From Parcubacteria group bacterium (GTDB lineage: Bacteria > Patescibacteriota > Minisyncoccia > Moranbacterales > UBA2206): a stretch of 64,000 nt of DNA. Positions 1 through 64,000 of this stretch are shown piece by piece. The position numbers were made by a program, and so were the translations under genes. The stretch lies in the NCBI GenBank assembly GCA_041664225.1, contig JBAYLE010000004.1, positions 10,640 through 74,639 of the forward strand. Reading direction: 5' to 3'. Within the stretch, counting starts at the first letter, position 1; every line of letters begins with the position of its first letter. The notes below the pieces were generated by a model, which saw only the letters and a program-made list of their open reading frames with translations, did not search any database and was not told the DNA's origin.

Positions 1-3
1 TAA

Positions 4-1164
4 ATGAAAAAAAACGGAAAAAAAAGAGAGCAGGAATTGCTTGAGAAGACAGCTCGGATTTATCAATCTATTACCCGCGATTCAATGGACGGGTTTTTGG
101 CAGTTGATATGCGGGGTCGGTTTTTGGATGTGAATGACGCTTATTGCCATTTGATAGGCCATAGCCGGAGCGAACTTTTGAAAATGAACATAGCCGATGT
201 TGAAGTTGGAAAAAAGTCGAAAGATGTCGTAAAAAATCTCCAAAGAATAAAGAAGGCGGGTGAAATTCGATTTGTAACTCAACATCGGAGAAAGGATGGA
301 AAAATTATTTTTATCGAAGCCAGCGCCAATCATGCCAATTATGCCAACTATTTGGGCGGATTGGTATTTATTTTTATCCGCGACATCAGCAAGCGCAAGA
401 AAAAAGAAGATAAGCTGGCCAAAAATCGCGCTAAATCAAAAAAGATAATGGAGGGGCAGCTGGCCGACGCATACAAGCATTCTGAAGATCAGGACAAGTC
501 AAAAAAGAAAATGGAGGGACGGCTGGCTGATTCATACCAGCATTCTAAAGACCAGGTCAAGTCAAAAAAGAAAATGGAGGGACGGCTGGCTGATTCATAC
601 CAGCATTCCAAAGATCAAGATAAATCAAAAAAGAAAATAGAAGGACAACTGGCTGACGCATACAAGCATCTGGGAACAATCAACAGAAAAATTTCCCTCC
701 TTCTGGAATTGGAATATTTTCCGAAATCAAAAAAACACGATCAAAAAATTATAGACCATGTTTTGAATTTAGCGATGAACATTTCGAATGCTCAAACGGG
801 CTACCTTTATGGTTCAAAAGGAAGAGGCAGGTTTGATTTATTATCCTGCAAAGGATGCGAAGAAGAGCAGAAAGAAAAAATCAAAGTTATCACATCCCGC
901 AAGGTCGAGCTTCTGAAGCATTTACTCAAAGAAAAAAATCTCATTAGCGGAAATATAAAGCAACACAGAGTAGAACTCTTGGCGCTGAATGATAAACTGG
1001 AATATTTTGTTACCCTGCCTCTTTCAAAAGAAACAGCTCTGGGAGGTTTTATTTTTCTCGGTTTTGATAAAAAGAAAAGCGTGGACGCGCAGGATTTAGA
1101 ATTTCTGGATGTATTCGCGATACACGCTTCAAACGCTTTAGCCAAAGCTGGTGTTTTGAAATAA
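4..1164 (+). CDS. PAS domain - coiled repeat - GAF-like domain sensor protein (no recognisable output domain)
   Basis: N-terminal PAS-like segment (SMDGFLAVD...RFVTQHRRKDGKIIFIE), four in-frame 21-aa repeats, C-terminal GAF-like region; stop codon at 1-3 just upstream so gene is complete. Confidence 0.6.
   Translation: MKKNGKKREQELLEKTARIYQSITRDSMDGFLAVDMRGRFLDVNDAYCHLIGHSRSELLKMNIADVEVGKKSKDVVKNLQRIKKAGEIRFVTQHRRKDGKIIFIEASANHANYANYLGGLVFIFIRDISKRKKKEDKLAKNRAKSKKIMEGQLADAYKHSEDQDKSKKKMEGRLADSYQHSKDQVKSKKKMEGRLADSYQHSKDQDKSKKKIEGQLADAYKHLGTINRKISLLLELEYFPKSKKHDQKIIDHVLNLAMNISNAQTGYLYGSKGRGRFDLLSCKGCEEEQKEKIKVITSRKVELLKHLLKEKNLISGNIKQHRVELLALNDKLEYFVTLPLSKETALGGFIFLGFDKKKSVDAQDLEFLDVFAIHASNALAKAGVLK
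436..687 (+). repeat. 4 x 63-nt in-frame tandem repeat inside the PAS-GAF gene (units 2 and 3 nearly identical)
   Basis: Units begin at 436, 499, 562, 625; each encodes SKKKMEGRLADSYQHSKDQDK-like 21-mer. Confidence 0.85.
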
Positions 1165-1192
1165 GCCACGATGGGTAATTATGCACCAGGGC

Positions 1193-1281
1193 TTAAATCA
1201 GGAATATACACACATTCCCTTTTATTCATAAAAATATTTCCAACATCCTTGACTGTGGCGTGCGGACATAAAAAAGAGGCT
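1193..1281. repeat. 89-bp direct repeat, copy 1 (identical to 4701-4789)
   Basis: ttaaatcaggaatatacacacattccc...gcggacataaaaaagaggct identical at both loci; each copy runs into a hairpin plus T-run. Confidence 0.9.
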
Positions 1282-1373
1282 TTGATTAGTCTCTTTTTTG
1301 GTAGGGACAGTAGAAAGTTAAAACTTTTAGTGGTAATATAAAAATAATAAAATAGATCAACTAAAACAAAAAT

Positions 1374-3410
1374 ATGGAACATAATCACAATCACGAACAA
1401 ATAAATTATTCTTCATCAATGGCCGGAATGAAACATGATCACGACCAAGAAGTAGAATACAACAAGCACGCAGGGCATTCCATTGATAATTTTAAAAGAA
1501 AGTTTTATATCTCCCTGATTTTGACTTTGCCAATTTTGTTTCTTTCCCCATTCATTCAGGGTTTGCTACATATTTCTTTCAGATTTCCAGGCGACCAACT
1601 GGTCTTGTTTCTAATCTCGTCTTTTGTTTTCTTTTTTGGAGGCAGTCCGTTTCTGGTCGGGGCGGTTAGTGAAATCAAACATAAGGCATTGGGAATGATG
1701 ACGCTCATTTCATTGGCTATCGGTGTGGCGTATTTTTACAGTTCGGCCGTAACTTTCGGACTAAAAGGCGAGGTGTTTTTCTGGGAACTAGCAACTCTGA
1801 TTGACATTATGCTTTTGGGGCACTGGCTGGAAATGAAATCGGTAATGGGAGTGTCCAGAGCATTGGAAAAATTATCCCAGCTCATTCCAGATAAAGCCCA
1901 CTTAAAAAAGGAAAATGAGGTAGTTGATGTTGATGTCAGCGAACTTAAAAAGGGAGATATTATTTTGGTGAAGCCAGGCGAAAAAATACCAACAGACGGT
2001 AGTGTAGTCAAAGGCGAAAGTTTCGTGAACGAGTCAATGCTCACGGGCGAAGCCAAGCCCGTTTCCAAAGAGACAGGCTCTAAAGTTATTGGTGGTTCCA
2101 TTACGGAAGAAGGTTCATTGGAAATACGAGTGGAAGGCGTGGGCGAAGAAACCTATCTTTCCAAGGTGATAAAACTGGTTAAAGATGCCCAAACTTCAAA
2201 ATCCAAAACACAATTATTAGCCGACAAAGCCGCTTTTTGGTTGACGCTTATTGCCATCAGCATTGGCACAATAACTTTTATTACCTGGCTGGCCTTAGGC
2301 AGAGACATTGCGTTTGCCATAGAACGAGCCGCTACAGTACTCATTATCGCTTGTCCGCACGCTTTAGGATTGGCTGTTCCACTGGTAGTGGCAATTTCTA
2401 CCACGCTATCCGCTCAAAACGGACTGCTTATCAGAAACAGAACCGCTTTTGAAAACGCCAGAAGAATTACGACAATTATTTTTGACAAAACGGGAACGCT
2501 AACCAAGGGAACATTCAGTGTTAAGAAGATTTATGCATTGGATAATAATTACAGTGAAAACAAAATTTTACAAATAGCCGCTGCGTTGGAGCGTAATTCT
2601 GAACACCCGATTGCCAGAGCGGTAATAGCAGATGCTGAAAGCAGGAAAGTTGAAAAACTGGAAGTTGCTAATTTCAAAGCAATAAAAGGGCAAGGTATAA
2701 AAGCGATAGTGGACAACAAAAAAATAATTATTGCCAGCCCTGGATATTTGAAAGAGCTGAAATTGTCAGTTTCGGACATATTCAATCAGGTGGAAGGCAC
2801 GGTAATATTTGTAGTAGTTGAAGATAATGGCTACAAGCTAATTGGAGCGTTGAATCTTTCTGATACCATCAGGGATGAATCGTACGGCGCCATTAAACTA
2901 TTAAGAGACGAAGGCATTAAAATGTGGATGCTCACTGGCGACAATGAAAGCTCGGCAAAAAGTGTGGCAGAAACACTGAAATTGGATGGCTACTTTGCTG
3001 GAGTGTTGCCGCATCAAAAACAAGAAAAAGTCAAAGAACTGCAAGATAAGGGAGAGTTTGTAGCAATGGTAGGAGATGGAATCAATGATGCTCCTGCTCT
3101 GGCTCAAGCTAATGTAGGAATTGCTATAGGAAGTGGAACGGACGTTGCTGCTGAGACAGCTGATATAATTTTGGTCAACAGCAATCCGCAAGATATTGCC
3201 TCGCTGGTTCTTTTTGGCAAGGCGACTTACAAAAAAATGGTTCAAAATTTGGCTTGGGCAACGGGATATAATGTGATTGCAATTCCTTTGGCGGCAGGAG
3301 TTTTGGCGGGCTATGGAATTTTACTTTCTCCTGCTTTGGGAGCTATCTTTATGTCATTAAGCACGGTGGTGGTGGCGATAAACGCCAAGATACTAAGAGT
3401 AAAAAAATAA
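1374..3410 (+). CDS. copB: P1B-type heavy-metal translocating ATPase, CopB-like (CPH motif, His-rich N-terminus)
   Basis: MEHNHNHE...HDHDQ His-rich N-term; TM motif CPH (IIACPHALGLAVP); DKTGTLT phosphorylation motif; MVGDGINDAPAL hinge. Confidence 0.85.
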   Translation: MEHNHNHEQINYSSSMAGMKHDHDQEVEYNKHAGHSIDNFKRKFYISLILTLPILFLSPFIQGLLHISFRFPGDQLVLFLISSFVFFFGGSPFLVGAVSEIKHKALGMMTLISLAIGVAYFYSSAVTFGLKGEVFFWELATLIDIMLLGHWLEMKSVMGVSRALEKLSQLIPDKAHLKKENEVVDVDVSELKKGDIILVKPGEKIPTDGSVVKGESFVNESMLTGEAKPVSKETGSKVIGGSITEEGSLEIRVEGVGEETYLSKVIKLVKDAQTSKSKTQLLADKAAFWLTLIAISIGTITFITWLALGRDIAFAIERAATVLIIACPHALGLAVPLVVAISTTLSAQNGLLIRNRTAFENARRITTIIFDKTGTLTKGTFSVKKIYALDNNYSENKILQIAAALERNSEHPIARAVIADAESRKVEKLEVANFKAIKGQGIKAIVDNKKIIIASPGYLKELKLSVSDIFNQVEGTVIFVVVEDNGYKLIGALNLSDTIRDESYGAIKLLRDEGIKMWMLTGDNESSAKSVAETLKLDGYFAGVLPHQKQEKVKELQDKGEFVAMVGDGINDAPALAQANVGIAIGSGTDVAAETADIILVNSNPQDIASLVLFGKATYKKMVQNLAWATGYNVIAIPLAAGVLAGYGILLSPALGAIFMSLSTVVVAINAKILRVKK

Positions 3411-3439
3411 TAAGAATATTTGAAAGGAGGTGAGAAATA

Positions 3440-3573
3440 TGATGGATTATAATATGATGAACGGAGCTGGCGGGAGCGGCATGATGCTTTTCGCTTGGGT
3501 TAATTATATTTTAGTAGTTGTCCTACTTGTTTTAGGCATCGTCGCTTTTTGGAAGTATATTAATAAAAATTAA
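3440..3573 (+). CDS. Met-rich small membrane peptide (44 aa) immediately downstream of copB
   Basis: Strong SD AGGAGGTGA 7 nt upstream; MMDYNMMNGAGGSGMMLFAW... then a single TM helix; not in ORF track (<60 aa). Confidence 0.4.
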
Positions 3574-3862
3574 ATGTTACAATTAAGATATAGTGAGCTA
3601 CACAGCGGGATAATCTATATTTGTAAGTTTGGTATATAAATATATTCTTTTTTATTAATAAAAATAGTTCCCGTTTGCTGGCAGGCAGGCTAATGTCCCT
3701 GACGACCCCGTGCTGGCCAAAACAAGGCTTAAACAAGTCTTGTTTTTGTATGGGGATGGTAGGAATTAGAACTGTATTGTTCTGTTACTATGATGTAATA
3801 AGTGTCTTTGGGTGTATAATTAAAATAAGCATTAACAATTTAATAATCAAAATTAAAAAACT

Positions 3863-4222
3863 ATGAAAAAAATCGCAGTTATAACATTAGTAGTAGCTGG
3901 AGCAATTGTCTTGGGTGGTTGTAGCTTGTATGGAGGAACCTCCAGCAATACTGCCACCTCTACGCCAGCGCCAACGCAGGGAACCAATATGGTTAATATT
4001 CAAAACTTTGCTTTTAACCTTGGAACGCTGACGATCAAGAAAGGCGAAACTGTAACCTGGACTAATAATGATTCGGTTCTGCACCAAATTAAATCCGCAA
4101 CATTCAATTCCAGTCAGTTGAGCAAGGGTCAGACTTTCTCATTCACTTTCGATGATGCAGGAACATTTGATTACTCGTGTGCCATCCATCCTTCCATGAT
4201 GGGCAAAATAATTGTTGAATAA
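3863..4222 (+). CDS. Cupredoxin (type-1 copper, plastocyanin/azurin-like) lipoprotein
   Basis: Signal peptide with lipobox LGGCS; C-terminal Cys-x2-His-x4-Met copper ligand motif (YSCAIHPSMMGKI) plus upstream His (VLHQIK). Confidence 0.75.
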   Translation: MKKIAVITLVVAGAIVLGGCSLYGGTSSNTATSTPAPTQGTNMVNIQNFAFNLGTLTIKKGETVTWTNNDSVLHQIKSATFNSSQLSKGQTFSFTFDDAGTFDYSCAIHPSMMGKIIVE

Positions 4223-4252
4223 GGTTCATAATTGGTAGTTTAACTTAATTCT

Positions 4253-4699
4253 ATGAAAAAAAATTATTTAACAATAGTAGCGGGCGCAGCGATAATCTCA
4301 GCAATAGGCGTCTTTATCATCGATTATTTTTCTCACTTGTTATTTTCAAATCCAATGGAGACAGGACCATATTTTGTTGCAAAAGCGGCTGTTTATTTCA
4401 TATTCTCTCTTGTATTCTTATCTGTTATAAATCTGGAGAAAAATGAATTTATTAAGGTGGCGGTTGGCGGAATTATCGTCGCATCGCTTTGGGGAATGTA
4501 TTATAATATTTTCCCATTGCTGTTTAATTACTATCCCTTCGGAATTTCTCTAAGCGGCTTAACTTTTTTAGGAACGGGACTTTTCGGAACTGGTCTTGCT
4601 TTCGGGATTGTTCACACTCTCGCATTTGTAGGTGGATATTATTCTTCTAAATTTATATTCAATTTTTTTGAAAATTTTAAAGTAAAGAGAGCATCATAA
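4253..4699 (+). CDS. Integral membrane protein, unknown function (4 predicted TM)
   Basis: ORF with hydrophobic segments; last gene inside the repeat-bracketed cassette. Confidence 0.55.
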   Translation: MKKNYLTIVAGAAIISAIGVFIIDYFSHLLFSNPMETGPYFVAKAAVYFIFSLVFLSVINLEKNEFIKVAVGGIIVASLWGMYYNIFPLLFNYYPFGISLSGLTFLGTGLFGTGLAFGIVHTLAFVGGYYSSKFIFNFFENFKVKRAS

Positions 4700-4700
4700 T

Positions 4701-4789
4701 TTAAATCAGGAATATACACACATTCCCTTTTATTCATAAAAATATTTCCAACATCCTTGACTGTGGCGTGCGGACATAAAAAAGAGGCT
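4701..4789. repeat. 89-bp direct repeat, copy 2
   Basis: Perfect match to 1193-1281. Confidence 0.9.
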
Positions 4790-4806
4790 CCCAAAAGCCT
4801 CTTTTA
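4781..4806 (+). terminator. Intrinsic terminator (aagaggct-cccaaa-agcctctt + TTTT)
   Basis: 8-bp GC-containing stem followed by T-run; uses 3' end of repeat copy 2. Confidence 0.6.
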
Positions 4807-4843
4807 AATTATAATTTTATTGTTGTCAAAAAATACGAAGCTA

Positions 4844-4871
4844 TTGACAAAACCAAGATTTCTGATATAAT
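4844..4871 (+). promoter_or_regulatory. Near-consensus sigma70-type promoter (TTGACA-16-TATAAT)
   Basis: TTGACA at 4844-4849, TATAAT at 4866-4871; drives the GC-rich three-gene operon. Confidence 0.6.
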
Positions 4872-4935
4872 GGATTACTCAGTCGAGATGCTGTTTAAAA
4901 TTTGCACAAATCTAACGTACTAGGGGGTACGAATA

Positions 4936-5295
4936 ATGAAGAAGATATTTATATCCGTTGGCGGTGAAAAGCCGGGAAATCCCATGGAGATGGCCCTCAA
5001 GCAGGTGGCCGGTCTCACGCAACAGGTAGTTGATAACCCCGAGGAGGCCGATCTCATTGTGGTCGACTCTGCATCGAATGCTCTCAAGATGTTGAAGGAA
5101 TACGATGAAGCGATCATAGCCGTAGCTTTAATAAGAGAAGCACGCTATGAAGAGCCTGGCGCTCGCTCGCTCAAAGAAGCGTATCCGAAGCAAGTCATTA
5201 TTGCCCAGATGTACAAAACCGAAGATGGAACCGACGATGTTTTATTGGTTCCTTATGTTATGACATTCACAAACGAAAGGAAGGAGAAAAAATAA
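4936..5295 (+). CDS. Small hypothetical protein (119 aa), paralog of 5764-6132; flavodoxin/receiver-like alpha-beta pattern
   Basis: SD AGGGGGT; ~40% identity to third gene of the operon (…NPEEADLIVVDSASNALKMLKE…YPKQVIIAQ vs …NPEAADVIIVSNHSDALRMLKE…YPERIIIGQ). Confidence 0.7.
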   Translation: MKKIFISVGGEKPGNPMEMALKQVAGLTQQVVDNPEEADLIVVDSASNALKMLKEYDEAIIAVALIREARYEEPGARSLKEAYPKQVIIAQMYKTEDGTDDVLLVPYVMTFTNERKEKK

Positions 5296-5296
5296 T

Positions 5297-5767
5297 ATGG
5301 GGAAAAGAATACTTTTAGTGGATGACACAAAAAAGCACAGAAAAGCCGGGATCGCACAGTTGACGGCCTTGGGGCACGAAGTAGTTGCTGTTTCGGGTTA
5401 CGAGGACGCAGTCAATGAGTTGAGGAAGGGTGAAAAGTTTGATATAGCTCTTCTGGATCTGCTGATGCCGGCCGAAGGCATGACGCTGGGCGGCGACGGT
5501 CTCAAATATCTCGGACAGCCAATAGACATCGGTTTCTCACTTGCGATGAAGCTGGCGCTTGAAGGCATCAAGGAAATAGCTGTAGTCACAGACATGGGTC
5601 ATCATTCTCATCCGGCCAGCGCTATCTTCGACTGGTTTTTAGGAAAGAAGCTGACTATTTGCGGAAGCAATGTGCGCTGTATGCATGCGCATATTATCAG
5701 AGATAACGATGATGTGAAAGACTGGGCGGCGGCGCTTGAGTCGCTGTTGGGAGGTGAAGAAGAATGA
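5297..5767 (+). CDS. Atypical response-regulator receiver-domain protein with His/Cys-rich C-terminus
   Basis: ILLVDD…, conserved Asp in FDIALLDLLMP (phospho-acceptor position), VVTDMG; ~25-aa insertion and C-terminal HHSHP…CGSNVRCMHAH; SD AAGGAG; start overlaps previous stop. Confidence 0.65.
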   Translation: MGKRILLVDDTKKHRKAGIAQLTALGHEVVAVSGYEDAVNELRKGEKFDIALLDLLMPAEGMTLGGDGLKYLGQPIDIGFSLAMKLALEGIKEIAVVTDMGHHSHPASAIFDWFLGKKLTICGSNVRCMHAHIIRDNDDVKDWAAALESLLGGEEE

Positions 5768-6132
5768 AGAAAAAGATCCTCATAGCTGTTGATGAAAGCA
5801 AGGCGGAAGGAATCACAAACTCTCTCAAAAGAGCCGCATATTTTTTAGGCAATGAGCTGGTTAATAATCCCGAAGCTGCGGATGTGATTATTGTCAGCAA
5901 TCATTCTGATGCACTCAGGATGCTCAAAGAGAATGATGATGCGACCGTGGTCATTGCTGCCGAGTTCCTTGCGGAAGATAACATCGGCATCAGGACTCTC
6001 AAAGAGAGATATCCGGAGCGTATCATTATCGGACAATATCTCGAGCATTATCTCAAACCGGGAGATGTAATGCTGGTCAATTACATTAAGGATTTAGGAA
6101 AGGAGAATCTGGAAAAGGAGAAAAAGAGTTAA
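5764..6132 (+). CDS. Small hypothetical protein (122 aa), paralog of 4936-5295
   Basis: ATGA overlap with upstream gene; SD GGAGGTG. Confidence 0.7.
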   Translation: MKKKILIAVDESKAEGITNSLKRAAYFLGNELVNNPEAADVIIVSNHSDALRMLKENDDATVVIAAEFLAEDNIGIRTLKERYPERIIIGQYLEHYLKPGDVMLVNYIKDLGKENLEKEKKS

Positions 6133-6165
6133 GGATCTACGCTTAGATCCAAAGAGATTGCAATA

Positions 6166-6200
6166 GGGAGTTTCTCGCGAGAGGGCTCCCGATTTTTTTT
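6166..6200 (+). terminator. Strong intrinsic terminator
   Basis: GGGAG-tt-TCTCGCGAGA-ggg-CTCCC hairpin followed by T8. Confidence 0.8.
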
Positions 6201-6267
6201 ATCTATTTTTTAGATATTTTAAGCAAACAGATTTGTTTGAGCCGAACTTTTCTGATATTATAAAAAA

Positions 6268-8049
6268 ATGATTAACACGCAGGAAAAAAATAATGGACTA
6301 GACTTGATCGCGTATTCCAATTGGGCGCTCATTAAGGATGTTGGAAGATTTGTAAAACCATACAAGGGACGCTTCATTTTTGCCAGTCTTTCCAGGTTTG
6401 TCAGTGATATTATCGGCCTATATCCTTCATACGGTTTTGCTTTGATTGTAACTTTTTTTAGTAATTATTCGCCGGGTGATTCATTGAGATATTTTTGGAT
6501 CATAATTATTATTCTAACCGCCGCCTATTTTTTTAAATATATATTTAGATTTTCAGCAAAGCAGGTTGGTTATCAGGTGGCGGAAAAAGTTGCTTTAGAC
6601 GCTCAAACTAAAACAATCAGCCATCTTTTTAGGCTGGATATTGCTTGGCATGAAAGAGAAAATAGCGGCAACAAGCTTAAAAGAATTCAAAAAGGGTCTG
6701 ATGGCCTGAATCGCATTTTACGTATGTGGATAAGTAATTTTATTGAAATTGGGATTAATTTGGTCGGCATGATTTTTATTTTAGGCAAGTTTGATTTGAA
6801 AGTTGGAATGGTGATGGTGCTTTTTGTCCTAACTTACTTTTTTATTTCTTTTTATCTTTTAACAAAGGCGTCTGCCGTTTCACAAGAGGTAGATATTCTC
6901 GAGGAAGGAGTTTTGGGCTTAATGTTTCAGTCGTTGAATAACATCAGAAGCGTTAAGATGCTGGATATGTCAGAAAGAATATTAAAAAAGATCAAACATC
7001 AGATAGGCGGATTATTTCAAAAAATACTGAAAAGAATCACAAGGTTTCAAACTCGGGGAGGCATTCTGAATCTATGGACGACATTATTTCGAGTAGGGGC
7101 AATAATAATAATTGCATATGGCATCATTGACAGAAAATATGAAGTTGGCTTCCTAGTTCTTTTTGTCGGTTATTTTAACAGCCTGGTTGACGCAGTAGAA
7201 GAACTTTCTGAGACTACCCAGGATTTGACTGTCAGTAAATATGGAATTGCCAGAATGCAGCGGACCGTCAACGAACCGATCTTGATCGACAATGAGTCTG
7301 GCAAGGTGGATTGTCCAAAAGATTGGCGAAAAATAAAAGTTATAAATTTATCTTTTGCGTATGGAAAGCGCAAAATTCTCAAAAATATTTCCTTTGAAAT
7401 AAATAGAGGGGAAAGGATTGGAATTATTGGTCTTTCTGGAGCGGGCAAATCAACGCTTATGAAATTGCTCATGAAAGAAAATGAGAATTATGAAGGCGAA
7501 ATCCTGATTGATGATTTATCCATAAAAAAAATAAAGAGAAGGTCGTATTTTGAAAAGTTGGGAGTCGTTTTACAGGACACAGAAGTTTTCAACTTTTCCT
7601 TACGGGAAAACATAATCTTATCCAGTCCAAAAGATTTTGGAGAAAAAGCTCTTAATGAAGCACTTTCCATTTCTTATGTCTCAGATTTTCTATCGAGACT
7701 TCCACAGGGGGTCGAAACCTTTATCGGAGAAAAAGGCATCAGGCTTTCTGGAGGTGAAAGACAAAGACTGGGAATCGCCAGAGCAATTTATAAAAAGCCC
7801 GAAATTCTTCTGTTAGACGAGGCGACTTCACATTTGGATCTCGAATCGGAAGAAAAAATTAAAGATTCTTTGCATAAGTTTTTTCAGAAAGTTACGGCTG
7901 TGGTTATCGCGCACCGATTGACGACGATCCGCCAGATGGACAAGATTCTGGTGATTGAAAAAGGCGAAGTTGTTGAATCCGGGAGTTTCGATGAACTGTA
8001 TAATGCCAAAGGCAGACTTTTTGAATTATGGGAAAAACAAAAATTCTAA
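6268..8049 (+). CDS. ABC exporter, fused permease + ATP-binding domains (MsbA/type-I exporter family)
   Basis: 6 TM N-domain; Walker A GLSGAGKST, signature LSGGERQRLGIARA, Walker B LLLDEATSHLD. Confidence 0.9.
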   Translation: MINTQEKNNGLDLIAYSNWALIKDVGRFVKPYKGRFIFASLSRFVSDIIGLYPSYGFALIVTFFSNYSPGDSLRYFWIIIIILTAAYFFKYIFRFSAKQVGYQVAEKVALDAQTKTISHLFRLDIAWHERENSGNKLKRIQKGSDGLNRILRMWISNFIEIGINLVGMIFILGKFDLKVGMVMVLFVLTYFFISFYLLTKASAVSQEVDILEEGVLGLMFQSLNNIRSVKMLDMSERILKKIKHQIGGLFQKILKRITRFQTRGGILNLWTTLFRVGAIIIIAYGIIDRKYEVGFLVLFVGYFNSLVDAVEELSETTQDLTVSKYGIARMQRTVNEPILIDNESGKVDCPKDWRKIKVINLSFAYGKRKILKNISFEINRGERIGIIGLSGAGKSTLMKLLMKENENYEGEILIDDLSIKKIKRRSYFEKLGVVLQDTEVFNFSLRENIILSSPKDFGEKALNEALSISYVSDFLSRLPQGVETFIGEKGIRLSGGERQRLGIARAIYKKPEILLLDEATSHLDLESEEKIKDSLHKFFQKVTAVVIAHRLTTIRQMDKILVIEKGEVVESGSFDELYNAKGRLFELWEKQKF

Positions 8050-8264
8050 TTTTTTAGAATATTCGCTGACTTTTTTGCTAAAAAACGAATCTTGTGCTAG
8101 TCTTGTTTTATGAATAAACAGACAGTTGTAAAAAATAATATCTGCGCTTGCTCTTGTGAAATCATCTCGAGAGCGGTTTGTTGTTGCGGCTGATAATTAT
8201 TCTGGACAACTTTCAAAAATAGCTCTCGGGATAACCGAGTTTTTTTATTCTTAAATCAAAAAAT

Positions 8265-9158
8265 ATGAAACATGAAAATATATTAAAAACAATCGGCCAT
8301 ACTCCGATGGTAAAAATTAACAGAATAAATTCGAACAGAAAAATAAATATCTACGCAAAAATTGAGGGTACAAATCCGGGCGGCAGCATCAAGGACCGGA
8401 TCGCACTCAAGATGGTTGAGCAGGCCGAGAAAGAAGGCAAGCTCGCAAAAGACAAAACGATTATTGAAGCGACTTCTGGCAATACCGGCATTGCTCTGGC
8501 TATGATCGGAGCCGTCAAAGGTTATGCTGTCGAAATTGTTATGAGTAAAGCGGTCTCCGCAGAGCGGATAAAAATGATCAAAGCTTTTGGCGCCAGGGTG
8601 ATTTTGACTGACGCGAAACTGGGGACCGATGGCGCGATCAAAAAAGCGCATGAGCTGGCCGAAAAAAATCCGCAAAAATATTTCATGCCCGACCAATTTT
8701 CCAACAAGTACAATAAAATCGCCCATTACGAAACGACAGCCAAAGAAATTTGGAAAGACACGCACGGCAAGATTGATTATTTTGTCGCGGCTATTGGCAC
8801 CTCCGGAACATTGATGGGGGTCGGAGCATATCTCAAAAAATATAATCCGAAGATAAAAATAATCTCAGCCGAACCGGTGAAAGGTCACTACATCCAAGGT
8901 TTGAAAAATATGGAAGAAGCCATTGTGCCGGCAATTTATAAAAAAGAATTGTTGGATGGCGTAATCATGATTGAAACCGAAGAGGCATTTGAGATGGCCA
9001 GAAAAATTGCAAAATTCGAAGGAATCTTTGTCGGGATGTCGAGCGGTGCGGCCATGTTGGCGTCTTTCAAAATCGCCAAGAAAATCAAAAAAGGCAATAT
9101 CGTCACGATTTTTCCCGATCGCGGCGAAAAATATTTGAGCACGGGCTTGTTTGGATAA
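8265..9158 (+). CDS. cysK: Cysteine synthase / O-acetylserine sulfhydrylase (PLP-dependent)
   Basis: GGSIKDRIALKMV (PLP lysine), TSGNTGIALA, GTSGT motifs. Confidence 0.9.
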   Translation: MKHENILKTIGHTPMVKINRINSNRKINIYAKIEGTNPGGSIKDRIALKMVEQAEKEGKLAKDKTIIEATSGNTGIALAMIGAVKGYAVEIVMSKAVSAERIKMIKAFGARVILTDAKLGTDGAIKKAHELAEKNPQKYFMPDQFSNKYNKIAHYETTAKEIWKDTHGKIDYFVAAIGTSGTLMGVGAYLKKYNPKIKIISAEPVKGHYIQGLKNMEEAIVPAIYKKELLDGVIMIETEEAFEMARKIAKFEGIFVGMSSGAAMLASFKIAKKIKKGNIVTIFPDRGEKYLSTGLFG

Positions 9159-9207
9159 AGATTTATTTTTTCTTGTAAAAAAGTAAATTTTACGCTAGAT
9201 TTATCTT

Positions 9208-10203
9208 ATGAATAAAATATTTCCCCAAAAATTGAAAAAGGGTGACACGGTGCAAGTTGTTGCGCCGGCTTGCTCGCTGGGAATCATCTCAAAAGAAAAC
9301 CGAGAAATTTCCAATCAGCGCTTTGAGGAAATGGGACTCAAAGTAATTTTTGGCAAGCATGTTGAGGAGATGGACGAGTTTCGCTCTTCTAGCATCGAAT
9401 CACGCATCAAAGATTTGCATGATGCTTTTAGCAATCAGGAAGCGAAAGCCATCTTTTCCGTGATTGGGGGTTTTAACAGCAATCAGCTTTTAAAATATAT
9501 CGATTGGGATCTGATCGGAAATAATCCTAAAATTTTTTGTGGCTATTCGGATATCACGGTTCTCAACAACGCAATTTTTGCCAAAACGGGATTGGTGAAT
9601 TATTCCGGGCCGGCTTATGCAACTTTTGGACAAAAACTGGGTTTCGAATATTCTCTGGATTATTTTCAAAAATGTGTATTTGATGATAAGGATTTTGAAA
9701 TTATTCCTTCCAAAAAATGGAGCGACGACGCGTGGTATCTGGATCAAGGGAAGAGAATATTTTTAGAAAATGAAGGTCCATTGGTCATCAACGAGGGAGA
9801 GGCGGAGGGAACAATTATTGGAGGAAATCTTTGCACACTTAATTTGATTCAAGGGACGGAATATTTTCCCGATCTGTCAGGCTCGATTTTGTTTTTAGAA
9901 GACGATGATTTAGGTGGAAAACTAACGGACGTGGAGTTTGACAGAAACCTACAATCACTTATCCAACAACCCGGCTTCGCGGGTGTTAGGGGGATAGTTA
10001 TGGGGCGTTTCCAAAAAAGCTCTGAAGTGAAAAATGAAAAATTGATAAAAATAATCAAAACTAAAAAAGAACTAGGCGGCATTCCAGTCGTTGCTAACGT
10101 AGATTTTGGACACACGCAATCGATGATAACTTTCCCGATCGGGGGAGAAGTGAAAATAATGGCAAAAAAAGACGGGGCTAAAATTGAGATATGGAGACAC
10201 TAA
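9208..10203 (+). CDS. LD-carboxypeptidase, peptidase family S66 (LdcA/MccF-like)
   Basis: Ser nucleophile context CGYSDITVL; overall S66 architecture. Confidence 0.8.
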   Translation: MNKIFPQKLKKGDTVQVVAPACSLGIISKENREISNQRFEEMGLKVIFGKHVEEMDEFRSSSIESRIKDLHDAFSNQEAKAIFSVIGGFNSNQLLKYIDWDLIGNNPKIFCGYSDITVLNNAIFAKTGLVNYSGPAYATFGQKLGFEYSLDYFQKCVFDDKDFEIIPSKKWSDDAWYLDQGKRIFLENEGPLVINEGEAEGTIIGGNLCTLNLIQGTEYFPDLSGSILFLEDDDLGGKLTDVEFDRNLQSLIQQPGFAGVRGIVMGRFQKSSEVKNEKLIKIIKTKKELGGIPVVANVDFGHTQSMITFPIGGEVKIMAKKDGAKIEIWRH

Positions 10204-10374
10204 AAAAGCGTAGAATTTCTTGACGAATAAAAACAACCGGATGGAATTTTGCCAGTTTCCGTTTTTTGTTTCAATGTCTACATGATACGTTTTGCTTTTT
10301 TGATTAATTTTAGTATAGTTTATTTATGCTAATTTTTCGGTAAGACTGCATAATTGAAAGCGACTAAGAGTTAA

Positions 10375-11869
10375 TTGGGTTTAAATTATGGCGCAATGAA
10401 AAATGTTGAAAATAATGATTATCGAGTGAAGATGTCGAGGCATTTGAAGCAAAAAAAACGAAAAAAGATCATTCTTTCAAAGAGATACTTGAAGGCCAGG
10501 TGGAAGCATTTTCTTAGTCAGGATGTGGACGGAATCTTATTGATAGAGGGAGTAGGGGTAATCGATCTGCAAAAAAAATATGGCACCCCACTGTTTATTT
10601 TGATTGAAGAAGAAATACGCGCAAAGGTGCGTGAATTTATTCACGCATTCGATTATGTTCCATTTAAGATGCGATATGCATCAAAATGCAATTCAAATTT
10701 AGAGGTTCTTAGAATTATTAGGGAAGAAGGAGCTGAATTAGACGCGAGTAGCATCGGAGAAATCATTCTTGGCTTACTAGCTGATTTTTTACCCGAGCAA
10801 ATAAACTTTACTAATTTGTATAAAACTGAGCAGGATATTATGTTTGCTGCCTCTGTTGGGGTACACTCGATAACTCTGGATTCTCTGGAAGAGCTAGATA
10901 TGGCCGTTACTATCTCTGAAAAATTCAAAAAAAGTATCCCAATAATGGTGCGGGTTAATCCAATGATTCACGAGGGTAAGTATAATACGCAACATCAACA
11001 ATACGGCATACCACACGCATATATACGGGGGGGCGTTGATAAAAATAAAAGAGGCAAAATATTTAAAATTAAGAGGATTCCATTTTCATGGATCATATGC
11101 ATACAATCATAGAGGGTATTTTTTGGCAGCGAAGAAAATAACATCCTTGGCGAAATTAGCCGAAAAATATGGACTAAAAATAGACAGCATCGACTTGGGT
11201 GGTGGGTTTCCGATTGAGTCTCCAAAGGCTATGCGACCGGGGAAATATTTTACTTTTAAAGAGTTTGCGGAAAAGTTTGTACCTTTTTTTAAAAAATTAT
11301 GCAAAAAACAAAATCTAGGAAATATTACATTAATATTTGAACCCGGTAAGTCGATTGTGGCTAACTCTGGCATTGGGTTAATACAGGTGGTTAGCCGAAA
11401 GAAATTAAATTCAAAAGAGATGCTAGTTACCAATTCGTCTTGTTATTCTATGTTACCTGACATATTAGTTTCCAAATGTGTTTATGATGTGCTGCCAGCA
11501 AGCAAGATGAAGGCTCCAAGAACGCACGAGTATGATATTGCTGGGTGTACTTGTGATTGCATTGATATTATTAAGAAAAAAGAATTAATGCCTAAGCTGG
11601 AAGGTAACGATTTGTTGGCTGTAATGGATTGTGGCGCGTATAGCTCAGTGTTGAGTTCAAATTTTAATAGTCTCAAGAGAGCACCAGTTATTATGGTAAG
11701 TAGGGATGGCAAAAGTCGACTAGTTCGTCGAGGAGATAGATTCTCCGAGATGTTTGGTCCAGAGTTGGATGTGCTCAAAGTAGCTGATCCGAAAGAGCTT
11801 AAAAAATTTTATAATTTAGCGAGATTAAACATAAATAAAGTTTGGGGAGGGCAAGATAAGAAGCATTGA
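10375..11869 (+). pseudogene. Frameshifted PLP-dependent decarboxylase of the LysA/ornithine-decarboxylase (fold-type III) family
   Basis: N-part (frame 1, to 11112) has YASKCNSN PLP-lysine motif; C-part (frame 2, from ~11036) has FHFHGS, DLGGGFP, EPGKSIVA, CGAYS motifs; +1 frame change located at a G7 homopolymer (11027-11033). Confidence 0.7.
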
Positions 11870-11959
11870 ATTTTCAAGGCATTGATTGGATTATAATTTA
11901 CTAAAAAGTTACATAAAAAAGCATGCGTTTGACAGTTTTCCATGTATATAATAAAATTA

Positions 11960-12096
11960 ATTTATGAATAAATCACAGATAAACTCACTGCGACGTCGTA
12001 GAAACCCGGAGGCTATGCTCAGAGTTGTTTGTTAGTGTTTAAAATAAGCGAAATTATTTAAAATATTGTCAAACGGCTCCGGTCGTTTGTTTTTGA
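11960..12096 (+). ncRNA. Candidate small RNA / cis-leader, copy A (conserved GTTGTTTGTTAGTGTTTAAA box + terminator)
   Basis: Promoter-like TTGACA/TATAAT around 11929-11955, conserved 20-mer 12024-12043, hairpin 12069-12089 + T-run; homologous to 14197-14332. Confidence 0.3.
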
Positions 12097-12204
12097 TTAA
12101 GAGGTTGACTTTTTTCAAAAATAGGGTTAGTCTTTATTGATGTCGCATTCGCGGCAGAAGTAAATAAATGTCCCTTGACAATATAAAGAAAGAGAGGAAA
12201 AAAT

Positions 12205-14046
12205 ATGACTATCAATAGTATTAAACTGCATATCTTAGGCATAACTCAAGAGGTTATCCAAAGGGTATTAGGAAAGCAAATCAACAATCTGTCAATCAGC
12301 TACCCTCCGGATGTTAAATTTGGAGATTTCTCGATTGAGTTTTTTTCGGTCGTGAAAGAGGAGGTTAAAAGTCTTTTGGGAGGCATTTCCAAGGAAGAAA
12401 TGGGAAAAGAGGAAAAAGAAGCCTACAAAAAGGGCATGGCGAAAGGGATTCAAGACGCTATTGCAAAAATAGCTAAATCTGTTGCCGAAATTCCTGCGGA
12501 CGATGTTATCGAAAAAGTGAGCATCGTTGGTCCATATGTGAATTTCAAAGTTAGAAACTCTGCCTATTTCGGATCAATTTTCTCGGAAGTTATTGAAAAA
12601 GGAGGATTATTCGGAACTTCAAATGTTGGATCAGGACAGAAAGTGATGGTTGAATATCTTTCACCAAACACCAACAAACCTCTTCACCTTGGACATTTGC
12701 GGAACGGATCGACTGGTATGTCAATTTCAAATATCCTCGCATTCTGCGGGTATGACGTTGTGAAGAGCAATCTTGTGAATGATCGCGGTGTGCATATTTG
12801 CAAATCAATGCTGGCTTGGCAGAGGTGGGGCAACGGAGAAACGCCCCAATCAGCGGGATTGAAAGGTGACCACTTTGTTGGTAAATGGTATGTGCGTTAC
12901 AGTCAGGAAGAAGAAAAAGATCCTTTACTCGCTGAAGAAGTCCAAGTGATGCTCAAGAAGTGGGAAGAGGGAGACCCGGAAACGATTGAGCTTTGGGAAA
13001 AAATGAATGGCTGGGTTTATGAGGGCTTTGCCGAAACCTACCGTGACTTCGGGTTGGAATTCGATACGTTTTATTACGAATCGCAAACCTATATGTTAGG
13101 CAAAGACATCATTGAAGAGGGTCTCGCAAAAGGAGTTTTCAAACGGGATGAAAAGAATATAGTTACCTTCTTCTTACCAGAAGAATTTGGAAAAGACAAA
13201 GAAGGTAACGATAAAAGGGTGACAGTTCTGCGTTCTGATGGCACCAGTGTGTATATCACCCAGGATCTGGGAACTGCCCTTAAAAAAGTGGAGGATCACA
13301 AGTTGGACCGTTCGATCTATGTCGTCGGTTCGGAGCAAGTTCACCATTTCAAGTGTCTGTTTATGATTCTCAAGGCCCTCGGTTATGAGTGGGCAGAAAA
13401 TTGCTTCCATCTTTCGTACGGGATGGTTTATCTGCCCGAAGGCAAGATGAAGTCTCGGGAAGGAAAAGTAGTGGATGCTGACAATCTCATCAAGGATGTT
13501 GAGAAAATAGTATCTGGTGAAATCGAAAAAAGAAATCTGGATATTTCTACGGACGAACTTGAAAGGAGGGCGCATATTATCGCAATAGGTGCGATAAAAT
13601 TTCATTTGCTGCGGGTAACCCCTGGCCAGGATATTCATTTTGATCCTAAGGAGTCAGTTTCTCTGGATGGGTTTACTGCCTCTTATTGCCAATATGCCTA
13701 TGTGAGGGCAGCGGCTATTTTGAGGGCAGTGAAAGATTCCACAGATGAAATCGATGATATTGACTTCTCAGTGTTGGGTGAGCGGGAAGAAATTATTCTT
13801 GCTCAGAAGATAATGCAATTTCCCGAGATGATCGAATTAGCTGCAAGGGAATTAAATCCATCGCGTATTGCCAGCCATGTTTTTGAAATCGCTCAGGCCT
13901 TCAGTCAGTTCTATAACAAACATTCTGTGCTTAAGATCGAAAATGAACTGACAAAAAAGGCTCGGCTCGCGCTCGTCAGGGCGACGTCCATTGCGATTAG
14001 CAACGGCTTGCATCTACTCGGGATTGAAACTGTGGAAGAAATGTAA
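12205..14046 (+). CDS. argS: Arginine--tRNA ligase
   Basis: Class I HIGH-type motif PNTNKPLHLGHLRN, KMSK-like GKMKSREG, DALR-type anticodon-binding C-terminus. Confidence 0.9.
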   Translation: MTINSIKLHILGITQEVIQRVLGKQINNLSISYPPDVKFGDFSIEFFSVVKEEVKSLLGGISKEEMGKEEKEAYKKGMAKGIQDAIAKIAKSVAEIPADDVIEKVSIVGPYVNFKVRNSAYFGSIFSEVIEKGGLFGTSNVGSGQKVMVEYLSPNTNKPLHLGHLRNGSTGMSISNILAFCGYDVVKSNLVNDRGVHICKSMLAWQRWGNGETPQSAGLKGDHFVGKWYVRYSQEEEKDPLLAEEVQVMLKKWEEGDPETIELWEKMNGWVYEGFAETYRDFGLEFDTFYYESQTYMLGKDIIEEGLAKGVFKRDEKNIVTFFLPEEFGKDKEGNDKRVTVLRSDGTSVYITQDLGTALKKVEDHKLDRSIYVVGSEQVHHFKCLFMILKALGYEWAENCFHLSYGMVYLPEGKMKSREGKVVDADNLIKDVEKIVSGEIEKRNLDISTDELERRAHIIAIGAIKFHLLRVTPGQDIHFDPKESVSLDGFTASYCQYAYVRAAAILRAVKDSTDEIDDIDFSVLGEREEIILAQKIMQFPEMIELAARELNPSRIASHVFEIAQAFSQFYNKHSVLKIENELTKKARLALVRATSIAISNGLHLLGIETVEEM

Positions 14047-14089
14047 AACATTAGCCGATTTGTTTAGTCAGAAAACGGATTTCTAGTAA

Positions 14090-14118
14090 AAAGCCCTGCT
14101 TTTTATAAGCAGGGCTTT
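14090..14118 (+). terminator. Hairpin after argS (12-bp stem AAAGCCCTGCTT/AAGCAGGGCTTT), weak T-run
   Basis: Perfect 12-bp inverted repeat with 4-nt loop. Confidence 0.5.
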
Positions 14119-14161
14119 CCCAAATTTATGCGAATTTCAACTTGTTATGCCTGTAACAATA

Positions 14162-14189
14162 TTGACAAAAAATTAATCCTTGTTATACT
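14162..14189 (+). promoter_or_regulatory. sigma70-like promoter TTGACA-16-TATACT
   Basis: TTGACA 14162-14167, TATACT 14184-14189. Confidence 0.5.
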
Positions 14190-14196
14190 TGGAAAA

Positions 14197-14332
14197 ACAA
14201 TAAACATGCAACACACAGCTCCAATAGTAGGCCACAGTAGAGTTTCAGATAAAATTCAAGGTTGTTTGTTGGTGTTTAGTTTAAATTAATTGAATACTGA
14301 CAAGCGACCGTAAGAGTCGCTTTATTTTTTTG
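14197..14332 (+). ncRNA. Candidate small RNA / cis-leader, copy B (GTTGTTTGTTGGTGTTTAGT box + terminator)
   Basis: Conserved box 14261-14280; hairpin gcgac-cgtaaga-gtcgc 14304-14320 followed by TTTATTTTTTTT. Confidence 0.3.
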
Positions 14333-14373
14333 TTTATTGCAATATTGACAATTAATAAGAGGAGGGTGAAAAG

Positions 14374-14853
14374 TTGAAAAAATGGGAAATCCTATCAATG
14401 ATGTTACAAGGAGAGGAATCGATAATGGGCTATCGGAATTCTTCGGATAGACTCAAAACCCAGTATGAGAATGATTTAGCAGCTATAATTGAGGATGCAA
14501 GGGGAAATATTATAGCCTTTTCAACTCTTTGGGAAACTGAAAGTCCTGATTGGTTGGAATTAGGATCAATATGGACTCATCCCGATTATAGAGGGCGAGG
14601 CTTGGCATCACGTGTGTTTGAGGCTTGTGTTAGAAAATACAAGCAAAAAAATCTTAAAGTCTTTACGATAACACACAATTCAAGAATTGTTCATCTTCTT
14701 AAAAAATATGGATGGCAAGAACGAGGTACTTTGACCTGGGATAAAGTTCCCTTTAGTGTTACTTGCGGTCCATGTGATCGCATCCATGAAAATTTCAAAG
14801 GAACTTGCGTCTTTAAGGCCGTAACTTCAGAGTGCAGGTTGTTTCATGATTAG
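14374..14853 (+). CDS. GNAT family N-acetyltransferase
   Basis: Motif A HPDYRGRGLASRVFEA. Confidence 0.8.
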   Translation: MKKWEILSMMLQGEESIMGYRNSSDRLKTQYENDLAAIIEDARGNIIAFSTLWETESPDWLELGSIWTHPDYRGRGLASRVFEACVRKYKQKNLKVFTITHNSRIVHLLKKYGWQERGTLTWDKVPFSVTCGPCDRIHENFKGTCVFKAVTSECRLFHD

Positions 14854-14933
14854 GATTGAGGGCGATCATCAATTAATTGATAATCGCCCTTTGTATTTTT
14901 ACATTAATAATTTTTTAATAAAATTTAAAAAAA

Positions 14934-15935
14934 ATGAAATATTCAAAAAAAAGACATCTATTGCAACAACTCCCCACAGGAGAGGAGCACTTGATTTTTT
15001 CATACCACTTTAAGGGGAGTAAAAAGGGTCCGAAAATTTATTTACAGGCCAATCTTCATGGACCAGAAATTTTCGGGACATTTTTGTTGGGTAATTTAAT
15101 CAATTACTTGGAGAATAAAAAAGATTTTCCCGGTGAGGTTATAGTAGTTCCCTGCGCTAATCCGATAGCAGTTAACTCTGTAGCTTACAATTCTATTATT
15201 GGAAGATATAATTTGCAATCAGGAAAAAATTGGAATAGAAATTTTGATGTTGATGCCGAATTTAAAGATCATGGAGAGGAAAAAAAATACTATGTCAAGC
15301 AATTGAAAGAGAGCAGTCTTCCGATTGAAAAAAGGATTTCAGCTATATTGAAACTAATAAGTTCCAATGCTGGTTATATTATAGACATACATACATCGGG
15401 ATCGGAGAGCATAGTGCATTTGTTTACATTTGCCGAATCAAATGAAGTATTTCTTCCGCTTAAGGCCCAAGTGCATATTAACCTTAATTATGATGGTGCC
15501 GTAGGCGCCTTTGATGAATCTAAGGTCGTACCGTTTGTCAATTCATTGTCTAAGTCTGAACTGCCGCATGTTTGTACATGGGAAGCATCTCGTCATGGAC
15601 ACATGAACCAAGAACAAATCGGGAAAAAAACTAAAGAACTTATTAGGTTTTTAGAATCAGTTTGGGTGAAAAATAAAGTAAAGCGTAAAGTTTTACCGAA
15701 AATATTTTCAATCGACAATTCTGATTATCTAGTTTCTCCCGCCAGCGGTTATTACTGCTGGAGAAAAAATGCCGGCACAATCATCAATAAAGGAGAAGTT
15801 TTCGCTGAAGTTTATCAACCATCATCAAATAAAAGAATAGAACTCAGGGCTGATTTTAAATTTATTTTAATTGCTAAATATGGAATCGGAGCTATTGGAA
15901 GAGGTGAACAGATCGGCTGGATGGCTCGATATTAG
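14934..15935 (+). CDS. Succinylglutamate desuccinylase / aspartoacylase (AstE/AspA) family zinc deacylase
   Basis: LQANLHGPEIFG (His-x-x-Glu zinc site) and IDIHTSG motifs typical of the family. Confidence 0.6.
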   Translation: MKYSKKRHLLQQLPTGEEHLIFSYHFKGSKKGPKIYLQANLHGPEIFGTFLLGNLINYLENKKDFPGEVIVVPCANPIAVNSVAYNSIIGRYNLQSGKNWNRNFDVDAEFKDHGEEKKYYVKQLKESSLPIEKRISAILKLISSNAGYIIDIHTSGSESIVHLFTFAESNEVFLPLKAQVHINLNYDGAVGAFDESKVVPFVNSLSKSELPHVCTWEASRHGHMNQEQIGKKTKELIRFLESVWVKNKVKRKVLPKIFSIDNSDYLVSPASGYYCWRKNAGTIINKGEVFAEVYQPSSNKRIELRADFKFILIAKYGIGAIGRGEQIGWMARY

Positions 15936-16194
15936 TTGTCTCTTGATATGTAGCAAGGCTAACTCAAAGCAAAAATGGTTTTCCGGTCGCGCGGAGGCGG
16001 AATGCATCAAGACGGAGAATGGGTGGACATCCAGTCGCTAATAAAATTTCAGGCCATAATCCTCAATTTTTTGAGAGAAGCGTAGTGTTTTTTAAAGGGA
16101 TGATCAATTGGCCATCCTTTTTGCTAACTAAATTTCTTTGTGCTATTATTTGGCTAGTTTTAAATAAGGGCATTTTATTTCTAATTTTAACACT

Positions 16195-17469
16195 ATGCAA
16201 AAAGAATCAATTTATAAAAAAGTAGCTTCTCATGAAGCAAAAAAGGGAGAATTTAGTAAATGTCTTCTGCTCTACTCAGGCGGCTTGGACACATCTGTAA
16301 TGCTGAAATGGATTCAGGAAAATTATGAGTGCGAGGTTGTTGCTCTAACGATAGACATTGGCCAAACAGCCGATGATCTCGAATCTATAAAGCAGAAAGG
16401 ATTAAATTTGGGAGCAAAAGATGTAATTATTTATGATGCAAAAGATGAGTTTGCTGATGTTCTTCTTGTTGAGGCAATCAAGGCAAACTCTGATTATCAA
16501 GGAGGCTATGCCTTAAGCACACCGCTTGGAAGGGTTATTATTTCTAAAATTGCGATAGAAGTTGCTAAGCAATATGGTTGTGAGGTTATCGCTCATGGCT
16601 GTACCGGCAAAGGAAATGATCAGGTGAGATTTGAGGGATATCTAACAACGCTGAATCCCAAAATAAAAACTATCGCACCGGTCAGGGAGTGGTCAATGGG
16701 AAGACAAGAAGAAATTGAATATGCGGAAAAACACGGGATTCCAGTAAAGCAACAGAAGGATAAACCATATTCTTACGATGAAAACATGTGGGGAAATACT
16801 GGAGAAGGAGGGGAAATAGAAGATCCAAAACTTATTCCACCACTAAAAAATATTTTACAATGGTGTAAAACTCCCGAGGAATCTCCTGATAAAGAAGAAA
16901 TTATGGAAATTGAATTTTATCAAGGTGTGCCAATTTCATTGAGCGGCCAAAAAATGAAACTGAGCGAGTTAATCATGCAGTGCAATAAAATTGGGGGCTC
17001 GCATGGCGTTGGCGTTTTTCATCTTATTGAAGATAGGATTGTTGGCTTAAAAGTAAGAGGAATTTACGAGAATCCGGGAGCGAGTATTCTGATTGCTGCT
17101 CATAAAAAGCTGGAACAATTAGTATCCACCAGAGAAGAGAACGAACTCAAGTCATTTATAGACAATAAATGGGCGTACTTAACATATGGTGCGAAATGGT
17201 ATGATCCAGCCATGTATCATATCCGTGCCTATATCGGCAGTCAAAATAAAAAGGTTACTGGGAAAGTGAAAGTGAAGCTTTTCAAGGGTAACATAACCGT
17301 GGTTGCGCTGGAATCACCCTATTCACTATTTAATGCTGATCTCGCAACATTTGAAAAAAATGCAACATTCAATCAAAACGCATCTGCCGGATTTATAGAG
17401 ATATATAATCTTGCTCAAAAAACAGCATTTAATGTGTACAGTTTTGAGGATGATTTGTTAAAAAAATAA
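16195..17469 (+). CDS. argG: Argininosuccinate synthase
   Basis: PP-loop LLYSGGLDTSV; length and C-terminal domain consistent. Confidence 0.9.
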   Translation: MQKESIYKKVASHEAKKGEFSKCLLLYSGGLDTSVMLKWIQENYECEVVALTIDIGQTADDLESIKQKGLNLGAKDVIIYDAKDEFADVLLVEAIKANSDYQGGYALSTPLGRVIISKIAIEVAKQYGCEVIAHGCTGKGNDQVRFEGYLTTLNPKIKTIAPVREWSMGRQEEIEYAEKHGIPVKQQKDKPYSYDENMWGNTGEGGEIEDPKLIPPLKNILQWCKTPEESPDKEEIMEIEFYQGVPISLSGQKMKLSELIMQCNKIGGSHGVGVFHLIEDRIVGLKVRGIYENPGASILIAAHKKLEQLVSTREENELKSFIDNKWAYLTYGAKWYDPAMYHIRAYIGSQNKKVTGKVKVKLFKGNITVVALESPYSLFNADLATFEKNATFNQNASAGFIEIYNLAQKTAFNVYSFEDDLLKK

Positions 17470-17473
17470 CTTA

Positions 17474-18688
17474 ATGAAAATAAAAAAAGCTAATAAAAAA
17501 ATTTGGCAATTTTCAGGCGCCTCATTGCTGCATCCATTAGTGGAGAAATTTACGGTAGGGGATGATTATTTGTTTGACCAAAAACTCATTCCGTATGACA
17601 TTCAAGCAAGCTTAGCCCATACTGAAATGTTGAAAAAAATTAAAATTATTACAAATACTGAATTCGGTACTCTTAAAAAGGGACTGCAGGAGATCTTAAC
17701 GCAATGGGAGAAAGGAAAATTTGTTATACGACAAAACCAAGAAGACGGGCATACTGCAATCGAACAATTTTTAACTGATAAGTATGGAGAAGTTGGAAAA
17801 AAAATACATACCGGAAGAAGCAGAAATGACCAATCGCTTGTTATGTTGAGGCTGTATATGAAGAATCAGCTGCTTCTTATTGAAAAAATTGTTACTAAAA
17901 TTGAGAAATCATTAGACAAAAAAATTAGGAAAACAAAAGATATTCCAATGCCTGGATACACGCATATGCAAAAAGCAATGCCAACAACAGTTGGAGTATG
18001 GCTAGATTCTTACTTATCCGCGATTGATGACTGTTTGTTTTTAATAAAAGCTATTAAAAAGATGATCGACCAAAATCCCCTAGGTTCTGCTTCTGGATTT
18101 GGAATTATTAATTTTCCACTAGATAGAGATTTGACTACTAAAATTTTGAAATTTGCAAAAACACAAAAAAACCCGATGTATTGCGGATTTTCCAGAGGAT
18201 ACTTTGAAAATATCGTTCTGCAAACATTGTCGAATATTATGATAATCTTTGGGAGATTTGCAAATGATATGGTGATGTTTACAACCCAAGAATTTAATTT
18301 TTTCTCATTACCAGACAATTTTACAACAGGATCTTCTATTATGCCTCAAAAAAGAAATTACGATGTTTTTGAAATAATGAGAGGAAATACAAAAGTCTTT
18401 TGTTCTTTTCAGAATCAAATTCAAAATATCATATCTTCACTCGGAAGTGGTTATAATAGAGATTTGCAATTGACCAAAAAACCTTTTGTTCTAGCAACCA
18501 GCTTATGCGTGTCTACCTGTGAATTAATGCTAGAAATAATAAGTAATTTTAAAATTCATAAAAAATCCCTAAATAAAGCAATGACAAAAGATCTTTTTAT
18601 TACAAATGAAGTTTATGAATTGGTCAAGGATGGTAAAAATTTTAGAGATGCCTATTTGGAAATTAAGGAAAAATGGAATAAAAAATAA
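17474..18688 (+). CDS. argH: Argininosuccinate lyase (fumarate-lyase superfamily), somewhat short
   Basis: HTGRSRNDQ and signature GSSIMPQKRN. Confidence 0.85.
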   Translation: MKIKKANKKIWQFSGASLLHPLVEKFTVGDDYLFDQKLIPYDIQASLAHTEMLKKIKIITNTEFGTLKKGLQEILTQWEKGKFVIRQNQEDGHTAIEQFLTDKYGEVGKKIHTGRSRNDQSLVMLRLYMKNQLLLIEKIVTKIEKSLDKKIRKTKDIPMPGYTHMQKAMPTTVGVWLDSYLSAIDDCLFLIKAIKKMIDQNPLGSASGFGIINFPLDRDLTTKILKFAKTQKNPMYCGFSRGYFENIVLQTLSNIMIIFGRFANDMVMFTTQEFNFFSLPDNFTTGSSIMPQKRNYDVFEIMRGNTKVFCSFQNQIQNIISSLGSGYNRDLQLTKKPFVLATSLCVSTCELMLEIISNFKIHKKSLNKAMTKDLFITNEVYELVKDGKNFRDAYLEIKEKWNKK

Positions 18689-18833
18689 GCGGTTTTAGCG
18701 CACTTCGAAAACGACTTTTTTGACTAACATTTTTTCATGTAAGTCTTTTTTTTTGGGCGTTAATTATTTGACACAAGACAGTCCCAGTGCTAATTTTCTT
18801 GGAGGGAGGGCAGGCCTTTAACAACAAAATGAA

Positions 18834-20141
18834 ATGGAGGTTAAGTCAATGGAGCTTAAAGATTTAGCAGCAGAATTGGTTAGTATTGACACAGAAAGTA
18901 AGAAGTCCACGGTCAAGATGGCAGATTTCATCTGTGGTTATCTGGAGAGACGCGGTTTTGTTATCGAGAGATATCCATATTGGGACAAAATTAACAAAGT
19001 CGAAAAGGTGAATGTCATTGCGCGGAAGGGAGGACAGGAATCCAAACTGGTTTATTCCGGGCATATGGATACGGTTCCGTCCGGACCAGGATGGAAAACT
19101 CCCTCACTCACTCTCGTTGAAAAAAATGATAAAAAAGCTGGTGAAATATTTCAAGGCTTAGGTATCGCTGATATGAAATTCTTTCTCGCTGTTGCCATGA
19201 AAGCTGGCGAGGCCATTTCAACGGCAGAACTAAAGCACCCATTCGCTTTATGTTTCACGAGTGATGAGGAAGTTGGCTGTATTGGAGCAAGAAAACTTCG
19301 TGATGCTGTAAAACAACAAGGAAGAACAATCGGAGAATATATTGTTGTGGGCGAGCCGACAGAGTTTAAACCCGTGTATAGTCATAAGGGCTATATATCT
19401 CTCGAAGTTGTTATCGGTGTATTTGAGAAGGAGGGCAGGACAACTGGAGACAAAAGTAACCCATGCCATAGTTCTGATCCTAGCACAACGACAAATGCTG
19501 TCGAAAAGGCTCTATGTCCAGTAATCGATGAGCTTTGTAAATTCAGAGAAAATTTGGAAAATGTTCCTGATCCTCGCTTTAAACCGCCTTTTGCGACTAT
19601 GAATATTGGAGGAGACATTCATATAGGGAGAATAATCAAAAAGAAGAAAGAAAAGAAAGATTCTGCCGATGAAGATGATTATGAGTATATCCTGGATAAG
19701 GTCGCAAAGAATATTATTCCTCGGGGTTTCAGGGTTTATAGCGATATTAGACCACTACCAGGGCAGGTTCCAAATGATCTCGTAGAAATATTGGAATCAA
19801 ACATCAAAGAAAGGATTAATGGCATAAAAACTGCGGTTTCTAACGAGGAGTTCTATATTAAGGTTGGATGCCCGACGGGTATATCCGTCTCTCATCCAAT
19901 GGAGACTTCAAAAGATTCTTTGTTACTCAAGTCCATCGAAGAGATTAGCGGCTTTCAGGCCGGTACGGCTGCCTATAACACGGAAGGAGGCATATTTAAC
20001 CGAGCCGGAAGCGAATCAATTATTTGGGGACCCACTAATATTCTTCAGGCGCATAAGGATAATGAATATGTCCTTGCCGAGTTGTTCAAAGAAGAAACTG
20101 TGGAAAAATACATACAACTCATAAGGCGTATGTGTACCTAA
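18834..20141 (+). CDS. M20-family metallo-deacylase (acetylornithine deacetylase ArgE / DapE-like)
   Basis: YSGHMDTVP, GIADMK, DEEVG metal-ligand motifs; genomic context with argG/argH. Confidence 0.75.
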   Translation: MEVKSMELKDLAAELVSIDTESKKSTVKMADFICGYLERRGFVIERYPYWDKINKVEKVNVIARKGGQESKLVYSGHMDTVPSGPGWKTPSLTLVEKNDKKAGEIFQGLGIADMKFFLAVAMKAGEAISTAELKHPFALCFTSDEEVGCIGARKLRDAVKQQGRTIGEYIVVGEPTEFKPVYSHKGYISLEVVIGVFEKEGRTTGDKSNPCHSSDPSTTTNAVEKALCPVIDELCKFRENLENVPDPRFKPPFATMNIGGDIHIGRIIKKKKEKKDSADEDDYEYILDKVAKNIIPRGFRVYSDIRPLPGQVPNDLVEILESNIKERINGIKTAVSNEEFYIKVGCPTGISVSHPMETSKDSLLLKSIEEISGFQAGTAAYNTEGGIFNRAGSESIIWGPTNILQAHKDNEYVLAELFKEETVEKYIQLIRRMCT

Positions 20142-20145
20142 GGAG

Positions 20146-21213
20146 GTGTCAAAAATGGAAATCGTCAGAACAGTAAAGGAAATCCTTGATTATGTCAGAC
20201 AGTTCCGAGGAAAAATTATTGTTGTCAAAGTAAACAAGGATGTCTTGGCAGACAAGAAAAAACTCAACAATGTTATTCGGGACATGATTCTGTTGAAAAG
20301 CGCCGGGATTAAGATTGTCGCGACTCACTCGGAAGCTCGATTTACGCGTGACCAATGGCTCAGTCTCGAGCCCGTGTTTCTGGGTATTTCCACAATTTCG
20401 GGCATTACCGGCCAAATGGCAAAGGGAGCGACTCCGGTTGTTTATTTTGAAGAAACTCCGAAACTTTCGAGTGAAAAGGCAATTGTCAGTCTGGCCATAA
20501 AATTAGGCGCGGTAAAAATTGTCTATGTCACAAATTTCGATGGTATATTTGAGTCAGGGAAAAGATTGATTCATGAGATGGATGTTGAGCAGGCCAGAGA
20601 GCTTCTGAAAAAGTCTGGAGCTGTCACAGGGGAAGCAAGAAAACGTGTTGAGGTTGCGCTGATAGCCTGCGGACAAGGAATCCCGCGCATTCATATTATC
20701 GGGGCCAGAGAGGGAAGCTTGCTGAAAGAGATTCTGACCTGTCATGGAACAGGCACAATGATTTATAAAAGCATGTATCAGGAAATCGAACCGGCCAAGA
20801 AAAGTGAGGTAGCTGAAATATTCGGGATAATCAAGGAAGCGATCAAGCAAACATCGATTACCTTCGAACGTATCAAGAAAAAAATCGATAACTTCTGGGT
20901 CTTTGTGGTGGATGAGCAAGTCCATGGATGTATGTTGATCGAAAATGACACCGTTAGCAAAATATGTGAAATATCCTATCTAAGTGCTTCAGAAATGTAT
21001 AAAGATTCGCAGGTTTTCAAACGGCTCATTCTGTCTGCGCTCGAAAAGGTTCCGACTGATTTCAAATGCGTGTTTTTGTCTGTCGAAAAGAACACAAACT
21101 TGCTGGGCATTTACCCGTGGTTTAAGGAGCTTGGTTTTGCTAAAAGATTACCGGCGCAATGCGGGATAGCGGGAGAAAATCATTTTGAAGCATGGATAAG
21201 GATAACTGAATGA
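20146..21213 (+). CDS. Amino-acid kinase domain + C-terminal GNAT-like domain (N-acetylglutamate synthase ArgA-like / ArgB-like)
   Basis: N-terminal carbamate/amino-acid kinase fold signature (KIIVVKVNKDVL…), C-terminal acetyltransferase-like domain. Confidence 0.65.
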   Translation: MSKMEIVRTVKEILDYVRQFRGKIIVVKVNKDVLADKKKLNNVIRDMILLKSAGIKIVATHSEARFTRDQWLSLEPVFLGISTISGITGQMAKGATPVVYFEETPKLSSEKAIVSLAIKLGAVKIVYVTNFDGIFESGKRLIHEMDVEQARELLKKSGAVTGEARKRVEVALIACGQGIPRIHIIGAREGSLLKEILTCHGTGTMIYKSMYQEIEPAKKSEVAEIFGIIKEAIKQTSITFERIKKKIDNFWVFVVDEQVHGCMLIENDTVSKICEISYLSASEMYKDSQVFKRLILSALEKVPTDFKCVFLSVEKNTNLLGIYPWFKELGFAKRLPAQCGIAGENHFEAWIRITE

Positions 21214-21237
21214 AAATAAAAGCAGGATCATTTTGAA

Positions 21238-21276
21238 GCCGGAATTTGGTGTCTACCAAATTCCGGCATTTTTTAT
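21238..21276 (+). terminator. Strong intrinsic terminator
   Basis: Perfect 13-bp stem GCCGGAATTTGGT/ACCAAATTCCGGC, loop gtct, then ATTTTTTAT. Confidence 0.85.
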
Positions 21277-21343
21277 CAAAAAGTGCCAAAGAAGGATTTA
21301 TAGAAACAAAAAATTGAATTATTTTAAATAATTTAATTGTATC

Positions 21344-21372
21344 TTGATTAGATAAAAAGAATAGTGTATAAT
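21344..21372 (+). promoter_or_regulatory. sigma70-like promoter TTGATT-17-TATAAT (with GTG just upstream of -10)
   Basis: TTGATT 21344-21349, TATAAT 21367-21372. Confidence 0.55.
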
Positions 21373-21393
21373 CTAATGACGATTTTAAAAGGT

Positions 21394-21897
21394 ATGCATA
21401 TGAAAAATGAAATATCTGACAAAAACATTAAAATAGTTTCCGCAAAGCGTAAAGATTGTACGCATATTAGTCGGTTTATAAACGATAAATCGATGGGCGG
21501 AATTCTTCTGAAAAGAAGTCCTAAGCAGATTCTGGAAATGTGGAAAAATTTTTCGCTTGCCATGGACGGAGAAAAAATTATCGGGATAGTCGGTTTTAAA
21601 GTCCGGCTCGACGATCAACCGGAAATAATTTCTTTGGCGGTCAGCGATGTTTATCGCGGAATGGGAATCGGCACTAAATTGGTTGAACACAGCTTGGGAA
21701 AAATAAAGGAGCGTGGTTTTAAAATAGTCTTTGCGCTAACAACAGCGACACGGCTGTTTGAAAAACTGGGCTTTAAAAAAGTTTCTATAAAAAAATTTCC
21801 CCTTAAAGCTTGGGAAGATTGCAGATATTGTCCGCGCAATCTTGGCGGACCGGACAACCCGCTGTGTGATGAAGTCGCATTGAGCAAAAGATTGTAA
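21394..21897 (+). CDS. GNAT family acetyltransferase with C-terminal Cys cluster (CRYCPRNLGGPDNPLCD)
   Basis: VYRGMGIGTKLVEH motif A; ORF-track start 21364 is a GTG inside the -10 box so a downstream ATG (21376/21394/21400) is more likely. Confidence 0.65.
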   Translation: MHMKNEISDKNIKIVSAKRKDCTHISRFINDKSMGGILLKRSPKQILEMWKNFSLAMDGEKIIGIVGFKVRLDDQPEIISLAVSDVYRGMGIGTKLVEHSLGKIKERGFKIVFALTTATRLFEKLGFKKVSIKKFPLKAWEDCRYCPRNLGGPDNPLCDEVALSKRL

Positions 21898-22249
21898 CAG
21901 TTTTTTGCCAAAAAATTTCCTCTTTATTTTTAAATAGGCATCATGAATATTAGGTTTTAAATTTTTTACCAACACAATGAAATCACAAATTTACAATCAA
22001 GCCAGATATTATGAAATTGCTTTTAGTTTTGTGAATCCAAAAACCAAACTGCCTTAAATGGCAAATTTGAGTTTATCGGTTTTTTTGAAAGAGAAAGGGT
22101 CAGATTGCTTGATAAAATATCTTCTGATAACATCGCATTGCTCAGGAGAAAATAATAGTTTGAAAAATATCTTAATAAAACGCAAAAAATCTGGCCCCAA
22201 TCCGGTTTTTTTGTTTGGGGAATTGGCCTAAATGAGCTATATTTCATCA

Positions 22250-22278
22250 TTGACAAAAAGGCGTTTTGGGTGTATAAT
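22250..22278 (+). promoter_or_regulatory. Consensus sigma70 promoter TTGACA-17-TATAAT
   Basis: TTGACA 22250-22255, GGGTGTATAAT with TATAAT 22273-22278. Confidence 0.65.
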
Positions 22279-22351
22279 TGTTAATTCTGGTGATGGTAAG
22301 GTTTTTGACAAATAATCCCGCTTTCGCGGGAAAAAATATGGAGGAGGAAAG

Positions 22352-22612
22352 ATGAAAAAGATGTCAGTCGCGACAATTGTTTTTTTGCTCGTAAATATTC
22401 CGATTTTTGCGTTTGCAAAAGGCGGAAGAAGTTTTCTTAGTATGTTGAGAAAGCAATCCTATGACGAAGGATATGTCGTAGGCTATACAGCCGGATATGC
22501 TTCTATATCAATTCACACTTTCATTTGGGTGGCAGTTGGAGTGGTAATAGGAGCGGCAATAGGATTTCTCATTGCTAAAAAATATACTTACGGCAAAGGA
22601 GGCAAGTCATGA
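22352..22612 (+). CDS. Small membrane protein (signal peptide + C-terminal TM)
   Basis: SD GGAGGAGG; overlaps next gene by ATGA. Confidence 0.6.
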   Translation: MKKMSVATIVFLLVNIPIFAFAKGGRSFLSMLRKQSYDEGYVVGYTAGYASISIHTFIWVAVGVVIGAAIGFLIAKKYTYGKGGKS

Positions 22613-23622
22613 AGGCAAACAAGAAATGCGGGTTGGCGCTTACGGTTGCTTTTATTGTTTTATTCTGTATGACTGGAGGAGCGTACGCGGCGGATTTTGA
22701 TGGAGTGTTGAGCACTTCCATAAAAAATCTGCCAGGTAATGCGGATGTAGCGGGAATGGGCGGAGCTGATGTTGGAGCTCCGGTAGATTTTACTTCCCCG
22801 GATCCTTCGACTTTGGGCGCGGGCGAAGAAACAGCGTTTGGTTTCAGCGGAACATGTGGTTATATAACCGGCATGAACGGAAGATTCTGTGGCGGTTCAG
22901 TGGCAGCAAGATTGCCACTGGGAACACTGCAGGTTTCTTATTCCGGTGGGAATTCCGATTCGGTTTTCCTGCCGAAAGAGGGAGTTGATTTCAAGATCAA
23001 CCGCTCGAACTCCGCGACGATTCAATATGGAGTAAAAGTGGCCGAAAAAGTTTTTGGTTCGGAAGATAAGGTGTACGCCGGTGTCGGTGTCACGCCCTTC
23101 TCTGAAACAAGGACTACAATATTAATGGGCGGAACCAAACTGCTAAAAACCGACTCCAGCGAATATGCATTTAGTTTCGGGACTCATTACGAGAATAAGA
23201 ATTTTAATGCCGGTGCATTCTACGAATATTCTCATAGTTCTGATACTACAAAAGATCTCATTGCTGACGAAAAGGTAAATGAGAAATCAGAAAGCCATCT
23301 GTTCCGTACCGGTGCAAGCTACAAAATTGTCGAGGGTCTGATGGTCATTGCAAACTACCAATATGCAAATGTCGGTGGTTATGTGACCAACAGAATTTTC
23401 GGCGGTGCTGAAGTTTGCCCGATTGAATCTGTGTGTGGCTATGCCGGCCACAACGGCAGTGGATTCACAGGAGGCATCGGCATTTACCCATCAGACAGCT
23501 GGGGTATGAATCTAGCCTATGTCGACAATCTCGACAAAAAGCTGGAAGCCCAAATCGGCAAAAAACCATCGGTTATCATGTTTTCCCTTTATTATCTATT
23601 TCAGGATAAAAAGGGGAAATAA
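22609..23622 (+). CDS. Secreted Gly-rich protein, possibly beta-rich surface/porin-like
   Basis: Cleavable signal peptide (…GGAYA/ADF), alternating G/aromatic composition. Confidence 0.6.
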   Translation: MKANKKCGLALTVAFIVLFCMTGGAYAADFDGVLSTSIKNLPGNADVAGMGGADVGAPVDFTSPDPSTLGAGEETAFGFSGTCGYITGMNGRFCGGSVAARLPLGTLQVSYSGGNSDSVFLPKEGVDFKINRSNSATIQYGVKVAEKVFGSEDKVYAGVGVTPFSETRTTILMGGTKLLKTDSSEYAFSFGTHYENKNFNAGAFYEYSHSSDTTKDLIADEKVNEKSESHLFRTGASYKIVEGLMVIANYQYANVGGYVTNRIFGGAEVCPIESVCGYAGHNGSGFTGGIGIYPSDSWGMNLAYVDNLDKKLEAQIGKKPSVIMFSLYYLFQDKKGK

Positions 23623-23632
23623 ATAGATCAAA

Positions 23633-23675
23633 GCAAGTCCTTGCGGGAACAATCGCAAGGGCTTGATTTTTTTTC
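23633..23675 (+). terminator. Intrinsic terminator (11-bp stem, T8)
   Basis: gcaagtccttgcg…cgcaagggcttg then TTTTTTTT. Confidence 0.8.
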
Positions 23676-23694
23676 AGAAGTGTGCTAAGCTATT

Positions 23695-24426
23695 TTGAAA
23701 ACAAAAAACTTAATGCCCACGGGGCGGGAGGTGAGTTCGTTGAAAAAATCGATTGATTTTACAAGAATGACCAAAGTTTTTATCGGCCAAAATGCTGTTT
23801 CAGCCTTTTTTTTCTGGCTTGTTAGGATCTTCATACGTCCAAAAATTTATGGACTGGAAAAGCTTAGAGGCCTGCTTAAATTACACAAATCATCAGGGCT
23901 AGGCATCGTCTTTGTCAGCAACCATATCAATAAGTCAGATCCCTTGCTGATTCTTCACTCCATGCCGTTATCGCTAAAGGTTGGGTTAGGCGCGATAACC
24001 TTTTTGGGCAAGGAAGGACTTTTCAACAAGCCGTGGAAGGACAGGTTGATGAGATCGCTGGGAGTCGTTCCAGTTAGGGACAATTCCTTGCTCGGGTTGA
24101 GAGGTATTTTAAAACTGATAGAAAAAGGAGAAAAAATATTTTACTTTCCCGAGGGTACTGTCTCAAAGGACGGCAATCTTGGTGAAGATTCTGGGTCTGC
24201 TAACTTCTATGCCAAGCACGCTAAGTTTATTCTTCAGCCTGTGAGGGTGAGCGGTATGCGAGGCTGGAAAAAGGATTGGAAAAACATTTTTTGCTTTAGA
24301 CGAAAGTATACGATATGTTTTCTGGAACCTCTTATTGTGGAAAGGGGAACACAGATCAACGCTCTCGCGGAGACTCAAAAAGGGACACAAAACTATGTGT
24401 CAGATGCTAAGGTCAAGGGAGATTAG
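23695..24426 (+). CDS. Lysophospholipid (1-acyl-glycerol-3-phosphate) acyltransferase, PlsC family
   Basis: H-x4-D motif NHINKSD and FPEGTVS motif. Confidence 0.7.
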   Translation: MKTKNLMPTGREVSSLKKSIDFTRMTKVFIGQNAVSAFFFWLVRIFIRPKIYGLEKLRGLLKLHKSSGLGIVFVSNHINKSDPLLILHSMPLSLKVGLGAITFLGKEGLFNKPWKDRLMRSLGVVPVRDNSLLGLRGILKLIEKGEKIFYFPEGTVSKDGNLGEDSGSANFYAKHAKFILQPVRVSGMRGWKKDWKNIFCFRRKYTICFLEPLIVERGTQINALAETQKGTQNYVSDAKVKGD

Positions 24427-24480
24427 AACCGGAGATGATTAAAGGGTTTGCGCCTGATAATCAGCTCCGGTTTTTTGTTT
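24427..24480 (+). terminator. Long imperfect hairpin + TTTTTTGTTTT
   Basis: AACCGGAG…CTCCGGTT outer stem with inner gatgatta/taatcagc. Confidence 0.7.
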
Positions 24481-24528
24481 TCCCTGTTTTCGTGCTAGAA
24501 TATTTAAATCAACGAGAAACACAATAAA

Positions 24529-25635
24529 TTGCTTTTATTTATGGCGGAGAAAACAGCAAAAATTAACAGGAAAAATAGTAATCCAAATGGCATTCATTAC
24601 CTCATTGAATTTTTTGGGTGTGAGGCGGAGCAAATAGACTCCGTCGATTTTTGGAAAAAAATTCTTCCCGAAGCAGTCAAGGGAACAACGATGGGAGTGC
24701 TGCATAGTTATTTCCATAAATTTAATCCGAAAGGAGTTACAGGCTTTCTTCTCTTATCATCGTCCCATATTTCGGTGCATACTTGGCCAGAAAATGGATA
24801 TGTAGCTTGTGATATTTTTACTTGCTCCAGCAAAAAAGAAACTGATTTGGTTCTCGCGAGACTAACTGAAGGCGTGATCCATGATCATGCAAACATAGAA
24901 AAAGTTAATCGCGGATACCAATTCTTAAATCTGCCGATTTTTTGCAACGGGGATATGATGAAGATTGAGATAAATAAAGTTTTACATGAAGTTCAATCTG
25001 ATTTTCAAAAAATAGTCATTGCTGACACAAAGGAATATGGAAAATGCTTGATTATCGATGACGTGATGCAAACTGCTGAAACTGATCATGAAATCTATGA
25101 TAGTGAAATGCTTAGGCAAATGAAAAAAACCGATAAAAACATCTTGATTCTAGGTGGTGGAGATGGCTATGTTGCACAAATAGCTTTGCGAAACAATCCG
25201 AAGCTCAATATTGATATAATAGATTTAGATATTGAAGTGGTGAAGAGTGCTCAAAAATTTTTGAACCAGGTTGTTTTTGATGACAAAAAAGTTAATTTGT
25301 CCATCGGAGATGCGTTACATTTTTTGAAAGTCGGAGATAAGTTATATGATGGAATCGCGTGTGATCTGACGGATACGCCCATTGGTACTAAAAAAGAAGC
25401 AATTGAGTTCAAAAAGTTTTTCGAAAAGATCCTTGCGCTTTCAAAAAATAGATTGAGAAATGGAGGATGGGTGAGCGTCCAAAGTGGAGCTTCTTGCACA
25501 GCGGAAGGCTTCATTGATGAAGCGGCTATTATTGAAAAAATACTTCAGGTAAATTTTACAGACATAACTCGCAGTGATGTTTTTATACCGAGTTATGGTG
25601 AATCTTGTGCTTTTTTGTTCGGTAAAAAGGCGTAA
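24529..25635 (+). CDS. Fusion: class-1b S-adenosylmethionine decarboxylase proenzyme (SpeH/SpeD) + spermidine synthase (SpeE)
   Basis: N-domain HYLIEFFGCE…SSSHISVHTWPENGYVACDIFTC; C-domain ILGGGDGYVAQ, CDLTDTPIG. Confidence 0.8.
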   Translation: MLLFMAEKTAKINRKNSNPNGIHYLIEFFGCEAEQIDSVDFWKKILPEAVKGTTMGVLHSYFHKFNPKGVTGFLLLSSSHISVHTWPENGYVACDIFTCSSKKETDLVLARLTEGVIHDHANIEKVNRGYQFLNLPIFCNGDMMKIEINKVLHEVQSDFQKIVIADTKEYGKCLIIDDVMQTAETDHEIYDSEMLRQMKKTDKNILILGGGDGYVAQIALRNNPKLNIDIIDLDIEVVKSAQKFLNQVVFDDKKVNLSIGDALHFLKVGDKLYDGIACDLTDTPIGTKKEAIEFKKFFEKILALSKNRLRNGGWVSVQSGASCTAEGFIDEAAIIEKILQVNFTDITRSDVFIPSYGESCAFLFGKKA

Positions 25636-25673
25636 ATTTTGACATTTTGCTTTATTTAAGCTAAAAAACAGTA

Positions 25674-25701
25674 ACGCTCCTTGACGGAGCGTCTTTTTAG
25701 G
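25674..25701 (+). terminator. Intrinsic terminator acgctcc-ttgac-ggagcgt + CTTTTT
   Basis: 7-bp stem, T-run; loop supplies -35 of next promoter. Confidence 0.7.
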
Positions 25702-25709
25702 TGTATAAT
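25681..25709 (+). promoter_or_regulatory. Promoter TTGACG-17-TATAAT
   Basis: TTGACG 25681-25686, GGTGTATAAT with TATAAT 25704-25709. Confidence 0.55.
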
Positions 25710-25769
25710 AGACAATCAGGATAGTTTTTAACTATTTTGAGACAGTAACTTAAAAATTTTACCCGAGAG

Positions 25770-26315
25770 GTGTGTATCATGAACGCTATTTTTAGGCGCA
25801 TCGTTGACACCTTTTTCGGTGTCGAAGAATATCAGGAATTAAAGAAAAAAGGAATCATTACAGGATTTTCATTTTCAGCTCTTTTCGGGGCTGAGTGGGG
25901 ACTGGTCGTTTTGGCGCAAGCACTGGTGACATTTCTTGTGAAGATCCACTGGTCGGAGATGCAAATATTCCTGCTGTTGTGGATTGGCAATATGGTTGTT
26001 TCATCCATCATCATCATTGTAAATAGCAAGGTTGATGGTGATCCGACACTTATGGAGGGTTCCCGCCGGCTTGTCGATTTGGCTTTCAAAAAGTCAATAA
26101 TTGGCGGTTGCATAATGGAGCTTCTCTATTTCATCGGACTCGTTGTTTGGGCGGAAACATCCTCGTTCTATATTTTTTTTAGAAAGAGGCTTGGACCGTT
26201 TCCAATGCGCGTAATTACTTTTGTTGCAGTTTCAGCTGTCAAGATGTATATCTGGACGAAGGTGTATATGTTTGGTGTTAGCGTGATTGACGTAATTTGG
26301 AATTTACTAAAATAA
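25770..26315 (+). CDS. Integral membrane protein, unknown function
   Basis: Multiple hydrophobic helices; start may be 25779 (MNAIF). Confidence 0.55.
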   Translation: MCIMNAIFRRIVDTFFGVEEYQELKKKGIITGFSFSALFGAEWGLVVLAQALVTFLVKIHWSEMQIFLLLWIGNMVVSSIIIIVNSKVDGDPTLMEGSRRLVDLAFKKSIIGGCIMELLYFIGLVVWAETSSFYIFFRKRLGPFPMRVITFVAVSAVKMYIWTKVYMFGVSVIDVIWNLLK

Positions 26316-26334
26316 GGAGAGGAGGTGAATTGAA

Positions 26335-26862
26335 ATGAAGCCAGAATTTAAGTTCTTGCATCCAAATGATTTCACGCAGGAAATTAAAGACCAGATTATT
26401 GATCTCGGAAAAAGAAGCGGCGTATGGCAGGAATCGGATATCGAATATTACAAAAAGCAATTTCCAAATCCGAGAAATATCAACATTGTGTATCAGAACG
26501 AAGAGGGGCTAATTACTGGCTTTATTCTGGCAAGACCCCACAATGAGGCGGTGTTAGACTATTTGGTCGAAGATCCCAAAATGACAAAAAGTGACACGGG
26601 AATGTTTTACATTGATCACGTTGGTGTTGATGAGTCCGTTTCCGGGAAGTTTCTTGGGCTGCATCTCATTATTGAGATGATTAAAGAGGCTAACAAGCGT
26701 GGAGTTTTCAGATTCTCTGCACACTGCAGGGTGATTAATGGTCTCAGTAAGGTTATCCAACGCAAGTTCAGGGCAGGCGTGGATGTTGTTAGAAGAATTG
26801 AGGAGTATACAGACTGTAACAACGAACCCTGTGATTATCTGGAGATTGAAGTTGTTCTCTAG
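26335..26862 (+). CDS. Hypothetical protein, GNAT-like fold suspected
   Basis: FYIDHVGVDESVSGKFLGLHLIIEMIKEA resembles GNAT beta4-alpha3 acetyl-CoA site; weak. Confidence 0.45.
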   Translation: MKPEFKFLHPNDFTQEIKDQIIDLGKRSGVWQESDIEYYKKQFPNPRNINIVYQNEEGLITGFILARPHNEAVLDYLVEDPKMTKSDTGMFYIDHVGVDESVSGKFLGLHLIIEMIKEANKRGVFRFSAHCRVINGLSKVIQRKFRAGVDVVRRIEEYTDCNNEPCDYLEIEVVL

Positions 26863-26953
26863 GCTCCGTGGTGGAAATCATCACTGGGCCTTTTTTATTT
26901 TACTTCCTTTTGATTTTCTGTTATATTTTGAGAGTGGATATCCTTATTAATAT

Positions 26954-28645
26954 ATGTGCAACTCCGCACCACAATTACTTTATTATACATACATCCCAGT
27001 TTTAGTGGGGACACTTGTATTGGGCTTCTTAGTTTTTTTGAGCAATAGAAAAAATTTAAGCGGTCGTCTGTTTTTTTTATTATCCATAAATACTTCCCTA
27101 TGGATTTTTTTGAATATGATGACTTGGCGGAGCGTGAATCTTGATAGCGTAGAGTTTTTCGATAAGCTCTCCATAGTAGGGATTATTGTGCCGGCAATAT
27201 TTCTCTATTTCAGCTATGTTTTTCCAGATGAAAAAAATATATCGATGAAGAAGGCCATGATCATATTTCTGCCTCTTTTGCCTTTCATCTTTTTAGCAGC
27301 GACAAGTCTTAATATTAAGTCAATTAATTCCTCAACTTCTGATTGCGAGTCGGTTGTGGGCCCACTTTATTATTTAATCCCCCTGATTTTTATTTTGTAT
27401 TGTGTGTGGTCGGTAGTTATTTTATTTACAAAATTTAGAAACGGAAATGAACAGGCAAAAAAACAAATAAAACTTGTACTGGTGGGATTTGTGATTTTTA
27501 TAGTGTGGGCAACCATTACCAATGTAGTCGCTCAACTAGTTGGTCCTGATAGTCTTTCCTTTTTTGGTCCCATTGGAGCAATAATTTTTATGTCTTTTGT
27601 TGCTTATGCAATCGTCAAATACCAGCTTCTAAGTATAAAGCTTATTGCTGCTCAAGCATTGACAGTCGTGATTTGGATATTGGTTGCTTCACAATACTTT
27701 TTTACAGACTCAACTACAAATATAATTCTCATAACCTTTACACTTCTCCTTTCAATTGGCTTTGGCATAATGCTCGTTAAATCTGTCAAACTCGAAGTTA
27801 AGCGCAAAGAAGAACTTCAGCAGATGTCAGACAAACTGTCGGAAGCCAATGATCAGTTGCGGAAATTGGATAATTCCAAATCGGAATTTATTTCCATCGC
27901 CTCTCATCAGTTGCGCACCCCCCTCACTGCCATCAAGGGCTTTGTTTCATTGCTTTTGGAAGGATCGTATGGCCAAGTTGTTCCCAAACAGCAGGATGTT
28001 TTGAATAAGGTATATACATCAAACGAGCGGCTAGTGACGCTGGTTGAAGATCTTTTGAACATTTCTCGCATGGAATCAGGAAGAATGGAATTTAAATTCG
28101 CGCCGTGGAACATGGAAACGGTCTGCCAGGAAGTCATGGACACTTTCATCCAGCGGGCTAAGTTTGAAAAGAAGTCTTTGGAATTCAAAAAGCCGGAAAT
28201 TCCTCTGCCGGAAGTCATGATTGATGGCACGAAAGTGCGGGAAGTTATTTCCAATATGGTGGACAACGCTTTGAAATATACGCCGAAAGGGGGAGTTACC
28301 CTCAAAGTTGAGCAGGCTGACGCGTCGCGCTACACGCCGAATAAAAATGGAGACATTGAGGACAAACCGATTGTTGGTCCGGTTATTCGCGTCACGGTTT
28401 CCGATACGGGCATTGGAATTCCAGTTACCGAATTGCCATATCTCTTTGCTAAGTTTTCCCGCGGCAAAGACGTTTCGCGCTTGAACACCGGTGGAACCGG
28501 GCTGGGCCTCTATGTCGGCCGTTCCATGATTGAAAACAACGGCGGCAAAATCTGGGCCGAATCAGACGGCGAAGGCCAAGGCTCGCGCTTCATCATTGAA
28601 ATCCCGATGCACCAGAGCAAGGAGCTGATGGAAAGGTGGGGATAA
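26954..28645 (+). CDS. Sensor histidine kinase with N-terminal multi-TM (7TM-type) sensing domain
   Basis: H-box SHQLRTPLTAIKGF, N-box NALKYT, DTGIGI, GGTGLGL ATP lid. Confidence 0.9.
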   Translation: MCNSAPQLLYYTYIPVLVGTLVLGFLVFLSNRKNLSGRLFFLLSINTSLWIFLNMMTWRSVNLDSVEFFDKLSIVGIIVPAIFLYFSYVFPDEKNISMKKAMIIFLPLLPFIFLAATSLNIKSINSSTSDCESVVGPLYYLIPLIFILYCVWSVVILFTKFRNGNEQAKKQIKLVLVGFVIFIVWATITNVVAQLVGPDSLSFFGPIGAIIFMSFVAYAIVKYQLLSIKLIAAQALTVVIWILVASQYFFTDSTTNIILITFTLLLSIGFGIMLVKSVKLEVKRKEELQQMSDKLSEANDQLRKLDNSKSEFISIASHQLRTPLTAIKGFVSLLLEGSYGQVVPKQQDVLNKVYTSNERLVTLVEDLLNISRMESGRMEFKFAPWNMETVCQEVMDTFIQRAKFEKKSLEFKKPEIPLPEVMIDGTKVREVISNMVDNALKYTPKGGVTLKVEQADASRYTPNKNGDIEDKPIVGPVIRVTVSDTGIGIPVTELPYLFAKFSRGKDVSRLNTGGTGLGLYVGRSMIENNGGKIWAESDGEGQGSRFIIEIPMHQSKELMERWG

Positions 28646-28684
28646 TACGGCAATTTTCAATTTTCAATTTTCAAACAAAAGGAG

Positions 28685-28705
28685 AGGCCGGAAGGCCTTT
28701 TTTCG
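28685..28705 (+). terminator. Small GC hairpin aggcc-ggaa-ggcct + T6
   Basis: Directly after HK gene and an (AATTTTC)3 microrepeat at 28650-28675. Confidence 0.55.
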
Positions 28706-28740
28706 TTTCAAAAAATCTGATTTTGAACTATAATATAATT

Positions 28741-28959
28741 ATGTTTAGTAAAAAAGATTTTCAGCCGATAATAAAATATCTGAAACCATACAAAAAAGCT
28801 GTTCGCGTGGTAGTCGCCTTTTTGATTTTGGAGCACGCCACCTATTTGGTTTTGCCCTTGATTTATGGAAAGATTGTGGAATCTGGCGACCACGTCGAAC
28901 TGCTCCAGCACGGCGGTGTATATCAGAAGCTAAGCGAATTGCAAAAGATAAGCGTTTAA
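28741..28959 (+). pseudogene. Remnant of an ABC exporter gene (N-terminal ~45 aa joined to C-terminal ~30 aa)
   Basis: MFSKKDFQPIIKYLKPYKKAVRVVVAFLILEH…PLIYGKIV (typical ABC permease N-terminus) abruptly followed by ESGDHVELLQHGGVYQKLSELQ (typical ABC ATPase C-terminus). Confidence 0.5.
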
Positions 28960-28964
28960 AATAT

Positions 28965-28993
28965 TTGACATTTTTTGACTCATTTGCTATGAT
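28965..28993 (+). promoter_or_regulatory. Promoter TTGACA-17-TATGAT
   Basis: TTGACA 28965-28970, TATGAT 28988-28993. Confidence 0.55.
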
Positions 28994-29003
28994 TTAGTCA
29001 GAT

Positions 29004-29096
29004 ATGAAAGGAAAACAATTTGTAAAAATTAATGTTGCAGGTCTCTTGCTACTCCTACTCGAAAATAGGATGGCAAGTTTTGTTTCTCAAAAATAA
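29004..29096 (+). CDS. 30-aa leader-like peptide with six consecutive Leu codons (MKGKQFVKINVAGLLLLLLENRMASFVSQK)
   Basis: Starts 11 nt after the -10; followed by alternative pairing segments and a terminator; no obvious SD. Confidence 0.3.
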   Translation: MKGKQFVKINVAGLLLLLLENRMASFVSQK

Positions 29097-29124
29097 TAAT
29101 TTAAGATAGGGAGTGAACGGCGAG

Positions 29125-29147
29125 CCATCCTAGAAGATGGTTTTTTT
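29125..29147 (+). terminator. Intrinsic terminator ccatc-ctagaa-gatgg + T7
   Basis: 5' arm (gccatcct) can alternatively pair with aggatggc at 29072-29079. Confidence 0.65.
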
Positions 29148-29203
29148 GTTGTTTAACAATTCAATCCACTGGATCATAGATTCAGCTAAATAAAGGAGGG
29201 GTT

Positions 29204-29413
29204 ATGGTTGAAAAAAGAGCAAATAGAAAGTGTAATCGTCTTTATCGTAGCAGCCGTTGTAAGAAGAAGCAGGATAATGAGTTCTGTTCCGGAAATGATG
29301 ATTATTGTCCATCCAGGGATGGACTCCGCGGGGAAAAAGATTTTGTCGGTGAATTTCATTTTATTCCCAAAAGTAGCGCGCCAATAAGGCAGCCGAATGC
29401 CGATGCCGCTTGA
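29204..29413 (+). CDS. Small basic Cys-rich protein (69 aa), unknown function
   Basis: Excellent SD AGGAGG 6 nt before ATG; four Cys (possible zinc ribbon). Confidence 0.35.
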   Translation: MVEKRANRKCNRLYRSSRCKKKQDNEFCSGNDDYCPSRDGLRGEKDFVGEFHFIPKSSAPIRQPNADAA

Positions 29414-29455
29414 TCTTTTCTGAAGGGTTGTCCAAACGGGCAATCCTTTTTTAAT

Positions 29456-29483
29456 TTGACAAAAAACAACATTATGCTAGACT
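29456..29483 (+). promoter_or_regulatory. Promoter-like TTGACA-16-TAGACT
   Basis: TTGACA 29456-29461. Confidence 0.35.
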
Positions 29484-29615
29484 AGAAATAATAAATAAAC
29501 ACATGAGTAGTTTTAATTACAAACAACAGCATTGGCTTCGCCGTCGTTCTGATGAAATAGGCTGTTTTTTTGTGTTTGAAATACGTTATTAAATAACTTC
29601 ATTATACGCAGACAA

Positions 29616-29645
29616 AAACAGCTTGTTTCACAAGCTGTTTTTAAA
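29616..29645 (+). terminator. Intrinsic terminator acagcttg-tttca-caagctgt + TTTTAAATT
   Basis: Perfect 8-bp stem. Confidence 0.75.
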
Positions 29646-29823
29646 TTCACAAAAAATACTATGATTAAAAATACGCCAAAATTAAACCATTGGGGACGCA
29701 GGAATTTCGATTCGAAGATCGGTGTATTTTTGCGTTTTGTTTTGCAGTAAGAGGCTTCAATAAAACATGACAATAGACCGGTCTTAGACCGGACTATTTT
29801 TGTACCTTGAAAGGAGGACCGTC

Positions 29824-30633
29824 ATGGTTATCGGCGATTATGGTTCGTGGGTAGTGGAGAGTGAAAAAGCGTATCTCAAGGCTGATCCTGAAGTTGCAAT
29901 CAGTCTTTGCCCAAGTGATGCGCAGGCAGTGTCAGAGGGCTGGTGGGGATATCCCACCTGCGAGAAAGACTTGGTTAGTGGCATCTGTATTTTTGATGCC
30001 AGGTGGGCGCTGGAATTTGATAACGGGAAAGAAGCGGGAACGAGAAAATCTCTTTCTCTTCCGCGAGAAAGAGAAAAAGCGTTCAAGATGATGGAAAAGG
30101 GGCGTAAGATAAAAAATCTTTATGTTCCTACGGAACTTAGCGCCTATCATCTAAAGTTGCTCCAATGGCAAGTGAAAAAAATTTGCCAGCTTTCTCCGAA
30201 GAGAATACTCTATCATCTGCCAGTGGGTGAGTACGAAATCTTTATTCAGGAGCTTGAGACAGCGGCGGGAATAGATTTGCCTTGGCTGTATGTCCGCCTG
30301 GAAGAAATCTCCGAGAAAATAAAAAATTATTTTCTTGAAAACCTCACTCGGCAAGGCGTCGATGCAGGCAAAGTTGAGTTTATAAGGCCGCTTGAAATGG
30401 GGGCGCAGAGCACGGATGATTCATTCGGTTATCCATACTTGTTCCCGTACAAATTTGGGATGTCGCCGGAAAGTATGATGGGATTAGAGGACTTAGTTGA
30501 GCTCAGGATATTACTGAGGGCGAAAATGGAGATGAATTATGACATCCCGGTTCTTTGCGCGGTGTTGGAGGTTCCGCATCCATATCTGATTAGGGAGGAT
30601 AATGGCGGCGGGGTCATAACCGTGGAAAACTAA
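29824..30633 (+). CDS. Hypothetical protein (269 aa), no recognisable family; locally G+C-richer
   Basis: SD AGGAGG 6 nt upstream of ATG at 29824 (ORF-track start 29800 less likely). Confidence 0.7.
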   Translation: MVIGDYGSWVVESEKAYLKADPEVAISLCPSDAQAVSEGWWGYPTCEKDLVSGICIFDARWALEFDNGKEAGTRKSLSLPREREKAFKMMEKGRKIKNLYVPTELSAYHLKLLQWQVKKICQLSPKRILYHLPVGEYEIFIQELETAAGIDLPWLYVRLEEISEKIKNYFLENLTRQGVDAGKVEFIRPLEMGAQSTDDSFGYPYLFPYKFGMSPESMMGLEDLVELRILLRAKMEMNYDIPVLCAVLEVPHPYLIREDNGGGVITVEN

Positions 30634-30637
30634 GCTT

Positions 30638-30672
30638 GGCGGAGGATTTTAACAAAAATCCTCCGGCCACTT
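30638..30672 (+). terminator. Hairpin cggaggatttt-aac-aaaatcctccg with weak T-run
   Basis: 11-bp perfect stem. Confidence 0.5.
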
Positions 30673-30719
30673 TTGAAAATCACTTAATTTTGATAACATA
30701 ATAATTAATTGCAAAAAGT

Positions 30720-31760
30720 ATGTTAGAAATCACAAATAAAAATTTTAAAATTTATCTGCAAGGAAGCATCTTCTTGGCTACGGGAGGCGGGCTGCCCTTT
30801 TCTGTCAGTCAAAAAATTTTTAAATTTATATTCAGCCGAAAAAAATCGATAAAGATCCTTGACTTGGATGAAATTTCCCCAAATGGTTATCTGGCGTCTG
30901 TTTATGGAGTAGGCGATCCGTCAAAGGCCGATTCAGTTAAGGAATCAGCATTAGTGAAAACGGCTCTGAAGAAATTTAAAAAGCTGACCGGTATAAACAT
31001 TGCTGGGGTGATTCCCGGAGAAATCGGCGCGGAAGTTTCTTCTTTTTTAGCCGCTAGTTTTTTGAATTTGCCCGTGGTCGACTCCGATCTAGTAGGAGGC
31101 AGAGCGGCTCCCGAGATACAAATGGATGTTTTTTCAATAGCCGGCCTGAAAATAACGCCAGTAATGGGCTTTTCTTCCAATAGCAAAAGCATCTTGCTGG
31201 AAAAAAATATCAGCGCGAACGAAATCGAAAAAACGTTACGCCCTTTTTTTGGAAAAAATGGCGGGAGCGGCATAATCATCGGCTATTTGGTGAAAAATTC
31301 CGTATATGGCAAATTCGGTATGCGGGACACTCTGTCGTTGGCTTTAAAAATCGGAAATATTTTGGAAAAAAAAGACATCGCAGAGCTTAAGCGAATAACA
31401 AAATGTAAAAAAATTATTAAAGAAAAAATCATCAGAACAAACTTAAAAAGTAGCAGCGGTTTTTTGCAGGGGAAAGTAATTTTTGAAAATCATGAGATTT
31501 TGGTGAAAAATGAAAATATCTTGCTTATCAGAAAAAACAAAAAAATAGCCGAAGCGCCAGAACTTATAATTATAATGGATGAAAATTTGAAGCCGATCCA
31601 TAATACCGAGATTGGGGAAAAGGTGGGCAAAAAAGTTCTTATTGTCGTTTTACCCGCGATGGGTTATTGGAAAAGTAGGAAGGGCTCCCAGCTGTGGGAA
31701 GCAACTGTAAAAAATTTGGCAAATAGGGCGATTTATAATAAACTAACTGTATTAAGATAA
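30720..31760 (+). CDS. Hypothetical protein, DUF917 / hydantoinase-like (S-Me-THD-like) family suspected
   Basis: LATGGGLPF and VVDSDLVGGRAAPE motifs recall the family; from memory only. Confidence 0.45.
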   Translation: MLEITNKNFKIYLQGSIFLATGGGLPFSVSQKIFKFIFSRKKSIKILDLDEISPNGYLASVYGVGDPSKADSVKESALVKTALKKFKKLTGINIAGVIPGEIGAEVSSFLAASFLNLPVVDSDLVGGRAAPEIQMDVFSIAGLKITPVMGFSSNSKSILLEKNISANEIEKTLRPFFGKNGGSGIIIGYLVKNSVYGKFGMRDTLSLALKIGNILEKKDIAELKRITKCKKIIKEKIIRTNLKSSSGFLQGKVIFENHEILVKNENILLIRKNKKIAEAPELIIIMDENLKPIHNTEIGEKVGKKVLIVVLPAMGYWKSRKGSQLWEATVKNLANRAIYNKLTVLR

Positions 31761-31764
31761 ACCT

Positions 31765-32994
31765 ATGAAACAATCGCAACTTTTTACCAAGACTCAAAAA
31801 GACGCGCCGAAGGACGAGGTGAGCGTGAACGCGCAACTTTTGATCCGGGCCGGCTTTGTGGACAAACTCATGGCGGGAGTTTACACATTTTTGCCGTTGG
31901 GGCTCCGCGTCATGAAAAAGATTGAAAATATCATCCGCGAAGAAATTAACGCGATCGGCGGACAAGAAATTTTTATGCCAACCTTGCAACCGAAGGAAAA
32001 CTGGCTGAAAACCGGGCGCTGGGACACGATGGATGATTTGTATAAGGTGAAAGACGCGAGTGGCAAAGAATTCGCGCTCGGGCCGACGCACGAAGAAATC
32101 GTGGTGCCTTTGGCGCAAAAATATATCAATTCCTACCGAGACTTTCCGTTTTATGCCTATCAATTCCAAAATAAATTTCGGATGGAACTACGCGCGAAAT
32201 CCGGCATCTTGCGCGGGCGGGAATTTATGATGAAAGATTTATATTCTTTCCATTTGAGCGAAGATGATTTTAACGCATATTACGAAAAAGCGGCCAAAGC
32301 TTATGAAAAGATTTTTCAGAGAACAGGGATTGGCGAAAAAACTTACAAGACTTTTGCTTCGGGTGGATCTTTTTCCAAGTATTCGCACGAATACCAAACG
32401 GTGACGCCGGCCGGTGAAGACCTGATTCATATCTGTAACCAGTGCGGACTGGCGATCAATGAGGAGATAAAAGGCGAGGTTGATGTTTGTCCGAGCTGCA
32501 AGGGCGCGGATTTCCGCAAAGAAAAAGCCATTGAGGTGGGAAATATTTTTAATTTGAAAAACAAATATACCCAGCCGTTCGATTTCAAAATAAAAGACGA
32601 AAAAGGCGAGGAAAAAGAAGTGATCATGGGTTGTTATGGTCTGGGACTCTCGCGGCTCATGGGAACAATCGTGGAAGTTTTTCACGACGATAAAGGCATT
32701 ATCTGGCCGGAATCGGTCGCGCCTTTCAAAGTGCATTTGATCAGTTTGGGCAAAAACGACGAGGCAGAAAAAATTTATAACGACCTAATAAAAAAGAGCG
32801 TGGAAGTTTTGTTTGATGACCGAGAGGAAACAGCTGGCAAGAAATTTGCTGACAGCGATCTCATTGGCATTCCGTACCGCATTGTTGTGAGCGAAAAATC
32901 ATTGCAATCTGGTGGCGTAGAAATTAAAAAAAGAAACCAAAAAGAGACTGAAATTATAAACCAAAATAGTATTATTGAAAAATTGAATGCCTAA
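31765..32994 (+). CDS. proS: Proline--tRNA ligase, compact bacterial type without INS editing domain, with zinc-ribbon insert
   Basis: LLIRAGFVDKLMAGVYTFLPLGLRV, motif 2 REFMMKDLYSFH, CNQCG…CPSCKG, C-terminal anticodon-binding domain. Confidence 0.85.
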   Translation: MKQSQLFTKTQKDAPKDEVSVNAQLLIRAGFVDKLMAGVYTFLPLGLRVMKKIENIIREEINAIGGQEIFMPTLQPKENWLKTGRWDTMDDLYKVKDASGKEFALGPTHEEIVVPLAQKYINSYRDFPFYAYQFQNKFRMELRAKSGILRGREFMMKDLYSFHLSEDDFNAYYEKAAKAYEKIFQRTGIGEKTYKTFASGGSFSKYSHEYQTVTPAGEDLIHICNQCGLAINEEIKGEVDVCPSCKGADFRKEKAIEVGNIFNLKNKYTQPFDFKIKDEKGEEKEVIMGCYGLGLSRLMGTIVEVFHDDKGIIWPESVAPFKVHLISLGKNDEAEKIYNDLIKKSVEVLFDDREETAGKKFADSDLIGIPYRIVVSEKSLQSGGVEIKKRNQKETEIINQNSIIEKLNA

Positions 32995-33301
32995 GACAAG
33001 CAGAATCAAATATTTGTTGGGGCTCATCATATTAATTTTTCCCGCGGTCGTTCTCGCGGCCACGGAACATCCTTTAGTTGATATTTTGACCAAAATCCTG
33101 AGCTGGCTCTTGGGAATTTTTGGTTCATTAGGGCTGATTGGTTTTGTGGTTTCGGGCATATTGTATCTCACAGCGGCGGGTGACCAAGAGCGGATCGAAA
33201 GGGCAAAAAAATCTTTCACTTATTCTATCTTGGGTGTGCTCATCGGGCTGATGGGCATAATCATTATAAAGGTTATCGAAGCGAGGTTGTCTGGGCAATA
33301 A
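32987..33301 (+). CDS. Small membrane protein (signal peptide + two hydrophobic helices; VirB2/TrbC-pilin-like topology)
   Basis: Topology only. Confidence 0.5.
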   Translation: MPKTSRIKYLLGLIILIFPAVVLAATEHPLVDILTKILSWLLGIFGSLGLIGFVVSGILYLTAAGDQERIERAKKSFTYSILGVLIGLMGIIIIKVIEARLSGQ

Positions 33302-33334
33302 AAATCGCAAAAATAATATCGTAAATTTTCAGAT

Positions 33335-34207
33335 ATGCAAATTACTTTAAGCAAATATGCCGGGTTTTGCGATGGCGTGGACCGGGCCTACAAAATGGTC
33401 AAAAAAATTGCAGCAGACCCTAAGGTCAAAAAACCTATATATGTTTTGGGTTTGCTGGTTCACAATCGGGATGTGGTTGAGAGCGTCGAAAAACTAGGCG
33501 TGAAAAAAATCCGTGTTGGCAAGGATCTGTTTAGAATTTTGGATTCAATGCAAAACAAAATTGGCACACTAGTTGTTACGGCACACGGCATGGGGCCGAA
33601 AATTTATGCCTATGCGGCCAAGAAAGGCATTGATATGGTGGACACTACTTGCCCGAAAGTTGTGCGGGCGCAAAGATTGGCCAAAATTTTCAAAGATAAG
33701 AATTATCAAATTGTCATCATCGGCGAAAAAGAGCACAAGGAAGTTAAAGGTGTTTGTGAATGGGCCGACAACAAGGCGTTTTTCGTGCAGAAAAAAGCCG
33801 ATCTCAAAAGATTGAAGCTGGATCCGCGGAAAAAAATCGCGGTGATTTCGCAAACCACGCAGAATCAAGAATTTGTGAAGCGCGCTTGGGAATTCATGCA
33901 CAGTAATTATCCACAGGTGGAAGTCGTGGATACGATCTGCTTAGCAACTCACAATCGTCAGGACGAGGCGCGCCAAAAAGCTTCTCAAAATGACGTTGTG
34001 ATTGTGATTGGTTCGCCTGAAAGCGCTAACTCAAATCAGCTTTGGGAAATTGCCAGCGGAATAAATTCGAAGTCATATTTTATCGAGAGCGCGAAACAAC
34101 TCAAAAAAACTTGGTTTAAAGGGGCTAAAAAGGTCTGGGTGACTGCTGGAGCTTCCACGCCGGATTGGATAATCAGCGGAGTGATCGGGATATTGAAAAA
34201 AATGTGA
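33335..34207 (+). CDS. ispH: 4-hydroxy-3-methylbut-2-enyl diphosphate reductase
   Basis: GFCDGVDRA N-terminal signature, conserved Cys positions. Confidence 0.9.
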   Translation: MQITLSKYAGFCDGVDRAYKMVKKIAADPKVKKPIYVLGLLVHNRDVVESVEKLGVKKIRVGKDLFRILDSMQNKIGTLVVTAHGMGPKIYAYAAKKGIDMVDTTCPKVVRAQRLAKIFKDKNYQIVIIGEKEHKEVKGVCEWADNKAFFVQKKADLKRLKLDPRKKIAVISQTTQNQEFVKRAWEFMHSNYPQVEVVDTICLATHNRQDEARQKASQNDVVIVIGSPESANSNQLWEIASGINSKSYFIESAKQLKKTWFKGAKKVWVTAGASTPDWIISGVIGILKKM

Positions 34208-34284
34208 CGGATTTGTTTTTTTTGCATATTTACGCTATAATTCAGTCATAATAAGACCCATATATTTTTGGGGGAGTTAAAGAT

Positions 34285-35082
34285 ATGACCAAACTTATTC
34301 TTGTTGAAGATGATCCGATGATCTCTGAGATTTATCAGAAAAAGTTTATTGATGCCGGTTTCGAAGTTTTTCTGGCGGAATCAGGAGAACAAGCCATAAA
34401 TATCGCCAAAAAAGAAACGGTGGACGCGGTGATCACTGATTTGATTATGCCCAAAATGGATGGTTTCGAATTGATTAAAAATTTACGGAGCGGCGATTTC
34501 GATCCTAGCATAAAAATAATCGTTTCCAGCAATCTGAGCCAAAAAGATGATCGTGATAAGGCTCTGCATTTGGGGGCGAATGGATTTTTAGCCAAATCTG
34601 ATTTTAGCCCGAGCGAGCTGGTGGCTGAAGTAAAAAGGTTGCTTGACCAATATCGTGAGCAGCAAAAAAATCTTGCCAAGCAGGAGAAGGCTCCCGATGA
34701 AATTGCCAGAAAAGGAGCCAAGCGGATTTTGATGATTGAGGACGAGGAGATAATTATCGAAATGTTTGTGGACAAACTTGAGCAGGAAGGTTTTGCGGTT
34801 TCGATTGCAAGAAATGGCGCCTGGGGAGTAAAGGAAGCGATGAAAGAAAATTTTGATTTGTTTATCATTGACATGGTGATGCCGGCGATGACGGGCGAGG
34901 AAATGATCGCCAAATTAAAAATGGAAGAAAAGACCAAAAATATTCCCATCATTGCTTTCTCAGCTTCCGTAGAAAATGAAATTATGCGGAGAGTTGAGGA
35001 AATGGGCGTACAAGCTTTTTATCAAAAAACGCAAATAACACCGAGCGAATTGGTAAACAAAGTTGAGGAGTTATTGAAATAA
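34285..35082 (+). CDS. Response regulator with two tandem receiver domains, no output domain
   Basis: LILVEDDPMI…DAVITDLIMPKMDGFEL and ILMIEDEEII…DLFIIDMVMPAMTGEEM. Confidence 0.85.
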   Translation: MTKLILVEDDPMISEIYQKKFIDAGFEVFLAESGEQAINIAKKETVDAVITDLIMPKMDGFELIKNLRSGDFDPSIKIIVSSNLSQKDDRDKALHLGANGFLAKSDFSPSELVAEVKRLLDQYREQQKNLAKQEKAPDEIARKGAKRILMIEDEEIIIEMFVDKLEQEGFAVSIARNGAWGVKEAMKENFDLFIIDMVMPAMTGEEMIAKLKMEEKTKNIPIIAFSASVENEIMRRVEEMGVQAFYQKTQITPSELVNKVEELLK

Positions 35083-35124
35083 TTTCATCCAGTTAAATAA
35101 TTTTCACCCCGTTAAATAATTTTT

Positions 35125-36444
35125 ATGGAAAGAAAATTAGTCAGCGAAACGCCGGAATTGGTCGGCCAAACTGTAAAATTGGCAGGCTGGGTCAATGTTC
35201 GCCGCGATCATGGCAAGCTTATTTTTATCGATTTGCGCGACCGGAGCGGCATGATCCAGATGGTAATTATTCCTGATAAAGAAGAAGCATACAAAATCGC
35301 GAAAGAAGTCCGCAGTGAGTTTGTGATTGAGATCGAAGGGTTGGTAAAGCAAAGACCAGGCGGTGCGGCGAAAGCCGGGATGGCTACCGGCGGGGTGGAG
35401 ATTGAAGTGGAAAAAATGAACGTTTTAGCCAAGCCGGAAGGCGAATTGCCGGTGGATATTTCGGAAGATGATTTTAATCTGCATCTGGACACGCTTTTAG
35501 ATAATCGCGTGCTGACGCTTCGTAATGAAAAAGTAAAAGCAATTTTCCGCATCTATTCTGAAATCCTGAAGGACTATGCTGATTTCATGAAACGGGAGGG
35601 ATTTACAGAAATAAAAACGCCGAAAATTTTAAGCGCGGCGACAGAGGGCGGGGCTAATTTTTTCAAAATAAAATATTTTGAGCGGGAAGCCTATCTAGCT
35701 CAGAGCCCGCAATTTTACAAGCAGGCAGGCGTGGGCGTCTTTGAAAGAGTGTTTGAGATCGGTTCGGTTTTTCGGGCGGAACCGCACTATACGACGCGGC
35801 ATGTCAATGAATATATCGGTATGGATGCGGAAATGGGGTTTATCAACAGTTTTGAAGACGTGATGGACGAGCTGGAAAAAACAATGGCGTATATTATGGA
35901 ATCAATAGTCAGGGATTGCGCCAAGGATCTGGAAAGATACAAAGTCGAAATTTTGCCGGTCGCCGCAATTCCGCGGATAAAGCTGACGGAAGCATTGGAA
36001 ATTTTAGACAAAGAGTTCGGTAAAAAAATGGATGCGATTGATATTGATGCCGAAGGAGAAAGAATGATCGGGGAATGGGCGTTGAAAGAACATGGCAGTG
36101 AATTTGTCTTTCTCACACATTATCCAGCCAATATCCGGCCCTTTTACTCGATGCCGAGCGCCGATCCGCAATATACGGAAACTTTTGATCTTATATACAA
36201 AGGTGTCGAGATTGCGAGCGGTGGGCAGAGAATTCATGATTATCATCAGCTCGTGGCAAATATTAAAAAGCACAAACTGAAACCGGAGGATTTTGAACAT
36301 TATCTGGATATTTTCAAATACGGCATGCCGCCGCACGGCGGCTGGGGTCTGGGTTCGGAAAGAATCGTCCAGAGAATGCTTGGGCTTAAAAGCATCAAGG
36401 AAGCCATTCTTTTTCCGCGCGATGTAAAAAGGTTGACGCCATAG
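35125..36444 (+). CDS. aspS: Aspartate--tRNA ligase, short archaeal/class IIb type
   Basis: LAQSPQFYKQ, motif 3 GMPPHGGWGLGSERIVQ; 439 aa without bacterial GAD insertion. Confidence 0.85.
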   Translation: MERKLVSETPELVGQTVKLAGWVNVRRDHGKLIFIDLRDRSGMIQMVIIPDKEEAYKIAKEVRSEFVIEIEGLVKQRPGGAAKAGMATGGVEIEVEKMNVLAKPEGELPVDISEDDFNLHLDTLLDNRVLTLRNEKVKAIFRIYSEILKDYADFMKREGFTEIKTPKILSAATEGGANFFKIKYFEREAYLAQSPQFYKQAGVGVFERVFEIGSVFRAEPHYTTRHVNEYIGMDAEMGFINSFEDVMDELEKTMAYIMESIVRDCAKDLERYKVEILPVAAIPRIKLTEALEILDKEFGKKMDAIDIDAEGERMIGEWALKEHGSEFVFLTHYPANIRPFYSMPSADPQYTETFDLIYKGVEIASGGQRIHDYHQLVANIKKHKLKPEDFEHYLDIFKYGMPPHGGWGLGSERIVQRMLGLKSIKEAILFPRDVKRLTP

Positions 36445-36496
36445 ATAGTTTTCAGTTTTTAGTAAAAAAACGATACCAATTCTAACAAATACAAAA

Positions 36497-37708
36497 ATGA
36501 AAAAACATGATGAAAAACTGGATGAGAACCGGATCAAGCTGGTGACCTTCATCACCTTTCTGATGGGTTTCGCGCAGGCCATTTTGGCGTACATCATGTC
36601 ATCCTATTTCAAGCTGGCGGCAGGTACCGAAAATGTTGGGCTATTTTATGCTGTCGCCTACATAATATTTTTGGTAATTCTCTTGAATTTGCACAAATTT
36701 GTCAGAACATTGGGCAAAGCCAATGTTTTTTATTTTGCGCTGCTGGCAAAAATAATCGTGATTGTTGGTTTGATTTTTACTAATCCTTCGAAAGTCGGCA
36801 TTTTTTTGCTGGTATTGTATATCATTCTAGGCAGCATAGAGTGGGTGGCGCTTGACGTTATCATCGAAGGTTTTTCGACTGACCGGATGTCTGGGCGCAT
36901 TCGCGGAATGCATCTGACTATATTAAACGCCGGAATTCTATTTGGACCGTTCGTTTCGACTTATATTTTAGATCGGATGGATTTTCACGGCATTTTCGTT
37001 TTTTCCTTGATTTTTAACGCCTTCGTGTTTATTTTTGCCTTGATAAGCTTTCGCAATGTTAATCATCGCTTTGAACAAAAACTGAAAGTCGCGGACATTT
37101 TGAAAAAAGTTTTTGCCAGGAAAAACATCATGCGGGTATATTATATTTCTTTCGTGCTCGAATTTTTTTACGCGCTGATGATTATCTATACGCCGATTTA
37201 TTTGCGCAACATCGGTTTCTCTTGGGAAGAAATCGGATGGATTTTTACCGCGATGCTTATTCCGTTCGTGCTGATACAATATCCGATGGGAATTTTGGCT
37301 GACAAAAAAACCGGCGAGAAGGAGCTTTTAATTGTTTCTTTGCTATTGATGGGTTTTTCCACATTGGCCATTTACTTTATGGGTACAGGCAGTATTTTCA
37401 AATGGGCGGTAATTTTGTTTGTGACCAGGATCGGAGCGGCGCTGATTGAGATTTTGCGTGACTCGTATTTTTTCAAGCGAATCGATGAGCACGATGTGGA
37501 TGTGATTAATTTTTTCCGGACATCTGCGCCGGTGGCCGTTATCCTCGCAACTATTTTTTCATCCTTTGTGTTTTTCTTTCTGCCGGTGCAATATGCCTTT
37601 ATTCTGACCGGGCTTGTGGTTCTCTCGGCGCTTTATCCGGCTTGGAAGCTACAGGATAATCAGTGCGAAGCCGAAATTTTGGCTAAAGAAAGCATCAAAG
37701 AATGCTAA
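36497..37708 (+). CDS. MFS-type transporter (12 TM)
   Basis: Topology; two 6-TM halves. Confidence 0.65.
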   Translation: MKKHDEKLDENRIKLVTFITFLMGFAQAILAYIMSSYFKLAAGTENVGLFYAVAYIIFLVILLNLHKFVRTLGKANVFYFALLAKIIVIVGLIFTNPSKVGIFLLVLYIILGSIEWVALDVIIEGFSTDRMSGRIRGMHLTILNAGILFGPFVSTYILDRMDFHGIFVFSLIFNAFVFIFALISFRNVNHRFEQKLKVADILKKVFARKNIMRVYYISFVLEFFYALMIIYTPIYLRNIGFSWEEIGWIFTAMLIPFVLIQYPMGILADKKTGEKELLIVSLLLMGFSTLAIYFMGTGSIFKWAVILFVTRIGAALIEILRDSYFFKRIDEHDVDVINFFRTSAPVAVILATIFSSFVFFFLPVQYAFILTGLVVLSALYPAWKLQDNQCEAEILAKESIKEC

Positions 37709-37792
37709 TCAGCAAAAAACGGGGGCATTTTTTGTGTTTGAAAAAATCTTTTTTTAATGCTATTATGAATAAGTAAAAAATTATAAGAATTT

Positions 37793-38293
37793 ATGGCAAT
37801 TTCCCAGAAAATAATCAAATATTTGGAAGATAACAAATATAAATACGAGATTATCGAACATAAGACGACTTTCACGGCTTGGGACACGGCGCAAACGGAA
37901 AAAATCAAACCGCAAGAAGTAGTGAAGGCCTTGGTAATGAAAGTCGACAATGATTACGTCTTGGCGCTGATCCCAGCCAATCGTAATTTAGATAAGCAAA
38001 AATTGTTGAAAACTATCAATGCCAGTAGAAAAAGGGCGGGTATGAAAAATTTCAAAAAAATAGATTTTGCCAAAGAAGTCTGGATGAAGAAAAATTTGCA
38101 GGGTAAGGTGGGCGCGGTGCCGCCCTTCAACAAACTTTTGAAGATAGGTATTTTTATAGACAGCTTGTTGACCAAAAATAAAAAGATTTATTTAGGTTCG
38201 GGCGAATACGTTTTTTCTATCAGGGTTAATGCCAGCCAGTATTTGAAGATTGAGCAACCGATAAAAGGAGTTTTTAGTAAGAAAAAAAGCTAG
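37793..38293 (+). CDS. YbaK/ProX-family aminoacyl-tRNA deacylase (trans-editing)
   Basis: YbaK-like pattern …EHKTTFT…KALVMKVDNDYVLALIPANRNLD…. Confidence 0.65.
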   Translation: MAISQKIIKYLEDNKYKYEIIEHKTTFTAWDTAQTEKIKPQEVVKALVMKVDNDYVLALIPANRNLDKQKLLKTINASRKRAGMKNFKKIDFAKEVWMKKNLQGKVGAVPPFNKLLKIGIFIDSLLTKNKKIYLGSGEYVFSIRVNASQYLKIEQPIKGVFSKKKS

Positions 38294-38298
38294 TCAGT

Positions 38299-39009
38299 AT
38301 GGCATATAATTTTAAACTGGAAAAATTCGAAGGGCCGCTGGATCTGCTTTTGGAGCTGATTGAAAAAGAAGAACTCGAGATAACGGAATTGAGTCTGGCG
38401 CACGTGGCCAACCAATATCTGGAGTACATAAGAAACAATGAGAATATCCAGTTGGATAATTTAGCCGAGTTTCTCTCTGTAGCTTCAAAGCTGATTTTAA
38501 TAAAGTCCAGAGCCTTGCTGCCAATCTTGGAATTTACCGAGGAAGAGGAAGAAGAAATCAAGGATTTAGCCAAGCAGCTTGAAGAATACAGAAAATTCAA
38601 GGAAGCGGCCATGGTCTTGGGTAAAATAGCGCAAATCGGCAAGATTTGCTATTCGCGCGAAGGTTTTAGCGGTGTGCGGACATTTTTTTATCCGCCGGAA
38701 AATATCAACATTTTTGATTTCAAAAAATATTTTCTATCTGTGCTCAGCGAAATTCCGGTCATTGAAAAGCTGGAAGAGGAAATAGTCAGGGAAGTGATGA
38801 CGCTGGAAGAAAAAATAAACGATTTACAAAATTTTTTGCGCCAAAGGATCGAGATGTCTTTCGCGGAAATTACTTCTGGCGCGACAGACAAGATTGATGT
38901 GATTATTTCTTTTTTGGCGATGCTGGAGATGGTGAAACAACGGATAATAGATGTTGATCAACAAGAATTATTTAGAGAAATTAAGTTGAAAGTAAAAACC
39001 GTAAACTAA
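38299..39009 (+). CDS. scpA: Segregation and condensation protein A
   Basis: FEGPLDLLLELIEKEELEITELSLAHVANQY. Confidence 0.85.
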   Translation: MAYNFKLEKFEGPLDLLLELIEKEELEITELSLAHVANQYLEYIRNNENIQLDNLAEFLSVASKLILIKSRALLPILEFTEEEEEEIKDLAKQLEEYRKFKEAAMVLGKIAQIGKICYSREGFSGVRTFFYPPENINIFDFKKYFLSVLSEIPVIEKLEEEIVREVMTLEEKINDLQNFLRQRIEMSFAEITSGATDKIDVIISFLAMLEMVKQRIIDVDQQELFREIKLKVKTVN

Positions 39010-39014
39010 TATAA

Positions 39015-39557
39015 ATGGATTCGGATAAATTAAAATCAGAAATTGAGAGTATTTTGTTCATTAGCGGCGAACCGGTAAAGATTTCCCGCATTGCCAAAAT
39101 TACCGGCGCCAAGAAACCGGAAATAGAAAATGCCATTATGGTTCTGCAAGGAGAATATTCCGGCCAGGGCGGCTTGATAATATTAACCAAGGAGGATGAA
39201 ATCCAAATGGCGACCAACTCGGAGAATGCCGGCATTGTTGATCAGTTGATTAAGAGTGAAATCCAAGAGAATTTAAGCAGAGCGGCCCTAGAGGTGTTGT
39301 CAATCGTGGCTTATCGCGGTCCCATGACCAGAATGGAAGTAGAAGCGATTCGGGGTGTAAATTGCAGTTTTACTTTGCGTTCTCTTTTGATGCGCGGTTT
39401 GGTTGAGAGAATTGAAAACCCCAAGGATAATCGCGGATATTTATATAAGATTTCTTTTGAATTTCTGAAAAAATTAGGCATTGACAGCGTTGCCAAGTTG
39501 CCGGATTTTGAAACGCTTTCAAAAGATGAACGGATTGATAGTATTTTAGGAAACTAA
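39015..39557 (+). CDS. scpB: Segregation and condensation protein B
   Basis: IESILFISGEPV… and winged-helix repeats. Confidence 0.85.
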   Translation: MDSDKLKSEIESILFISGEPVKISRIAKITGAKKPEIENAIMVLQGEYSGQGGLIILTKEDEIQMATNSENAGIVDQLIKSEIQENLSRAALEVLSIVAYRGPMTRMEVEAIRGVNCSFTLRSLLMRGLVERIENPKDNRGYLYKISFEFLKKLGIDSVAKLPDFETLSKDERIDSILGN

Positions 39558-39560
39558 CTT

Positions 39561-40622
39561 ATGCTTAATATTTTGTTAACTCTAATATTCCCCTTCATTC
39601 CTATCTGGATGTATGGAAATTTTATGACAGTTGCTGACAGCCAGCAGTCGGGTTGTGACGCAAGCCGATTCCCGGTTTGCTTCTTGGAACCCAAAGTTTT
39701 GGGGGAAAAAGATGATGCCGCTGCTAATGAAAACCAAAACGATAATTCCGGATTCGGTAATTATAATATTTTTCCCATTGACAAAGCTCAGGCCTCCGGA
39801 CTTATGCCGATCCGTATAAACAATGTTTCAGATGTAAAGTTGTGGGCCGGATCATCGGTGGCTATTGATGCCGATAGCGGTACAATTCTGCACTATGAGG
39901 ATGGGCGCAAACGAACGCAAATTGCATCCCTCACCAAAGTGATGACAGCGGTTCTGGCTATGGAAAAAATAAAAAACTTAAACGAAGAAGTTACGATATC
40001 CAAAGAAGCGCTGAATGTCGCGGGAACGGTTGTTGGTTGTCCAACCAGCACTTATTGCGACGGCAAACGGCTGACTACCGGAGAAAAGGTAAAGGCGATG
40101 GATTTAATGAAAGTTATGTTGATGAATAGCGCTAATGACGCGGCGACAGCGCTTGGCATCCATATGGCAGGCTCAATTGACCAATTTGTGGACATGATGA
40201 ATGTTAAAGCGAAAAGCTTAGGCTTGACCGATACGCACTTCTGTACCCCCTCCGGTCTGGAGATCGATGGCCAAGAGGATCAGTGTTATTCTTCCGCTTA
40301 CGATATTGCCCGAATAGCGGCTTATTCTTTGCGTTACGATACGATTTGGAATGCAATGCGCATTCCAGAGGGCCAGTTTTATTCAACTGACGGCAAGTAT
40401 GTGCATGTATTGAAAAATACCGACCTGCTTTTGAACACATTGCCAAATTGCATCGGAGGAAAAACCGGCTTTACGCCCCTGGCGGGCAAATCATTGCTCT
40501 TGGGAGCAACCGACGCTACCGGCAAGCATAAAATAATATCCGTTGTTTTGAATGATGAAAAGCGCTGGGACGATATGAAATTTTTAGTAAATTGGATCGG
40601 TCAGAATTATAAATGGCAATAA
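39561..40622 (+). CDS. D-alanyl-D-alanine carboxypeptidase (S11, PBP5-like)
   Basis: SxxK (ASLTK), SxN (NSANDAA), KTG (KTGFT) motifs. Confidence 0.85.
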   Translation: MLNILLTLIFPFIPIWMYGNFMTVADSQQSGCDASRFPVCFLEPKVLGEKDDAAANENQNDNSGFGNYNIFPIDKAQASGLMPIRINNVSDVKLWAGSSVAIDADSGTILHYEDGRKRTQIASLTKVMTAVLAMEKIKNLNEEVTISKEALNVAGTVVGCPTSTYCDGKRLTTGEKVKAMDLMKVMLMNSANDAATALGIHMAGSIDQFVDMMNVKAKSLGLTDTHFCTPSGLEIDGQEDQCYSSAYDIARIAAYSLRYDTIWNAMRIPEGQFYSTDGKYVHVLKNTDLLLNTLPNCIGGKTGFTPLAGKSLLLGATDATGKHKIISVVLNDEKRWDDMKFLVNWIGQNYKWQ

Positions 40623-40623
40623 T

Positions 40624-41724
40624 ATGCAATTAGCTCAAATACAAACCATTCCTCTCGTTATCTGTGTGCTAAAAATTCTAACAGTTGGTTTGTCGGCCTT
40701 TGTTTTAGCTTTTGCTATCACGCCGATTATGACTCATTTTCTGTACAAATATAAAATTGGCGTCAAAATAAAAGACAAGTCTGTTGATGGCAAAGAGCTG
40801 ACTTTTGTGAATAAGCTTCACGAATACAAAAATGGAACGCCAACGATGGGCGGGATTTTGATTTGGGTCTCTGTCGGAATTTTAATTTTGCTTTCACACT
40901 ATGTTTTTCCGTATCTGGCGGCATGGACGCATCATAATTTTTTCGCCAGGCTGGACTTTTTCAGCCGCAAAGAGACTTGGCTTCCGCTTTTTACGTTGGT
41001 TACCGCGGGAATATTGGGACTCTGTGATGACTGGATGAGCATAAAAGGCATTGGAAAAAATAAAGGCGGAGGCATGCGGTTTGCCAAGCGTTTTGGGTGG
41101 CTGATCTTAATCGCGGCGGCTGGTGCTTGGTGGTTTTATTACAAGTTGGGCTGGGATGTCATCCATGTTCCGGCTGTTGGAAACTTTAGCATCGGCTGGT
41201 GGTATATTCCGCTTTTTATCTTTGTTATTCTTTTTTCAGCTATTTCCTCAAATGAAACTGATGGTCTGGACGGATTGAATGGCGGAGTGCTGCTGATCGC
41301 TTTCAGTTCGTTTGCGATTATTTCTTTTGCTCATAATAAATTGGATTTGGCTGCATTTTGCGCGGCGATTGCCGGCGCGCTACTGGCCTTTTTATGGTTT
41401 AATGTTTATCCGGCCCGATTTATTATGGGTGATACCGGCGCGGTGTCCTTGGGAATAACACTGGGGGTAGTAGCGATGCTCAATAATGCTGCGATTGTCT
41501 TGTTCATCATTGTTTTTATTTATGTTTTAGAATCTTTGAGTGTTGCGATCCAACTGACGAGCAAAAAATTCTTCAAACGCAAAGTTTTTCTGGCAGCGCC
41601 AATCCATCATCATTTTGAGGCCAAGGGCTGGCCGGAAACCAAGGTGACGATGCGCTTTTGGATCATTACTGCCCTCACTGCTTTTTTTGGTGTGGTAATC
41701 GCGTTGTTTGGGATGGGGAAATAG
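40624..41724 (+). CDS. mraY: Phospho-N-acetylmuramoyl-pentapeptide transferase
   Basis: NGTPTMGGILI, DDWMS, 10-TM topology. Confidence 0.9.
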   Translation: MQLAQIQTIPLVICVLKILTVGLSAFVLAFAITPIMTHFLYKYKIGVKIKDKSVDGKELTFVNKLHEYKNGTPTMGGILIWVSVGILILLSHYVFPYLAAWTHHNFFARLDFFSRKETWLPLFTLVTAGILGLCDDWMSIKGIGKNKGGGMRFAKRFGWLILIAAAGAWWFYYKLGWDVIHVPAVGNFSIGWWYIPLFIFVILFSAISSNETDGLDGLNGGVLLIAFSSFAIISFAHNKLDLAAFCAAIAGALLAFLWFNVYPARFIMGDTGAVSLGITLGVVAMLNNAAIVLFIIVFIYVLESLSVAIQLTSKKFFKRKVFLAAPIHHHFEAKGWPETKVTMRFWIITALTAFFGVVIALFGMGK

Positions 41725-41785
41725 TTTAAAATTTCTAATTTCTAAACAAATCCCAATTTCTTAATGACTAATTTCCAAAATAATT

Positions 41786-42820
41786 ATGCGTAAAATTCAA
41801 GACGCCGATGTGAAAAATAAAAAAGTTTTAGTGCGGGCTGATTTTAATGTGACGGTGGAAAATGGAAAATCTAAAGAAACCTTCAAAATTGCGGCATGCA
41901 AAGAGTCAATCAAATATTTGTTGGGAAAAGGCGCGAAAGTGGCTTTAATTTCGCACTTGGGCCGTCCCGACGGAAAAATTAATCCGGAATTTTCGCTCGG
42001 GCAAATTAAAAATGAAATCGAAGCAATCCTGGAGGTTAAAATTAAATTTATAGATGATTGCGTCGGAGAAAAAGTGGGAGTCGGTCTCGATAGCCTGCTG
42101 GGGGGTGAAGCAGCGCTTTTAGAAAACGTCAGATTTTATCCTGGCGAAGAAGCCAATGACAATCAATTTTCGAAAAGCCTGGCTTATAATTTTGATATTT
42201 TCATAAACGATGCTTTTAGCGTAAGCCATCGCGATCAGGCTTCAGTCACGGGCGTGACCAAATTTTTACCGAGCTATGCCGGTTTTTGGCTACAAAAAGA
42301 AATTGAAAATTTGGACAAGGCGAAAAATAATCCGGAACATCCAGCAGTGGCGATTATTGGCGGGGCCAAGATTGAAACGAAGCTGCCTGTAATCGGTAAG
42401 CTTGAAGAAAATTATGACTTTGTCCTAGTTGGCGGAAAAATTGCCAATGAAGCCAAGGATCAAGATATGAGCTTTTCAGAAAAAGTAATTCTGCCGATTG
42501 ATTATGCTGGGGACCGGCTGGATATTGGTCCGGAAACTATCAAAAAATTCAAGGAAATAATCGCTTTCGCCAAAACAATTGTCTGGAATGGCCCACTGGG
42601 GAAATTTGAAGAAAAGCCATATGACACCGGAACCAATGAGGTTCTCAAAGCTGTTATGGAAAGCGGGGCTTTTGTGCTGATGGGCGGGGGAGAATCAGTG
42701 GAAATTCTGGAAGAACAAGACGCAATGGAAAAAATTTCCTTTGTTTCAACTGGCGGAGGTGCCATGCTTGAATACATGAGCGGAAAAGAATTGCCGGGGA
42801 TTAAGGCTTTGGAAGCGTAA
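41786..42820 (+). CDS. pgk: Phosphoglycerate kinase (short form)
   Basis: VLVRADFNV N-terminal and FSVSHRDQAS motifs. Confidence 0.85.
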   Translation: MRKIQDADVKNKKVLVRADFNVTVENGKSKETFKIAACKESIKYLLGKGAKVALISHLGRPDGKINPEFSLGQIKNEIEAILEVKIKFIDDCVGEKVGVGLDSLLGGEAALLENVRFYPGEEANDNQFSKSLAYNFDIFINDAFSVSHRDQASVTGVTKFLPSYAGFWLQKEIENLDKAKNNPEHPAVAIIGGAKIETKLPVIGKLEENYDFVLVGGKIANEAKDQDMSFSEKVILPIDYAGDRLDIGPETIKKFKEIIAFAKTIVWNGPLGKFEEKPYDTGTNEVLKAVMESGAFVLMGGGESVEILEEQDAMEKISFVSTGGGAMLEYMSGKELPGIKALEA

Positions 42821-42952
42821 TATATTTTGTGAATAATGGTAAAAATGGGGATAGTCCCCCTGTTTTTTGTTTCAAACAAGCTATGATATAATATAATCAT
42901 AAAACACGAAGCCTGCCGACAGGCAGGCATATAACATGTAACAAATTTTATT

Positions 42953-44209
42953 ATGTCGAAGATCAAAAAGATTTATGCCAGGGAAATTTTGGATTCAAGG
43001 GGAAATCCGACGGTGGAAGTTGAGGTCGAGTTGGAGTCAGGAATAAAAGCGACAGCGGCGGTGCCAAGTGGAGCGTCAACCGGAACCTATGAAGATTTGG
43101 AATTGCGGGATAATGACTCCAAAAGATATGGTGGATTGGGAGTTTTGACGGCGGTGAATAATGTGAACACAATACTTCGGGAGGCCGTGGTTGGGATGGA
43201 GGCCAGTGAACAAGAAAAAATTGATCGAAAAATGATTGAAGTTGATGGCACGAACAATGAATCAAATCTAGGAGCCAATGCTATCCTGGGTATTTCTTTA
43301 GCCGTTTGTCGGGCTGCGTCAATGGAAGCAGGACTGCCGCTTTATGAATATATAAACAAGACCTTCAATCTAAAGAATAAGAAATTCAAAATTCCGGTGC
43401 CGATGTTTAATGTTTTGAATGGCGGTATGCACAGTGATTCAGGCTTGAGCATTCAGGAATTTAAAATTATTCCCAAAGGCATAAAAACATTTAAGGAACA
43501 ATTGCGGGCAGGAAGCGAAACTTTTCATGCGCTCAAAAAAATACTATCTTCACAAAAACAGACTGTGGGTGTTGGAGATGAGGGCGGCTTTGCGCCACAC
43601 CTAGAAAGCAACGTAAGTGCTTTGGAAATAATAAGCAAGGCAATTGAGGCTGCTGGATACAAAAGAGGAAAAGATATTTTTATAGGTGTAGATGCAGCCG
43701 CCAACTCATTTTTTGATGAAAAAGAATCAAAGTATATATTTAAACCGGAGAATGCGATGTTAAGCAGGGAAATGCTTATCAATATCTATGCGGAATGGGT
43801 TCAAAAGTATGATGTAATTTCCGTGGAAGATGGGCTCAATGAAAATGATTGGGAAGGCTGGCACATGCTGGAAGAAAAATTAGGTGGAGAAACGATAATT
43901 ATTGGGGATGATTTGCTAGTCACAAAAGTTGAGCGACTAAAAGAAGCGCTTAAGGAAAAAGCTTGCAATGCTGTCTTGATAAAAGTCAATCAAGCGGGAA
44001 CACTTTGGGAAACTATTGAAACAATAAAATTAGCTCAGAAAAACAAGATGAAAGTGGTCGTTTCGCACCGCTCTGGGGAAACCGCGGATGATTTCATTGC
44101 CGACTTGGCCGTCGGCGCCAATGCCGATTTCATCAAATCCGGCTCGCTTTCTAGAGGGGAAAGAATTTGTAAATATAATCGATTGTTGAGAATTGAGGAA
44201 GAAATATAG
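42953..44209 (+). CDS. eno: Enolase
   Basis: IYAREILDSRGNPTVEVEV, SHRSGETAD. Confidence 0.95.
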   Translation: MSKIKKIYAREILDSRGNPTVEVEVELESGIKATAAVPSGASTGTYEDLELRDNDSKRYGGLGVLTAVNNVNTILREAVVGMEASEQEKIDRKMIEVDGTNNESNLGANAILGISLAVCRAASMEAGLPLYEYINKTFNLKNKKFKIPVPMFNVLNGGMHSDSGLSIQEFKIIPKGIKTFKEQLRAGSETFHALKKILSSQKQTVGVGDEGGFAPHLESNVSALEIISKAIEAAGYKRGKDIFIGVDAAANSFFDEKESKYIFKPENAMLSREMLINIYAEWVQKYDVISVEDGLNENDWEGWHMLEEKLGGETIIIGDDLLVTKVERLKEALKEKACNAVLIKVNQAGTLWETIETIKLAQKNKMKVVVSHRSGETADDFIADLAVGANADFIKSGSLSRGERICKYNRLLRIEEEI

Positions 44210-44213
44210 AGGC

Positions 44214-44335
44214 AATTTCTAATTTTCAATTTCTAATTTCTGAACAATTTCCAATGAATTAATTTCTAAATTTTGGAATTAAAAAATTGGTTTGAAAATT
44301 TAAAATTGAAAATTGAAAATTTGGAGAATAATATA
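44214..44335. repeat. AT-rich AATTTC/GAAAATT microrepeat block forming a ~110-bp imperfect palindrome
   Basis: caatttctaattttcaatttctaatttc … gaaaatttaaaattgaaaattgaaaattt; related half-copies at 28650-28675 and 41725-41775. Confidence 0.7.
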
Positions 44336-44360
44336 ATTTCAGAAAATTTTTTATCATAGC

Positions 44361-45917
44361 ATGACTAATAAAAAATCACCTACGCTATTGGTAATCCTCG
44401 ATGGCTATGGCATTGCGCCTCCTGGGAAAGGCAATGCGGTAACGCTTGCCAAAAAGCCGACACTGGACCGGCTGTTTGAGATTTATCCATCGACGACTTT
44501 AGGCGCGACCGGAACTTCAGTGGGGCTCCCTGACCACAAAATGAGCGGATCGGAATCCGGGCACATGAATATTGGCGCCGGCCGAATTGTGCCACAGGAT
44601 TCTAAATATATAACAGACAGCATCAAGGACGGCAGTTTTTTTATGAATCCGGCGCTTATGGGCGCGGTGGAGCACTTGAAAAAAGGTGGTGGAGTATTGC
44701 ATGTTATGGGTCTCATGGGAAATTCTGATAGTCCGCATAGTGATCCGGAGCATTTTCGCGCGGTTCTAAAACTAGCCAAAATAAATAATGTCAAAGAAGT
44801 TTATTGCCATCTGTTTACTGACGGCCGTGACTCATATCCCAAGAGCGCGCTAGAACATCTCAAATATTTCCGTAAAATTATAGCTGAAGAGGGGATTGGA
44901 AAAATTGCGACGCTTTCCGGCCGCTTTTACGCCATGGATCGCGCTAAAAACTGGAAAAGGCTGACGCTAGCCTATGATGCGATGGTGTTCGGACGAGGCG
45001 AAAAGGCGAATTCAGCTGAAGAGGCGATTGAAAAAGCCTACAAAAATAACCTGACTGATGAATATCTTTTGCCAACAGTCATTCTGGAGCAAGGCGAGCC
45101 AGTTTCAGAAATTAAAAATGATGATGCGATCATATTTTATAATTTCCGCTCTGACCGAGCTCGCCAATTTAGCAAGCTATTCATCGCGATTGATGAAAAA
45201 AGCATCCTGAGCGATGATATGCCGGTTATTGATAAGATAAAAAATTTATATTTCGTGACGTTAACTGAATTTGGCCCGGGACTGGATGAGCACACGGCTT
45301 TTCCGGGGCATACCCTGAGCGCGACTCTTCCAATGGCGGCTGGAAAATTAAAACAGCTATATATTGCTGAGTCGGAAAAATTCGCACATGTGACATATTT
45401 TTTGAACGGTGGTTATGCGGATCCGGTGGACGGAGAGGAAAGAGTAATGATTAAATCTCCAGTTGTCGATTCTTATGCCAAGAAGCCGGGAATGTCTGCT
45501 GATTTGATCACAAAATATGTGGTTGATAAAATAAAAAGCAATGCTTATGACTTTGTGGCCATCAATTATGCCAATGCGGACATGGTCGGGCATACGGGTG
45601 ATCTCACGGCGGCCATCAAATCCGTAGAATGTCTGGATAAGCAAGTTGAAATTTTGGAAAAAATTGTTTTGGAGAAAGGCGGAAATTTGATTATCACGGC
45701 CGATCATGGCAATGCCGATGATATGGTTGACTTTGAGTCCGATCAGCCCAACACGTATCATACTAAAAATCCGGTGCCGTTTCTTTTGGTTAGCGAAAAA
45801 TATAAAAATGCCAAATTGCGCGATGGCGGAGTTTTGGGGAACATCGCGCCCACTATTCTGGATATTTTGGAAATAGAAAAACCAAAAGCGATGAAAAAGA
45901 ATTCCTTGTTAAATTAA
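44361..45917 (+). CDS. gpmI: 2,3-bisphosphoglycerate-independent phosphoglycerate mutase
   Basis: LLVILDGYGIAP N-terminus, overall iPGM length/motifs. Confidence 0.9.
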   Translation: MTNKKSPTLLVILDGYGIAPPGKGNAVTLAKKPTLDRLFEIYPSTTLGATGTSVGLPDHKMSGSESGHMNIGAGRIVPQDSKYITDSIKDGSFFMNPALMGAVEHLKKGGGVLHVMGLMGNSDSPHSDPEHFRAVLKLAKINNVKEVYCHLFTDGRDSYPKSALEHLKYFRKIIAEEGIGKIATLSGRFYAMDRAKNWKRLTLAYDAMVFGRGEKANSAEEAIEKAYKNNLTDEYLLPTVILEQGEPVSEIKNDDAIIFYNFRSDRARQFSKLFIAIDEKSILSDDMPVIDKIKNLYFVTLTEFGPGLDEHTAFPGHTLSATLPMAAGKLKQLYIAESEKFAHVTYFLNGGYADPVDGEERVMIKSPVVDSYAKKPGMSADLITKYVVDKIKSNAYDFVAINYANADMVGHTGDLTAAIKSVECLDKQVEILEKIVLEKGGNLIITADHGNADDMVDFESDQPNTYHTKNPVPFLLVSEKYKNAKLRDGGVLGNIAPTILDILEIEKPKAMKKNSLLN

Positions 45918-45987
45918 CGCGCTTTTTGTAATTTTGTAAAAAATTAAATATTTATAGAATAATAATTTAATTAAAAAACTCAAATTT

Positions 45988-46959
45988 ATGGAAAATATTA
46001 AAGTGGTTTGTATTGGGTCATCTTGCAAAGATATTTTTTTCCCAACTAAAGAAGGAATAGTCATAAAAACACCTGAAGATGTGACCTCACAGAAAAAAAT
46101 TGCGTTTGAAGTAGGAGAAAAATATCATATCAATGACCGCTTCGAATCATTGGGAGGCTGCGGAGTCAATCAGTCGATTGGTCTTACGCGTTTGGGTGTG
46201 CCGGCGGCATGCTATACGGTTTTAGGAAACGATGTGATTGGCGAATGGATGCGCCAGGAAATTCAAAAGGAAGGTGTTGATGACAGCTTGATTGTGAATG
46301 AAAATTGTTTCACCGGGCTGTCTGCTATTATTGTGAATGAAATAAGCGGAGAAAGGGTGATTTTTTCAAATCAGGAAGCTATGGAACGGATGAAAATAGA
46401 TGTGGCAAAATTGGAATCAGCTGACTGGATTTCAGTGAGCGATTTGAGTGGTGATTGGAAAGCTATAATGGACAATATCTTAACAATGGATTTCAAGACT
46501 GGCGCTCGAATCGTTTTTAATCCACGCGGTCGGAATATTCAAGAGGATGCCCAGAAAGTTTTTGATTTAGCGAAAGAAGTGGAGATATTTTTCGTAAACA
46601 AAGATGAAGCAATTGAAATTCTGGCAGCGCGAAAAGCGGATCAGGGAAAATTGAATGACGAAGAATTTTTGCTGAAAGAATTGAAAAAATCTGGCGCAAG
46701 GGTTGTGGTGATTACGGATGGCGGAAGAGGTGCGTGGGCGTGTGACGGAAATGAAATTGTGCACGAAGAAGCATTGCTCATCAAAACAATGGACACGACT
46801 GGTGCTGGCGATGCTTTTGCCAGCGGATTTTTGGCGGCACATATCAAGGGCAAATTTTTGCGAGAATGCGTGAAATGGGGCATCAAAAATGGTGCTAGCG
46901 TGGCTCAGCATTATGGGGGCGTAGAAGGATTACTGAAAGCAGACGAGATTGAAAAATAA
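45988..46959 (+). CDS. PfkB-family carbohydrate/nucleoside kinase
   Basis: DTTGAGDAFASGFL signature. Confidence 0.85.
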   Translation: MENIKVVCIGSSCKDIFFPTKEGIVIKTPEDVTSQKKIAFEVGEKYHINDRFESLGGCGVNQSIGLTRLGVPAACYTVLGNDVIGEWMRQEIQKEGVDDSLIVNENCFTGLSAIIVNEISGERVIFSNQEAMERMKIDVAKLESADWISVSDLSGDWKAIMDNILTMDFKTGARIVFNPRGRNIQEDAQKVFDLAKEVEIFFVNKDEAIEILAARKADQGKLNDEEFLLKELKKSGARVVVITDGGRGAWACDGNEIVHEEALLIKTMDTTGAGDAFASGFLAAHIKGKFLRECVKWGIKNGASVAQHYGGVEGLLKADEIEK

Positions 46960-46974
46960 TATTAATTTTATTTT

Positions 46975-49014
46975 ATGGAATTAAATAATTTGTTCAATCC
47001 ATCTTCGATCGCCATTGTCGGCGCGTCAGAAGAAGAAGGTAAGGTTGGCAATGTGATTGCCAAAAATATTTTGAATCTTGGCTACCGGGGCGAAGTTTTT
47101 TTGGTGAATCCAAAACACGAAGAGTTGCTCGGCCGAAAATGCTATAAGAATTTGAATGATATTGAAAGCCGGGTTGATTTGGCGATCATGGTCATTCCGG
47201 CGAAGCTTGTAAATGAAGTGATAAAAACCAGCGCGGATAAAACAAAAAATTATGTGGTTGTTTCAGCCGGTTTTGGAGAAATAAACGAAGACGGCAAAGC
47301 GCGGGAAAAAGAATTAAATCAGATTGCTGCAGACAATAGTCTGAATATTTTGGGGCCGAACTGCCTTGGTTTCATTATTCCCCAATTGCGGCTCAATGCT
47401 TCTTTTGCCGGTGGGATGCCAGAGGTTGGTAATATTTCCCTTGTTTCACAGTCCGGCGCTTTGGCAGTGGCAATTATGGATGTGGCTAAAAAAGAAGGGC
47501 TTCGATTTTCAAGTATTATTTCAGTAGGCAACAAGATGCAGCTTGGAGAATCAGAACTTTTAGAATATCTGGACAATGATACCGGCACAAAAGTAATCGG
47601 CATGTATTTAGAAGGCATCAAGGATGGGCGGAAATTTATCGAGGTCGCGCAGAAAATAAAAAAGCCCATTGTGATTTTAAAGGCCGGGAAGACTGAAAAA
47701 GCTCAGAAGGCTATCTCGTCCCATACCGGGGTCTTGGCGGGCAGCGATGAAATTATGACCGCAGTTTTTGAAAAAACCGGGGTTATTCGCGCGGAGAACA
47801 TGGACGAATTTTTAGGGCTCTTGAAATTAATTTCAAGCTCAAATGCTCCGCTGAATGGGAAAGTGGTTATTGTGACCAACGCTGGAGGGCTGGGAGTGCT
47901 GGCAACGGACGCATTTAAGAATAAAAACATAAAAATGGCTGAGATTGGAGAGAAAACGCAGGCGGAGTTGCAAAAGTTTTTGCCGGAAGAATCATCAGTG
48001 GCAAACCCCGTCGATGTATTGGGTGACGCGGATGAAAAAAGATACGGCAAAACCTTAGAGATATTGAAAAAAGAGCCAGCAGGAACAGTTCTTTGTTTGC
48101 TGACGCCTCAAGACCAAACTCCAGTCGGAAAAATTGCCGGAAAAATTATTAAATTCAAAGAAAAATACGAAGAAAATATCATTACTGTTTTCATGGGCGG
48201 AGAAAGAGTTACAAAAGCAGTAATCAAGCTGAGAGAAAATAATATCCCCAACTTTTTTCTGGCGGACCAAGCCGTTGCCGCACTGGATAAATATTTTGGA
48301 TGGCAGAGAAATAAATCAGAAGAGCGCCTGTCCAATTGGGAAAATCATCCGGAACGGCAACAAAAAGCATCGGAAATAATCCAAAAAGCAAAGTCAGAAA
48401 ATCGCGGAGCTTTGTCATTTTCAGAAGCGAAAGAAATCATGGAAATGTATGGGGTGAAGGTTGCGGATTTTTGGAAAGAAGCTCAGATTAATGATGCCGT
48501 TTTTCCGGTGGCAGTCAAGGTCGATAGCGATAAGGTTTTGCACAAGACTGAGAAACAAGGCTTGATTCTTAATATAAAAAATCAAGAGGAATTGCGAAGT
48601 GCGATTGAAAAAATTAAAAGCAACTTTCCGGGAGAAAATTTTATCATCCAGCCGATGCAAAAAATACAAACAGAACTGATAATCGGGGTGAAATATGATG
48701 GAATTTTCGGGCCAATAATCGTTTTCGGCTTGGGCGGAATCTATACGGAAGTTTTTAAAATGGTGGATTTTCTGGTGCCGCCGGCAAATCAGGAGGAAAT
48801 CAAAAACAAAGTTTTGGAAAGCAAGCTAAAATTTTTGTTTCAGGAAACCCGCGGCCAAATGCCATATAGCGCCGGCGAACTGACGGACATCTTATGGGGA
48901 ATCGGCTTCTTGACACAGGAATTGCCGCAAATCAGGGAACTCGATATAAATCCGCTTTTGGTTTATAATGATGGGAAAGAAAGTGTCGCGGTGGATATTA
49001 AAATTTTAATATAA
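46975..49014 (+). CDS. ADP-forming acetyl-CoA synthetase (fused alpha/beta, NDP-forming acyl-CoA synthetase family)
   Basis: CoA-binding N-domain (IAIVGASEEEGKVG), succinyl-CoA-synthetase-like middle, ATP-grasp C-domain. Confidence 0.8.
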   Translation: MELNNLFNPSSIAIVGASEEEGKVGNVIAKNILNLGYRGEVFLVNPKHEELLGRKCYKNLNDIESRVDLAIMVIPAKLVNEVIKTSADKTKNYVVVSAGFGEINEDGKAREKELNQIAADNSLNILGPNCLGFIIPQLRLNASFAGGMPEVGNISLVSQSGALAVAIMDVAKKEGLRFSSIISVGNKMQLGESELLEYLDNDTGTKVIGMYLEGIKDGRKFIEVAQKIKKPIVILKAGKTEKAQKAISSHTGVLAGSDEIMTAVFEKTGVIRAENMDEFLGLLKLISSSNAPLNGKVVIVTNAGGLGVLATDAFKNKNIKMAEIGEKTQAELQKFLPEESSVANPVDVLGDADEKRYGKTLEILKKEPAGTVLCLLTPQDQTPVGKIAGKIIKFKEKYEENIITVFMGGERVTKAVIKLRENNIPNFFLADQAVAALDKYFGWQRNKSEERLSNWENHPERQQKASEIIQKAKSENRGALSFSEAKEIMEMYGVKVADFWKEAQINDAVFPVAVKVDSDKVLHKTEKQGLILNIKNQEELRSAIEKIKSNFPGENFIIQPMQKIQTELIIGVKYDGIFGPIIVFGLGGIYTEVFKMVDFLVPPANQEEIKNKVLESKLKFLFQETRGQMPYSAGELTDILWGIGFLTQELPQIRELDINPLLVYNDGKESVAVDIKILI

Positions 49015-49032
49015 TTCATTCAAAATAAATTT

Positions 49033-49608
49033 ATGGCAGAAGATAAAAAAATAAAAATTTTAATTATTGATGACGATGATGCTACACGAAGCCTGTATGC
49101 GGAGGTTTTTAAAAGACATGGTTTTGATGTTGCCGAAGCAGTCGATGGCGTGGAAGGTCTCGACAAAGCATCAATAAATATTCCCGATGTCATTTTTACC
49201 GGAATAATTATGCCACGGATGGACGGTTTCGCTTTGATGGAGGCTCTAAAGAAAAATATGGTGACCAGCAGTATCCCAGTAGCTGTTTCTTCACATATGG
49301 GTCGGGAAGAAGATCAAAAAAGGGCAAAGGAATTAGGAGCCGGTGATTTCATCCCAAGGGATATGAATACCCCAAATGAAGTGGTGGAGCGGATAAAGGT
49401 TATGCTTAATCTGGCTAAATATAAGATAAAATTTTATACTGATGAGCTGGATGCGTTGAAATTAGCACAGGATATGCATCTTAATGAAAAATTTCAGTGT
49501 GCCTCTTGCGGAGGGGAAGCAATCTTGTCCTTGCATCTAAAAGAGGTGGCCAGCCATGAATTCATCGCTAAATTCGTGTGTTCCAAATGCGGAAAGGAAC
49601 AAGACTGA
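49033..49608 (+). CDS. Receiver-domain protein with C-terminal zinc-ribbon (CxxC…CxxC)
   Basis: ILIIDDDDATR…DVIFTGIIMPRMDGFAL; CASCGGEA…CSKCGKEQD. Confidence 0.8.
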   Translation: MAEDKKIKILIIDDDDATRSLYAEVFKRHGFDVAEAVDGVEGLDKASINIPDVIFTGIIMPRMDGFALMEALKKNMVTSSIPVAVSSHMGREEDQKRAKELGAGDFIPRDMNTPNEVVERIKVMLNLAKYKIKFYTDELDALKLAQDMHLNEKFQCASCGGEAILSLHLKEVASHEFIAKFVCSKCGKEQD

Positions 49609-49675
49609 TCTTAAATATTACGCTTTAAATAATTTGAAAGCGGGGTGGAAAACCTCGCTTTAAATTGAATACCAT

Positions 49676-51394
49676 ATGAATCGCGCTTGGAGAGTAAAAG
49701 AAAAAAGCAATATAAAAAACATTGAATTGGAGAAAAAATATCATCCGCTTGTTTTGCAGCTTTTGGCGAGCCGAGGCCTTTTGGAGGAAACTGAAATAAA
49801 TAATTTTTTCAAACCCGATTATGCGACTGGTATTTATGATCCGTTTATTTTTCCAGATATGGGCAAAGCGGTTGAGCGGATAATTAGGGCCAGAGAAAGC
49901 CAGGAAAAAGTCGCAATTTTTGGGGATTATGACGCTGATGGTGTCACATCCACTGCAGTGCTTTTTGAAGTTCTGGAAAAACTTGGTCTTAAATGTGCGG
50001 AAATATATATACCCGACCGTCAGCTTGAGGGATATGGCATGAATATCGAGGCGATAAATTTCTTACAGAAAAAGGGAATCACATTAATAATAACAGTAGA
50101 CTGCGGTATAACCAATATTGAGGAAGTTAGACAAGCGGGGAAATTAGGAATTGATGTTATAATCACCGATCATCATCATGTGCCCGAAAAAATTCCTGAA
50201 GCTTTTGCGATAATCAATCCTAGCGGTGAAGAGTCCGTGTATCCTTTTAAAAATTTAGCCGGAGTCGGAGTGGCTTTCAAGTTGGCTCAGGCCTTGTGTC
50301 AAAAAATTGAACCAGAGGGCATCGAGCGATTGAAGTGGTTGCTGGATCTGGTGGCTGTCGGGACTATCGCTGATTGCGTGCCGTTGATCGATGAAAACAG
50401 AGTTATCGTCAAGTATGGATTGGTGGTTTTGTCTAAAACGCGCAGACAGGGGCTCTTGGAAATGTTCAAGGTCGGTCGGATCATGATCGACGAAAATAAT
50501 ATTCCGGATACGCAAAAAATTGCTTTTCAGATCTCACCGCGCATCAACGCGGCTGGCAGAATGGATCATGCCAGTGTTTCTTTCAAATTGATGATTGAAA
50601 AAAATACGGCTGTTGCGCGGGATATGGCTTTGGAGGTTGAAAGTAAGAATCAGGAAAGGCAAAAGGTTACCGCGGAAATCGTTCGAGAAATTCGGATCGT
50701 TGCCGAAAATATGTACAAAGACAAAAAATTAATCTTTGTGCATAATGAGCATTGGCAAGTCGGCATCCTGGGGCTGGTAGCTGGGAAAATTGCCGACGAG
50801 TTTAATAAGCCGACCGTAGTTTTGCAAAAACAAGATCAGGAATTTGTCGGGTCGCTCAGAAGCATTCCGCAAATCAATATTATCGAAGCTTTGGAAAAAT
50901 GCTCAGATTTGCTGATTCGATTTGGCGGGCATGCGCAAGCAGCAGGTGTGCGGGTGGCGCCGGGCAAAATAGAAAAATTTTACGAAAAGCTCTCTCAAAT
51001 CATCGAAAAAGAATTGCAAGGCAAGGATATTATTCCCGAAATAGAAATAGACGCGGAAATAAAAGCTCAGGACATCAATTGGGATCTGGTTACGGAGCTC
51101 AAAAAGATGGAGCCTTTCGGCGAAGGGAATGTTGAGCCGGTTTTTCTAATGAAAGAAATGTTGATTCAGGATTTGCGGATTGTGGGCAACGGAAGCAAGC
51201 ATTTAAAATTGGCTTTGCGCCCAAAAGACGGCAGCCCGAAAATCTTTGACGCTATTGGATTTGGTTTCGGTGATAAACTGCCCGACTTAAAAAATGGAGA
51301 CCTGATTGATATTGTTTTTAATCTGCAAGAGGATGAATGGAATGGCAACAAAAAAATCCAACTGAAGCTGATTGATTTAAAAGTAATTAAATAA
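49676..51394 (+). CDS. recJ: Single-stranded-DNA-specific exonuclease RecJ
   Basis: FGDYDADGVTSTA, ITDHHH (DHH), DHHA1 C-region. Confidence 0.9.
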   Translation: MNRAWRVKEKSNIKNIELEKKYHPLVLQLLASRGLLEETEINNFFKPDYATGIYDPFIFPDMGKAVERIIRARESQEKVAIFGDYDADGVTSTAVLFEVLEKLGLKCAEIYIPDRQLEGYGMNIEAINFLQKKGITLIITVDCGITNIEEVRQAGKLGIDVIITDHHHVPEKIPEAFAIINPSGEESVYPFKNLAGVGVAFKLAQALCQKIEPEGIERLKWLLDLVAVGTIADCVPLIDENRVIVKYGLVVLSKTRRQGLLEMFKVGRIMIDENNIPDTQKIAFQISPRINAAGRMDHASVSFKLMIEKNTAVARDMALEVESKNQERQKVTAEIVREIRIVAENMYKDKKLIFVHNEHWQVGILGLVAGKIADEFNKPTVVLQKQDQEFVGSLRSIPQINIIEALEKCSDLLIRFGGHAQAAGVRVAPGKIEKFYEKLSQIIEKELQGKDIIPEIEIDAEIKAQDINWDLVTELKKMEPFGEGNVEPVFLMKEMLIQDLRIVGNGSKHLKLALRPKDGSPKIFDAIGFGFGDKLPDLKNGDLIDIVFNLQEDEWNGNKKIQLKLIDLKVIK

Positions 51395-51395
51395 A

Positions 51396-51428
51396 TAAAA
51401 AAGAGCGCGGGTTTTATTCGCGCTCAGG
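51396..51428 (-). terminator. Minus-strand terminator (gagcgcg…cgcgctc hairpin then T-run on minus strand)
   Basis: On minus strand the hairpin is followed by TTTTTTATTT. Confidence 0.5.
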
Positions 51429-51552
51429 ATAGACTGCTATTCAGCAATCGTTTAACAGTAGTATTTCGCCAAATATATAATGGCAGAAGCCTCACTGACC
51501 ATGAGAAAAAGTAAAGAAAAGATTTCCGGCTTGTGTTTCATGGTAACCCCCC

Positions 51553-51696
51553 CTATTTTTGCGGTTTTTCAAATAAGTCGCGAGAATCATATGGCTTGTT
51601 GGTGTCTTTGTACGGACTGGGTTTGCATCCGGCCATTATTATGGCCAAGCTCGCGGAAATAACCAAAATTACTAAAAGAACCTTGAATTTTTTCAT
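51553..51696 (-). CDS. 47-aa lipoprotein (MKKFKVLLVILVISASLAIIMAGC…)
   Basis: SD GGGAGAT 6 nt upstream; signal peptide with lipobox; below ORF-track size cutoff. Confidence 0.5.
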   Translation of the reverse strand: MKKFKVLLVILVISASLAIIMAGCKPSPYKDTNKPYDSRDLFEKPQK

Positions 51697-51778
51697 ATTT
51701 TATCTCCCGTATTTTTGATAAGAATATAACATATACAGGATATTTTTCAAGTTTTGTTTTTCGTGTTAAACTGATTCT

Positions 51779-52207
51779 ATGGAAAAAATAGTCATGTATA
51801 CCGATGGCGGGTCGAGGAATAATCCCGGGCCGGCGGCGGTTGGTGTTTGGATCGAGACGCTCAATAAAAAATATGGAGAGTGTATCGGTGAAAAAACCAA
51901 CAACGAAGCGGAGTACGAAGCGCTGATTTTCGGGCTCAAGAAACTCAAATCGCTCTTAGGCAAAGGCAAAACAAAATCCGCTGAAATAGTTTGCTATTTA
52001 GACAGTGAATTGGTGGTGAAACAGTTAAGTCACGAATATAAGTTGACCGAAGAGCATATCCAAAAACTATTCATCCAGATTTGGAACTTGATGCTGGATT
52101 TTGGCAAAGTGACTTTTCATCACATACGCAGAGAAAAAAATACCATCGCGGACGCCCTGGTGAATGAAGCGCTTGACGCGCGAGAAAGGCAAAATAAACT
52201 TTTATAA
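51779..52207 (+). CDS. rnhA: Ribonuclease HI
   Basis: YTDGGSRNNPGPAA, NNEAEYEAL, DSELVVKQ catalytic motifs. Confidence 0.9.
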   Translation: MEKIVMYTDGGSRNNPGPAAVGVWIETLNKKYGECIGEKTNNEAEYEALIFGLKKLKSLLGKGKTKSAEIVCYLDSELVVKQLSHEYKLTEEHIQKLFIQIWNLMLDFGKVTFHHIRREKNTIADALVNEALDARERQNKLL

Positions 52208-52216
52208 TCTTTTTTT

Positions 52217-53233
52217 ATGATTAAGTACAAGAAACGGATAATGTGGGGGATAATTATTATAGCGGTGGTTGCTGGCGGCTATTATCTTCTCCGTCCCAAG
52301 GCGCCGGTGACGGTTTACACAACAGCTGATGTTGCGCGCGGAAATCTAGCGCAAACAGTTTCTGAGACCGGTACAATCATGACGGTCAATCAGACTGATT
52401 TGTCTTTTAAAATTAGCGGCAGAGTAATCAAGCTTTTGGCCGATGTGGGCGACCAAATCAAGACTGGCCAGCTTCTGGCGCAATTGGACCTGGGAACTCT
52501 TGGATCGCAATTGGCGCAAGCGCAGTCAGAAGTAAAGGTGCAACAGGAAACTTTGGATAATCTGGTAAAACACGAGGGCTCACAATCATCTACGGGAGAT
52601 CAGCGCGACGCGCAACGCGCCAGACTAAAACAAGCCAAGGAGGGTGTGGTATCGGTTTGGTCCCAGATCCGCGATACGTATATGTATTCTCCGATTGATG
52701 GCGTTATTCTCAAGCGCAATGTCGATCCTTTTGAAACCACAGTGGCCAACAGTCCGACGCCGGTTTTCACAGTCGGCGATCCGCATGACCTGGTCATTGA
52801 AACGAATGTTCCGGAATCAGACATTGCGAAAATAAAAATTGATCAGACGGCCAGCATTACATTTGACGCTTTGCCGGCCGATGAAATTTTTGATGCGAAA
52901 GTCACGGAAATTGATCCGGCTTCGACAGAGATCCAGGACGTTGTGTATTATCGGATAAAATTGAAACTGGATAAAATTAATGAAAACTTAAAGTCCGGCA
53001 TGACGGCCAATATCGATATCCACACTGCGGAAGCGGACAATGTCTTGATGATTCCCATTCGCGCCGTGCAAACGGAAGGCAAGGAGCAAGTCGTCCAGAT
53101 TCTTAATGCTGATGGAAAAACAACGGCGAAAATTAAGGTTCAAACCGGATTGCAAGGCGATGAAGGCATGGTGGAGATTAAATCAGGCCTCACGGAAGGG
53201 CAGAAGGTGGTGACTTTCGCTCAAACTCAATAA
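52217..53233 (+). CDS. HlyD/MacA-family periplasmic adaptor (efflux membrane-fusion protein)
   Basis: N-terminal TM, coiled-coil, beta-barrel C-domain; adjacent MacB-type ABC. Confidence 0.8.
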   Translation: MIKYKKRIMWGIIIIAVVAGGYYLLRPKAPVTVYTTADVARGNLAQTVSETGTIMTVNQTDLSFKISGRVIKLLADVGDQIKTGQLLAQLDLGTLGSQLAQAQSEVKVQQETLDNLVKHEGSQSSTGDQRDAQRARLKQAKEGVVSVWSQIRDTYMYSPIDGVILKRNVDPFETTVANSPTPVFTVGDPHDLVIETNVPESDIAKIKIDQTASITFDALPADEIFDAKVTEIDPASTEIQDVVYYRIKLKLDKINENLKSGMTANIDIHTAEADNVLMIPIRAVQTEGKEQVVQILNADGKTTAKIKVQTGLQGDEGMVEIKSGLTEGQKVVTFAQTQ

Positions 53234-53243
53234 TCTTTTTATA

Positions 53244-53279
53244 GGACCTATAAGACTTATGGGTCCTATAAGTCTTATG
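53244..53279. repeat. Tandem 18-mer with palindromic core (ggacctataagacttatg / ggtcctataagtcttatg)
   Basis: 16/18 identical copies; each core ataagNcttat is self-complementary; sits on the adaptor/ATPase junction. Confidence 0.7.
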
Positions 53280-54005
53280 GAAAAATTAATCCAAGTCCAA
53301 AATCTGTGCAAAACGTATGACAACGAAGGCGTGAAGACGCAGGCGGTTTGCGACGTGACTTTTTCCATTGAAAAAGGGGAGTTTGTTTCGATTATGGGAC
53401 CATCGGGCTCCGGAAAGTCGACGCTGATGCAGATGTTGGGTTTTTTGGATCGGCCGACAAATGGCGGATATATTTTTGAAGGGCGAGACACATCGAAATT
53501 CACCGAAGACGAGCTGGCGGATTTGCGCAACCAAAAGATCGGGTTTGTTTTTCAAACTTTCAATCTGCTTCCGCGGACTTCTGTTTTTGAAAATGTAGAA
53601 CTGCCCTTATTATACGACAGAAAAAAAGCGACCAAAGAAAGTAATGCGGAAAAAGTTATGCAGGCGCTAAAAGCGGTTTCCATGGATCACCGCGCCAATT
53701 ATCTTTCCAACCAACTGTCAGGCGGAGAAAAACAAAGAGTGGCGATCGCCCGCGCGCTGGTGCTGGACCCGGAAGTGATTTTTGCTGATGAGCCGACGGG
53801 CAATCTCGATTCGAAAACCGGGACGCAAATTATGAAAATTTTCCAGGAGCTGAATAATCATGGCCACACCATAATTTTGGTTACGCACGAAACATACACA
53901 GCCGAACATGCTAAAAGAATTTTACAAGTCAAAGACGGGAATATTATTTCGGACATTCCGGTCGCGAACAGAAGAATAGCCAGGGATGGAGAGATGCTGA
54001 AATAA
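53259..54005 (+). CDS. MacB/LolD-type ABC transporter ATP-binding protein
   Basis: [36 protein letters not shown]; true start may be ATG 53277 (MEKLIQ…). Confidence 0.9.
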
Positions 54006-54009
54006 AAAT

Positions 54010-54047
54010 TGTCTTGCCCTTAATATTAAAAAGCAAGACAGTTTTAC
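54010..54047. terminator. Hairpin ttgtcttgc…gcaagaca between convergent genes
   Basis: 8-bp stem, T-rich tail on + strand. Confidence 0.55.
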
Positions 54048-54301
54048 AATTTTGCAATTCCGACAACCGGTTCTTCATCTTCAACGAAAACAAAGCTTCC
54101 ATTCCCGTTGAATTTCGCATTTGCTAACATTTCAACATTGTTTACGGTTATCAGATCAGGCGTTATTTTTACAAAGTACTTTTCATTTCTGAGGATGGAT
54201 ATGTAATCCATTAACTTCGATTTTTTGTATAAGGAGTCTGGTAAAAAACCATCTCCGATATCCAAATTTTTAAAACAAAATCCATTATTTGCGGGTTTCA
54301 T
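54044..54301 (-). CDS. Hypothetical 85-aa protein on the minus strand
   Basis: Strong SD AAGGAGGT 8 nt upstream of ATG (minus strand); inserted between MacB ATPase and its permeases. Confidence 0.6.
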   Translation of the reverse strand: MKPANNGFCFKNLDIGDGFLPDSLYKKSKLMDYISILRNEKYFVKITPDLITVNNVEMLANAKFNGNGSFVFVEDEEPVVGIAKL

Positions 54302-54349
54302 TTTTTTACCTCCTTTTTCTAAATTATAATACTTATCTAAACAAAATCA

Positions 54350-55591
54350 ATGTTATTGGCCAATCCGATAAAAATATCCTACAAAAACCTGATGGCGGCG
54401 AAGTGGCGGTCGTTTTTGACAGTGCTGGGAATCATTATCGGCGTGGCCTCGGTGATTATCGTTATGGCGATCGGTGCCAGTGCCCAGCAGCTGATTTTGG
54501 ACCAGGTGTCAGGCGTCGGTTCCAACCTGGTGGGAATTCTCCCGGGTGGGTCGGAAGAAAAGGGCCCGCCAGCTACCGTTTTTGGAGCAATTATTACCAC
54601 GCTAAAATATAAAGACCTAAAGTCAATCGGAAGCAAGAGCAATGTGCCGGACGTTACAAATGTTTCCGGTTACGTGACTGGTTCGGCAACAGCCAAACAT
54701 CAAGACAATAGTTTCGCTGTGACATTTCAGGGCGTGAGCTCTGATTTAGTCAACATTGAAAACATTAAAGTGGCTCACGGCAGATTTTTTATGTCCGAAG
54801 AAGAAACGAATCTAGCGCGAGTGGCAGTGTTGGGTGCCGACAGGGTGCGAGATTTTTTCCCCAACGAGGATCCAATCGGCAAAATACTCACCATCAAAGA
54901 CCTGAATTTTACAGTAATCGGAACTCTGGAGAAAAAAGGATCATCCGGTTTTTCCAATACTGATGAGACCATATACATACCGCTTTTTACGGCACAAAAA
55001 TTGATTTTGGGGATTGATTACCTTAATTTTATCCGTGCCAAGGTTGATAACCCGCAAAATTTGGACCGGTCGGTCGCGGATATCAAAATCACGCTGCGGC
55101 AAAATCACAACATCAAAGATCCAACAGACGATGATTTTTCAGTGCGCACGACAGCCCAAGCTCTTTCTACTTTAGCTAGCATAACCGACATTTTGAAATA
55201 TTTTTTGACATCCATCGCGGCTATTTCGCTTTTGGTCGGCGGAGTGGGGATTATGAATATCATGCTGATTGCAGTTAATCAGCGTATCCGTGAAATTGGC
55301 CTCAGAAAAGCCGTGGGAGCTCGGAATGCGAATATTGTTTCGCAATTTTTGATCGAGTCGGTTTTTATAACATTTGCAGGCGGATTTCTGGGGATATTTT
55401 TTGGAATTTTAGTTTCCTATCTGGCGGCATTGGTTATTAACCGTTTGGGATACACTTGGCAGTTTTTAATCACTAGTGATTCGATAGTTATTGCTACGGC
55501 AGTCACGATTTTGATCGGCCTGATTTTTGGCATGTATCCGGCGCGCAAAGCTTCACGGGTTTCTCCTATGGAGGCATTGCGATATGAATAA
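54350..55591 (+). CDS. FtsX-like ABC permease (MacB-type, large periplasmic loop)
   Basis: N-terminal TM, ~220-aa periplasmic domain, C-terminal FtsX 3-TM bundle. Confidence 0.85.
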   Translation: MLLANPIKISYKNLMAAKWRSFLTVLGIIIGVASVIIVMAIGASAQQLILDQVSGVGSNLVGILPGGSEEKGPPATVFGAIITTLKYKDLKSIGSKSNVPDVTNVSGYVTGSATAKHQDNSFAVTFQGVSSDLVNIENIKVAHGRFFMSEEETNLARVAVLGADRVRDFFPNEDPIGKILTIKDLNFTVIGTLEKKGSSGFSNTDETIYIPLFTAQKLILGIDYLNFIRAKVDNPQNLDRSVADIKITLRQNHNIKDPTDDDFSVRTTAQALSTLASITDILKYFLTSIAAISLLVGGVGIMNIMLIAVNQRIREIGLRKAVGARNANIVSQFLIESVFITFAGGFLGIFFGILVSYLAALVINRLGYTWQFLITSDSIVIATAVTILIGLIFGMYPARKASRVSPMEALRYE

Positions 55592-55594
55592 TTT

Positions 55595-56851
55595 ATGTTC
55601 CACGAACTGATATTATCTATAAAATTAGCCTTCAAAAATCTTCGCATGAATCTCGGGCGGACGATTTTGACGCTGTTTGGAATCGTGATCGGGATCACTT
55701 CGGTGATTGTCATTATGTCAAGCGGCCAGGGTGTCAAAAGTTTTATTCTCGATCTGATTGGAACCTTTGGTAATGATGTGATCCAAGTTGAAGTAAAAGT
55801 TCCTGCCACCGGCAAGACTTCCTCGCAAAACGCTATGGGTCAGGCGATGGGCATCCAGATTACGACCCTGAAACAAGAAGACGCGGATGCAATTGCGAAA
55901 CTGCCCAATGTGGAAGCTTTGTACACGGCTAATTATACGCAGGAAATTGCCACCTACCAAGGCGTGAAAAAGCGCGCTTTACTTTTTGGCACCAGTGCCG
56001 GCGTCTTGCAAACGGATCCCGGCGTCAAAGTGGCGGAAGGAAATTTTTTCACGGAGGCTGAAGATCGCAGTCTGGCCCAAGTGGCGGTTATCGGACCTGA
56101 CATCAAGCAAACTTTTTTTGGGGACGGCGGAGCGGTTGGAAAAGAGATAAAAATCAGCAATAAAAATTACAAAGTTGTCGGCGTCCTGGAAAAACGCGGG
56201 ACGTTCGGTGTCATGAATTATGATGAGTTGATTTATCTGCCGGTGCGCACGCTTGGGAAAAAAATTCTGGGCATCGATTATTTGCGCAATGTTTTAATCA
56301 AGGTTCGCGATGTTAATCTTTTGGATGCGACGGGTGCGGACATCACGGATACCATGCGCCGCCAGCATAATATTATTGATCCAGACAAGGATGATTTTTC
56401 CGTGACTTCTATGAAGGAAGTGCAGGATATTATCGGCACGGTTTTTAACACGATCAATATTCTGCTTTTAGCGCTGACTTCAATTTCACTGGTTGTCGGA
56501 GGGGTGGGGATTATGAATGTCATGTATGTGGCGGTCGTCGAGCGGACTTTTGAAATCGGCCTCAGAAAAGCCGTGGGGGCTAAGTCCAGGGATATTTTGA
56601 AACAATTTTTATGGGAGGCGATTTTTGTGACTTTTGCCGGAGGGATTGCCGGGATTATTTTGGGATATTTATGTTTGTTTTTATTGGCTTTGATTTTTGC
56701 CAGATTAGGATTTGGCTTAAACCTTTCAGTCACCTTGCAATCGGTTCTTATTGCCACCGGTTTTTCCGTGGCAGTGGGAATAATCTTTGGCTATTATCCG
56801 GCGCGCAAAGCTTCGCAACTTTCGCCGATGGAAGCGTTGAGAAAGGAATAG
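55595..56851 (+). CDS. FtsX-like ABC permease, paralog of the previous gene
   Basis: Same architecture; shared blocks (GGVGIMN…EIGLRKAVGA…). Confidence 0.85.
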   Translation: MFHELILSIKLAFKNLRMNLGRTILTLFGIVIGITSVIVIMSSGQGVKSFILDLIGTFGNDVIQVEVKVPATGKTSSQNAMGQAMGIQITTLKQEDADAIAKLPNVEALYTANYTQEIATYQGVKKRALLFGTSAGVLQTDPGVKVAEGNFFTEAEDRSLAQVAVIGPDIKQTFFGDGGAVGKEIKISNKNYKVVGVLEKRGTFGVMNYDELIYLPVRTLGKKILGIDYLRNVLIKVRDVNLLDATGADITDTMRRQHNIIDPDKDDFSVTSMKEVQDIIGTVFNTINILLLALTSISLVVGGVGIMNVMYVAVVERTFEIGLRKAVGAKSRDILKQFLWEAIFVTFAGGIAGIILGYLCLFLLALIFARLGFGLNLSVTLQSVLIATGFSVAVGIIFGYYPARKASQLSPMEALRKE

Positions 56852-56857
56852 ATTTTT

Positions 56858-56906
56858 GGAAATAAAAAAACCACTGAAATCAATCCGACATCCGGATTGA
56901 TTTCAG
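56858..56906 (-). terminator. Minus-strand intrinsic terminator with perfect 14-bp stem
   Basis: ctgaaatcaatccg/cggattgatttcag; on the minus strand followed by TTTTTTTATTT. Confidence 0.7.
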
Positions 56907-56913
56907 CGGTAGA

Positions 56914-57147
56914 CTATTCGCAGTATTCTTGGGAATACTTTAGCCTGCAGGGATTGCATGTGCCAGTTGCCCGGTAACGCGTTTTTTCGGGGTGGGAAGG
57001 ATCGGTTCCTAGATGAATCCTTTTGACCCACACGGGCTTGTAGCAAACCGTGCACTTGCGCCGCTCATGCGTGAACAGATAGAACCCTGCATAAGAAAAT
57101 AGTAAGAATGTACCGATAATAAGTGCGACAACAAAAGCAGTATTCAT
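56914..57147 (-). CDS. Small membrane-anchored zinc-ribbon protein (77 aa)
   Basis: G-rich SD GGGAGGGGG; N-terminal TM; CTVC…CNPC. Confidence 0.55.
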   Translation of the reverse strand: MNTAFVVALIIGTFLLFSYAGFYLFTHERRKCTVCYKPVWVKRIHLGTDPSHPEKTRYRATGTCNPCRLKYSQEYCE

Positions 57148-57184
57148 GTAGTTTCCCCCTCCCGGCTCGTTGGCCGAATTTTTT

Positions 57185-57373
57185 TCAGATTTCCCTTACG
57201 GGTGATTTAGGATTGTAGGGCGTGATTTGTCTTTCTTCCTGGTTTGAATTGAAAAGATCATTAATCATCTGGCCTATGTTGACATCTTTCAGATTTAGGA
57301 CAAAAAGCAGAAATAAGCTGAACAAAATACCCAAGATTGCTGCTATAACTATCTCTAACGTAAATCTCTTCAT
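57185..57373 (-). CDS. Small single-TM protein (62 aa from MKRF…)
   Basis: SD GGGGGAAG upstream of internal ATG. Confidence 0.45.
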   Translation of the reverse strand: MKRFTLEIVIAAILGILFSLFLLFVLNLKDVNIGQMINDLFNSNQEERQITPYNPKSPVREI

Positions 57374-57499
57374 TTTTTCTTCCCCCTGTATTTGAAACAA
57401 TCGAGAGCTAATTTTTAATATACTGGCTCTTAATTATACACCCAAACTGGCATTTTGTCAAGCATTGCGCCTGATTTTAGCGCGTGGTAAAATTTAATT

Positions 57500-57820
57500 A
57501 TGGAAGACGAAAAAGACAACAACGAAGAGATAAAATTGCTGGCCGAACCGCAAAAGATTGAATCGGGCAAAAAGGATTTTTATGTTGAACTCGTATTGTT
57601 TTTGATTTTGGGAGCCTTAATTGGCATCACGGTTAAAACCGAAGCTAACAAAAGAATTACTATTGGATACAACGACTACAAAATGAAAACTGGAATTCAG
57701 CAATATAGCATTAATAAATTGCAAGCCGATCTTTTGAAAAAGCAAAGCGAAGCTGCTTCAAATAGCCAAGATTCAGCGCAGAATTCGGCGGAAGGCGCGA
57801 GTTGCACTAATAATCAATAG
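57500..57820 (+). CDS. Hypothetical single-TM protein
   Basis: ORF with one TM helix, acidic N-terminus. Confidence 0.5.
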   Translation: MEDEKDNNEEIKLLAEPQKIESGKKDFYVELVLFLILGALIGITVKTEANKRITIGYNDYKMKTGIQQYSINKLQADLLKKQSEAASNSQDSAQNSAEGASCTNNQ

Positions 57821-57848
57821 CAAGTAAAATATAAAAAATTTAAATTTT

Positions 57849-58862
57849 ATGGAAGAAGATAAGAAGATAAAAAACTTAATTTCTGCTGTAATTCTTCTGA
57901 TAGGACTTTTTATCGGTAGTCTTTTCGTGGACGTGGCGCAATTAATGCGAGGTGACGGTTTTTCGCAAAAAAACTTGAATCAAAGTGAGATTTTTGAAGC
58001 TGGCGGCAAAACTTGGGTGGCCTATGGTGAACCGATGGTAGAAGTGAAAGTCTTGAGCGATGATACTTGCGGCGACAAGTGCGACCCATCGGAAGCGCTC
58101 GTTTGGATGCGCAGGGTTATTCCGACGATTAGCGCCCGAAAGATCGATTACAATTCTTCCGAAGCTATGGACTTGATAAATAAATTTGGAATCAAAACCT
58201 TGCCGGCATTTGTTTTTGATTCGGCGGTGGCCAAGACTGATTTTTATTCCCAAGCGCAGGTGTTGTTCGATCAAAAGGACAATCAATACGCATTGAAAAC
58301 AGACGAACTTGGTTTGACGCCGGGAAAATATTTAGCAACTCCTCAAATCAACGATGGCGATGCAGTTATGGGAAGGGCAGATTCAAATGTTAAGGTTGTT
58401 GTTTATTCTGATTTTCAGTGTCCATACTGCAAACTTTTTTGGTCGACGCTTCGCGATACAATAAAGCAATATGAGGGGGAGGTCTTGTTCGGCTATAAAG
58501 AATTACCCCTATCAATCCATCCGCAAGCTAATGATGCGGCTCTAGCGGCCCAGTGCGCCCTGGAACAAAACAAATTTTGGGAATACGGCGATAAGCTTTT
58601 TGGGGACCAGGACGATTGGACGAACATTGCCGATACGCAAAAGTTTAAAGAATATGCAAAGACCTTAGGCCTGAATACAGTTCAGTTTAACCAATGTTTG
58701 GATAGCAAAAAATATCAAAACAAAATTGATAATAGCGTGAGTGAGGCTACTGGCTTTGGAGTTTCCGGCACGCCGGCAACTTTCATCAATAGCCAGTTCA
58801 AAAATGGCGTGACCAGTGCGGATGACTTGAAAACGGCGATTGAAGAAGAACTAGCCAAATAA
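57849..58862 (+). CDS. Membrane-anchored DsbA-like thiol:disulfide oxidoreductase
   Basis: Thioredoxin-fold CxxC (FQCPYC); N-terminal TM anchor. Confidence 0.8.
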   Translation: MEEDKKIKNLISAVILLIGLFIGSLFVDVAQLMRGDGFSQKNLNQSEIFEAGGKTWVAYGEPMVEVKVLSDDTCGDKCDPSEALVWMRRVIPTISARKIDYNSSEAMDLINKFGIKTLPAFVFDSAVAKTDFYSQAQVLFDQKDNQYALKTDELGLTPGKYLATPQINDGDAVMGRADSNVKVVVYSDFQCPYCKLFWSTLRDTIKQYEGEVLFGYKELPLSIHPQANDAALAAQCALEQNKFWEYGDKLFGDQDDWTNIADTQKFKEYAKTLGLNTVQFNQCLDSKKYQNKIDNSVSEATGFGVSGTPATFINSQFKNGVTSADDLKTAIEEELAK

Positions 58863-58924
58863 ATCGGTTTATTGCGTCGAATATCAATGATATTTATCAA
58901 ATACGCTGCTGGTCTTCGGCGGGG

Positions 58925-58952
58925 TTGACAGTCTTTTTCCCTGTGATACAAT
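58925..58952 (+). promoter_or_regulatory. Promoter-like TTGACA-16-TACAAT
   Basis: TTGACA 58925-58930, TACAAT 58947-58952. Confidence 0.45.
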
Positions 58953-59055
58953 TGGGCTGGTAATAGCTTATAACAGTTGATTTGGATAAATAAATAGTAA
59001 TCACGTACTGCTTAAAGCGGTATTTTTTAATAAATCGTTGTCAGCACTCGCTCGG

Positions 59056-59077
59056 AAATAAAAACTAGTTTTTATTT
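59056..59077. promoter_or_regulatory. Perfect 22-bp palindrome AAATAAAAACTAGTTTTTATTT upstream of greA
   Basis: Exact self-complement, flanked by gctcg direct repeats, 38 nt upstream of greA start. Confidence 0.5.
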
Positions 59078-59114
59078 CGCTCGCTTCGTTTGACAATAAG
59101 TTAAAAACAAGAAA

Positions 59115-59570
59115 ATGCCAAAATTTATAACCGAAGAGGGTTTGAAAAAAATTAAAGACGAACTTGAAGAAAGAAAAACAACAATAAGACAAAGAATTGC
59201 CAATGCGATCAAAGAAGCCAAGGAACAGGGGGATTTGAGCGAGAACGCGGAATATTCAGAGGCCAAACACCAGCAAGCGGAAAACGAAGCGCGCATCGCG
59301 GAACTTGAGTTTTTGCTCAAAGAATCGACCGTTGTTGCTTTCAATAAATCAGTAGATGTTGTCCAGATGGGCTCCAAAGTCAAGGTGAAATTCAACGGAT
59401 CGGAAATGGAATTTCAAATTGTCGGTTCCAACGAAGCCAACCCGAGCGAAATGAAAATTTCCAACGAGTCCCCGATGGGTAAGGGTTTTATGGGGAAACG
59501 CAAAGATGATGCGGTAGAAATTGAAACTCCCGGCGGGAGGATGAAGTATAAAATCCTGGATGTAAAATAA
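59115..59570 (+). CDS. greA: Transcription elongation factor GreA
   Basis: N-terminal coiled-coil with conserved acidic tip, C-terminal FKBP-like domain. Confidence 0.9.
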   Translation: MPKFITEEGLKKIKDELEERKTTIRQRIANAIKEAKEQGDLSENAEYSEAKHQQAENEARIAELEFLLKESTVVAFNKSVDVVQMGSKVKVKFNGSEMEFQIVGSNEANPSEMKISNESPMGKGFMGKRKDDAVEIETPGGRMKYKILDVK

Positions 59571-59584
59571 TTTTACCAAAAAAT

Positions 59585-59611
59585 AGTCCCGATGTACGGG
59601 ACTGTTTTTTT
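59585..59611 (+). terminator. Intrinsic terminator agtcccg-atgta-cgggact + T7
   Basis: Perfect 7-bp GC-rich stem. Confidence 0.85.
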
Positions 59612-59677
59612 ATTGCCAATTTTAGCTAAAAAGGGTAAAATTAGGACATGTATAGCTAAATACTAGGTGTTAAATTT

Positions 59678-61561
59678 ATGCGTGAAGATATCCTTCAAAC
59701 TAAGCTGGAAAAATTAGAGCAGATCAAAGAAGCTGGGCTGGACCCCTATCCGGAAAAAACCAAGCGGGATTTTGGCAATGGCGAAGTGCTGGCCAAATTC
59801 GACGAACTTTTGGAAAAAGAAATTACGTTGGTTGGGCGGGTGAAATCATTGCGGCTGATGGGCAATGTGGCATTTGCGCACATTGAGGACGAAACGGGGA
59901 AGATTCAACTGTTTTTGAATAATAAGGGCGCTGAAAATTATAAACTTTTCGTCAATGCGGTAGAAATTGGTGATTTTATTCAAGCATCGGGAAAACTATT
60001 TATCACCAAGGCTGGTGAAAAATCTCTAGAAGTCTCCGCCTGGTCTATTCTTTCCAAAAATATTCGGCCAATTCCGACGGAACATTTCGGTATTAAAGAC
60101 ATCGAAGAAAAGCTGCGTAAGCGTTATCTGGATCTCATGATGAATGAGGAAACACGCGAACTTTTCCACAAGAAAAATATTTTTTGGCAAACGATTCGCA
60201 ACTTCTTAGCGGGCAAAGGATTTTTGGAAGTCCAGACGCCAGTTTTGGAGCATATTCCCGGTGGAGCAGATGCGGAACCGTTTGTGACACATCACAACGC
60301 GCTGGATGCCGATTTCTACCTTCGTATCTCATTAGAGCTACCGCTCAAAAGACTTTTGGTCGGCGGATACGAAAAAGTTTTTGAAATCGGGCGAGTTTTC
60401 CGCAATGAAGGCATGGACAGAGATCATCTCCAGGAATTTGATCACATGGAATTTTACTGGGCGTATTCTGATTTAGAAAAAGGTATGGAATTTATAGAAA
60501 AAATGTATAAAGAGATTGTCGTTAAAGTCTTGGGCGGCCTTGAACATGAATATGAAGGCGAAAAAATAAATTGGGACAAAAAATTTCCAATAGTTGATTA
60601 TTTCACGGAATTCAAGAAAGAAACGAACATAGATTTAAATAAAGAAATTACTATCGAAGAGCTGAAAAAGAAAGCAGATGAGCTGAAAATTAAATATGAA
60701 AAAGGATATGGGAAAGGTCGCATGATTGATACGCTCTACAAAAAAACCGTGCGCCAGAAATTGGTTCAGCCTTGCTTTTTGACTGGACATCCATTGGAAA
60801 TTTCACCTTTGGCTAAAATTGACCCGAATAATCCAAAAAAAGTACTGCGCTTCCAAATTGTCGCTGGACGTAGCGAGCTCTGCAACGCTTTTGGCGAGTT
60901 GAACGATCCAATTGACCAAAGAAAGCGTTTTGAAAACCAGATGCAGGCGCGGGAAGCTGGGGACAAGGAAGCACAGATGATGGACGAAGATTTTGTGGAA
61001 TCTTTGGAGTATGGCATGCCGCCAGCTTTCGGTTTTGGCATGAGCGAGCGATTTTTTTCTTTCATAATGAACAGATCCGTGCGAGAGACAGTAATTTTTC
61101 CGACAGTAAGAGAAGTCACTAATGTTGAAGCAAAAGCAAAAGAAACCAAAATTGCTATGGCTATAGTCAACAAAGGATCGGATATGGAACCATGGCAAGA
61201 AATGAATACCATTGCTAATCTCAATGCCTCTTTTGCCGCCAGGGAAGGAAGGAAAATTTTGTACCAAGACAATATTTTTACCAAGGACAATGAAAAAATC
61301 AAGTTGAATATGCAGCATGCGACAATAATTAAACAAGCTGGATCAAACAAGGAGATACTAGATTTAATAAGATCAGCCAGAGAAAATAAACTCACGGCCG
61401 TTGAGTTCATTCGGGAGATGATAGTAACCTCAGATGACAAAAAAATAATCGATTCCGTTGCTGGAAAAAATGCGGACGAAGTTGAATATCTCGGGGTCTT
61501 AATCTTCGGAAAAAAAGCAGCGGTTGAAGAAATAACGTCTAAATTTGAATTGTATAAATAA
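59678..61561 (+). CDS. lysS: Lysine--tRNA ligase (class II) with ~150-aa C-terminal extension
   Basis: OB-fold N-domain; IPGGADAEPF, FRNEGMDRDHLQEFDHMEFYWAY, motif 3 GFGMSERF; extension 61105-61561 is not part of canonical LysRS. Confidence 0.9.
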   Translation: MREDILQTKLEKLEQIKEAGLDPYPEKTKRDFGNGEVLAKFDELLEKEITLVGRVKSLRLMGNVAFAHIEDETGKIQLFLNNKGAENYKLFVNAVEIGDFIQASGKLFITKAGEKSLEVSAWSILSKNIRPIPTEHFGIKDIEEKLRKRYLDLMMNEETRELFHKKNIFWQTIRNFLAGKGFLEVQTPVLEHIPGGADAEPFVTHHNALDADFYLRISLELPLKRLLVGGYEKVFEIGRVFRNEGMDRDHLQEFDHMEFYWAYSDLEKGMEFIEKMYKEIVVKVLGGLEHEYEGEKINWDKKFPIVDYFTEFKKETNIDLNKEITIEELKKKADELKIKYEKGYGKGRMIDTLYKKTVRQKLVQPCFLTGHPLEISPLAKIDPNNPKKVLRFQIVAGRSELCNAFGELNDPIDQRKRFENQMQAREAGDKEAQMMDEDFVESLEYGMPPAFGFGMSERFFSFIMNRSVRETVIFPTVREVTNVEAKAKETKIAMAIVNKGSDMEPWQEMNTIANLNASFAAREGRKILYQDNIFTKDNEKIKLNMQHATIIKQAGSNKEILDLIRSARENKLTAVEFIREMIVTSDDKKIIDSVAGKNADEVEYLGVLIFGKKAAVEEITSKFELYK

Positions 61562-61580
61562 CTTTTAAAATTTCAATCTT

Positions 61581-62162
61581 ATGACTAAGCAGCAGATTGA
61601 AAAAATATCCAAGAAAGTCAAAAAGCTTTTCTATAATCCTCCCAAGAAAAAGATGGACGCAGTGGAGAAGAAAATGCTACAAGATTTTTGGGATTTCCAT
61701 ATTGTGCCGGTAGCGAAAGAGAGCCGGAAAATGGCTAAAAAATACAAAGCGGACGAAAATATTGTTTGGCTGGGCGCACTTTTACACGACGTTTCACTCA
61801 CTGAGGATCGTAAAAATCATGATGAAATGAGCGCCAAAAAAGCCTATGAAATGATGATCAAAGAAGGCTTTGACAAAAAAACCGCGCTCAAGGTGAAAAA
61901 TATCGCACTCCGGCATCGTTGCCGCAAATATCATCCCAAGACACTGGAAGAAAAAATAGTAACGACAGCAGATGCCCTCAATCATTTTCTGCCGTCTTTC
62001 TATTTAGGAATCGCCGTTGTTGCTTCTGAAGAATACGCGGTAATGATGCGCAAAAATATTGAGAAATTGGAACGCGACTACCAGTATAAGATTTTTTTCA
62101 AAGACGAACAAAAGCAAGTCGCAAAAAGACTGAAAGATTTCAAGCGTTGGTTCGCGATATAA
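61581..62162 (+). CDS. HD-domain phosphohydrolase
   Basis: H…HD (LLHDVS) metal-binding motif. Confidence 0.7.
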   Translation: MTKQQIEKISKKVKKLFYNPPKKKMDAVEKKMLQDFWDFHIVPVAKESRKMAKKYKADENIVWLGALLHDVSLTEDRKNHDEMSAKKAYEMMIKEGFDKKTALKVKNIALRHRCRKYHPKTLEEKIVTTADALNHFLPSFYLGIAVVASEEYAVMMRKNIEKLERDYQYKIFFKDEQKQVAKRLKDFKRWFAI

Positions 62163-62165
62163 GCT

Positions 62166-62684
62166 ATGGAATTAAAAATTGTAAAATTTTTCAATAACTT
62201 AGGAGGCAAGCGTGTAAGCGATGTCACCGATTTTGCGAGCCGCATACCAGTGCTGGCCATTTTTTGGTCAGTTGTCGCTGTGCTGATTTTGATTTTAGAT
62301 AAAAATCAAGGAGGAGTCATTTTTTTGGCCCTGGCGATTGCGACATTTTTGCATTTTTTCATAAGCGAGGGAGTCCTTAAACATCTCTTACCCGTTTTCT
62401 TACCCAGAAGAATTAGGCCATATCTGGCTCATCCAGAGATGATTATTCCAAATGGAACCCTACATCAGAGTCCATCCTTCCCGTCCAGCCATATGTCCAT
62501 TACCCTGGGCATTCTAATGGTCTTGTTTTATTTTTATCCTGTCATCTGGCCAGTTGCTCTGCTTTATATTATTTTTATGGCCTACGCGCGTCTGCATAAC
62601 GGCATGCATTATCTGAGTGACATCATCGGTGGAATAATTCTGGGGATTTTGTATGGGATATTATCAATTTATTTAGTTAAATAA
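62166..62684 (+). CDS. PAP2-family membrane phosphatase (undecaprenyl-PP / lipid phosphatase type)
   Basis: PSFPSSH and SRxxxxxHxxxD-like (RLHNGMHYLSD) motifs. Confidence 0.8.
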   Translation: MELKIVKFFNNLGGKRVSDVTDFASRIPVLAIFWSVVAVLILILDKNQGGVIFLALAIATFLHFFISEGVLKHLLPVFLPRRIRPYLAHPEMIIPNGTLHQSPSFPSSHMSITLGILMVLFYFYPVIWPVALLYIIFMAYARLHNGMHYLSDIIGGIILGILYGILSIYLVK

Positions 62685-62687
62685 AAA

Positions 62688-63272
62688 ATGAAAAAAATTA
62701 TTTTAGCTACAACTTCACCGTATCGCCAGGAGGCATTCAAAATGCTGGACCTTGATTTTGAAGCGGCGGGAAGCGATATAGACGAAAATTTTGAAGGACG
62801 TCCGGGTCATCCGGAAGAACTGGTTTTGGAATTAGCCAAAAGAAAAGCGCAGTCAGTCGCGAAAAATTACAAAGATGGCATAGTGATCGGCTTTGATTCT
62901 ATTGGATATTTTAATAATGAAATCTTAGAAAAGCCGAAGGACAGAAGTGAGGCCTTTCAGCGGTTGCGAAAATTATCAGGCAATGTTCATAAATTTTACA
63001 CGGGCATCCATTTGATTAATATTTCTGAAAATAAAAATCTTTCCAGCGTGGCAGAAACCGAAATAAAATTACGCGAGCTTACTGACGCGGAAATCAATAA
63101 ATATCTCGATCAGGATCCCAAATTTACTACCTATGCGATTGGGTTTGATCCGTTATGCCACTATAGTTCCTCATTTACCGAGAGCATCACGGGAAGTTAT
63201 AATAATTATTTGCGCGGCATCCCGCTGGAAACAATTGTTGGATTGTTAAAAGAGGCCGGATATGATTTATGA
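62688..63272 (+). CDS. maf: Maf-like nucleoside-triphosphate pyrophosphatase
   Basis: N-terminal ILATTSPYRQEAFKMLDL… resembles Maf LASxSPRR. Confidence 0.8.
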   Translation: MKKIILATTSPYRQEAFKMLDLDFEAAGSDIDENFEGRPGHPEELVLELAKRKAQSVAKNYKDGIVIGFDSIGYFNNEILEKPKDRSEAFQRLRKLSGNVHKFYTGIHLINISENKNLSSVAETEIKLRELTDAEINKYLDQDPKFTTYAIGFDPLCHYSSSFTESITGSYNNYLRGIPLETIVGLLKEAGYDL

Positions 63273-63691
63273 GAATAGTAATTTGTGGCAGTTCAAAATT
63301 CAGGCACGAAATGGTCGAATACAAAGAGAGGCTCGAAAAATTGGGGCATGATGTTTTTGTGCATGAACACTACATAAAATCAGTGCGAGGAGAAATGCCG
63401 GAACTGATGGAAAGGATTGGAAGAGAACATGCTGTTCTGAAAAGAGAACAAAATTATATTAGGTTATATCATGATGAGATTAAAAATAGCGACGCAGTTT
63501 TGATTTTAAATTTTGACAAAAACGGAATTAAAAACTATATCGGCGGAAACACTCTAATGGAAATCGGCTTCGCGCACGTGAATGACAAAAAGGTATTTTT
63601 GCTTAATCCGATTCCGGATGTTTCTTATGTCGATGAAATCAAAGCGATGGCCGATGTAATTTTAGACGGCGACTTAAAAAAAATTGTATGA
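63269..63691 (+). CDS. Hypothetical; nucleoside 2-deoxyribosyltransferase-like fold suspected
   Basis: MRIVICGSSKF… Rossmann-like start; weak. Confidence 0.4.
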   Translation: MRIVICGSSKFRHEMVEYKERLEKLGHDVFVHEHYIKSVRGEMPELMERIGREHAVLKREQNYIRLYHDEIKNSDAVLILNFDKNGIKNYIGGNTLMEIGFAHVNDKKVFLLNPIPDVSYVDEIKAMADVILDGDLKKIV

Positions 63692-63879
63692 AAATAACCA
63701 ATAAAATTTTTGATTATGAGATCGCAATGTGCCGCAAGCTTTATAAAAAGACCAGGGGTTGTCAATGGGGGAAATGCAAAGATTGTGGCGTCGTGCCGTT
63801 ATTATATAAACTACATAGCGGTTTGTTGGTTGATAAGAAGAAAGATGTTGCCAAATTAAAAAAAGCATATTTGAAATAG
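63688..63879 (+). CDS. Small Cys-rich protein (63 aa)
   Basis: ATGA overlap with upstream gene; CRKL…GCQWGKCKDCG. Confidence 0.4.
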   Translation: MKITNKIFDYEIAMCRKLYKKTRGCQWGKCKDCGVVPLLYKLHSGLLVDKKKDVAKLKKAYLK

Positions 63880-63930
63880 CAATTGGATTCATTTTTTGCA
63901 TTTTTTAGGGGAATATTATAAACTACCAAT

Positions 63931-64000
63931 ATGTTAGATATCAAATATATCCACGAGAACAAGGAGAAATTAAAAAAGGCCATTGAAGATAAGGGCATAA
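63931..64000 (+). CDS. serS: Serine--tRNA ligase, 5' end only (truncated by window edge)
   Basis: MLDIKYIHENKEKLKKAIEDKG matches the SerRS N-terminal coiled-coil start. Confidence 0.55.
   Translation, partial: MLDIKYIHENKEKLKKAIEDKGI

Follow-up and report, generated by a model that had tools for sequence, protein, structure and literature searches.

In this work, we analysed a short leader preceding the gene of a 69-aa Cys4 protein (cys4) within the window, i.e. the whole 64,000-nt stretch of DNA considered here, which comes from a metagenome-assembled genome of the Parcubacteria (candidate phyla radiation, CPR). We propose that this leader is very likely a classical ribosome-mediated leader-peptide transcription attenuator reading charged tRNA-Leu, and one of a similarly built set in the lineage. 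The parts of the attenuator, their conservation and covariation, and their linkage to leuA were established from the sequence and from its comparison with related loci. A preliminary description of this DNA had already suggested an attenuator sensing Leu-tRNA charging, and this reading is supported by the leaders of relatives, by covariation in the antiterminator helix, by the leuA linkage and by cognate Cys and Arg leaders.

Organisation of the leader and of the downstream gene

The following features were identified (all on the + strand), the evidence being given in brackets:

28965..28993, +, sigma-70-type promoter (consensus scan; box and spacing conserved in relatives)
29004..29096, +, leader ORF (30 codons and a stop codon), peptide MKGKQFVKINVAGLLLLLLENRMASFVSQK (ORF list and translation; kept in relatives)
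29043..29060, +, regulatory codon run of six successive Leu codons, CTC TTG CTA CTC CTA CTC (coordinates, codon usage, relatives)
29045..29057, +, segment 1, CUUGCUACUCCUA, within the Leu run; partner of segment 2 and anti-antiterminator (1:2 hairpin of -12.6 kcal/mol)
29066..29077, +, segment 2, UAGGAUGGCAAG; partner of segment 1 or of segment 3 (folding, covariation)
29124..29132, +, segment 3, GCCAUCCUA; antiterminator with segment 2, or 5' arm of the terminator (covariation, folding)
29122..29147, +, intrinsic terminator, stem GAGCCAUC / GAUGGUUU, loop CUAGAA, T7 at 29141-29147 (consensus scan; -8.4 kcal/mol)
29193..29413, +, cys4, 69-aa conserved Cys4 protein, Shine-Dalgarno (SD) AAGGAGGGG at 29193-29201, ORF at 29204-29413 (homologues)
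29422..29449, +, terminator-like hairpin closing the short leader-cys4 transcription unit (12 pairs and a T run)

The promoter consists of a -35 box TTGACA (28965-28970), a 17-nt spacer with a TG at 28985-28986, and a -10 box TATGAT (28988-28993). It has 11 of the 12 consensus positions and is the top promoter-like site in a 6-kb scan (26000-32000); its TTGACA box and spacing are kept in L007, L009, L013, L014, L008 and L019. The leader ATG (29004) lies 10 nt past the -10 hexamer and no SD was found upstream of it, therefore the leader ORF is probably leaderless or nearly so. The distance is 6 nt in L007, L013, L008 and L019, and 6-10 nt in all F-type and L008/L019-type leaders. As placed from the promoter consensus alone, transcription would start at, or a few nt before, the AUG; with the 10-nt gap, some 3-4 nt of 5' UTR would precede the AUG, which would then not be a true 5'-AUG. 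The leader ORF may be translated in a leaderless manner, a mode that has, to our knowledge, not been shown in CPR bacteria. Most genes of the window have strong SD sites, which counts against a leaderless reading.

The Leu run corresponds to codons 14-19 of the leader ORF, and five of its six codons are CTA or CTC, which are the least used of all Leu codons in the genes of the window (7 % and 11 %, respectively). When the window is translated in all six frames, LLLLLL occurs a single time, for 0.09 occurrences expected from dinucleotide shuffles.

The preliminary description had placed a TTGACA-17-TATGAT promoter ahead of the mini-ORF, a ccatc-ctagaa-gatgg terminator followed by T7 (its 5' arm shared with the antiterminator) and, as next ORF, a strongly SD-preceded Cys-rich protein of 69 aa; all three were recovered, the terminator at 29125-29147. 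Its six consecutive Leu codons were likewise found, in three kinds (CTC three times, CTA twice, TTG once) and not four. The pairing of aggatggc with gccatcct also stands, at corrected positions: AGGATGGC lies at 29067-29074 instead of 29072-29079, and GCCATCCT at 29124-29131 instead of 29122-29129.

As judged from homologues in seven other 90 %-identity clusters, cys4 encodes a real, conserved protein, with invariant residues C10, N11, R12, L13, S17, R18, C19, K21, C28, G30, C35, P36, R38, D39, G40, R42 and D46. It had no sequence match in Pfam, NCBIfam or PDB, and an AlphaFold2 prediction based on eight sequences reached a pLDDT of 45. The same GGATTGTCCAAATGGACAATCC-type hairpin is found 3' of the Cys4 gene in L007, L008, L015 and L016. 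A paralogy with the 65-aa Cys-rich ORF of L008 was not significant (hhalign probability of 1.6 %), only the C-x8-C-x8-C spacing being alike. A truncated ABC-transporter remnant (C-terminus match) is confined to 28744-28959; the interpretation of 28960-29450 as a decayed ABC transporter or other gene was discarded, as the leader and cys4 do not match.

Alternative pairings and terminator

Three pairings compose the leader. The Leu codons themselves (CUUGCUACUCCUA) pair with UAGGAUGGCAAG at -12.6 kcal/mol; this 1:2 pairing had been overlooked in the preliminary description and completes the four-segment geometry of an attenuator (1:2, 2:3 and 3:4). In the antiterminator, UAGGAUGGC (29066-29074) pairs with GCCAUCCUA (29124-29132), a helix mutually exclusive with the terminator. 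The terminator core CCATC-CTAGAA-GATGG (CCAUC/GAUGG, 29125-29140) has just five G-C/A-U pairs and is extendable to eight pairs at 29122-29143. The alternative helices involve the terminator arm and not the cys4 SD (29193-29201). A small conserved hairpin is also present at about 29167-29183, between the terminator and this SD.

For the whole leader, the terminated fold (1:2 and 3:4) and the antiterminated fold (2:3) have the same energy, i.e. -28.0 kcal/mol each, as expected for a switch. Compared with shuffles, the 151-nt stretch as a whole has an ordinary fold energy (z = -0.52), so that structure taken alone is unconvincing. The helices were also compared with those of relatives, a small set of 6 F-type sequences and 3 of the second subtype. 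Helix 2:3 comprises 9 pairs, and all 54 cells out of 54 (100 %) are paired, for 22-43 % in slid controls; it includes two compensatory double changes, UA->CG in L013 and AU->GC in L014. All six alignable sequences retain the antiterminator pairing AGGAUGGC/GCCAUCCU. Across subtypes, segment 2 changes along with the terminator arm (GCUGG/CCGGC, GUUGGG/CCUGAC and GCUGGG/CCCAGC), and an equivalent of the 2:3 pairing is kept in L008, L019 and L017. The terminator is 93.8 % paired in relatives. As for the 1:2 pairing, 96.7 % of the cells are paired, with one-sided changes only.

Conservation of the leader in relatives

The preliminary description had suggested looking for the Leu run and the alternative pairings in relatives, and both were found: besides the 2:3 helix described above, Leu- or Ile/Leu/Val-rich runs are carried by the same or a related leader on five other metagenomic contigs, ahead of homologues of the 69-aa gene. 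L007, L009, L013 and L014 share the promoter, an SD-less ATG, a Leu or Ile/Leu/Val run, the terminator and then the Cys4-gene homologue; their ORF has 31 codons, its stop coming one codon later, and contains no frame-breaking indels. In every full-length copy, an ORF of 23-31 codons begins 6-10 nt after the -10 hexamer. The leader of L008 (MRNNSGNNLLLSLILLVGEGFCSLDKNA) is unalignable at the DNA level and has a different terminator, and its Cys4 protein is 54 % identical; the mini-ORF, the Leu-rich run and the terminator are kept ahead of the 69-aa gene homologue even there. The terminator occupies the same place in all relatives, the second subtype differing in its sequence.

The N-terminal half of the leader peptide varies freely between relatives. 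The runs read LLLLLL, ILLLILL, ILLLALL, IIVIILLVLI (L013), LLLSLILL, LLALLLL and ...LLLL; as Ile and Val accompany Leu in L013, the leader may sense branched-chain amino acids as a group. Among those F-type leaders that can be aligned, the 1:2 pairing is a further constraint on the Leu codons, hence the conservation of these codons in DNA is insufficient by itself as proof of translation.

Contig L012, which lacks the Leu leader and has another fragment before an L008-type terminator, was treated as rearranged or chimeric; from its translation, we take this fragment to resemble the N-terminus of a D-Ala-D-Ala ligase. Anchoring the search on the downstream 277-aa gene yielded relatives devoid of the F element (L003 and L004) and revealed a second leader family. 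Scans of the genome contigs gave no match.

Link to leuA

No leucine biosynthesis genes follow the leader in this genome, as the preliminary description had remarked: the next gene is cys4, and neither the window nor the 10 kb before it contains leuA. This puzzle is resolved by relatives, in which such leaders precede LeuA-family genes or leuA. In L016, whose contig is cut within the leader, the 3' part of an F-type leader is followed by a degenerate LeuA-family ORF and then by cys4, and in L015 a LeuA-family gene (NF002086, E = 4e-51) lies 16 nt upstream of cys4. Leu-run leaders also stand before leuA in two further Parcubacteria lineages, i.e. L019/L020 (leaderless leader MKHYTAQNLLALLLLVEEGFCVG and terminator) and L017/L018 (leader ending ...LLLLQKESFCAG and terminator). 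In L016 and L017-L020, the presumed target belongs to the metabolism of the sensed amino acid; the Cys4 protein, the presumed target in the window, has no known link to leucine, and in L015 the LeuA-family gene and cys4 are adjacent. The LeuA-family proteins of relatives score 306-322 bits, below the NCBIfam equivalog cut-off of 532, so that their exact activity is uncertain. Based on the gene order of L015/L016 and on the Leu leaders before leuA in other lineages, the order leader-leuA-cys4 is probably ancestral, leuA having been lost in this genome and in several relatives.

Similar leaders for other amino acids

Two further leaders of the window are built around other amino acids:

8110-8193, Cys leader MNKQTVVKNNICACSCEIISRAVCCCG, 6 Cys, before cysteine synthase (TIGR01136, 386 bits)
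11964-12035, Arg leader MNKSQINSLRRRRNPEAMLRVVC, RRRR (four Arg codons), before argS (TIGR00456, 445 bits)

In relatives, an IPVAPQP leader precedes proB-proS (L003) and an FFFF leader is followed by the 65-aa Cys-rich ORF (L008). The amino acid of the run is that of the downstream gene in independent cases, i.e. Leu-leuA in three lineages, Cys-cysK, Arg-argS and Pro-proBS. Leaders E1-E3 share a G/U-rich motif which, in the predicted antiterminator, makes up the 5' strand. We rejected the idea that this motif is explained by a conserved peptide (GCxxVF) alone: E1 and E2 read it in different frames, which indicates conservation partly at the RNA level, and E1 has a stop codon inside. The aminoacyl-tRNA synthetase gene at 31765-32994, at first guessed to encode HisRS, encodes ProRS.

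Proposed mechanism

Ribosome stalling and the direction of regulation are predicted as follows. Transcription would start at or near the AUG of the 30-codon ORF, which would be translated without SD. When Leu-tRNA is plentiful, the ribosome would pass the six Leu codons and reach the stop codon; segments 1 and 2 would pair, the 3:4 terminator would form and transcription would halt at the T7 run. When Leu-tRNA is scarce, the ribosome would stall on the rare CUC/CUA codons and cover segment 1. Segment 2 would then pair with segment 3 (UAGGAUGGC/GCCAUCCUA) and block the terminator, allowing RNA polymerase to continue into the gene of the 69-aa Cys4 protein. The leader would once have controlled a leuA-cys4 operon, and probably came to abut cys4 after the loss of leuA.

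This scheme was confronted with ribosome-mask folding, the outcome of which depends on the assumed footprint: the terminator stem had a probability of 0.00-0.03 only with the A site at codons 12-18, and of 0.82-0.95 when the stall was placed at Leu19, beyond it or at the stop codon. With the same footprint-dependent model, the range of stall positions that prevent the terminator was narrow in L007 and L009 and unclear in L019.

Alternative explanations

The leader could be an untranslated RNA switch, in which the hairpins answer a metabolite, a protein or uncharged tRNA in a T-box-like manner and the 'Leu codons' are nothing but a pyrimidine-rich helix strand. The Leu codons do make up the 5' side of hairpin 1:2, in L008 and L019 a purine-rich stretch that follows the Leu-rich one likewise pairs with it, no SD precedes the leader ORF, and the G/U-rich motif of the other window leaders, lying in different frames in E1 and E2, is partly conserved at the RNA level. 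However, an ORF of 23-31 codons recurs 6-10 nt past the -10 hexamer in every full-length copy, Leu-rich runs persist with different codons in unalignable subtypes, and no Rfam family matches at gathering score, T-box and leader families included, with none of these matching the leader itself (28965-29150) up to E = 10. A switch of this kind also does not predict that the amino acid of the run matches the downstream gene (Leu-leuA, Cys-cysK, Arg-argS and Pro-proBS), and we consider it improbable.

We give still less credit to two other explanations. A stand-alone small gene, i.e. a short mRNA for a hydrophobic peptide (membrane peptide or type I toxin) unrelated to the control of the next gene, would account for a unit equipped with a strong promoter and a terminator of its own, and for the hydrophobic core of the peptide (LLLLLL, or IIVIILLVLI in L013). 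Yet this hydrophobic stretch of 6-10 residues is too short for a membrane span, the Cys and Arg runs of similar leaders are not hydrophobic, and the N-terminal half of the peptide is free to vary. Moreover, the terminator overlaps a conserved and covarying alternative helix, it directly adjoins the cys4 SD in L013, leaving no space for a separate promoter, and leaders of this type stand before leuA in relatives; this explanation is thus very improbable. We consider it equally hard to credit that the element is a relic, i.e. a former Leu attenuator of leuA which has been decaying since the loss of this gene, with constitutive termination or read-through. Such decay would agree with the absence of leuA from the window and the 10 kb upstream and with the truncated ABC-transporter remnant nearby (28744-28959), but the promoter, the ORF, the Leu-rich run, the terminator and both alternative helices are intact on five contigs in which no leuA separates leader and cys4, and these contigs include the compensatory changes and a second, divergent subtype. 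Such a pattern indicates that purifying selection on the leader has continued.

Implications of the proposed attenuator

On a broader scale, similarly built leaderless attenuators (Leu, Cys, Arg, Pro and Phe) might form a 'ribulon' in CPR/Parcubacteria, for all the minimal biosynthesis of these bacteria, in which some of them drive small Cys-rich proteins (the 69-aa Cys4 protein and the 65-aa ORF after the FFFF leader of L008) acting as a new class of amino-acid-specific starvation effectors wired to tRNA charging via the ribosome; we put this forward tentatively, as a possibility that we would not favour at present. If the attenuator reading itself is right, these ultra-small, host-dependent bacteria would sense the charging of individual tRNAs and thereby control argS, a few retained biosynthetic enzymes (cysK, a lone LeuA-family enzyme and proB) and small proteins, and leaderless translation would work in CPR. 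The conserved Leu leader would further tie to leucine both the Cys4 protein, which resists annotation, and the orphan 'LeuA-family' enzyme of CPR, and would thereby make the two accessible to tests. Being short and having clear predicted outputs, the elements would be suited to heterologous reporters.

Comparison with known systems

Leader-peptide attenuation is textbook knowledge in Proteobacteria and is known in Actinobacteria; none of the literature searched described it for the candidate phyla radiation. At gathering score, Rfam gave no match in the window and 9 related loci except tmRNA in L019, the T-box (RF00230) being among the families without match. Within 28600-29850, neither the T-box nor the Leu, His and Thr leaders matched up to E = 10; the only leader-family match was Trp_leader at 29685-29802 (E = 5.7, 15.5 bits for a cut-off of 41), outside the element, and the low-score matches were all at chance level.

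The leader shares with the enterobacterial leu leader (RF00512) and with the trp, his, thr, ilv, pheA and pheST attenuators a short ORF with cognate, largely rare codons and the 1:2, 2:3 and 3:4 pairings, 3:4 being an intrinsic terminator. As for the enterobacterial leu leader, leuA is a target, here in the relatives of this leader. Likewise, the argS leader parallels the attenuation of an aminoacyl-tRNA synthetase operon, pheST. In contrast, our leader has no sequence or covariance-model similarity to RF00512, its ORF is SD-less and probably begins with the transcript or very close to its start, its host belongs to the CPR, and its target in the window is the 69-aa Cys4 protein instead of a leucine biosynthetic operon.

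Other parallels come from Actinobacteria. A passage of PMC4046766 (citing Morbach 2000) mentions four Leu codons in the leuA leader of C. glutamicum and an ilvBNC leader made without ribosome binding site, and attenuators have been predicted for actinobacterial trp, trpS, leuS and ilvB (PMC1262725). A Leu run before leuA is a shared feature, and so would be leader translation without ribosome binding site, terminator-based attenuation and synthetase targets; the leaders belong to different phyla and are unrelated in sequence. Moreover, the Leu, Cys, Arg, Pro and Phe leaders described here follow one plan in small genomes of low biosynthetic capacity, and the Leu leader has been retained after the presumed loss of leuA.

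Mycobacteria possess polycysteine leaderless short ORFs (the 'Cys ribulon'), which are reported to control translation: a ribosome-binding site that was sequestered becomes unmasked (bioRxiv 10.1101/834739). Short ORFs with runs of a single amino acid and occurrence at several loci are common to both systems; the leaders described here would likewise be leaderless and serve as ribosome-stalling sensors for downstream operons, and the Cys leader before cysteine synthase (8110-8193) is the direct analogue of the polycysteine ORFs. Unlike the mycobacterial elements, the Leu leader has a canonical intrinsic terminator and an alternative helix overlapping the terminator arm, which points to a control of transcription.

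Organization of the Leu leader

All genes of the window, whose G+C content is 40 %, lie on the + strand, and the metagenomic contigs L001 and L002 match it with full identity. Every part named in the preliminary description, i.e. promoter, mini-ORF, Leu run, terminator and a Shine-Dalgarno (SD) sequence with a 69-aa ORF, was found in the sequence:

28965-28993, +, promoter: TTGACA (28965-28970), 17-nt spacer with TG at 28985-28986, TATGAT (28988-28993); 11 of 12 matches
29004-29096, +, leader ORF of 30 codons without SD: MKGKQFVKINVAGLLLLLLENRMASFVSQK
29125-29140, +, terminator with core CCATC-CTAGAA-GATGG, then T7 (29141-29147)
29193-29201, +, strong SD of cys4
29204-29413, +, cys4, the 69-aa ORF

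The promoter was the top promoter-like site of a 6-kb scan, and the leader ATG (29004) stands 10 nt 3' of the -10 hexamer. The six consecutive Leu codons reported earlier are present, in three codon kinds (CTC three times, CTA twice, TTG once) instead of the four announced. The genes of the window use CTA (7 %) and CTC (11 %) least among Leu codons, and five of the six belong to these two kinds. LLLLLL occurs once when the 64-kb window is translated in all six frames, against 0.09 expected. Both complementary segments needed relocation: AGGATGGC, placed at 29072-29079, lies at 29067-29074, and GCCATCCT, placed at 29122-29129, lies at 29124-29131.

Sequence comparison marks the 69-aa ORF as a genuine gene. 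Homologues were retrieved, by exhaustive HMMER searching and with a profile, in seven other 90 %-identity clusters (40-72 % identity), with C10, N11, R12, L13, S17, R18, C19, K21, C28, G30, C35, P36, R38, D39, G40, R42 and D46 invariant. This Cys4 family had no match in Pfam, NCBIfam or PDB, and the AlphaFold2 pLDDT was 45.

Conservation of the leader and of its alternative pairings

The relatives compared were metagenomic contigs throughout, several of them short, and formed a small set. Conservation, which had been proposed as a check, was observed before Cys4 homologues for the leader ORF, its run and the pairings. In four contigs, a TTGACA promoter, a 31-codon ORF with an SD-less ATG 6 or 10 nt 3' of the -10 hexamer, and the same terminator all precede a Cys4 homologue; the peptides are MNEKQRVKSNISSLLLLLLENRMASFVSQKN (L007), MNEKQRVKSNSSILLLILLENRMVSFVSQKK (L009), MNEKQRVKFNSSILLLALLKNGMASFVYQKK (L014) and MSLKKQIKSIIVIILLVLIENRMASFVSQKT (L013). 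In these DNA-alignable (F-type) leaders the N-terminal half varies freely and the run is Leu-rich, or Ile/Leu/Val-rich in L013. A small hairpin between terminator and cys4 SD (29167-29183, CTGGATCATAGATTCAG) is kept in L007, L009 (CTGAAT...ATTCAG) and L014 and is missing in L013.

Contig L008 encodes a Cys4 protein with 54 % identity behind a leader of the same design whose DNA is unalignable (TTGACA-17-TAGACT, 6 nt, ATG; MRNNSGNNLLLSLILLVGEGFCSLDKNA) and whose terminator differs (CCGGC-GGACA-GCCGG, then AT8). On the 1-kb contig L012 (230-400), a Cys4 homologue has an L008-type terminator (CCGGCGGACAGCCGG + T8), the Leu leader being replaced by a fragment resembling the D-Ala-D-Ala ligase N-terminus (MKRAKIKVGIFFGGISPEHEK...); this reflects either rearrangement or chimeric assembly.

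A pairing overlooked previously joins the Leu codons CUUGCUACUCCUA (29045-29057) to UAGGAUGGCAAG (29066-29077) at -12.6 kcal/mol, and the element therefore has a complete four-segment layout, with 1:2 as anti-antiterminator, 2:3 as antiterminator and 3:4 as terminator. The best fold forced to hold 2:3 and that holding 1:2 + 3:4 have equal energy (-28.0 kcal/mol); total fold energy was not unusual relative to shuffles (z = -0.52). Among six alignable sequences, all 54 cells of the 2:3 helix are paired (100 %), against 22-43 % when the partner was slid by 1-3 columns, and two pairs are altered on both sides (UA to CG in L013, AU to GC in L014). For helices 1:2 and 3:4, pairing in these sequences is 95 %, with one-sided, wobble-preserving changes only. 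Segment 2 and the terminator 5' arm also co-vary between subtypes: GCUGG/CCGGC (L008), GUUGGG/CCUGAC (L019) and GCUGGG/CCCAGC (L017).

Link to LeuA-family genes

As the preliminary description had pointed out, no leucine biosynthesis genes follow the leader; leuA was found neither in the window nor in the 10 kb upstream. LeuA-family proteins (HMGL-like with a LeuA_dimer regulatory domain) are frequent in Parcubacteria and Patescibacteria metagenome-assembled genomes. Among the Parcubacteria loci compared, Leu-run leaders stand 5' of the LeuA-family gene where upstream DNA is covered (L017-L020, and the F-type 3' part in L016):

L015, LeuA-family gene at 1-1243 (2-isopropylmalate synthase models NF002086, E = 4e-51; TIGR00973, E = 1.4e-47); cys4 starts 16 nt 3' of it
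L016, LeuA-family region 1-853; the contig begins inside the leader, its first 100 nt being the F-type 3' part (...GAAATAGGATGGCGAGTTTTGTTTCCCGGAAATATTAA...GAGCCATCCTGAAAGATGGTTTTTTT), followed by SD, degenerate LeuA-family ORF and cys4
L019/L020, leader before leuA (4001-5623 in L019): TTGACA-16-TACAAT, 6 nt, ATG; MKHYTAQNLLALLLLVEEGFCVG; terminator
L017/L018, leader before leuA, the contig beginning within it: ...LLLLQKESFCAG, then terminator

The L016 gene is frameshifted or truncated. The L008 leader (LLVGEGFC) is clearly related to that of L019 (LLVEEGFC). Genes leuBCD were not found flanking the Parcubacteria LeuA-family genes, the flanks spanning several kb for L017 and L019 only. Since these CPR proteins score under the NCBIfam equivalog (IPMS) cut-offs, their exact reaction is uncertain. 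The most economical history would be an ancestral leader-leuA-cys4 operon from which leuA was deleted in the window's lineage, so that the leader now abuts cys4.

Just upstream, 28744-28959 holds an ABC transporter gene remnant, with about 45 N-terminal residues in frame with the last 27 or so C-terminal residues (IVESGDHVELLQHGGVYQKLSELQKI), the latter matching the C-terminus of an ABC transporter on contig L003 (E = 4e-6). This arrangement suggests an internal deletion adjoining the leader, i.e. decay of adjacent DNA.

Other leaders in the window and relatives

Promoter-like sites within long intergenic gaps of the window were examined for further leaders. These share a common build (strong promoter, SD-less ATG at or near the inferred start, 23-30 codons, terminator, SD, gene), and a G/U-rich segment at the ORF end pairs with the terminator 5' arm.

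8074-8250, Cys leader: ORF 8110-8193, 27 codons, six Cys, no SD, MNKQTVVKNNICACSCEIISRAVCCCG; promoter TTGCTA-17-TAGTCT; terminator CTCGG-GATAA-CCGAG + T7
11929-12095, Arg leader: ORF 11964-12035, 23 codons, leaderless from the inferred start, MNKSQINSLRRRRNPEAMLRVVC; terminator 12070-12089

Directly 3' of the former lies a cysteine synthase gene (8265-9158; TIGR01136, 386.5 bits, above cut-off), and the element is probably a Cys-sensing attenuator. The latter, with an uninterrupted run of four Arg codons that includes three of the rarest kind, lies directly before argS (arginine-tRNA ligase, 12205-14046; TIGR00456, 445 bits); it probably senses Arg and attenuates this aminoacyl-tRNA synthetase gene. 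In L003, an IPVAPQP leader precedes proB-like and proS genes. In L008 (5549-5953), a four-Phe FFFF leader (MIKTSAKNYCFFFFTDFGRSDGF), leaderless from its inferred start, and a terminator precede a 65-aa Cys-rich ORF, with tyrS and prephenate dehydratase a few genes on (1.6-2.8 kb 3'). The C-x8-C-x8-C spacing of this ORF is similar to the Cys4 family; the similarity was not significant by hhalign.

A second recurrent leader type combines a TTGACA promoter, a mini-ORF (MSSFNYKQQHWLRRRSDEIGCFFVFEIRY or MNSFN.KQHAPRNWNPGQLGCFCVFK..; consensus MNSFN...LGCFCVFK) and a terminator whose 5' arm pairs with a G/U-rich motif, GGYTGTTTKTTDGTGTTT. A clear codon run is lacking in most copies. Leaders of this type stand before GNAT + AstE/AspA-like genes, a 277-aa / S-Me-THD-like / ProRS operon, and proB-proS:

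Window: 14162-14330 (ORF 14206-14289); 29456-29650 (ORF 29503-29592)
Relatives: L003 7587-7767 and 9855-10031; L004 226-410; L007 9490-9674; L009 2082-2264

Three other features were noted. An Orn/Arg/DAP decarboxylase is apparently split into two overlapping ORFs (10375-11112 and 11036-11869), both with Pfam Orn_Arg_deC_N and the second with Orn_DAP_Arg_deC; the arrangement may reflect a frameshift, a pseudogene or a gene split in two. Two intergenic regions 3.5 kb apart (1193-1281 and 4701-4789) share a direct repeat of 89 nt, identical in both copies, which ends with a terminator-like hairpin, AAAAAAGAGGCT.... Between cys4 and the next ORF of L007 (6260-6600) lie a promoter (TTGACA...TACAAT), a G+C-rich, apparently structured stretch of about 250 nt, and a terminator, with no Rfam match at gathering score.

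Proposed mechanism and alternative explanations

From the sequence we infer the transcription start, translation, stalling and leucine dependence of the window leader. When Leu-tRNA is scarce, a ribosome close behind RNA polymerase would stall at the rare CUC/CUA codons and occupy segment 1; segment 2, left free, would pair with segment 3, and with the terminator thus blocked cys4 would be transcribed. When Leu-tRNA is ample, the ribosome would move past, 1:2 and 3:4 would form, and transcription would end at T7. The Leu-tRNA attenuator proposed earlier is the probable explanation, supported by the four-segment layout, the conserved leader, the 2:3 covariation and the leuA link in relatives.

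Each leader was folded with a 28-nt ribosome footprint masked codon by codon.

Predicted terminator probability by ribosome position
Window element: no ribosome, 0.28; codons 12-18, 0.00-0.03 (Leu run 14-19); downstream to stop, 0.82-0.95
Cys leader: no ribosome, 0.98; codons 11-15, 0.00 (Cys12, Cys14); Cys16, 0.32; from codon 17, 0.84-0.98
Arg leader: no ribosome, 0.63; up to last Arg codon, 0.00-0.01; further downstream to stop, 0.62 or more

In this model the terminator of the Cys leader is lost only at codon 11-15 stalls; the range of stalls that abolish the terminator is narrow in L007 and L009, and there is no clear one in L019. The folding is supportive of an attenuator but not decisive.

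An untranslated RNA switch is improbable: the ORF is conserved, no T-box or other Rfam match was obtained, and the amino acids of the codon runs match the downstream genes. Such matches are what a ribosome-sensing model predicts and an RNA-only model does not. Still less credit can be given to a stand-alone gene for a hydrophobic peptide, as the hydrophobic stretch is short, the N-terminus is variable, the terminator/antiterminator overlap covaries and, in L013, the cys4 SD lies directly 3' of the terminator. A decaying relic of a leader is just as improbable as such a gene, the leader being intact, with compensatory changes, in five contigs without leuA.

Comparison with known systems

Covariance models did not assign the window element to any Rfam leader family, and full-text literature searches returned no paper tying CPR, Patescibacteria or Parcubacteria to attenuators or regulatory leader peptides. 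The element would work like the enterobacterial leu leader and other classical attenuators. The closest resemblance is to actinobacterial cases. In C. glutamicum the leuA leader contains four Leu codons, and the ilvBNC leader peptide is produced without an RBS (PMC4046766); for trpS and leuS, attenuators have been predicted (PMC1262725). In mycobacteria, leaderless polycysteine short ORFs sense Cys via RBS sequestration (bioRxiv 10.1101/834739), whereas the terminator of the window element points to transcriptional control. The proposed mechanism is thus of a known type; what is unusual is its CPR host and SD-less start, the occurrence of several similarly built leaders with differing amino-acid runs in one reduced genome, and a Leu sensor apparently kept on a small Cys4 protein after the loss of leuA.

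Follow-up and report, generated by a model that had tools for sequence, protein, structure and literature searches.

A class II lysyl-tRNA synthetase with a C-terminal DUF2000 domain of predicted PTH2 fold in CPR bacteria and DPANN archaea

Results and Discussion

The lysS locus and its fusion gene

The window, that is the whole stretch of 64,000 nucleotides from a Parcubacteria group bacterium that was analysed, carries a lysS gene in which a class II lysyl-tRNA synthetase (LysRS) is followed in the same frame by a linker and a DUF2000 domain. The genes and domains of the locus are:

59115..59570, + strand: greA, the upstream neighbour conserved beside fused lysS in CPR bacteria (Pfam GreA_GreB)
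59678..61561, + strand, stop codon included: lysS fusion, complete ORF of 627 aa from the ORF list (class II LysRS, linker and DUF2000 domain)
59822..60052, + strand: anticodon-binding OB fold of LysRS, aa 49–125 (Pfam tRNA_anti-codon, E 1.2e-14)
60101..61108, + strand: class II catalytic core of LysRS, aa 142–477 (Pfam tRNA-synt_2, E 2e-64; NCBIfam models)
61115..61147, + strand: Lys-rich flexible linker VTNVEAKAKET, aa 480–490 (low pLDDT in both AF2 models)
61148..61558, + strand: DUF2000 domain with predicted PTH2 fold, aa 491–627 (Pfam PF09391, AF2, Foldseek, hhalign)
61581..62162, + strand: HD-domain gene HD-B, 19 nt downstream of lysS (Pfam HD)

The LysRS core is complete and covers aa 1–479 of the 627-aa ORF. 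Both NCBIfam models for lysine--tRNA ligase, PRK00484 (531.9 bits, cut-off 468) and TIGR00499 (482.4 bits, cut-off 427.6), align to aa 3–479, and with these full-length curated models above cut-off, the OB anticodon domain and the class II core the protein belongs to the class II LysS family. It is identical to database records, one on an ENA metagenome contig of 75 kb and the other the NCBI entry 'MAG: lysine--tRNA ligase [Parcubacteria group bacterium]'. As the LysRS models stop at aa 479 and relatives without the fusion terminate 1–3 residues past this position, the extension comprises aa 480–627 (148 aa, nt 61115–61558 plus the stop codon) within one single ORF. A sequence-only reading of this DNA had already described an extra C-terminal domain of about 150 aa behind a canonical LysRS that ends around RETVIFPTVRE, and both points could be confirmed with this motif at aa 469–479 (beginning at nt 61082). 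KIAMAIV begins at aa 491 (nt 61148), and the C-terminus SKFELYK agrees with the one quoted there. Only the start of the extension, given as 61105, needs a trivial correction, as this position is out of frame and about three codons too early.

Regarding the gene neighbourhood, greA is located upstream of fused lysS in 40 of 81 loci. The downstream gene HD-B was considered as a functional partner of the domain on account of a LysRS-DUF2000-HD triple fusion (P0022), but was rejected as it also follows a non-fused LysRS (L083). Being a neighbour of lysS with or without the domain, HD-B is not specifically tied to DUF2000, and it represents another family than the HD domain found in the fusions, HD-A, with E-values between the two no better than 3e-4 to 0.02. 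Neither Rfam nor tRNA scans gave a match in the window, and tblastn searches with E. coli Pth and with human and Sulfolobus PTH2 revealed neither Pth1 nor Pth2 in the 64-kb window and the locus flanks.

The extension is a DUF2000 domain with a predicted PTH2 fold

The Pfam family DUF2000 (PF09391) matches aa 501–627 (E 3.5e-18; 66.3 bits, gathering cut-off 25), and the domain alone reaches 70.4 bits and spans profile positions 9–133 of 133. Judged from these profile scores, the resemblance is far above chance and the extension is a genuine DUF2000 domain. The AF2 model of the extension has a pLDDT of 84 with only the first 8 residues below 50, and a Foldseek search against the PDB placed 2GAX, the structure of Atu0240 from Agrobacterium tumefaciens and structural representative of PF09391, at rank 1 (E 4.4e-10, TM 0.77/0.83, rmsd 2.3 Å, 138 columns). 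Ranks 2–13 were without exception PTH2 structures with a probability of 1.0, including 1Q7S, 3ERJ, 1RLK, 2ZV3, 1XTY and 1WN2 (E 7e-5 to 6e-4), and they showed TM values (target) of 0.58–0.71. Besides 2GAX and PTH2 no match with an E-value below 0.02 was obtained in this search; DTD2, also considered as a relative, was absent from the Foldseek matches and was dropped.

At the profile level, hhalign aligned DUF2000 with PTH2 at a probability of 88.9% (E 2.4e-6). The DUF2000 profile retrieved 2GAX from the PDB sequences (E 6e-17) and none of the PTH2 chains in this HMM-sequence search, and the Pfam PTH2 model (PF01981) gave no match to the domain at E-values up to 10. DUF2000 is a remote structural relative of PTH2, and the LysRS extension is predicted to adopt the PTH2 fold. 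The resemblance to both DUF2000 and PTH2 that had been proposed from the sequence alone is thus borne out by profiles and by structure prediction, and the extension has a family match and a confidently modelled fold instead of being a disordered or helical tail. From the motifs named in that proposal, GxxxxG could be located (G606...G611, opposite GIGP of PTH2), whereas K-G-x-x-M corresponds only loosely to the MGKGK loop.

Conserved residues of the domain

Conservation was analysed in 158 DUF2000 domains, both fused and free-standing. The following codons of the window gene are relevant for the comparison with PTH2:

61205..61207, + strand: Asn510, invariant (100%) in the 158 domains
61217..61219, + strand: Asn514 (AAT), His in 99% of DUF2000 domains and aligned with the invariant His25 of PTH2
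61436..61438, + strand: Asp587, hhalign partner of PTH2 Asp86, conserved in 93% of the 158 domains and in 98% of the fused ones
61535..61537, + strand: Thr620, hhalign partner of the Thr in the C-terminal 'ITG' motif of PTH2, 97–100% conserved

The window protein possesses Asn510, Met581, Asp587, Gly611 and Thr620, which are conserved to 93–100% among the 158 domains, and the fused subfamily shows Trp506, Asn544 and Lys597 as additional conserved residues. In the hhalign alignment His514 pairs with His25, Asp587 with Asp86, Gly611 with the GIGP motif and Thr620 with the ITG motif of PTH2. From its pattern of conservation, the near-invariant polar set Asn510/His514/Asp587/Thr620 appears to fit an active site rather than a spacer. 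Of the 92 other fused sequences, 91 have a His at position 514 in helix 1, as do all stand-alone domains, and an Asn is found only in the window protein and its sister lineage (P0276/L082). As this near-universal His is replaced, the chemistry of the domain in the window lineage may be weakened or altered; as the window protein and its sister have an Asn and Atu0240 a Phe at this position, His514 is not indispensable to whatever maintains the domain.

Lys18 and Asp86 are active-site residues of PTH2, and Lys18 of the GKGK loop is said to be catalytic, as attributed to Fromant and co-workers in 2005 for the enzyme in S. solfataricus numbering. The counterpart of Asp86, which belongs to a DAGxT motif in PTH2, is Asp587, but the GxT following the Asp is not conserved in DUF2000. 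The invariant K14-G15-K16 of PTH2 is located opposite P505-W506-Q507 of the window protein, and DUF2000 has no conserved Lys there.

Distribution, selection and fusion partners

About 80 species-representative genomes, from CPR bacteria and DPANN archaea, have LysRS and DUF2000 colinear in a single frame, showing that the same fusion does occur in related genomes as the sequence-only reading had suggested to check. Of the best 150 clusters at 50% identity, at least 37 have LysRS located upstream of the domain. The fusion is real, ancient and evolutionarily conserved. A search of CPR genomes for free-standing domains of the fused type, as a sign of action in trans, yielded two candidates that were discarded, one being a contig-edge fragment (P0159) and the other a gene interrupted by a run of N (P0005/L090). 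The nearest LysRS cores (80–84% identical) lack the domain in an unchanged gene neighbourhood, and the domain is therefore accessory and dispensable. Between the window and the sister lineage its dN/dS is 0.10, compared to 0.03–0.08 for the flanking genes, and the domain is clearly kept under purifying selection despite Asn514.

In some genomes further domains are joined to the LysRS-DUF2000 backbone, namely an AlaX/tRNA_SAD deacylase domain (L052, P0025) and a B3/4 domain, the editing fold of PheRS-beta (P0063). HD-A, an HDIG phosphohydrolase, is fused behind DUF2000 in L007, L025, L037, P0022, P0009, P0011 and the fragment P0094, adjoins fused lysS without being joined in five loci (L082, L018, L020, L058, L040), and occurs with both bacterial and archaeal LysRS-DUF2000. 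Among solved structures it comes closest to YqeK Ap4A hydrolases (8WMY, E 1e-5; 8JJA, E 9e-5). As the co-fused YqeK-like HD, AlaX editing and B3/4 domains all point there, the tRNA 3' end seems to be the theme of the domain. In one cluster (P0137, a single example) DUF2000 is fused to a fatty-acid desaturase, so that the family is not exclusively tRNA-linked. Free-standing DUF2000 genes showed no consistent tRNA-related neighbourhood; one of these loci has a Dtd gene at a distance of 2.4 kb, and others are preceded by an ACT-domain gene.

Comparison with known systems

Atu0240 resembles the domain in family, fold and the shared Asn, Met, Asp and Thr signature, but it is a free-standing protein of 135 aa, whereas the window domain is covalently attached to LysRS and only about 18% identical. 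To our knowledge DUF2000 has no assigned function although the structure dates from 2006, and our literature search yielded no mention of DUF2000, PF09391 or Atu0240, no activity on record for any DUF2000 protein, no link between PTH2 and LysRS fusions and no study of the LysRS-DUF2000 fusion.

PTH2 (archaeal Pth2 and human PTRH2/Bit1; 1XTY, 1Q7S, 1WN2, 2ZV3, 1RLK, 3ERJ) shares the alpha/beta fold and a detectable profile-profile homology with the domain, and the counterparts of its His25, Asp86, GIGP glycine and C-terminal Thr-x-x-x-x-Leu are conserved in DUF2000. In contrast, its GKGK loop with Lys18 and its TQxxPG motif are missing from DUF2000, the two families differ by some 20 inserted residues, TM values reach only 0.5–0.7, and in the window copy the His is absent as well. 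Furthermore PTH2 occurs as a separate protein, or with a membrane anchor in eukaryotes, while the domain described here sits on a synthetase, and we know of no PTH2 fused to a synthetase.

Appended hydrolytic domains on synthetases are a known principle. The cis- and trans-editing domains of class II synthetases (AlaRS/AlaX, ThrRS N2, ProRS INS/YbaK, PheRS-beta B3/4) are likewise hydrolase-fold modules linked to a synthetase, but their folds differ from DUF2000, with AlaX and B3/4 themselves being found on the LysRS-DUF2000 backbone elsewhere. For class II LysRS, pre-transfer editing has been described, and no LysRS with a post-transfer editing domain is known to us. LysX, the MprF-LysRS fusion of mycobacteria, carries an appended transmembrane lysyl-PG synthase. 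In Microgenomates LysRS a C-terminal OB domain similar to PheRS B2 has been described (Mukai et al. 2017, PMC5370408). Both are precedents for a class II LysRS with an extra domain that uses or binds the tRNA product, and the latter also for domain fusion and swapping of synthetases in CPR bacteria, but the appended parts are a transmembrane synthase and an OB fold and neither is of PTH2 type.

Proposed function and alternatives

We tentatively propose that the DUF2000 domain serves as a tethered module for binding, and probably also hydrolysing, aberrant acyl-tRNA(Lys). The data show its architecture, fold, family membership, wide distribution and purifying selection, whereas we infer the binding of the tRNA 3' end, the ester hydrolysis and the substrate alike. 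Joined to LysRS via a flexible linker of about 11–15 residues, the domain would take in the acylated CCA end of tRNA(Lys), hydrolyse unwanted esters, namely N-blocked or peptidyl-Lys-tRNA(Lys) and mis-acylated or chemically damaged Lys-tRNA(Lys), and the free tRNA(Lys) would be handed straight back to the synthetase part of this (dimeric) molecule. Class II LysRS forms homodimers. PTH2 acts as a homodimer as well (PMC11994314). The full-length AF2 model (pTM 0.57, aa 474–488 with a pLDDT below 50, the relative placement of the domains being without confidence) suggests a flexible tether, which would fit a CCA end that moves back and forth between two sites. With a pI of approximately 6.5–6.8 the domain is close to neutral, unlike a general tRNA-body binder. 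The proposed role of a built-in tRNA-ester hydrolase is strengthened by the AlaX, B3/4 and HDIG fusions found elsewhere and weakened by the missing Lys loop of PTH2 and the Asn at the position of His514.

These last two features would be expected for a non-catalytic accessory module, in which the PTH2 fold only binds, either the acceptor end of (Lys-)tRNA(Lys) for capture, hand-off or ester protection or a partner protein, or adds a second dimer contact. Such a module would also agree with the persistence of the domain at a dN/dS of 0.10 in the window and sister lineages despite their Asn, with the Phe of Atu0240 and with the loss of the domain in close relatives without a visible alteration of the neighbourhood. 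We nevertheless regard it as doubtful, as the invariant polar residues Asn510, Asp587 and Thr620 are common to fused and free-standing members, the charge is near neutral instead of basic and the co-fused true deacylase folds AlaX and B3/4 suggest an enzymatic theme.

It is also conceivable, but unlikely, that the domain deals with adenine nucleotides produced by LysRS, namely Ap4A, lysyl-adenylate or related ones, instead of tRNA, alongside a YqeK-like HDIG phosphohydrolase. LysRS is a major producer of Ap4A, the nearest solved relatives of HD-A are Ap4A hydrolases, and HD-A is fused in at least six proteins and one fragment and adjacent in five loci from bacteria and archaea. On the other hand HD-A is present at only about 10% of the loci and missing from the window, its resemblance to YqeK is weak and of a kind general to HDIG domains, and acylated tRNA 3' ends are the only ligands of the PTH2 fold known to us.

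Even less probable is a general acyl-ester hydrolase or transferase, with Lys-tRNA(Lys) as the donor to a lipid or cell-envelope precursor in the manner of LysX. The desaturase fusion and the precedent of LysX, in which LysRS is fused to a domain that consumes Lys-tRNA and whose NCBIfam model aligns to the core, speak for it, but the fusion has no membrane segment, we know of no transferase with a PTH2 fold, and apart from this single desaturase example the fusion partners are tRNA-editing folds. Finally, an assembly or gene-calling artefact or a decaying remnant, for which the short 'stand-alone' matches of the fused type might be taken as a hint, is refuted by the same single-frame architecture in about 80 independent assemblies and by the selection signature together with a confidently predicted fold, the short matches being contig-edge fragments or split by a run of N.

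More speculative than the clean-up module itself, and rather doubtful in its full extent, is the wider picture in which DUF2000 would be an unrecognised branch of tRNA-ester hydrolases that forms with LysRS a recycling or proofreading centre dedicated to tRNA(Lys), the first post-transfer quality control on any LysRS. In some lineages the AlaX, B3/4 or HDIG domains would extend it to a multi-enzyme 3'-end hub, the fusion would have been exchanged between CPR and DPANN, and it might compensate for reduced stand-alone Pth or editing repertoires in tiny genomes.

Conclusion

The fusion may represent a built-in clean-up module for tRNA(Lys) in an uncultured ultra-small bacterium. There is a tie to an old finding in E. 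coli, where lack of Pth is lethal through starvation for Lys-tRNA(Lys). With the fusion conserved in two superphyla of ultra-small prokaryotes that depend on hosts, DUF2000 obtains a first strong functional context, namely the acylated 3' end of tRNA(Lys), together with concrete candidate substrates. The presence/absence polymorphism of the domain and the natural His-to-Asn variant are ready-made controls for experiments. If the proposed function is true, DUF2000 would be a new enzyme family in translation quality control and the fusion an example of how CPR and DPANN build and exchange modular aminoacyl-tRNA synthetase genes.

Results and Discussion

The class II lysyl-tRNA synthetase (LysRS) of the window carries a C-terminal DUF2000 domain with the fold of peptidyl-tRNA hydrolase 2 (PTH2).

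Layout of the LysRS-DUF2000 gene (residue numbers refer to the 627-aa protein)
59678-61561, + strand: LysRS-DUF2000, a single ORF of 627 aa
aa 49-125, + strand: OB anticodon-binding domain (Pfam)
aa 142-477, + strand: class II core (Pfam)
aa 480-627 (nt 61115-61558), + strand: C-terminal extension of 148 aa (delimited by the stop position of non-extended relatives)

Curated models of lysine--tRNA ligase cover aa 3-479 (PRK00484 with 532 bits against a cut-off of 468, TIGR00499 with 482 against 428), and as relatives without the extension end 1-3 residues past aa 479, the extension comprises aa 480-627. A sequence-only reading had placed a PTH2/DUF2000-like domain of about 150 aa at 61105-61561; that start is early by a few bases and the reading is otherwise accurate, including the quoted peptides RETVIFPTVRE (aa 469-479), KIAMAIV (from aa 491) and the C-terminal end SKFELYK.

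The proposed resemblance proved to be real at the level of both family and fold. Residues 501-627 match Pfam DUF2000 (PF09391) with E 3.5e-18 and 66 bits, above the gathering score of 25. Among PDB sequences a single-sequence search returned only a weak match to Atu0240 (2GAX, E 0.075), and a profile of 63 diverse DUF2000 domains found 2GAX at E 6e-17. AlphaFold2, run on aa 480-627 with a 69-sequence alignment, predicted a folded alpha/beta domain after about 10 disordered residues (mean pLDDT 84, pTM 0.77), for which Foldseek against the PDB ranked 2GAX first (E 4.4e-10, TM 0.77/0.83), with ranks 2-13 all taken by PTH2 structures (E 7e-5 to 6e-4, probability 1.0; human Bit1 1Q7S, AF2095 3ERJ, TA0108 1RLK, MJ0051 2ZV3, S. 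solfataricus 1XTY and PH1539 1WN2). Two weaker PTH2 chains followed (E 0.02 and 0.06) and, apart from 2GAX, no structure unrelated to PTH2 appeared below E 0.39. When the DUF2000 alignment was compared by hhalign, profile against profile, with five PTH2 sequences from the PDB, the probability was 88.9% and E 2.4e-6. The extension is thus a DUF2000 member with a PTH2 fold, the fold following from the AlphaFold2 model and the profile comparison; since the Pfam PTH2 model gave no match to the domain at E up to 10, it lies outside the PTH2 family proper.

In the hhalign alignment position 514 lies opposite the invariant PTH2 His25, Asp587 opposite Asp86, Gly611 opposite the glycine of GIGP and Thr620 opposite the Thr of the C-terminal ITG motif. 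The highest conservation across 158 fused and free-standing DUF2000 domains is found at Asn510 (99-100%), His514 (99%), Met581 (99%), Thr620 (97%), Gly611 (95%) and Asp587 (93%). Reportedly, Fromant et al. found in 2005 that Lys18 of the PTH2 GKGK loop and Asp86 are essential in S. solfataricus Pth2. The same alignment shows no equivalent of this loop in DUF2000, where Trp506/Gln507 take its place. With some site residues matched and the loop unmatched, DUF2000 retains part of the PTH2 site and has the rest replaced. The window protein has Asn at position 514 (codon AAT, 61217-61219). Of 92 further fused sequences, His occupies the site in 91 and Asn in a single one, the cluster representative P0276, which belongs to the fused sister lineage L082 (ORF 2494-4401); the equivalent residue of Atu0240 is Phe. 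Codon analysis of window and L082 gave dN/dS 0.10 (dS 0.47) for the domain and 0.03-0.08 for flanking genes. We conclude that Asn514 is a genuine variant and that purifying selection acts on the domain bearing it.

Building on the observed homology, fold, conservation, selection and fusion context, we tentatively favour an explanation in which tRNA binding, hydrolysis and substrate identity are what we infer. The DUF2000 domain would bind tRNA(Lys) at its acylated CCA end and strip off whatever blocks re-use or would corrupt translation, be it a peptidyl or N-acyl group or an incorrect or damaged amino acid, so that substrate would be regenerated beside the synthetase active site. In a full-length model both parts are folded. 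The overall pTM of 0.57 and a pLDDT below 50 in the linker (aa 474-488) make it probable that the domain is tethered flexibly. Its near-neutral pI (6.5-6.8) speaks against a non-specific binder of the tRNA body and would be compatible with a small pocket that accommodates the terminal adenosine in its acylated form. Class II LysRS is a homodimer. PTH2 shares this state (PMC11994314). Lysine specificity of the proposed role is suggested because E. coli deficient in Pth dies from Lys-tRNA(Lys) starvation (Heurgue-Hamard 1996, as cited in PMC11994314). It is rather unlikely that DUF2000 is instead a non-catalytic binding or dimerisation module, for which the missing Lys loop of PTH2 and the tolerated His-to-Asn change at 514 would argue.

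Further domains join the fusion elsewhere. HD-A, an HDIG domain of about 195 aa, is fused to LysRS-DUF2000 in three genomic loci (L007, L025, L037) and three cluster representatives (P0022, P0009, P0011), follows a DUF2000 piece in the fragment P0094, and is directly adjacent in L082 (4408-4995), L018 (3973-4560), L020 (1196-1783), L058 (4470-5069) and L040 (1867-2472), in both CPR bacteria and DPANN archaea. Its closest solved relatives are, weakly, YqeK Ap4A hydrolases (8WMY, E 1e-5), and NCBIfam assigns a generic HDIG domain only. A nucleotide- or Ap4A-related role of DUF2000 together with HD-A is quite improbable; the window lacks HD-A, its downstream HD gene being of another family. An AlaX-type editing domain (tRNA-synt_2c C-terminus and tRNA_SAD) is appended in L052 (873-aa ORF, 2567-5185) and P0025, and in P0063 LysRS and DUF2000 are separated by an inserted B3/4 domain. 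As AlaX and B3/4 are aminoacyl-tRNA deacylase folds, the LysRS-DUF2000 C-terminus has repeatedly collected modules acting on the tRNA 3' end. The counter-example, and the sole non-tRNA fusion partner seen, is the fatty-acid desaturase joined to DUF2000 in P0137 (568 aa); acyl transfer or hydrolysis on non-tRNA substrates is nevertheless very unlikely.

That the fusion is an artefact or a decaying remnant can be effectively excluded. A 75-kb metagenome contig in ENA encodes the identical protein, which NCBI lists as 'MAG: lysine--tRNA ligase [Parcubacteria group bacterium]', and in a scan limited to one genome per species the fusion was found in at least 80 loci. Both parts are colinear in one frame in essentially all of the 80 loci listed, with frameshifts in two of them; an in-frame TGA is present in several Gracilibacteria/Absconditabacteria genes, as expected from their genetic code. 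The fusion occurs in CPR/Patescibacteria (Parcu-, Pacei-, Moranii-, Doudna-, Peregrini-, Gracili-, Absconditabacteria and others) and DPANN archaea (Woese-, Nano-, Aenigmarchaeota). In a tree of the cores (LysRS without DUF2000), built by neighbour joining, 15 of the 17 archaeal copies group together as a clade and two lie elsewhere among bacteria; at this neighbour-joining level of evidence, the whole fusion gene seems to have passed between Bacteria and Archaea at least twice. Some bins have odd labels (L010, L025, L027 and L053 Methanosarcinales, L026 Gammaproteobacteria, many loci 'uncultured Candidatus Saccharibacteria') and are probably mislabelled, because in them the LysRS groups with copies from DPANN or CPR. 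An exhaustive HMMER search of 1.84 billion cluster representatives gave 265 DUF2000-type clusters, with LysRS sequence upstream in at least 37 of the best 150. In L090 (122-2100) an N run inside the gene led to calls of a 540-aa protein and a 119-aa 'DUF2000 protein' (P0005); fragments of this kind account for the short DUF2000 entries that carry a LysRS annotation.

The domain is accessory to LysRS. Among the best 120 LysRS matches to the window protein 97 lack it (about 481 aa), and non-fused cores are closest to that of the window (up to 84% identity, against at most 75% for fused relatives). Non-fused genes form one 100-leaf clade of the neighbour-joining tree, within which the window, P0276 and one further fused gene are nested, and on this tree at least four gain or loss events are required. 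Window, L082 and the non-fused L083 share the gene order DsbA-like, GreA, LysRS, HD, PAP2; in L083 (related Parcubacteria contig, 4001-6051) LysRS stops at 482 aa and the HD gene follows 18 nt later, which makes the DUF2000 segment a clean presence/absence polymorphism. Between window and L082 the neighbours are 83-96% and the DUF2000 domain 89% identical, the LysRS core only 74.5%. Nucleotide identity is 0.87-0.91 for the flanks, 0.80-0.91 for flanking genes and DUF2000 part together, and 0.71 for the core (59678-61114 against 2494-3930), where dS is saturated. Since the core is far more divergent than its surroundings, it appears to have been exchanged by recombination while the 3' domain stayed, echoing the domain swapping of aminoacyl-tRNA synthetases described in CPR bacteria (PMC5370408).

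Around the gene, sister lineages (L082 2042-2371; P0285 contig) have a small DsrC-like gene between greA and lysS that is absent from the window. A 140-aa ORF without Pfam match (63269-63691) lies in the same operon-like string as the LysRS gene, and a 47%-identical copy directly follows LysRS-DUF2000 in L030 (4609-5022). Over 1-64000 all ORFs of at least 193 aa are on the + strand, with a G+C of 34-46%, save five overlapping longer + strand ORFs, and no tRNA genes or Rfam families at gathering threshold were found in the 64 kb; this layout is consistent with a CPR genome segment.

Conclusion

A synthetase with an appended hydrolase-fold domain is already known in principle as a kind of system, and precomputed Pfam strings already record the combination PF01336, PF00152, PF09391. 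The fusion proteins are named only 'lysine--tRNA ligase' in databases, and a search of the literature turned up no work on DUF2000, Atu0240 or a LysRS-PTH2-type fusion. The fusion offers a testable function for the orphan family DUF2000 and may be the first post-transfer module on LysRS, with Asn514 as a natural active-site variant worth testing.
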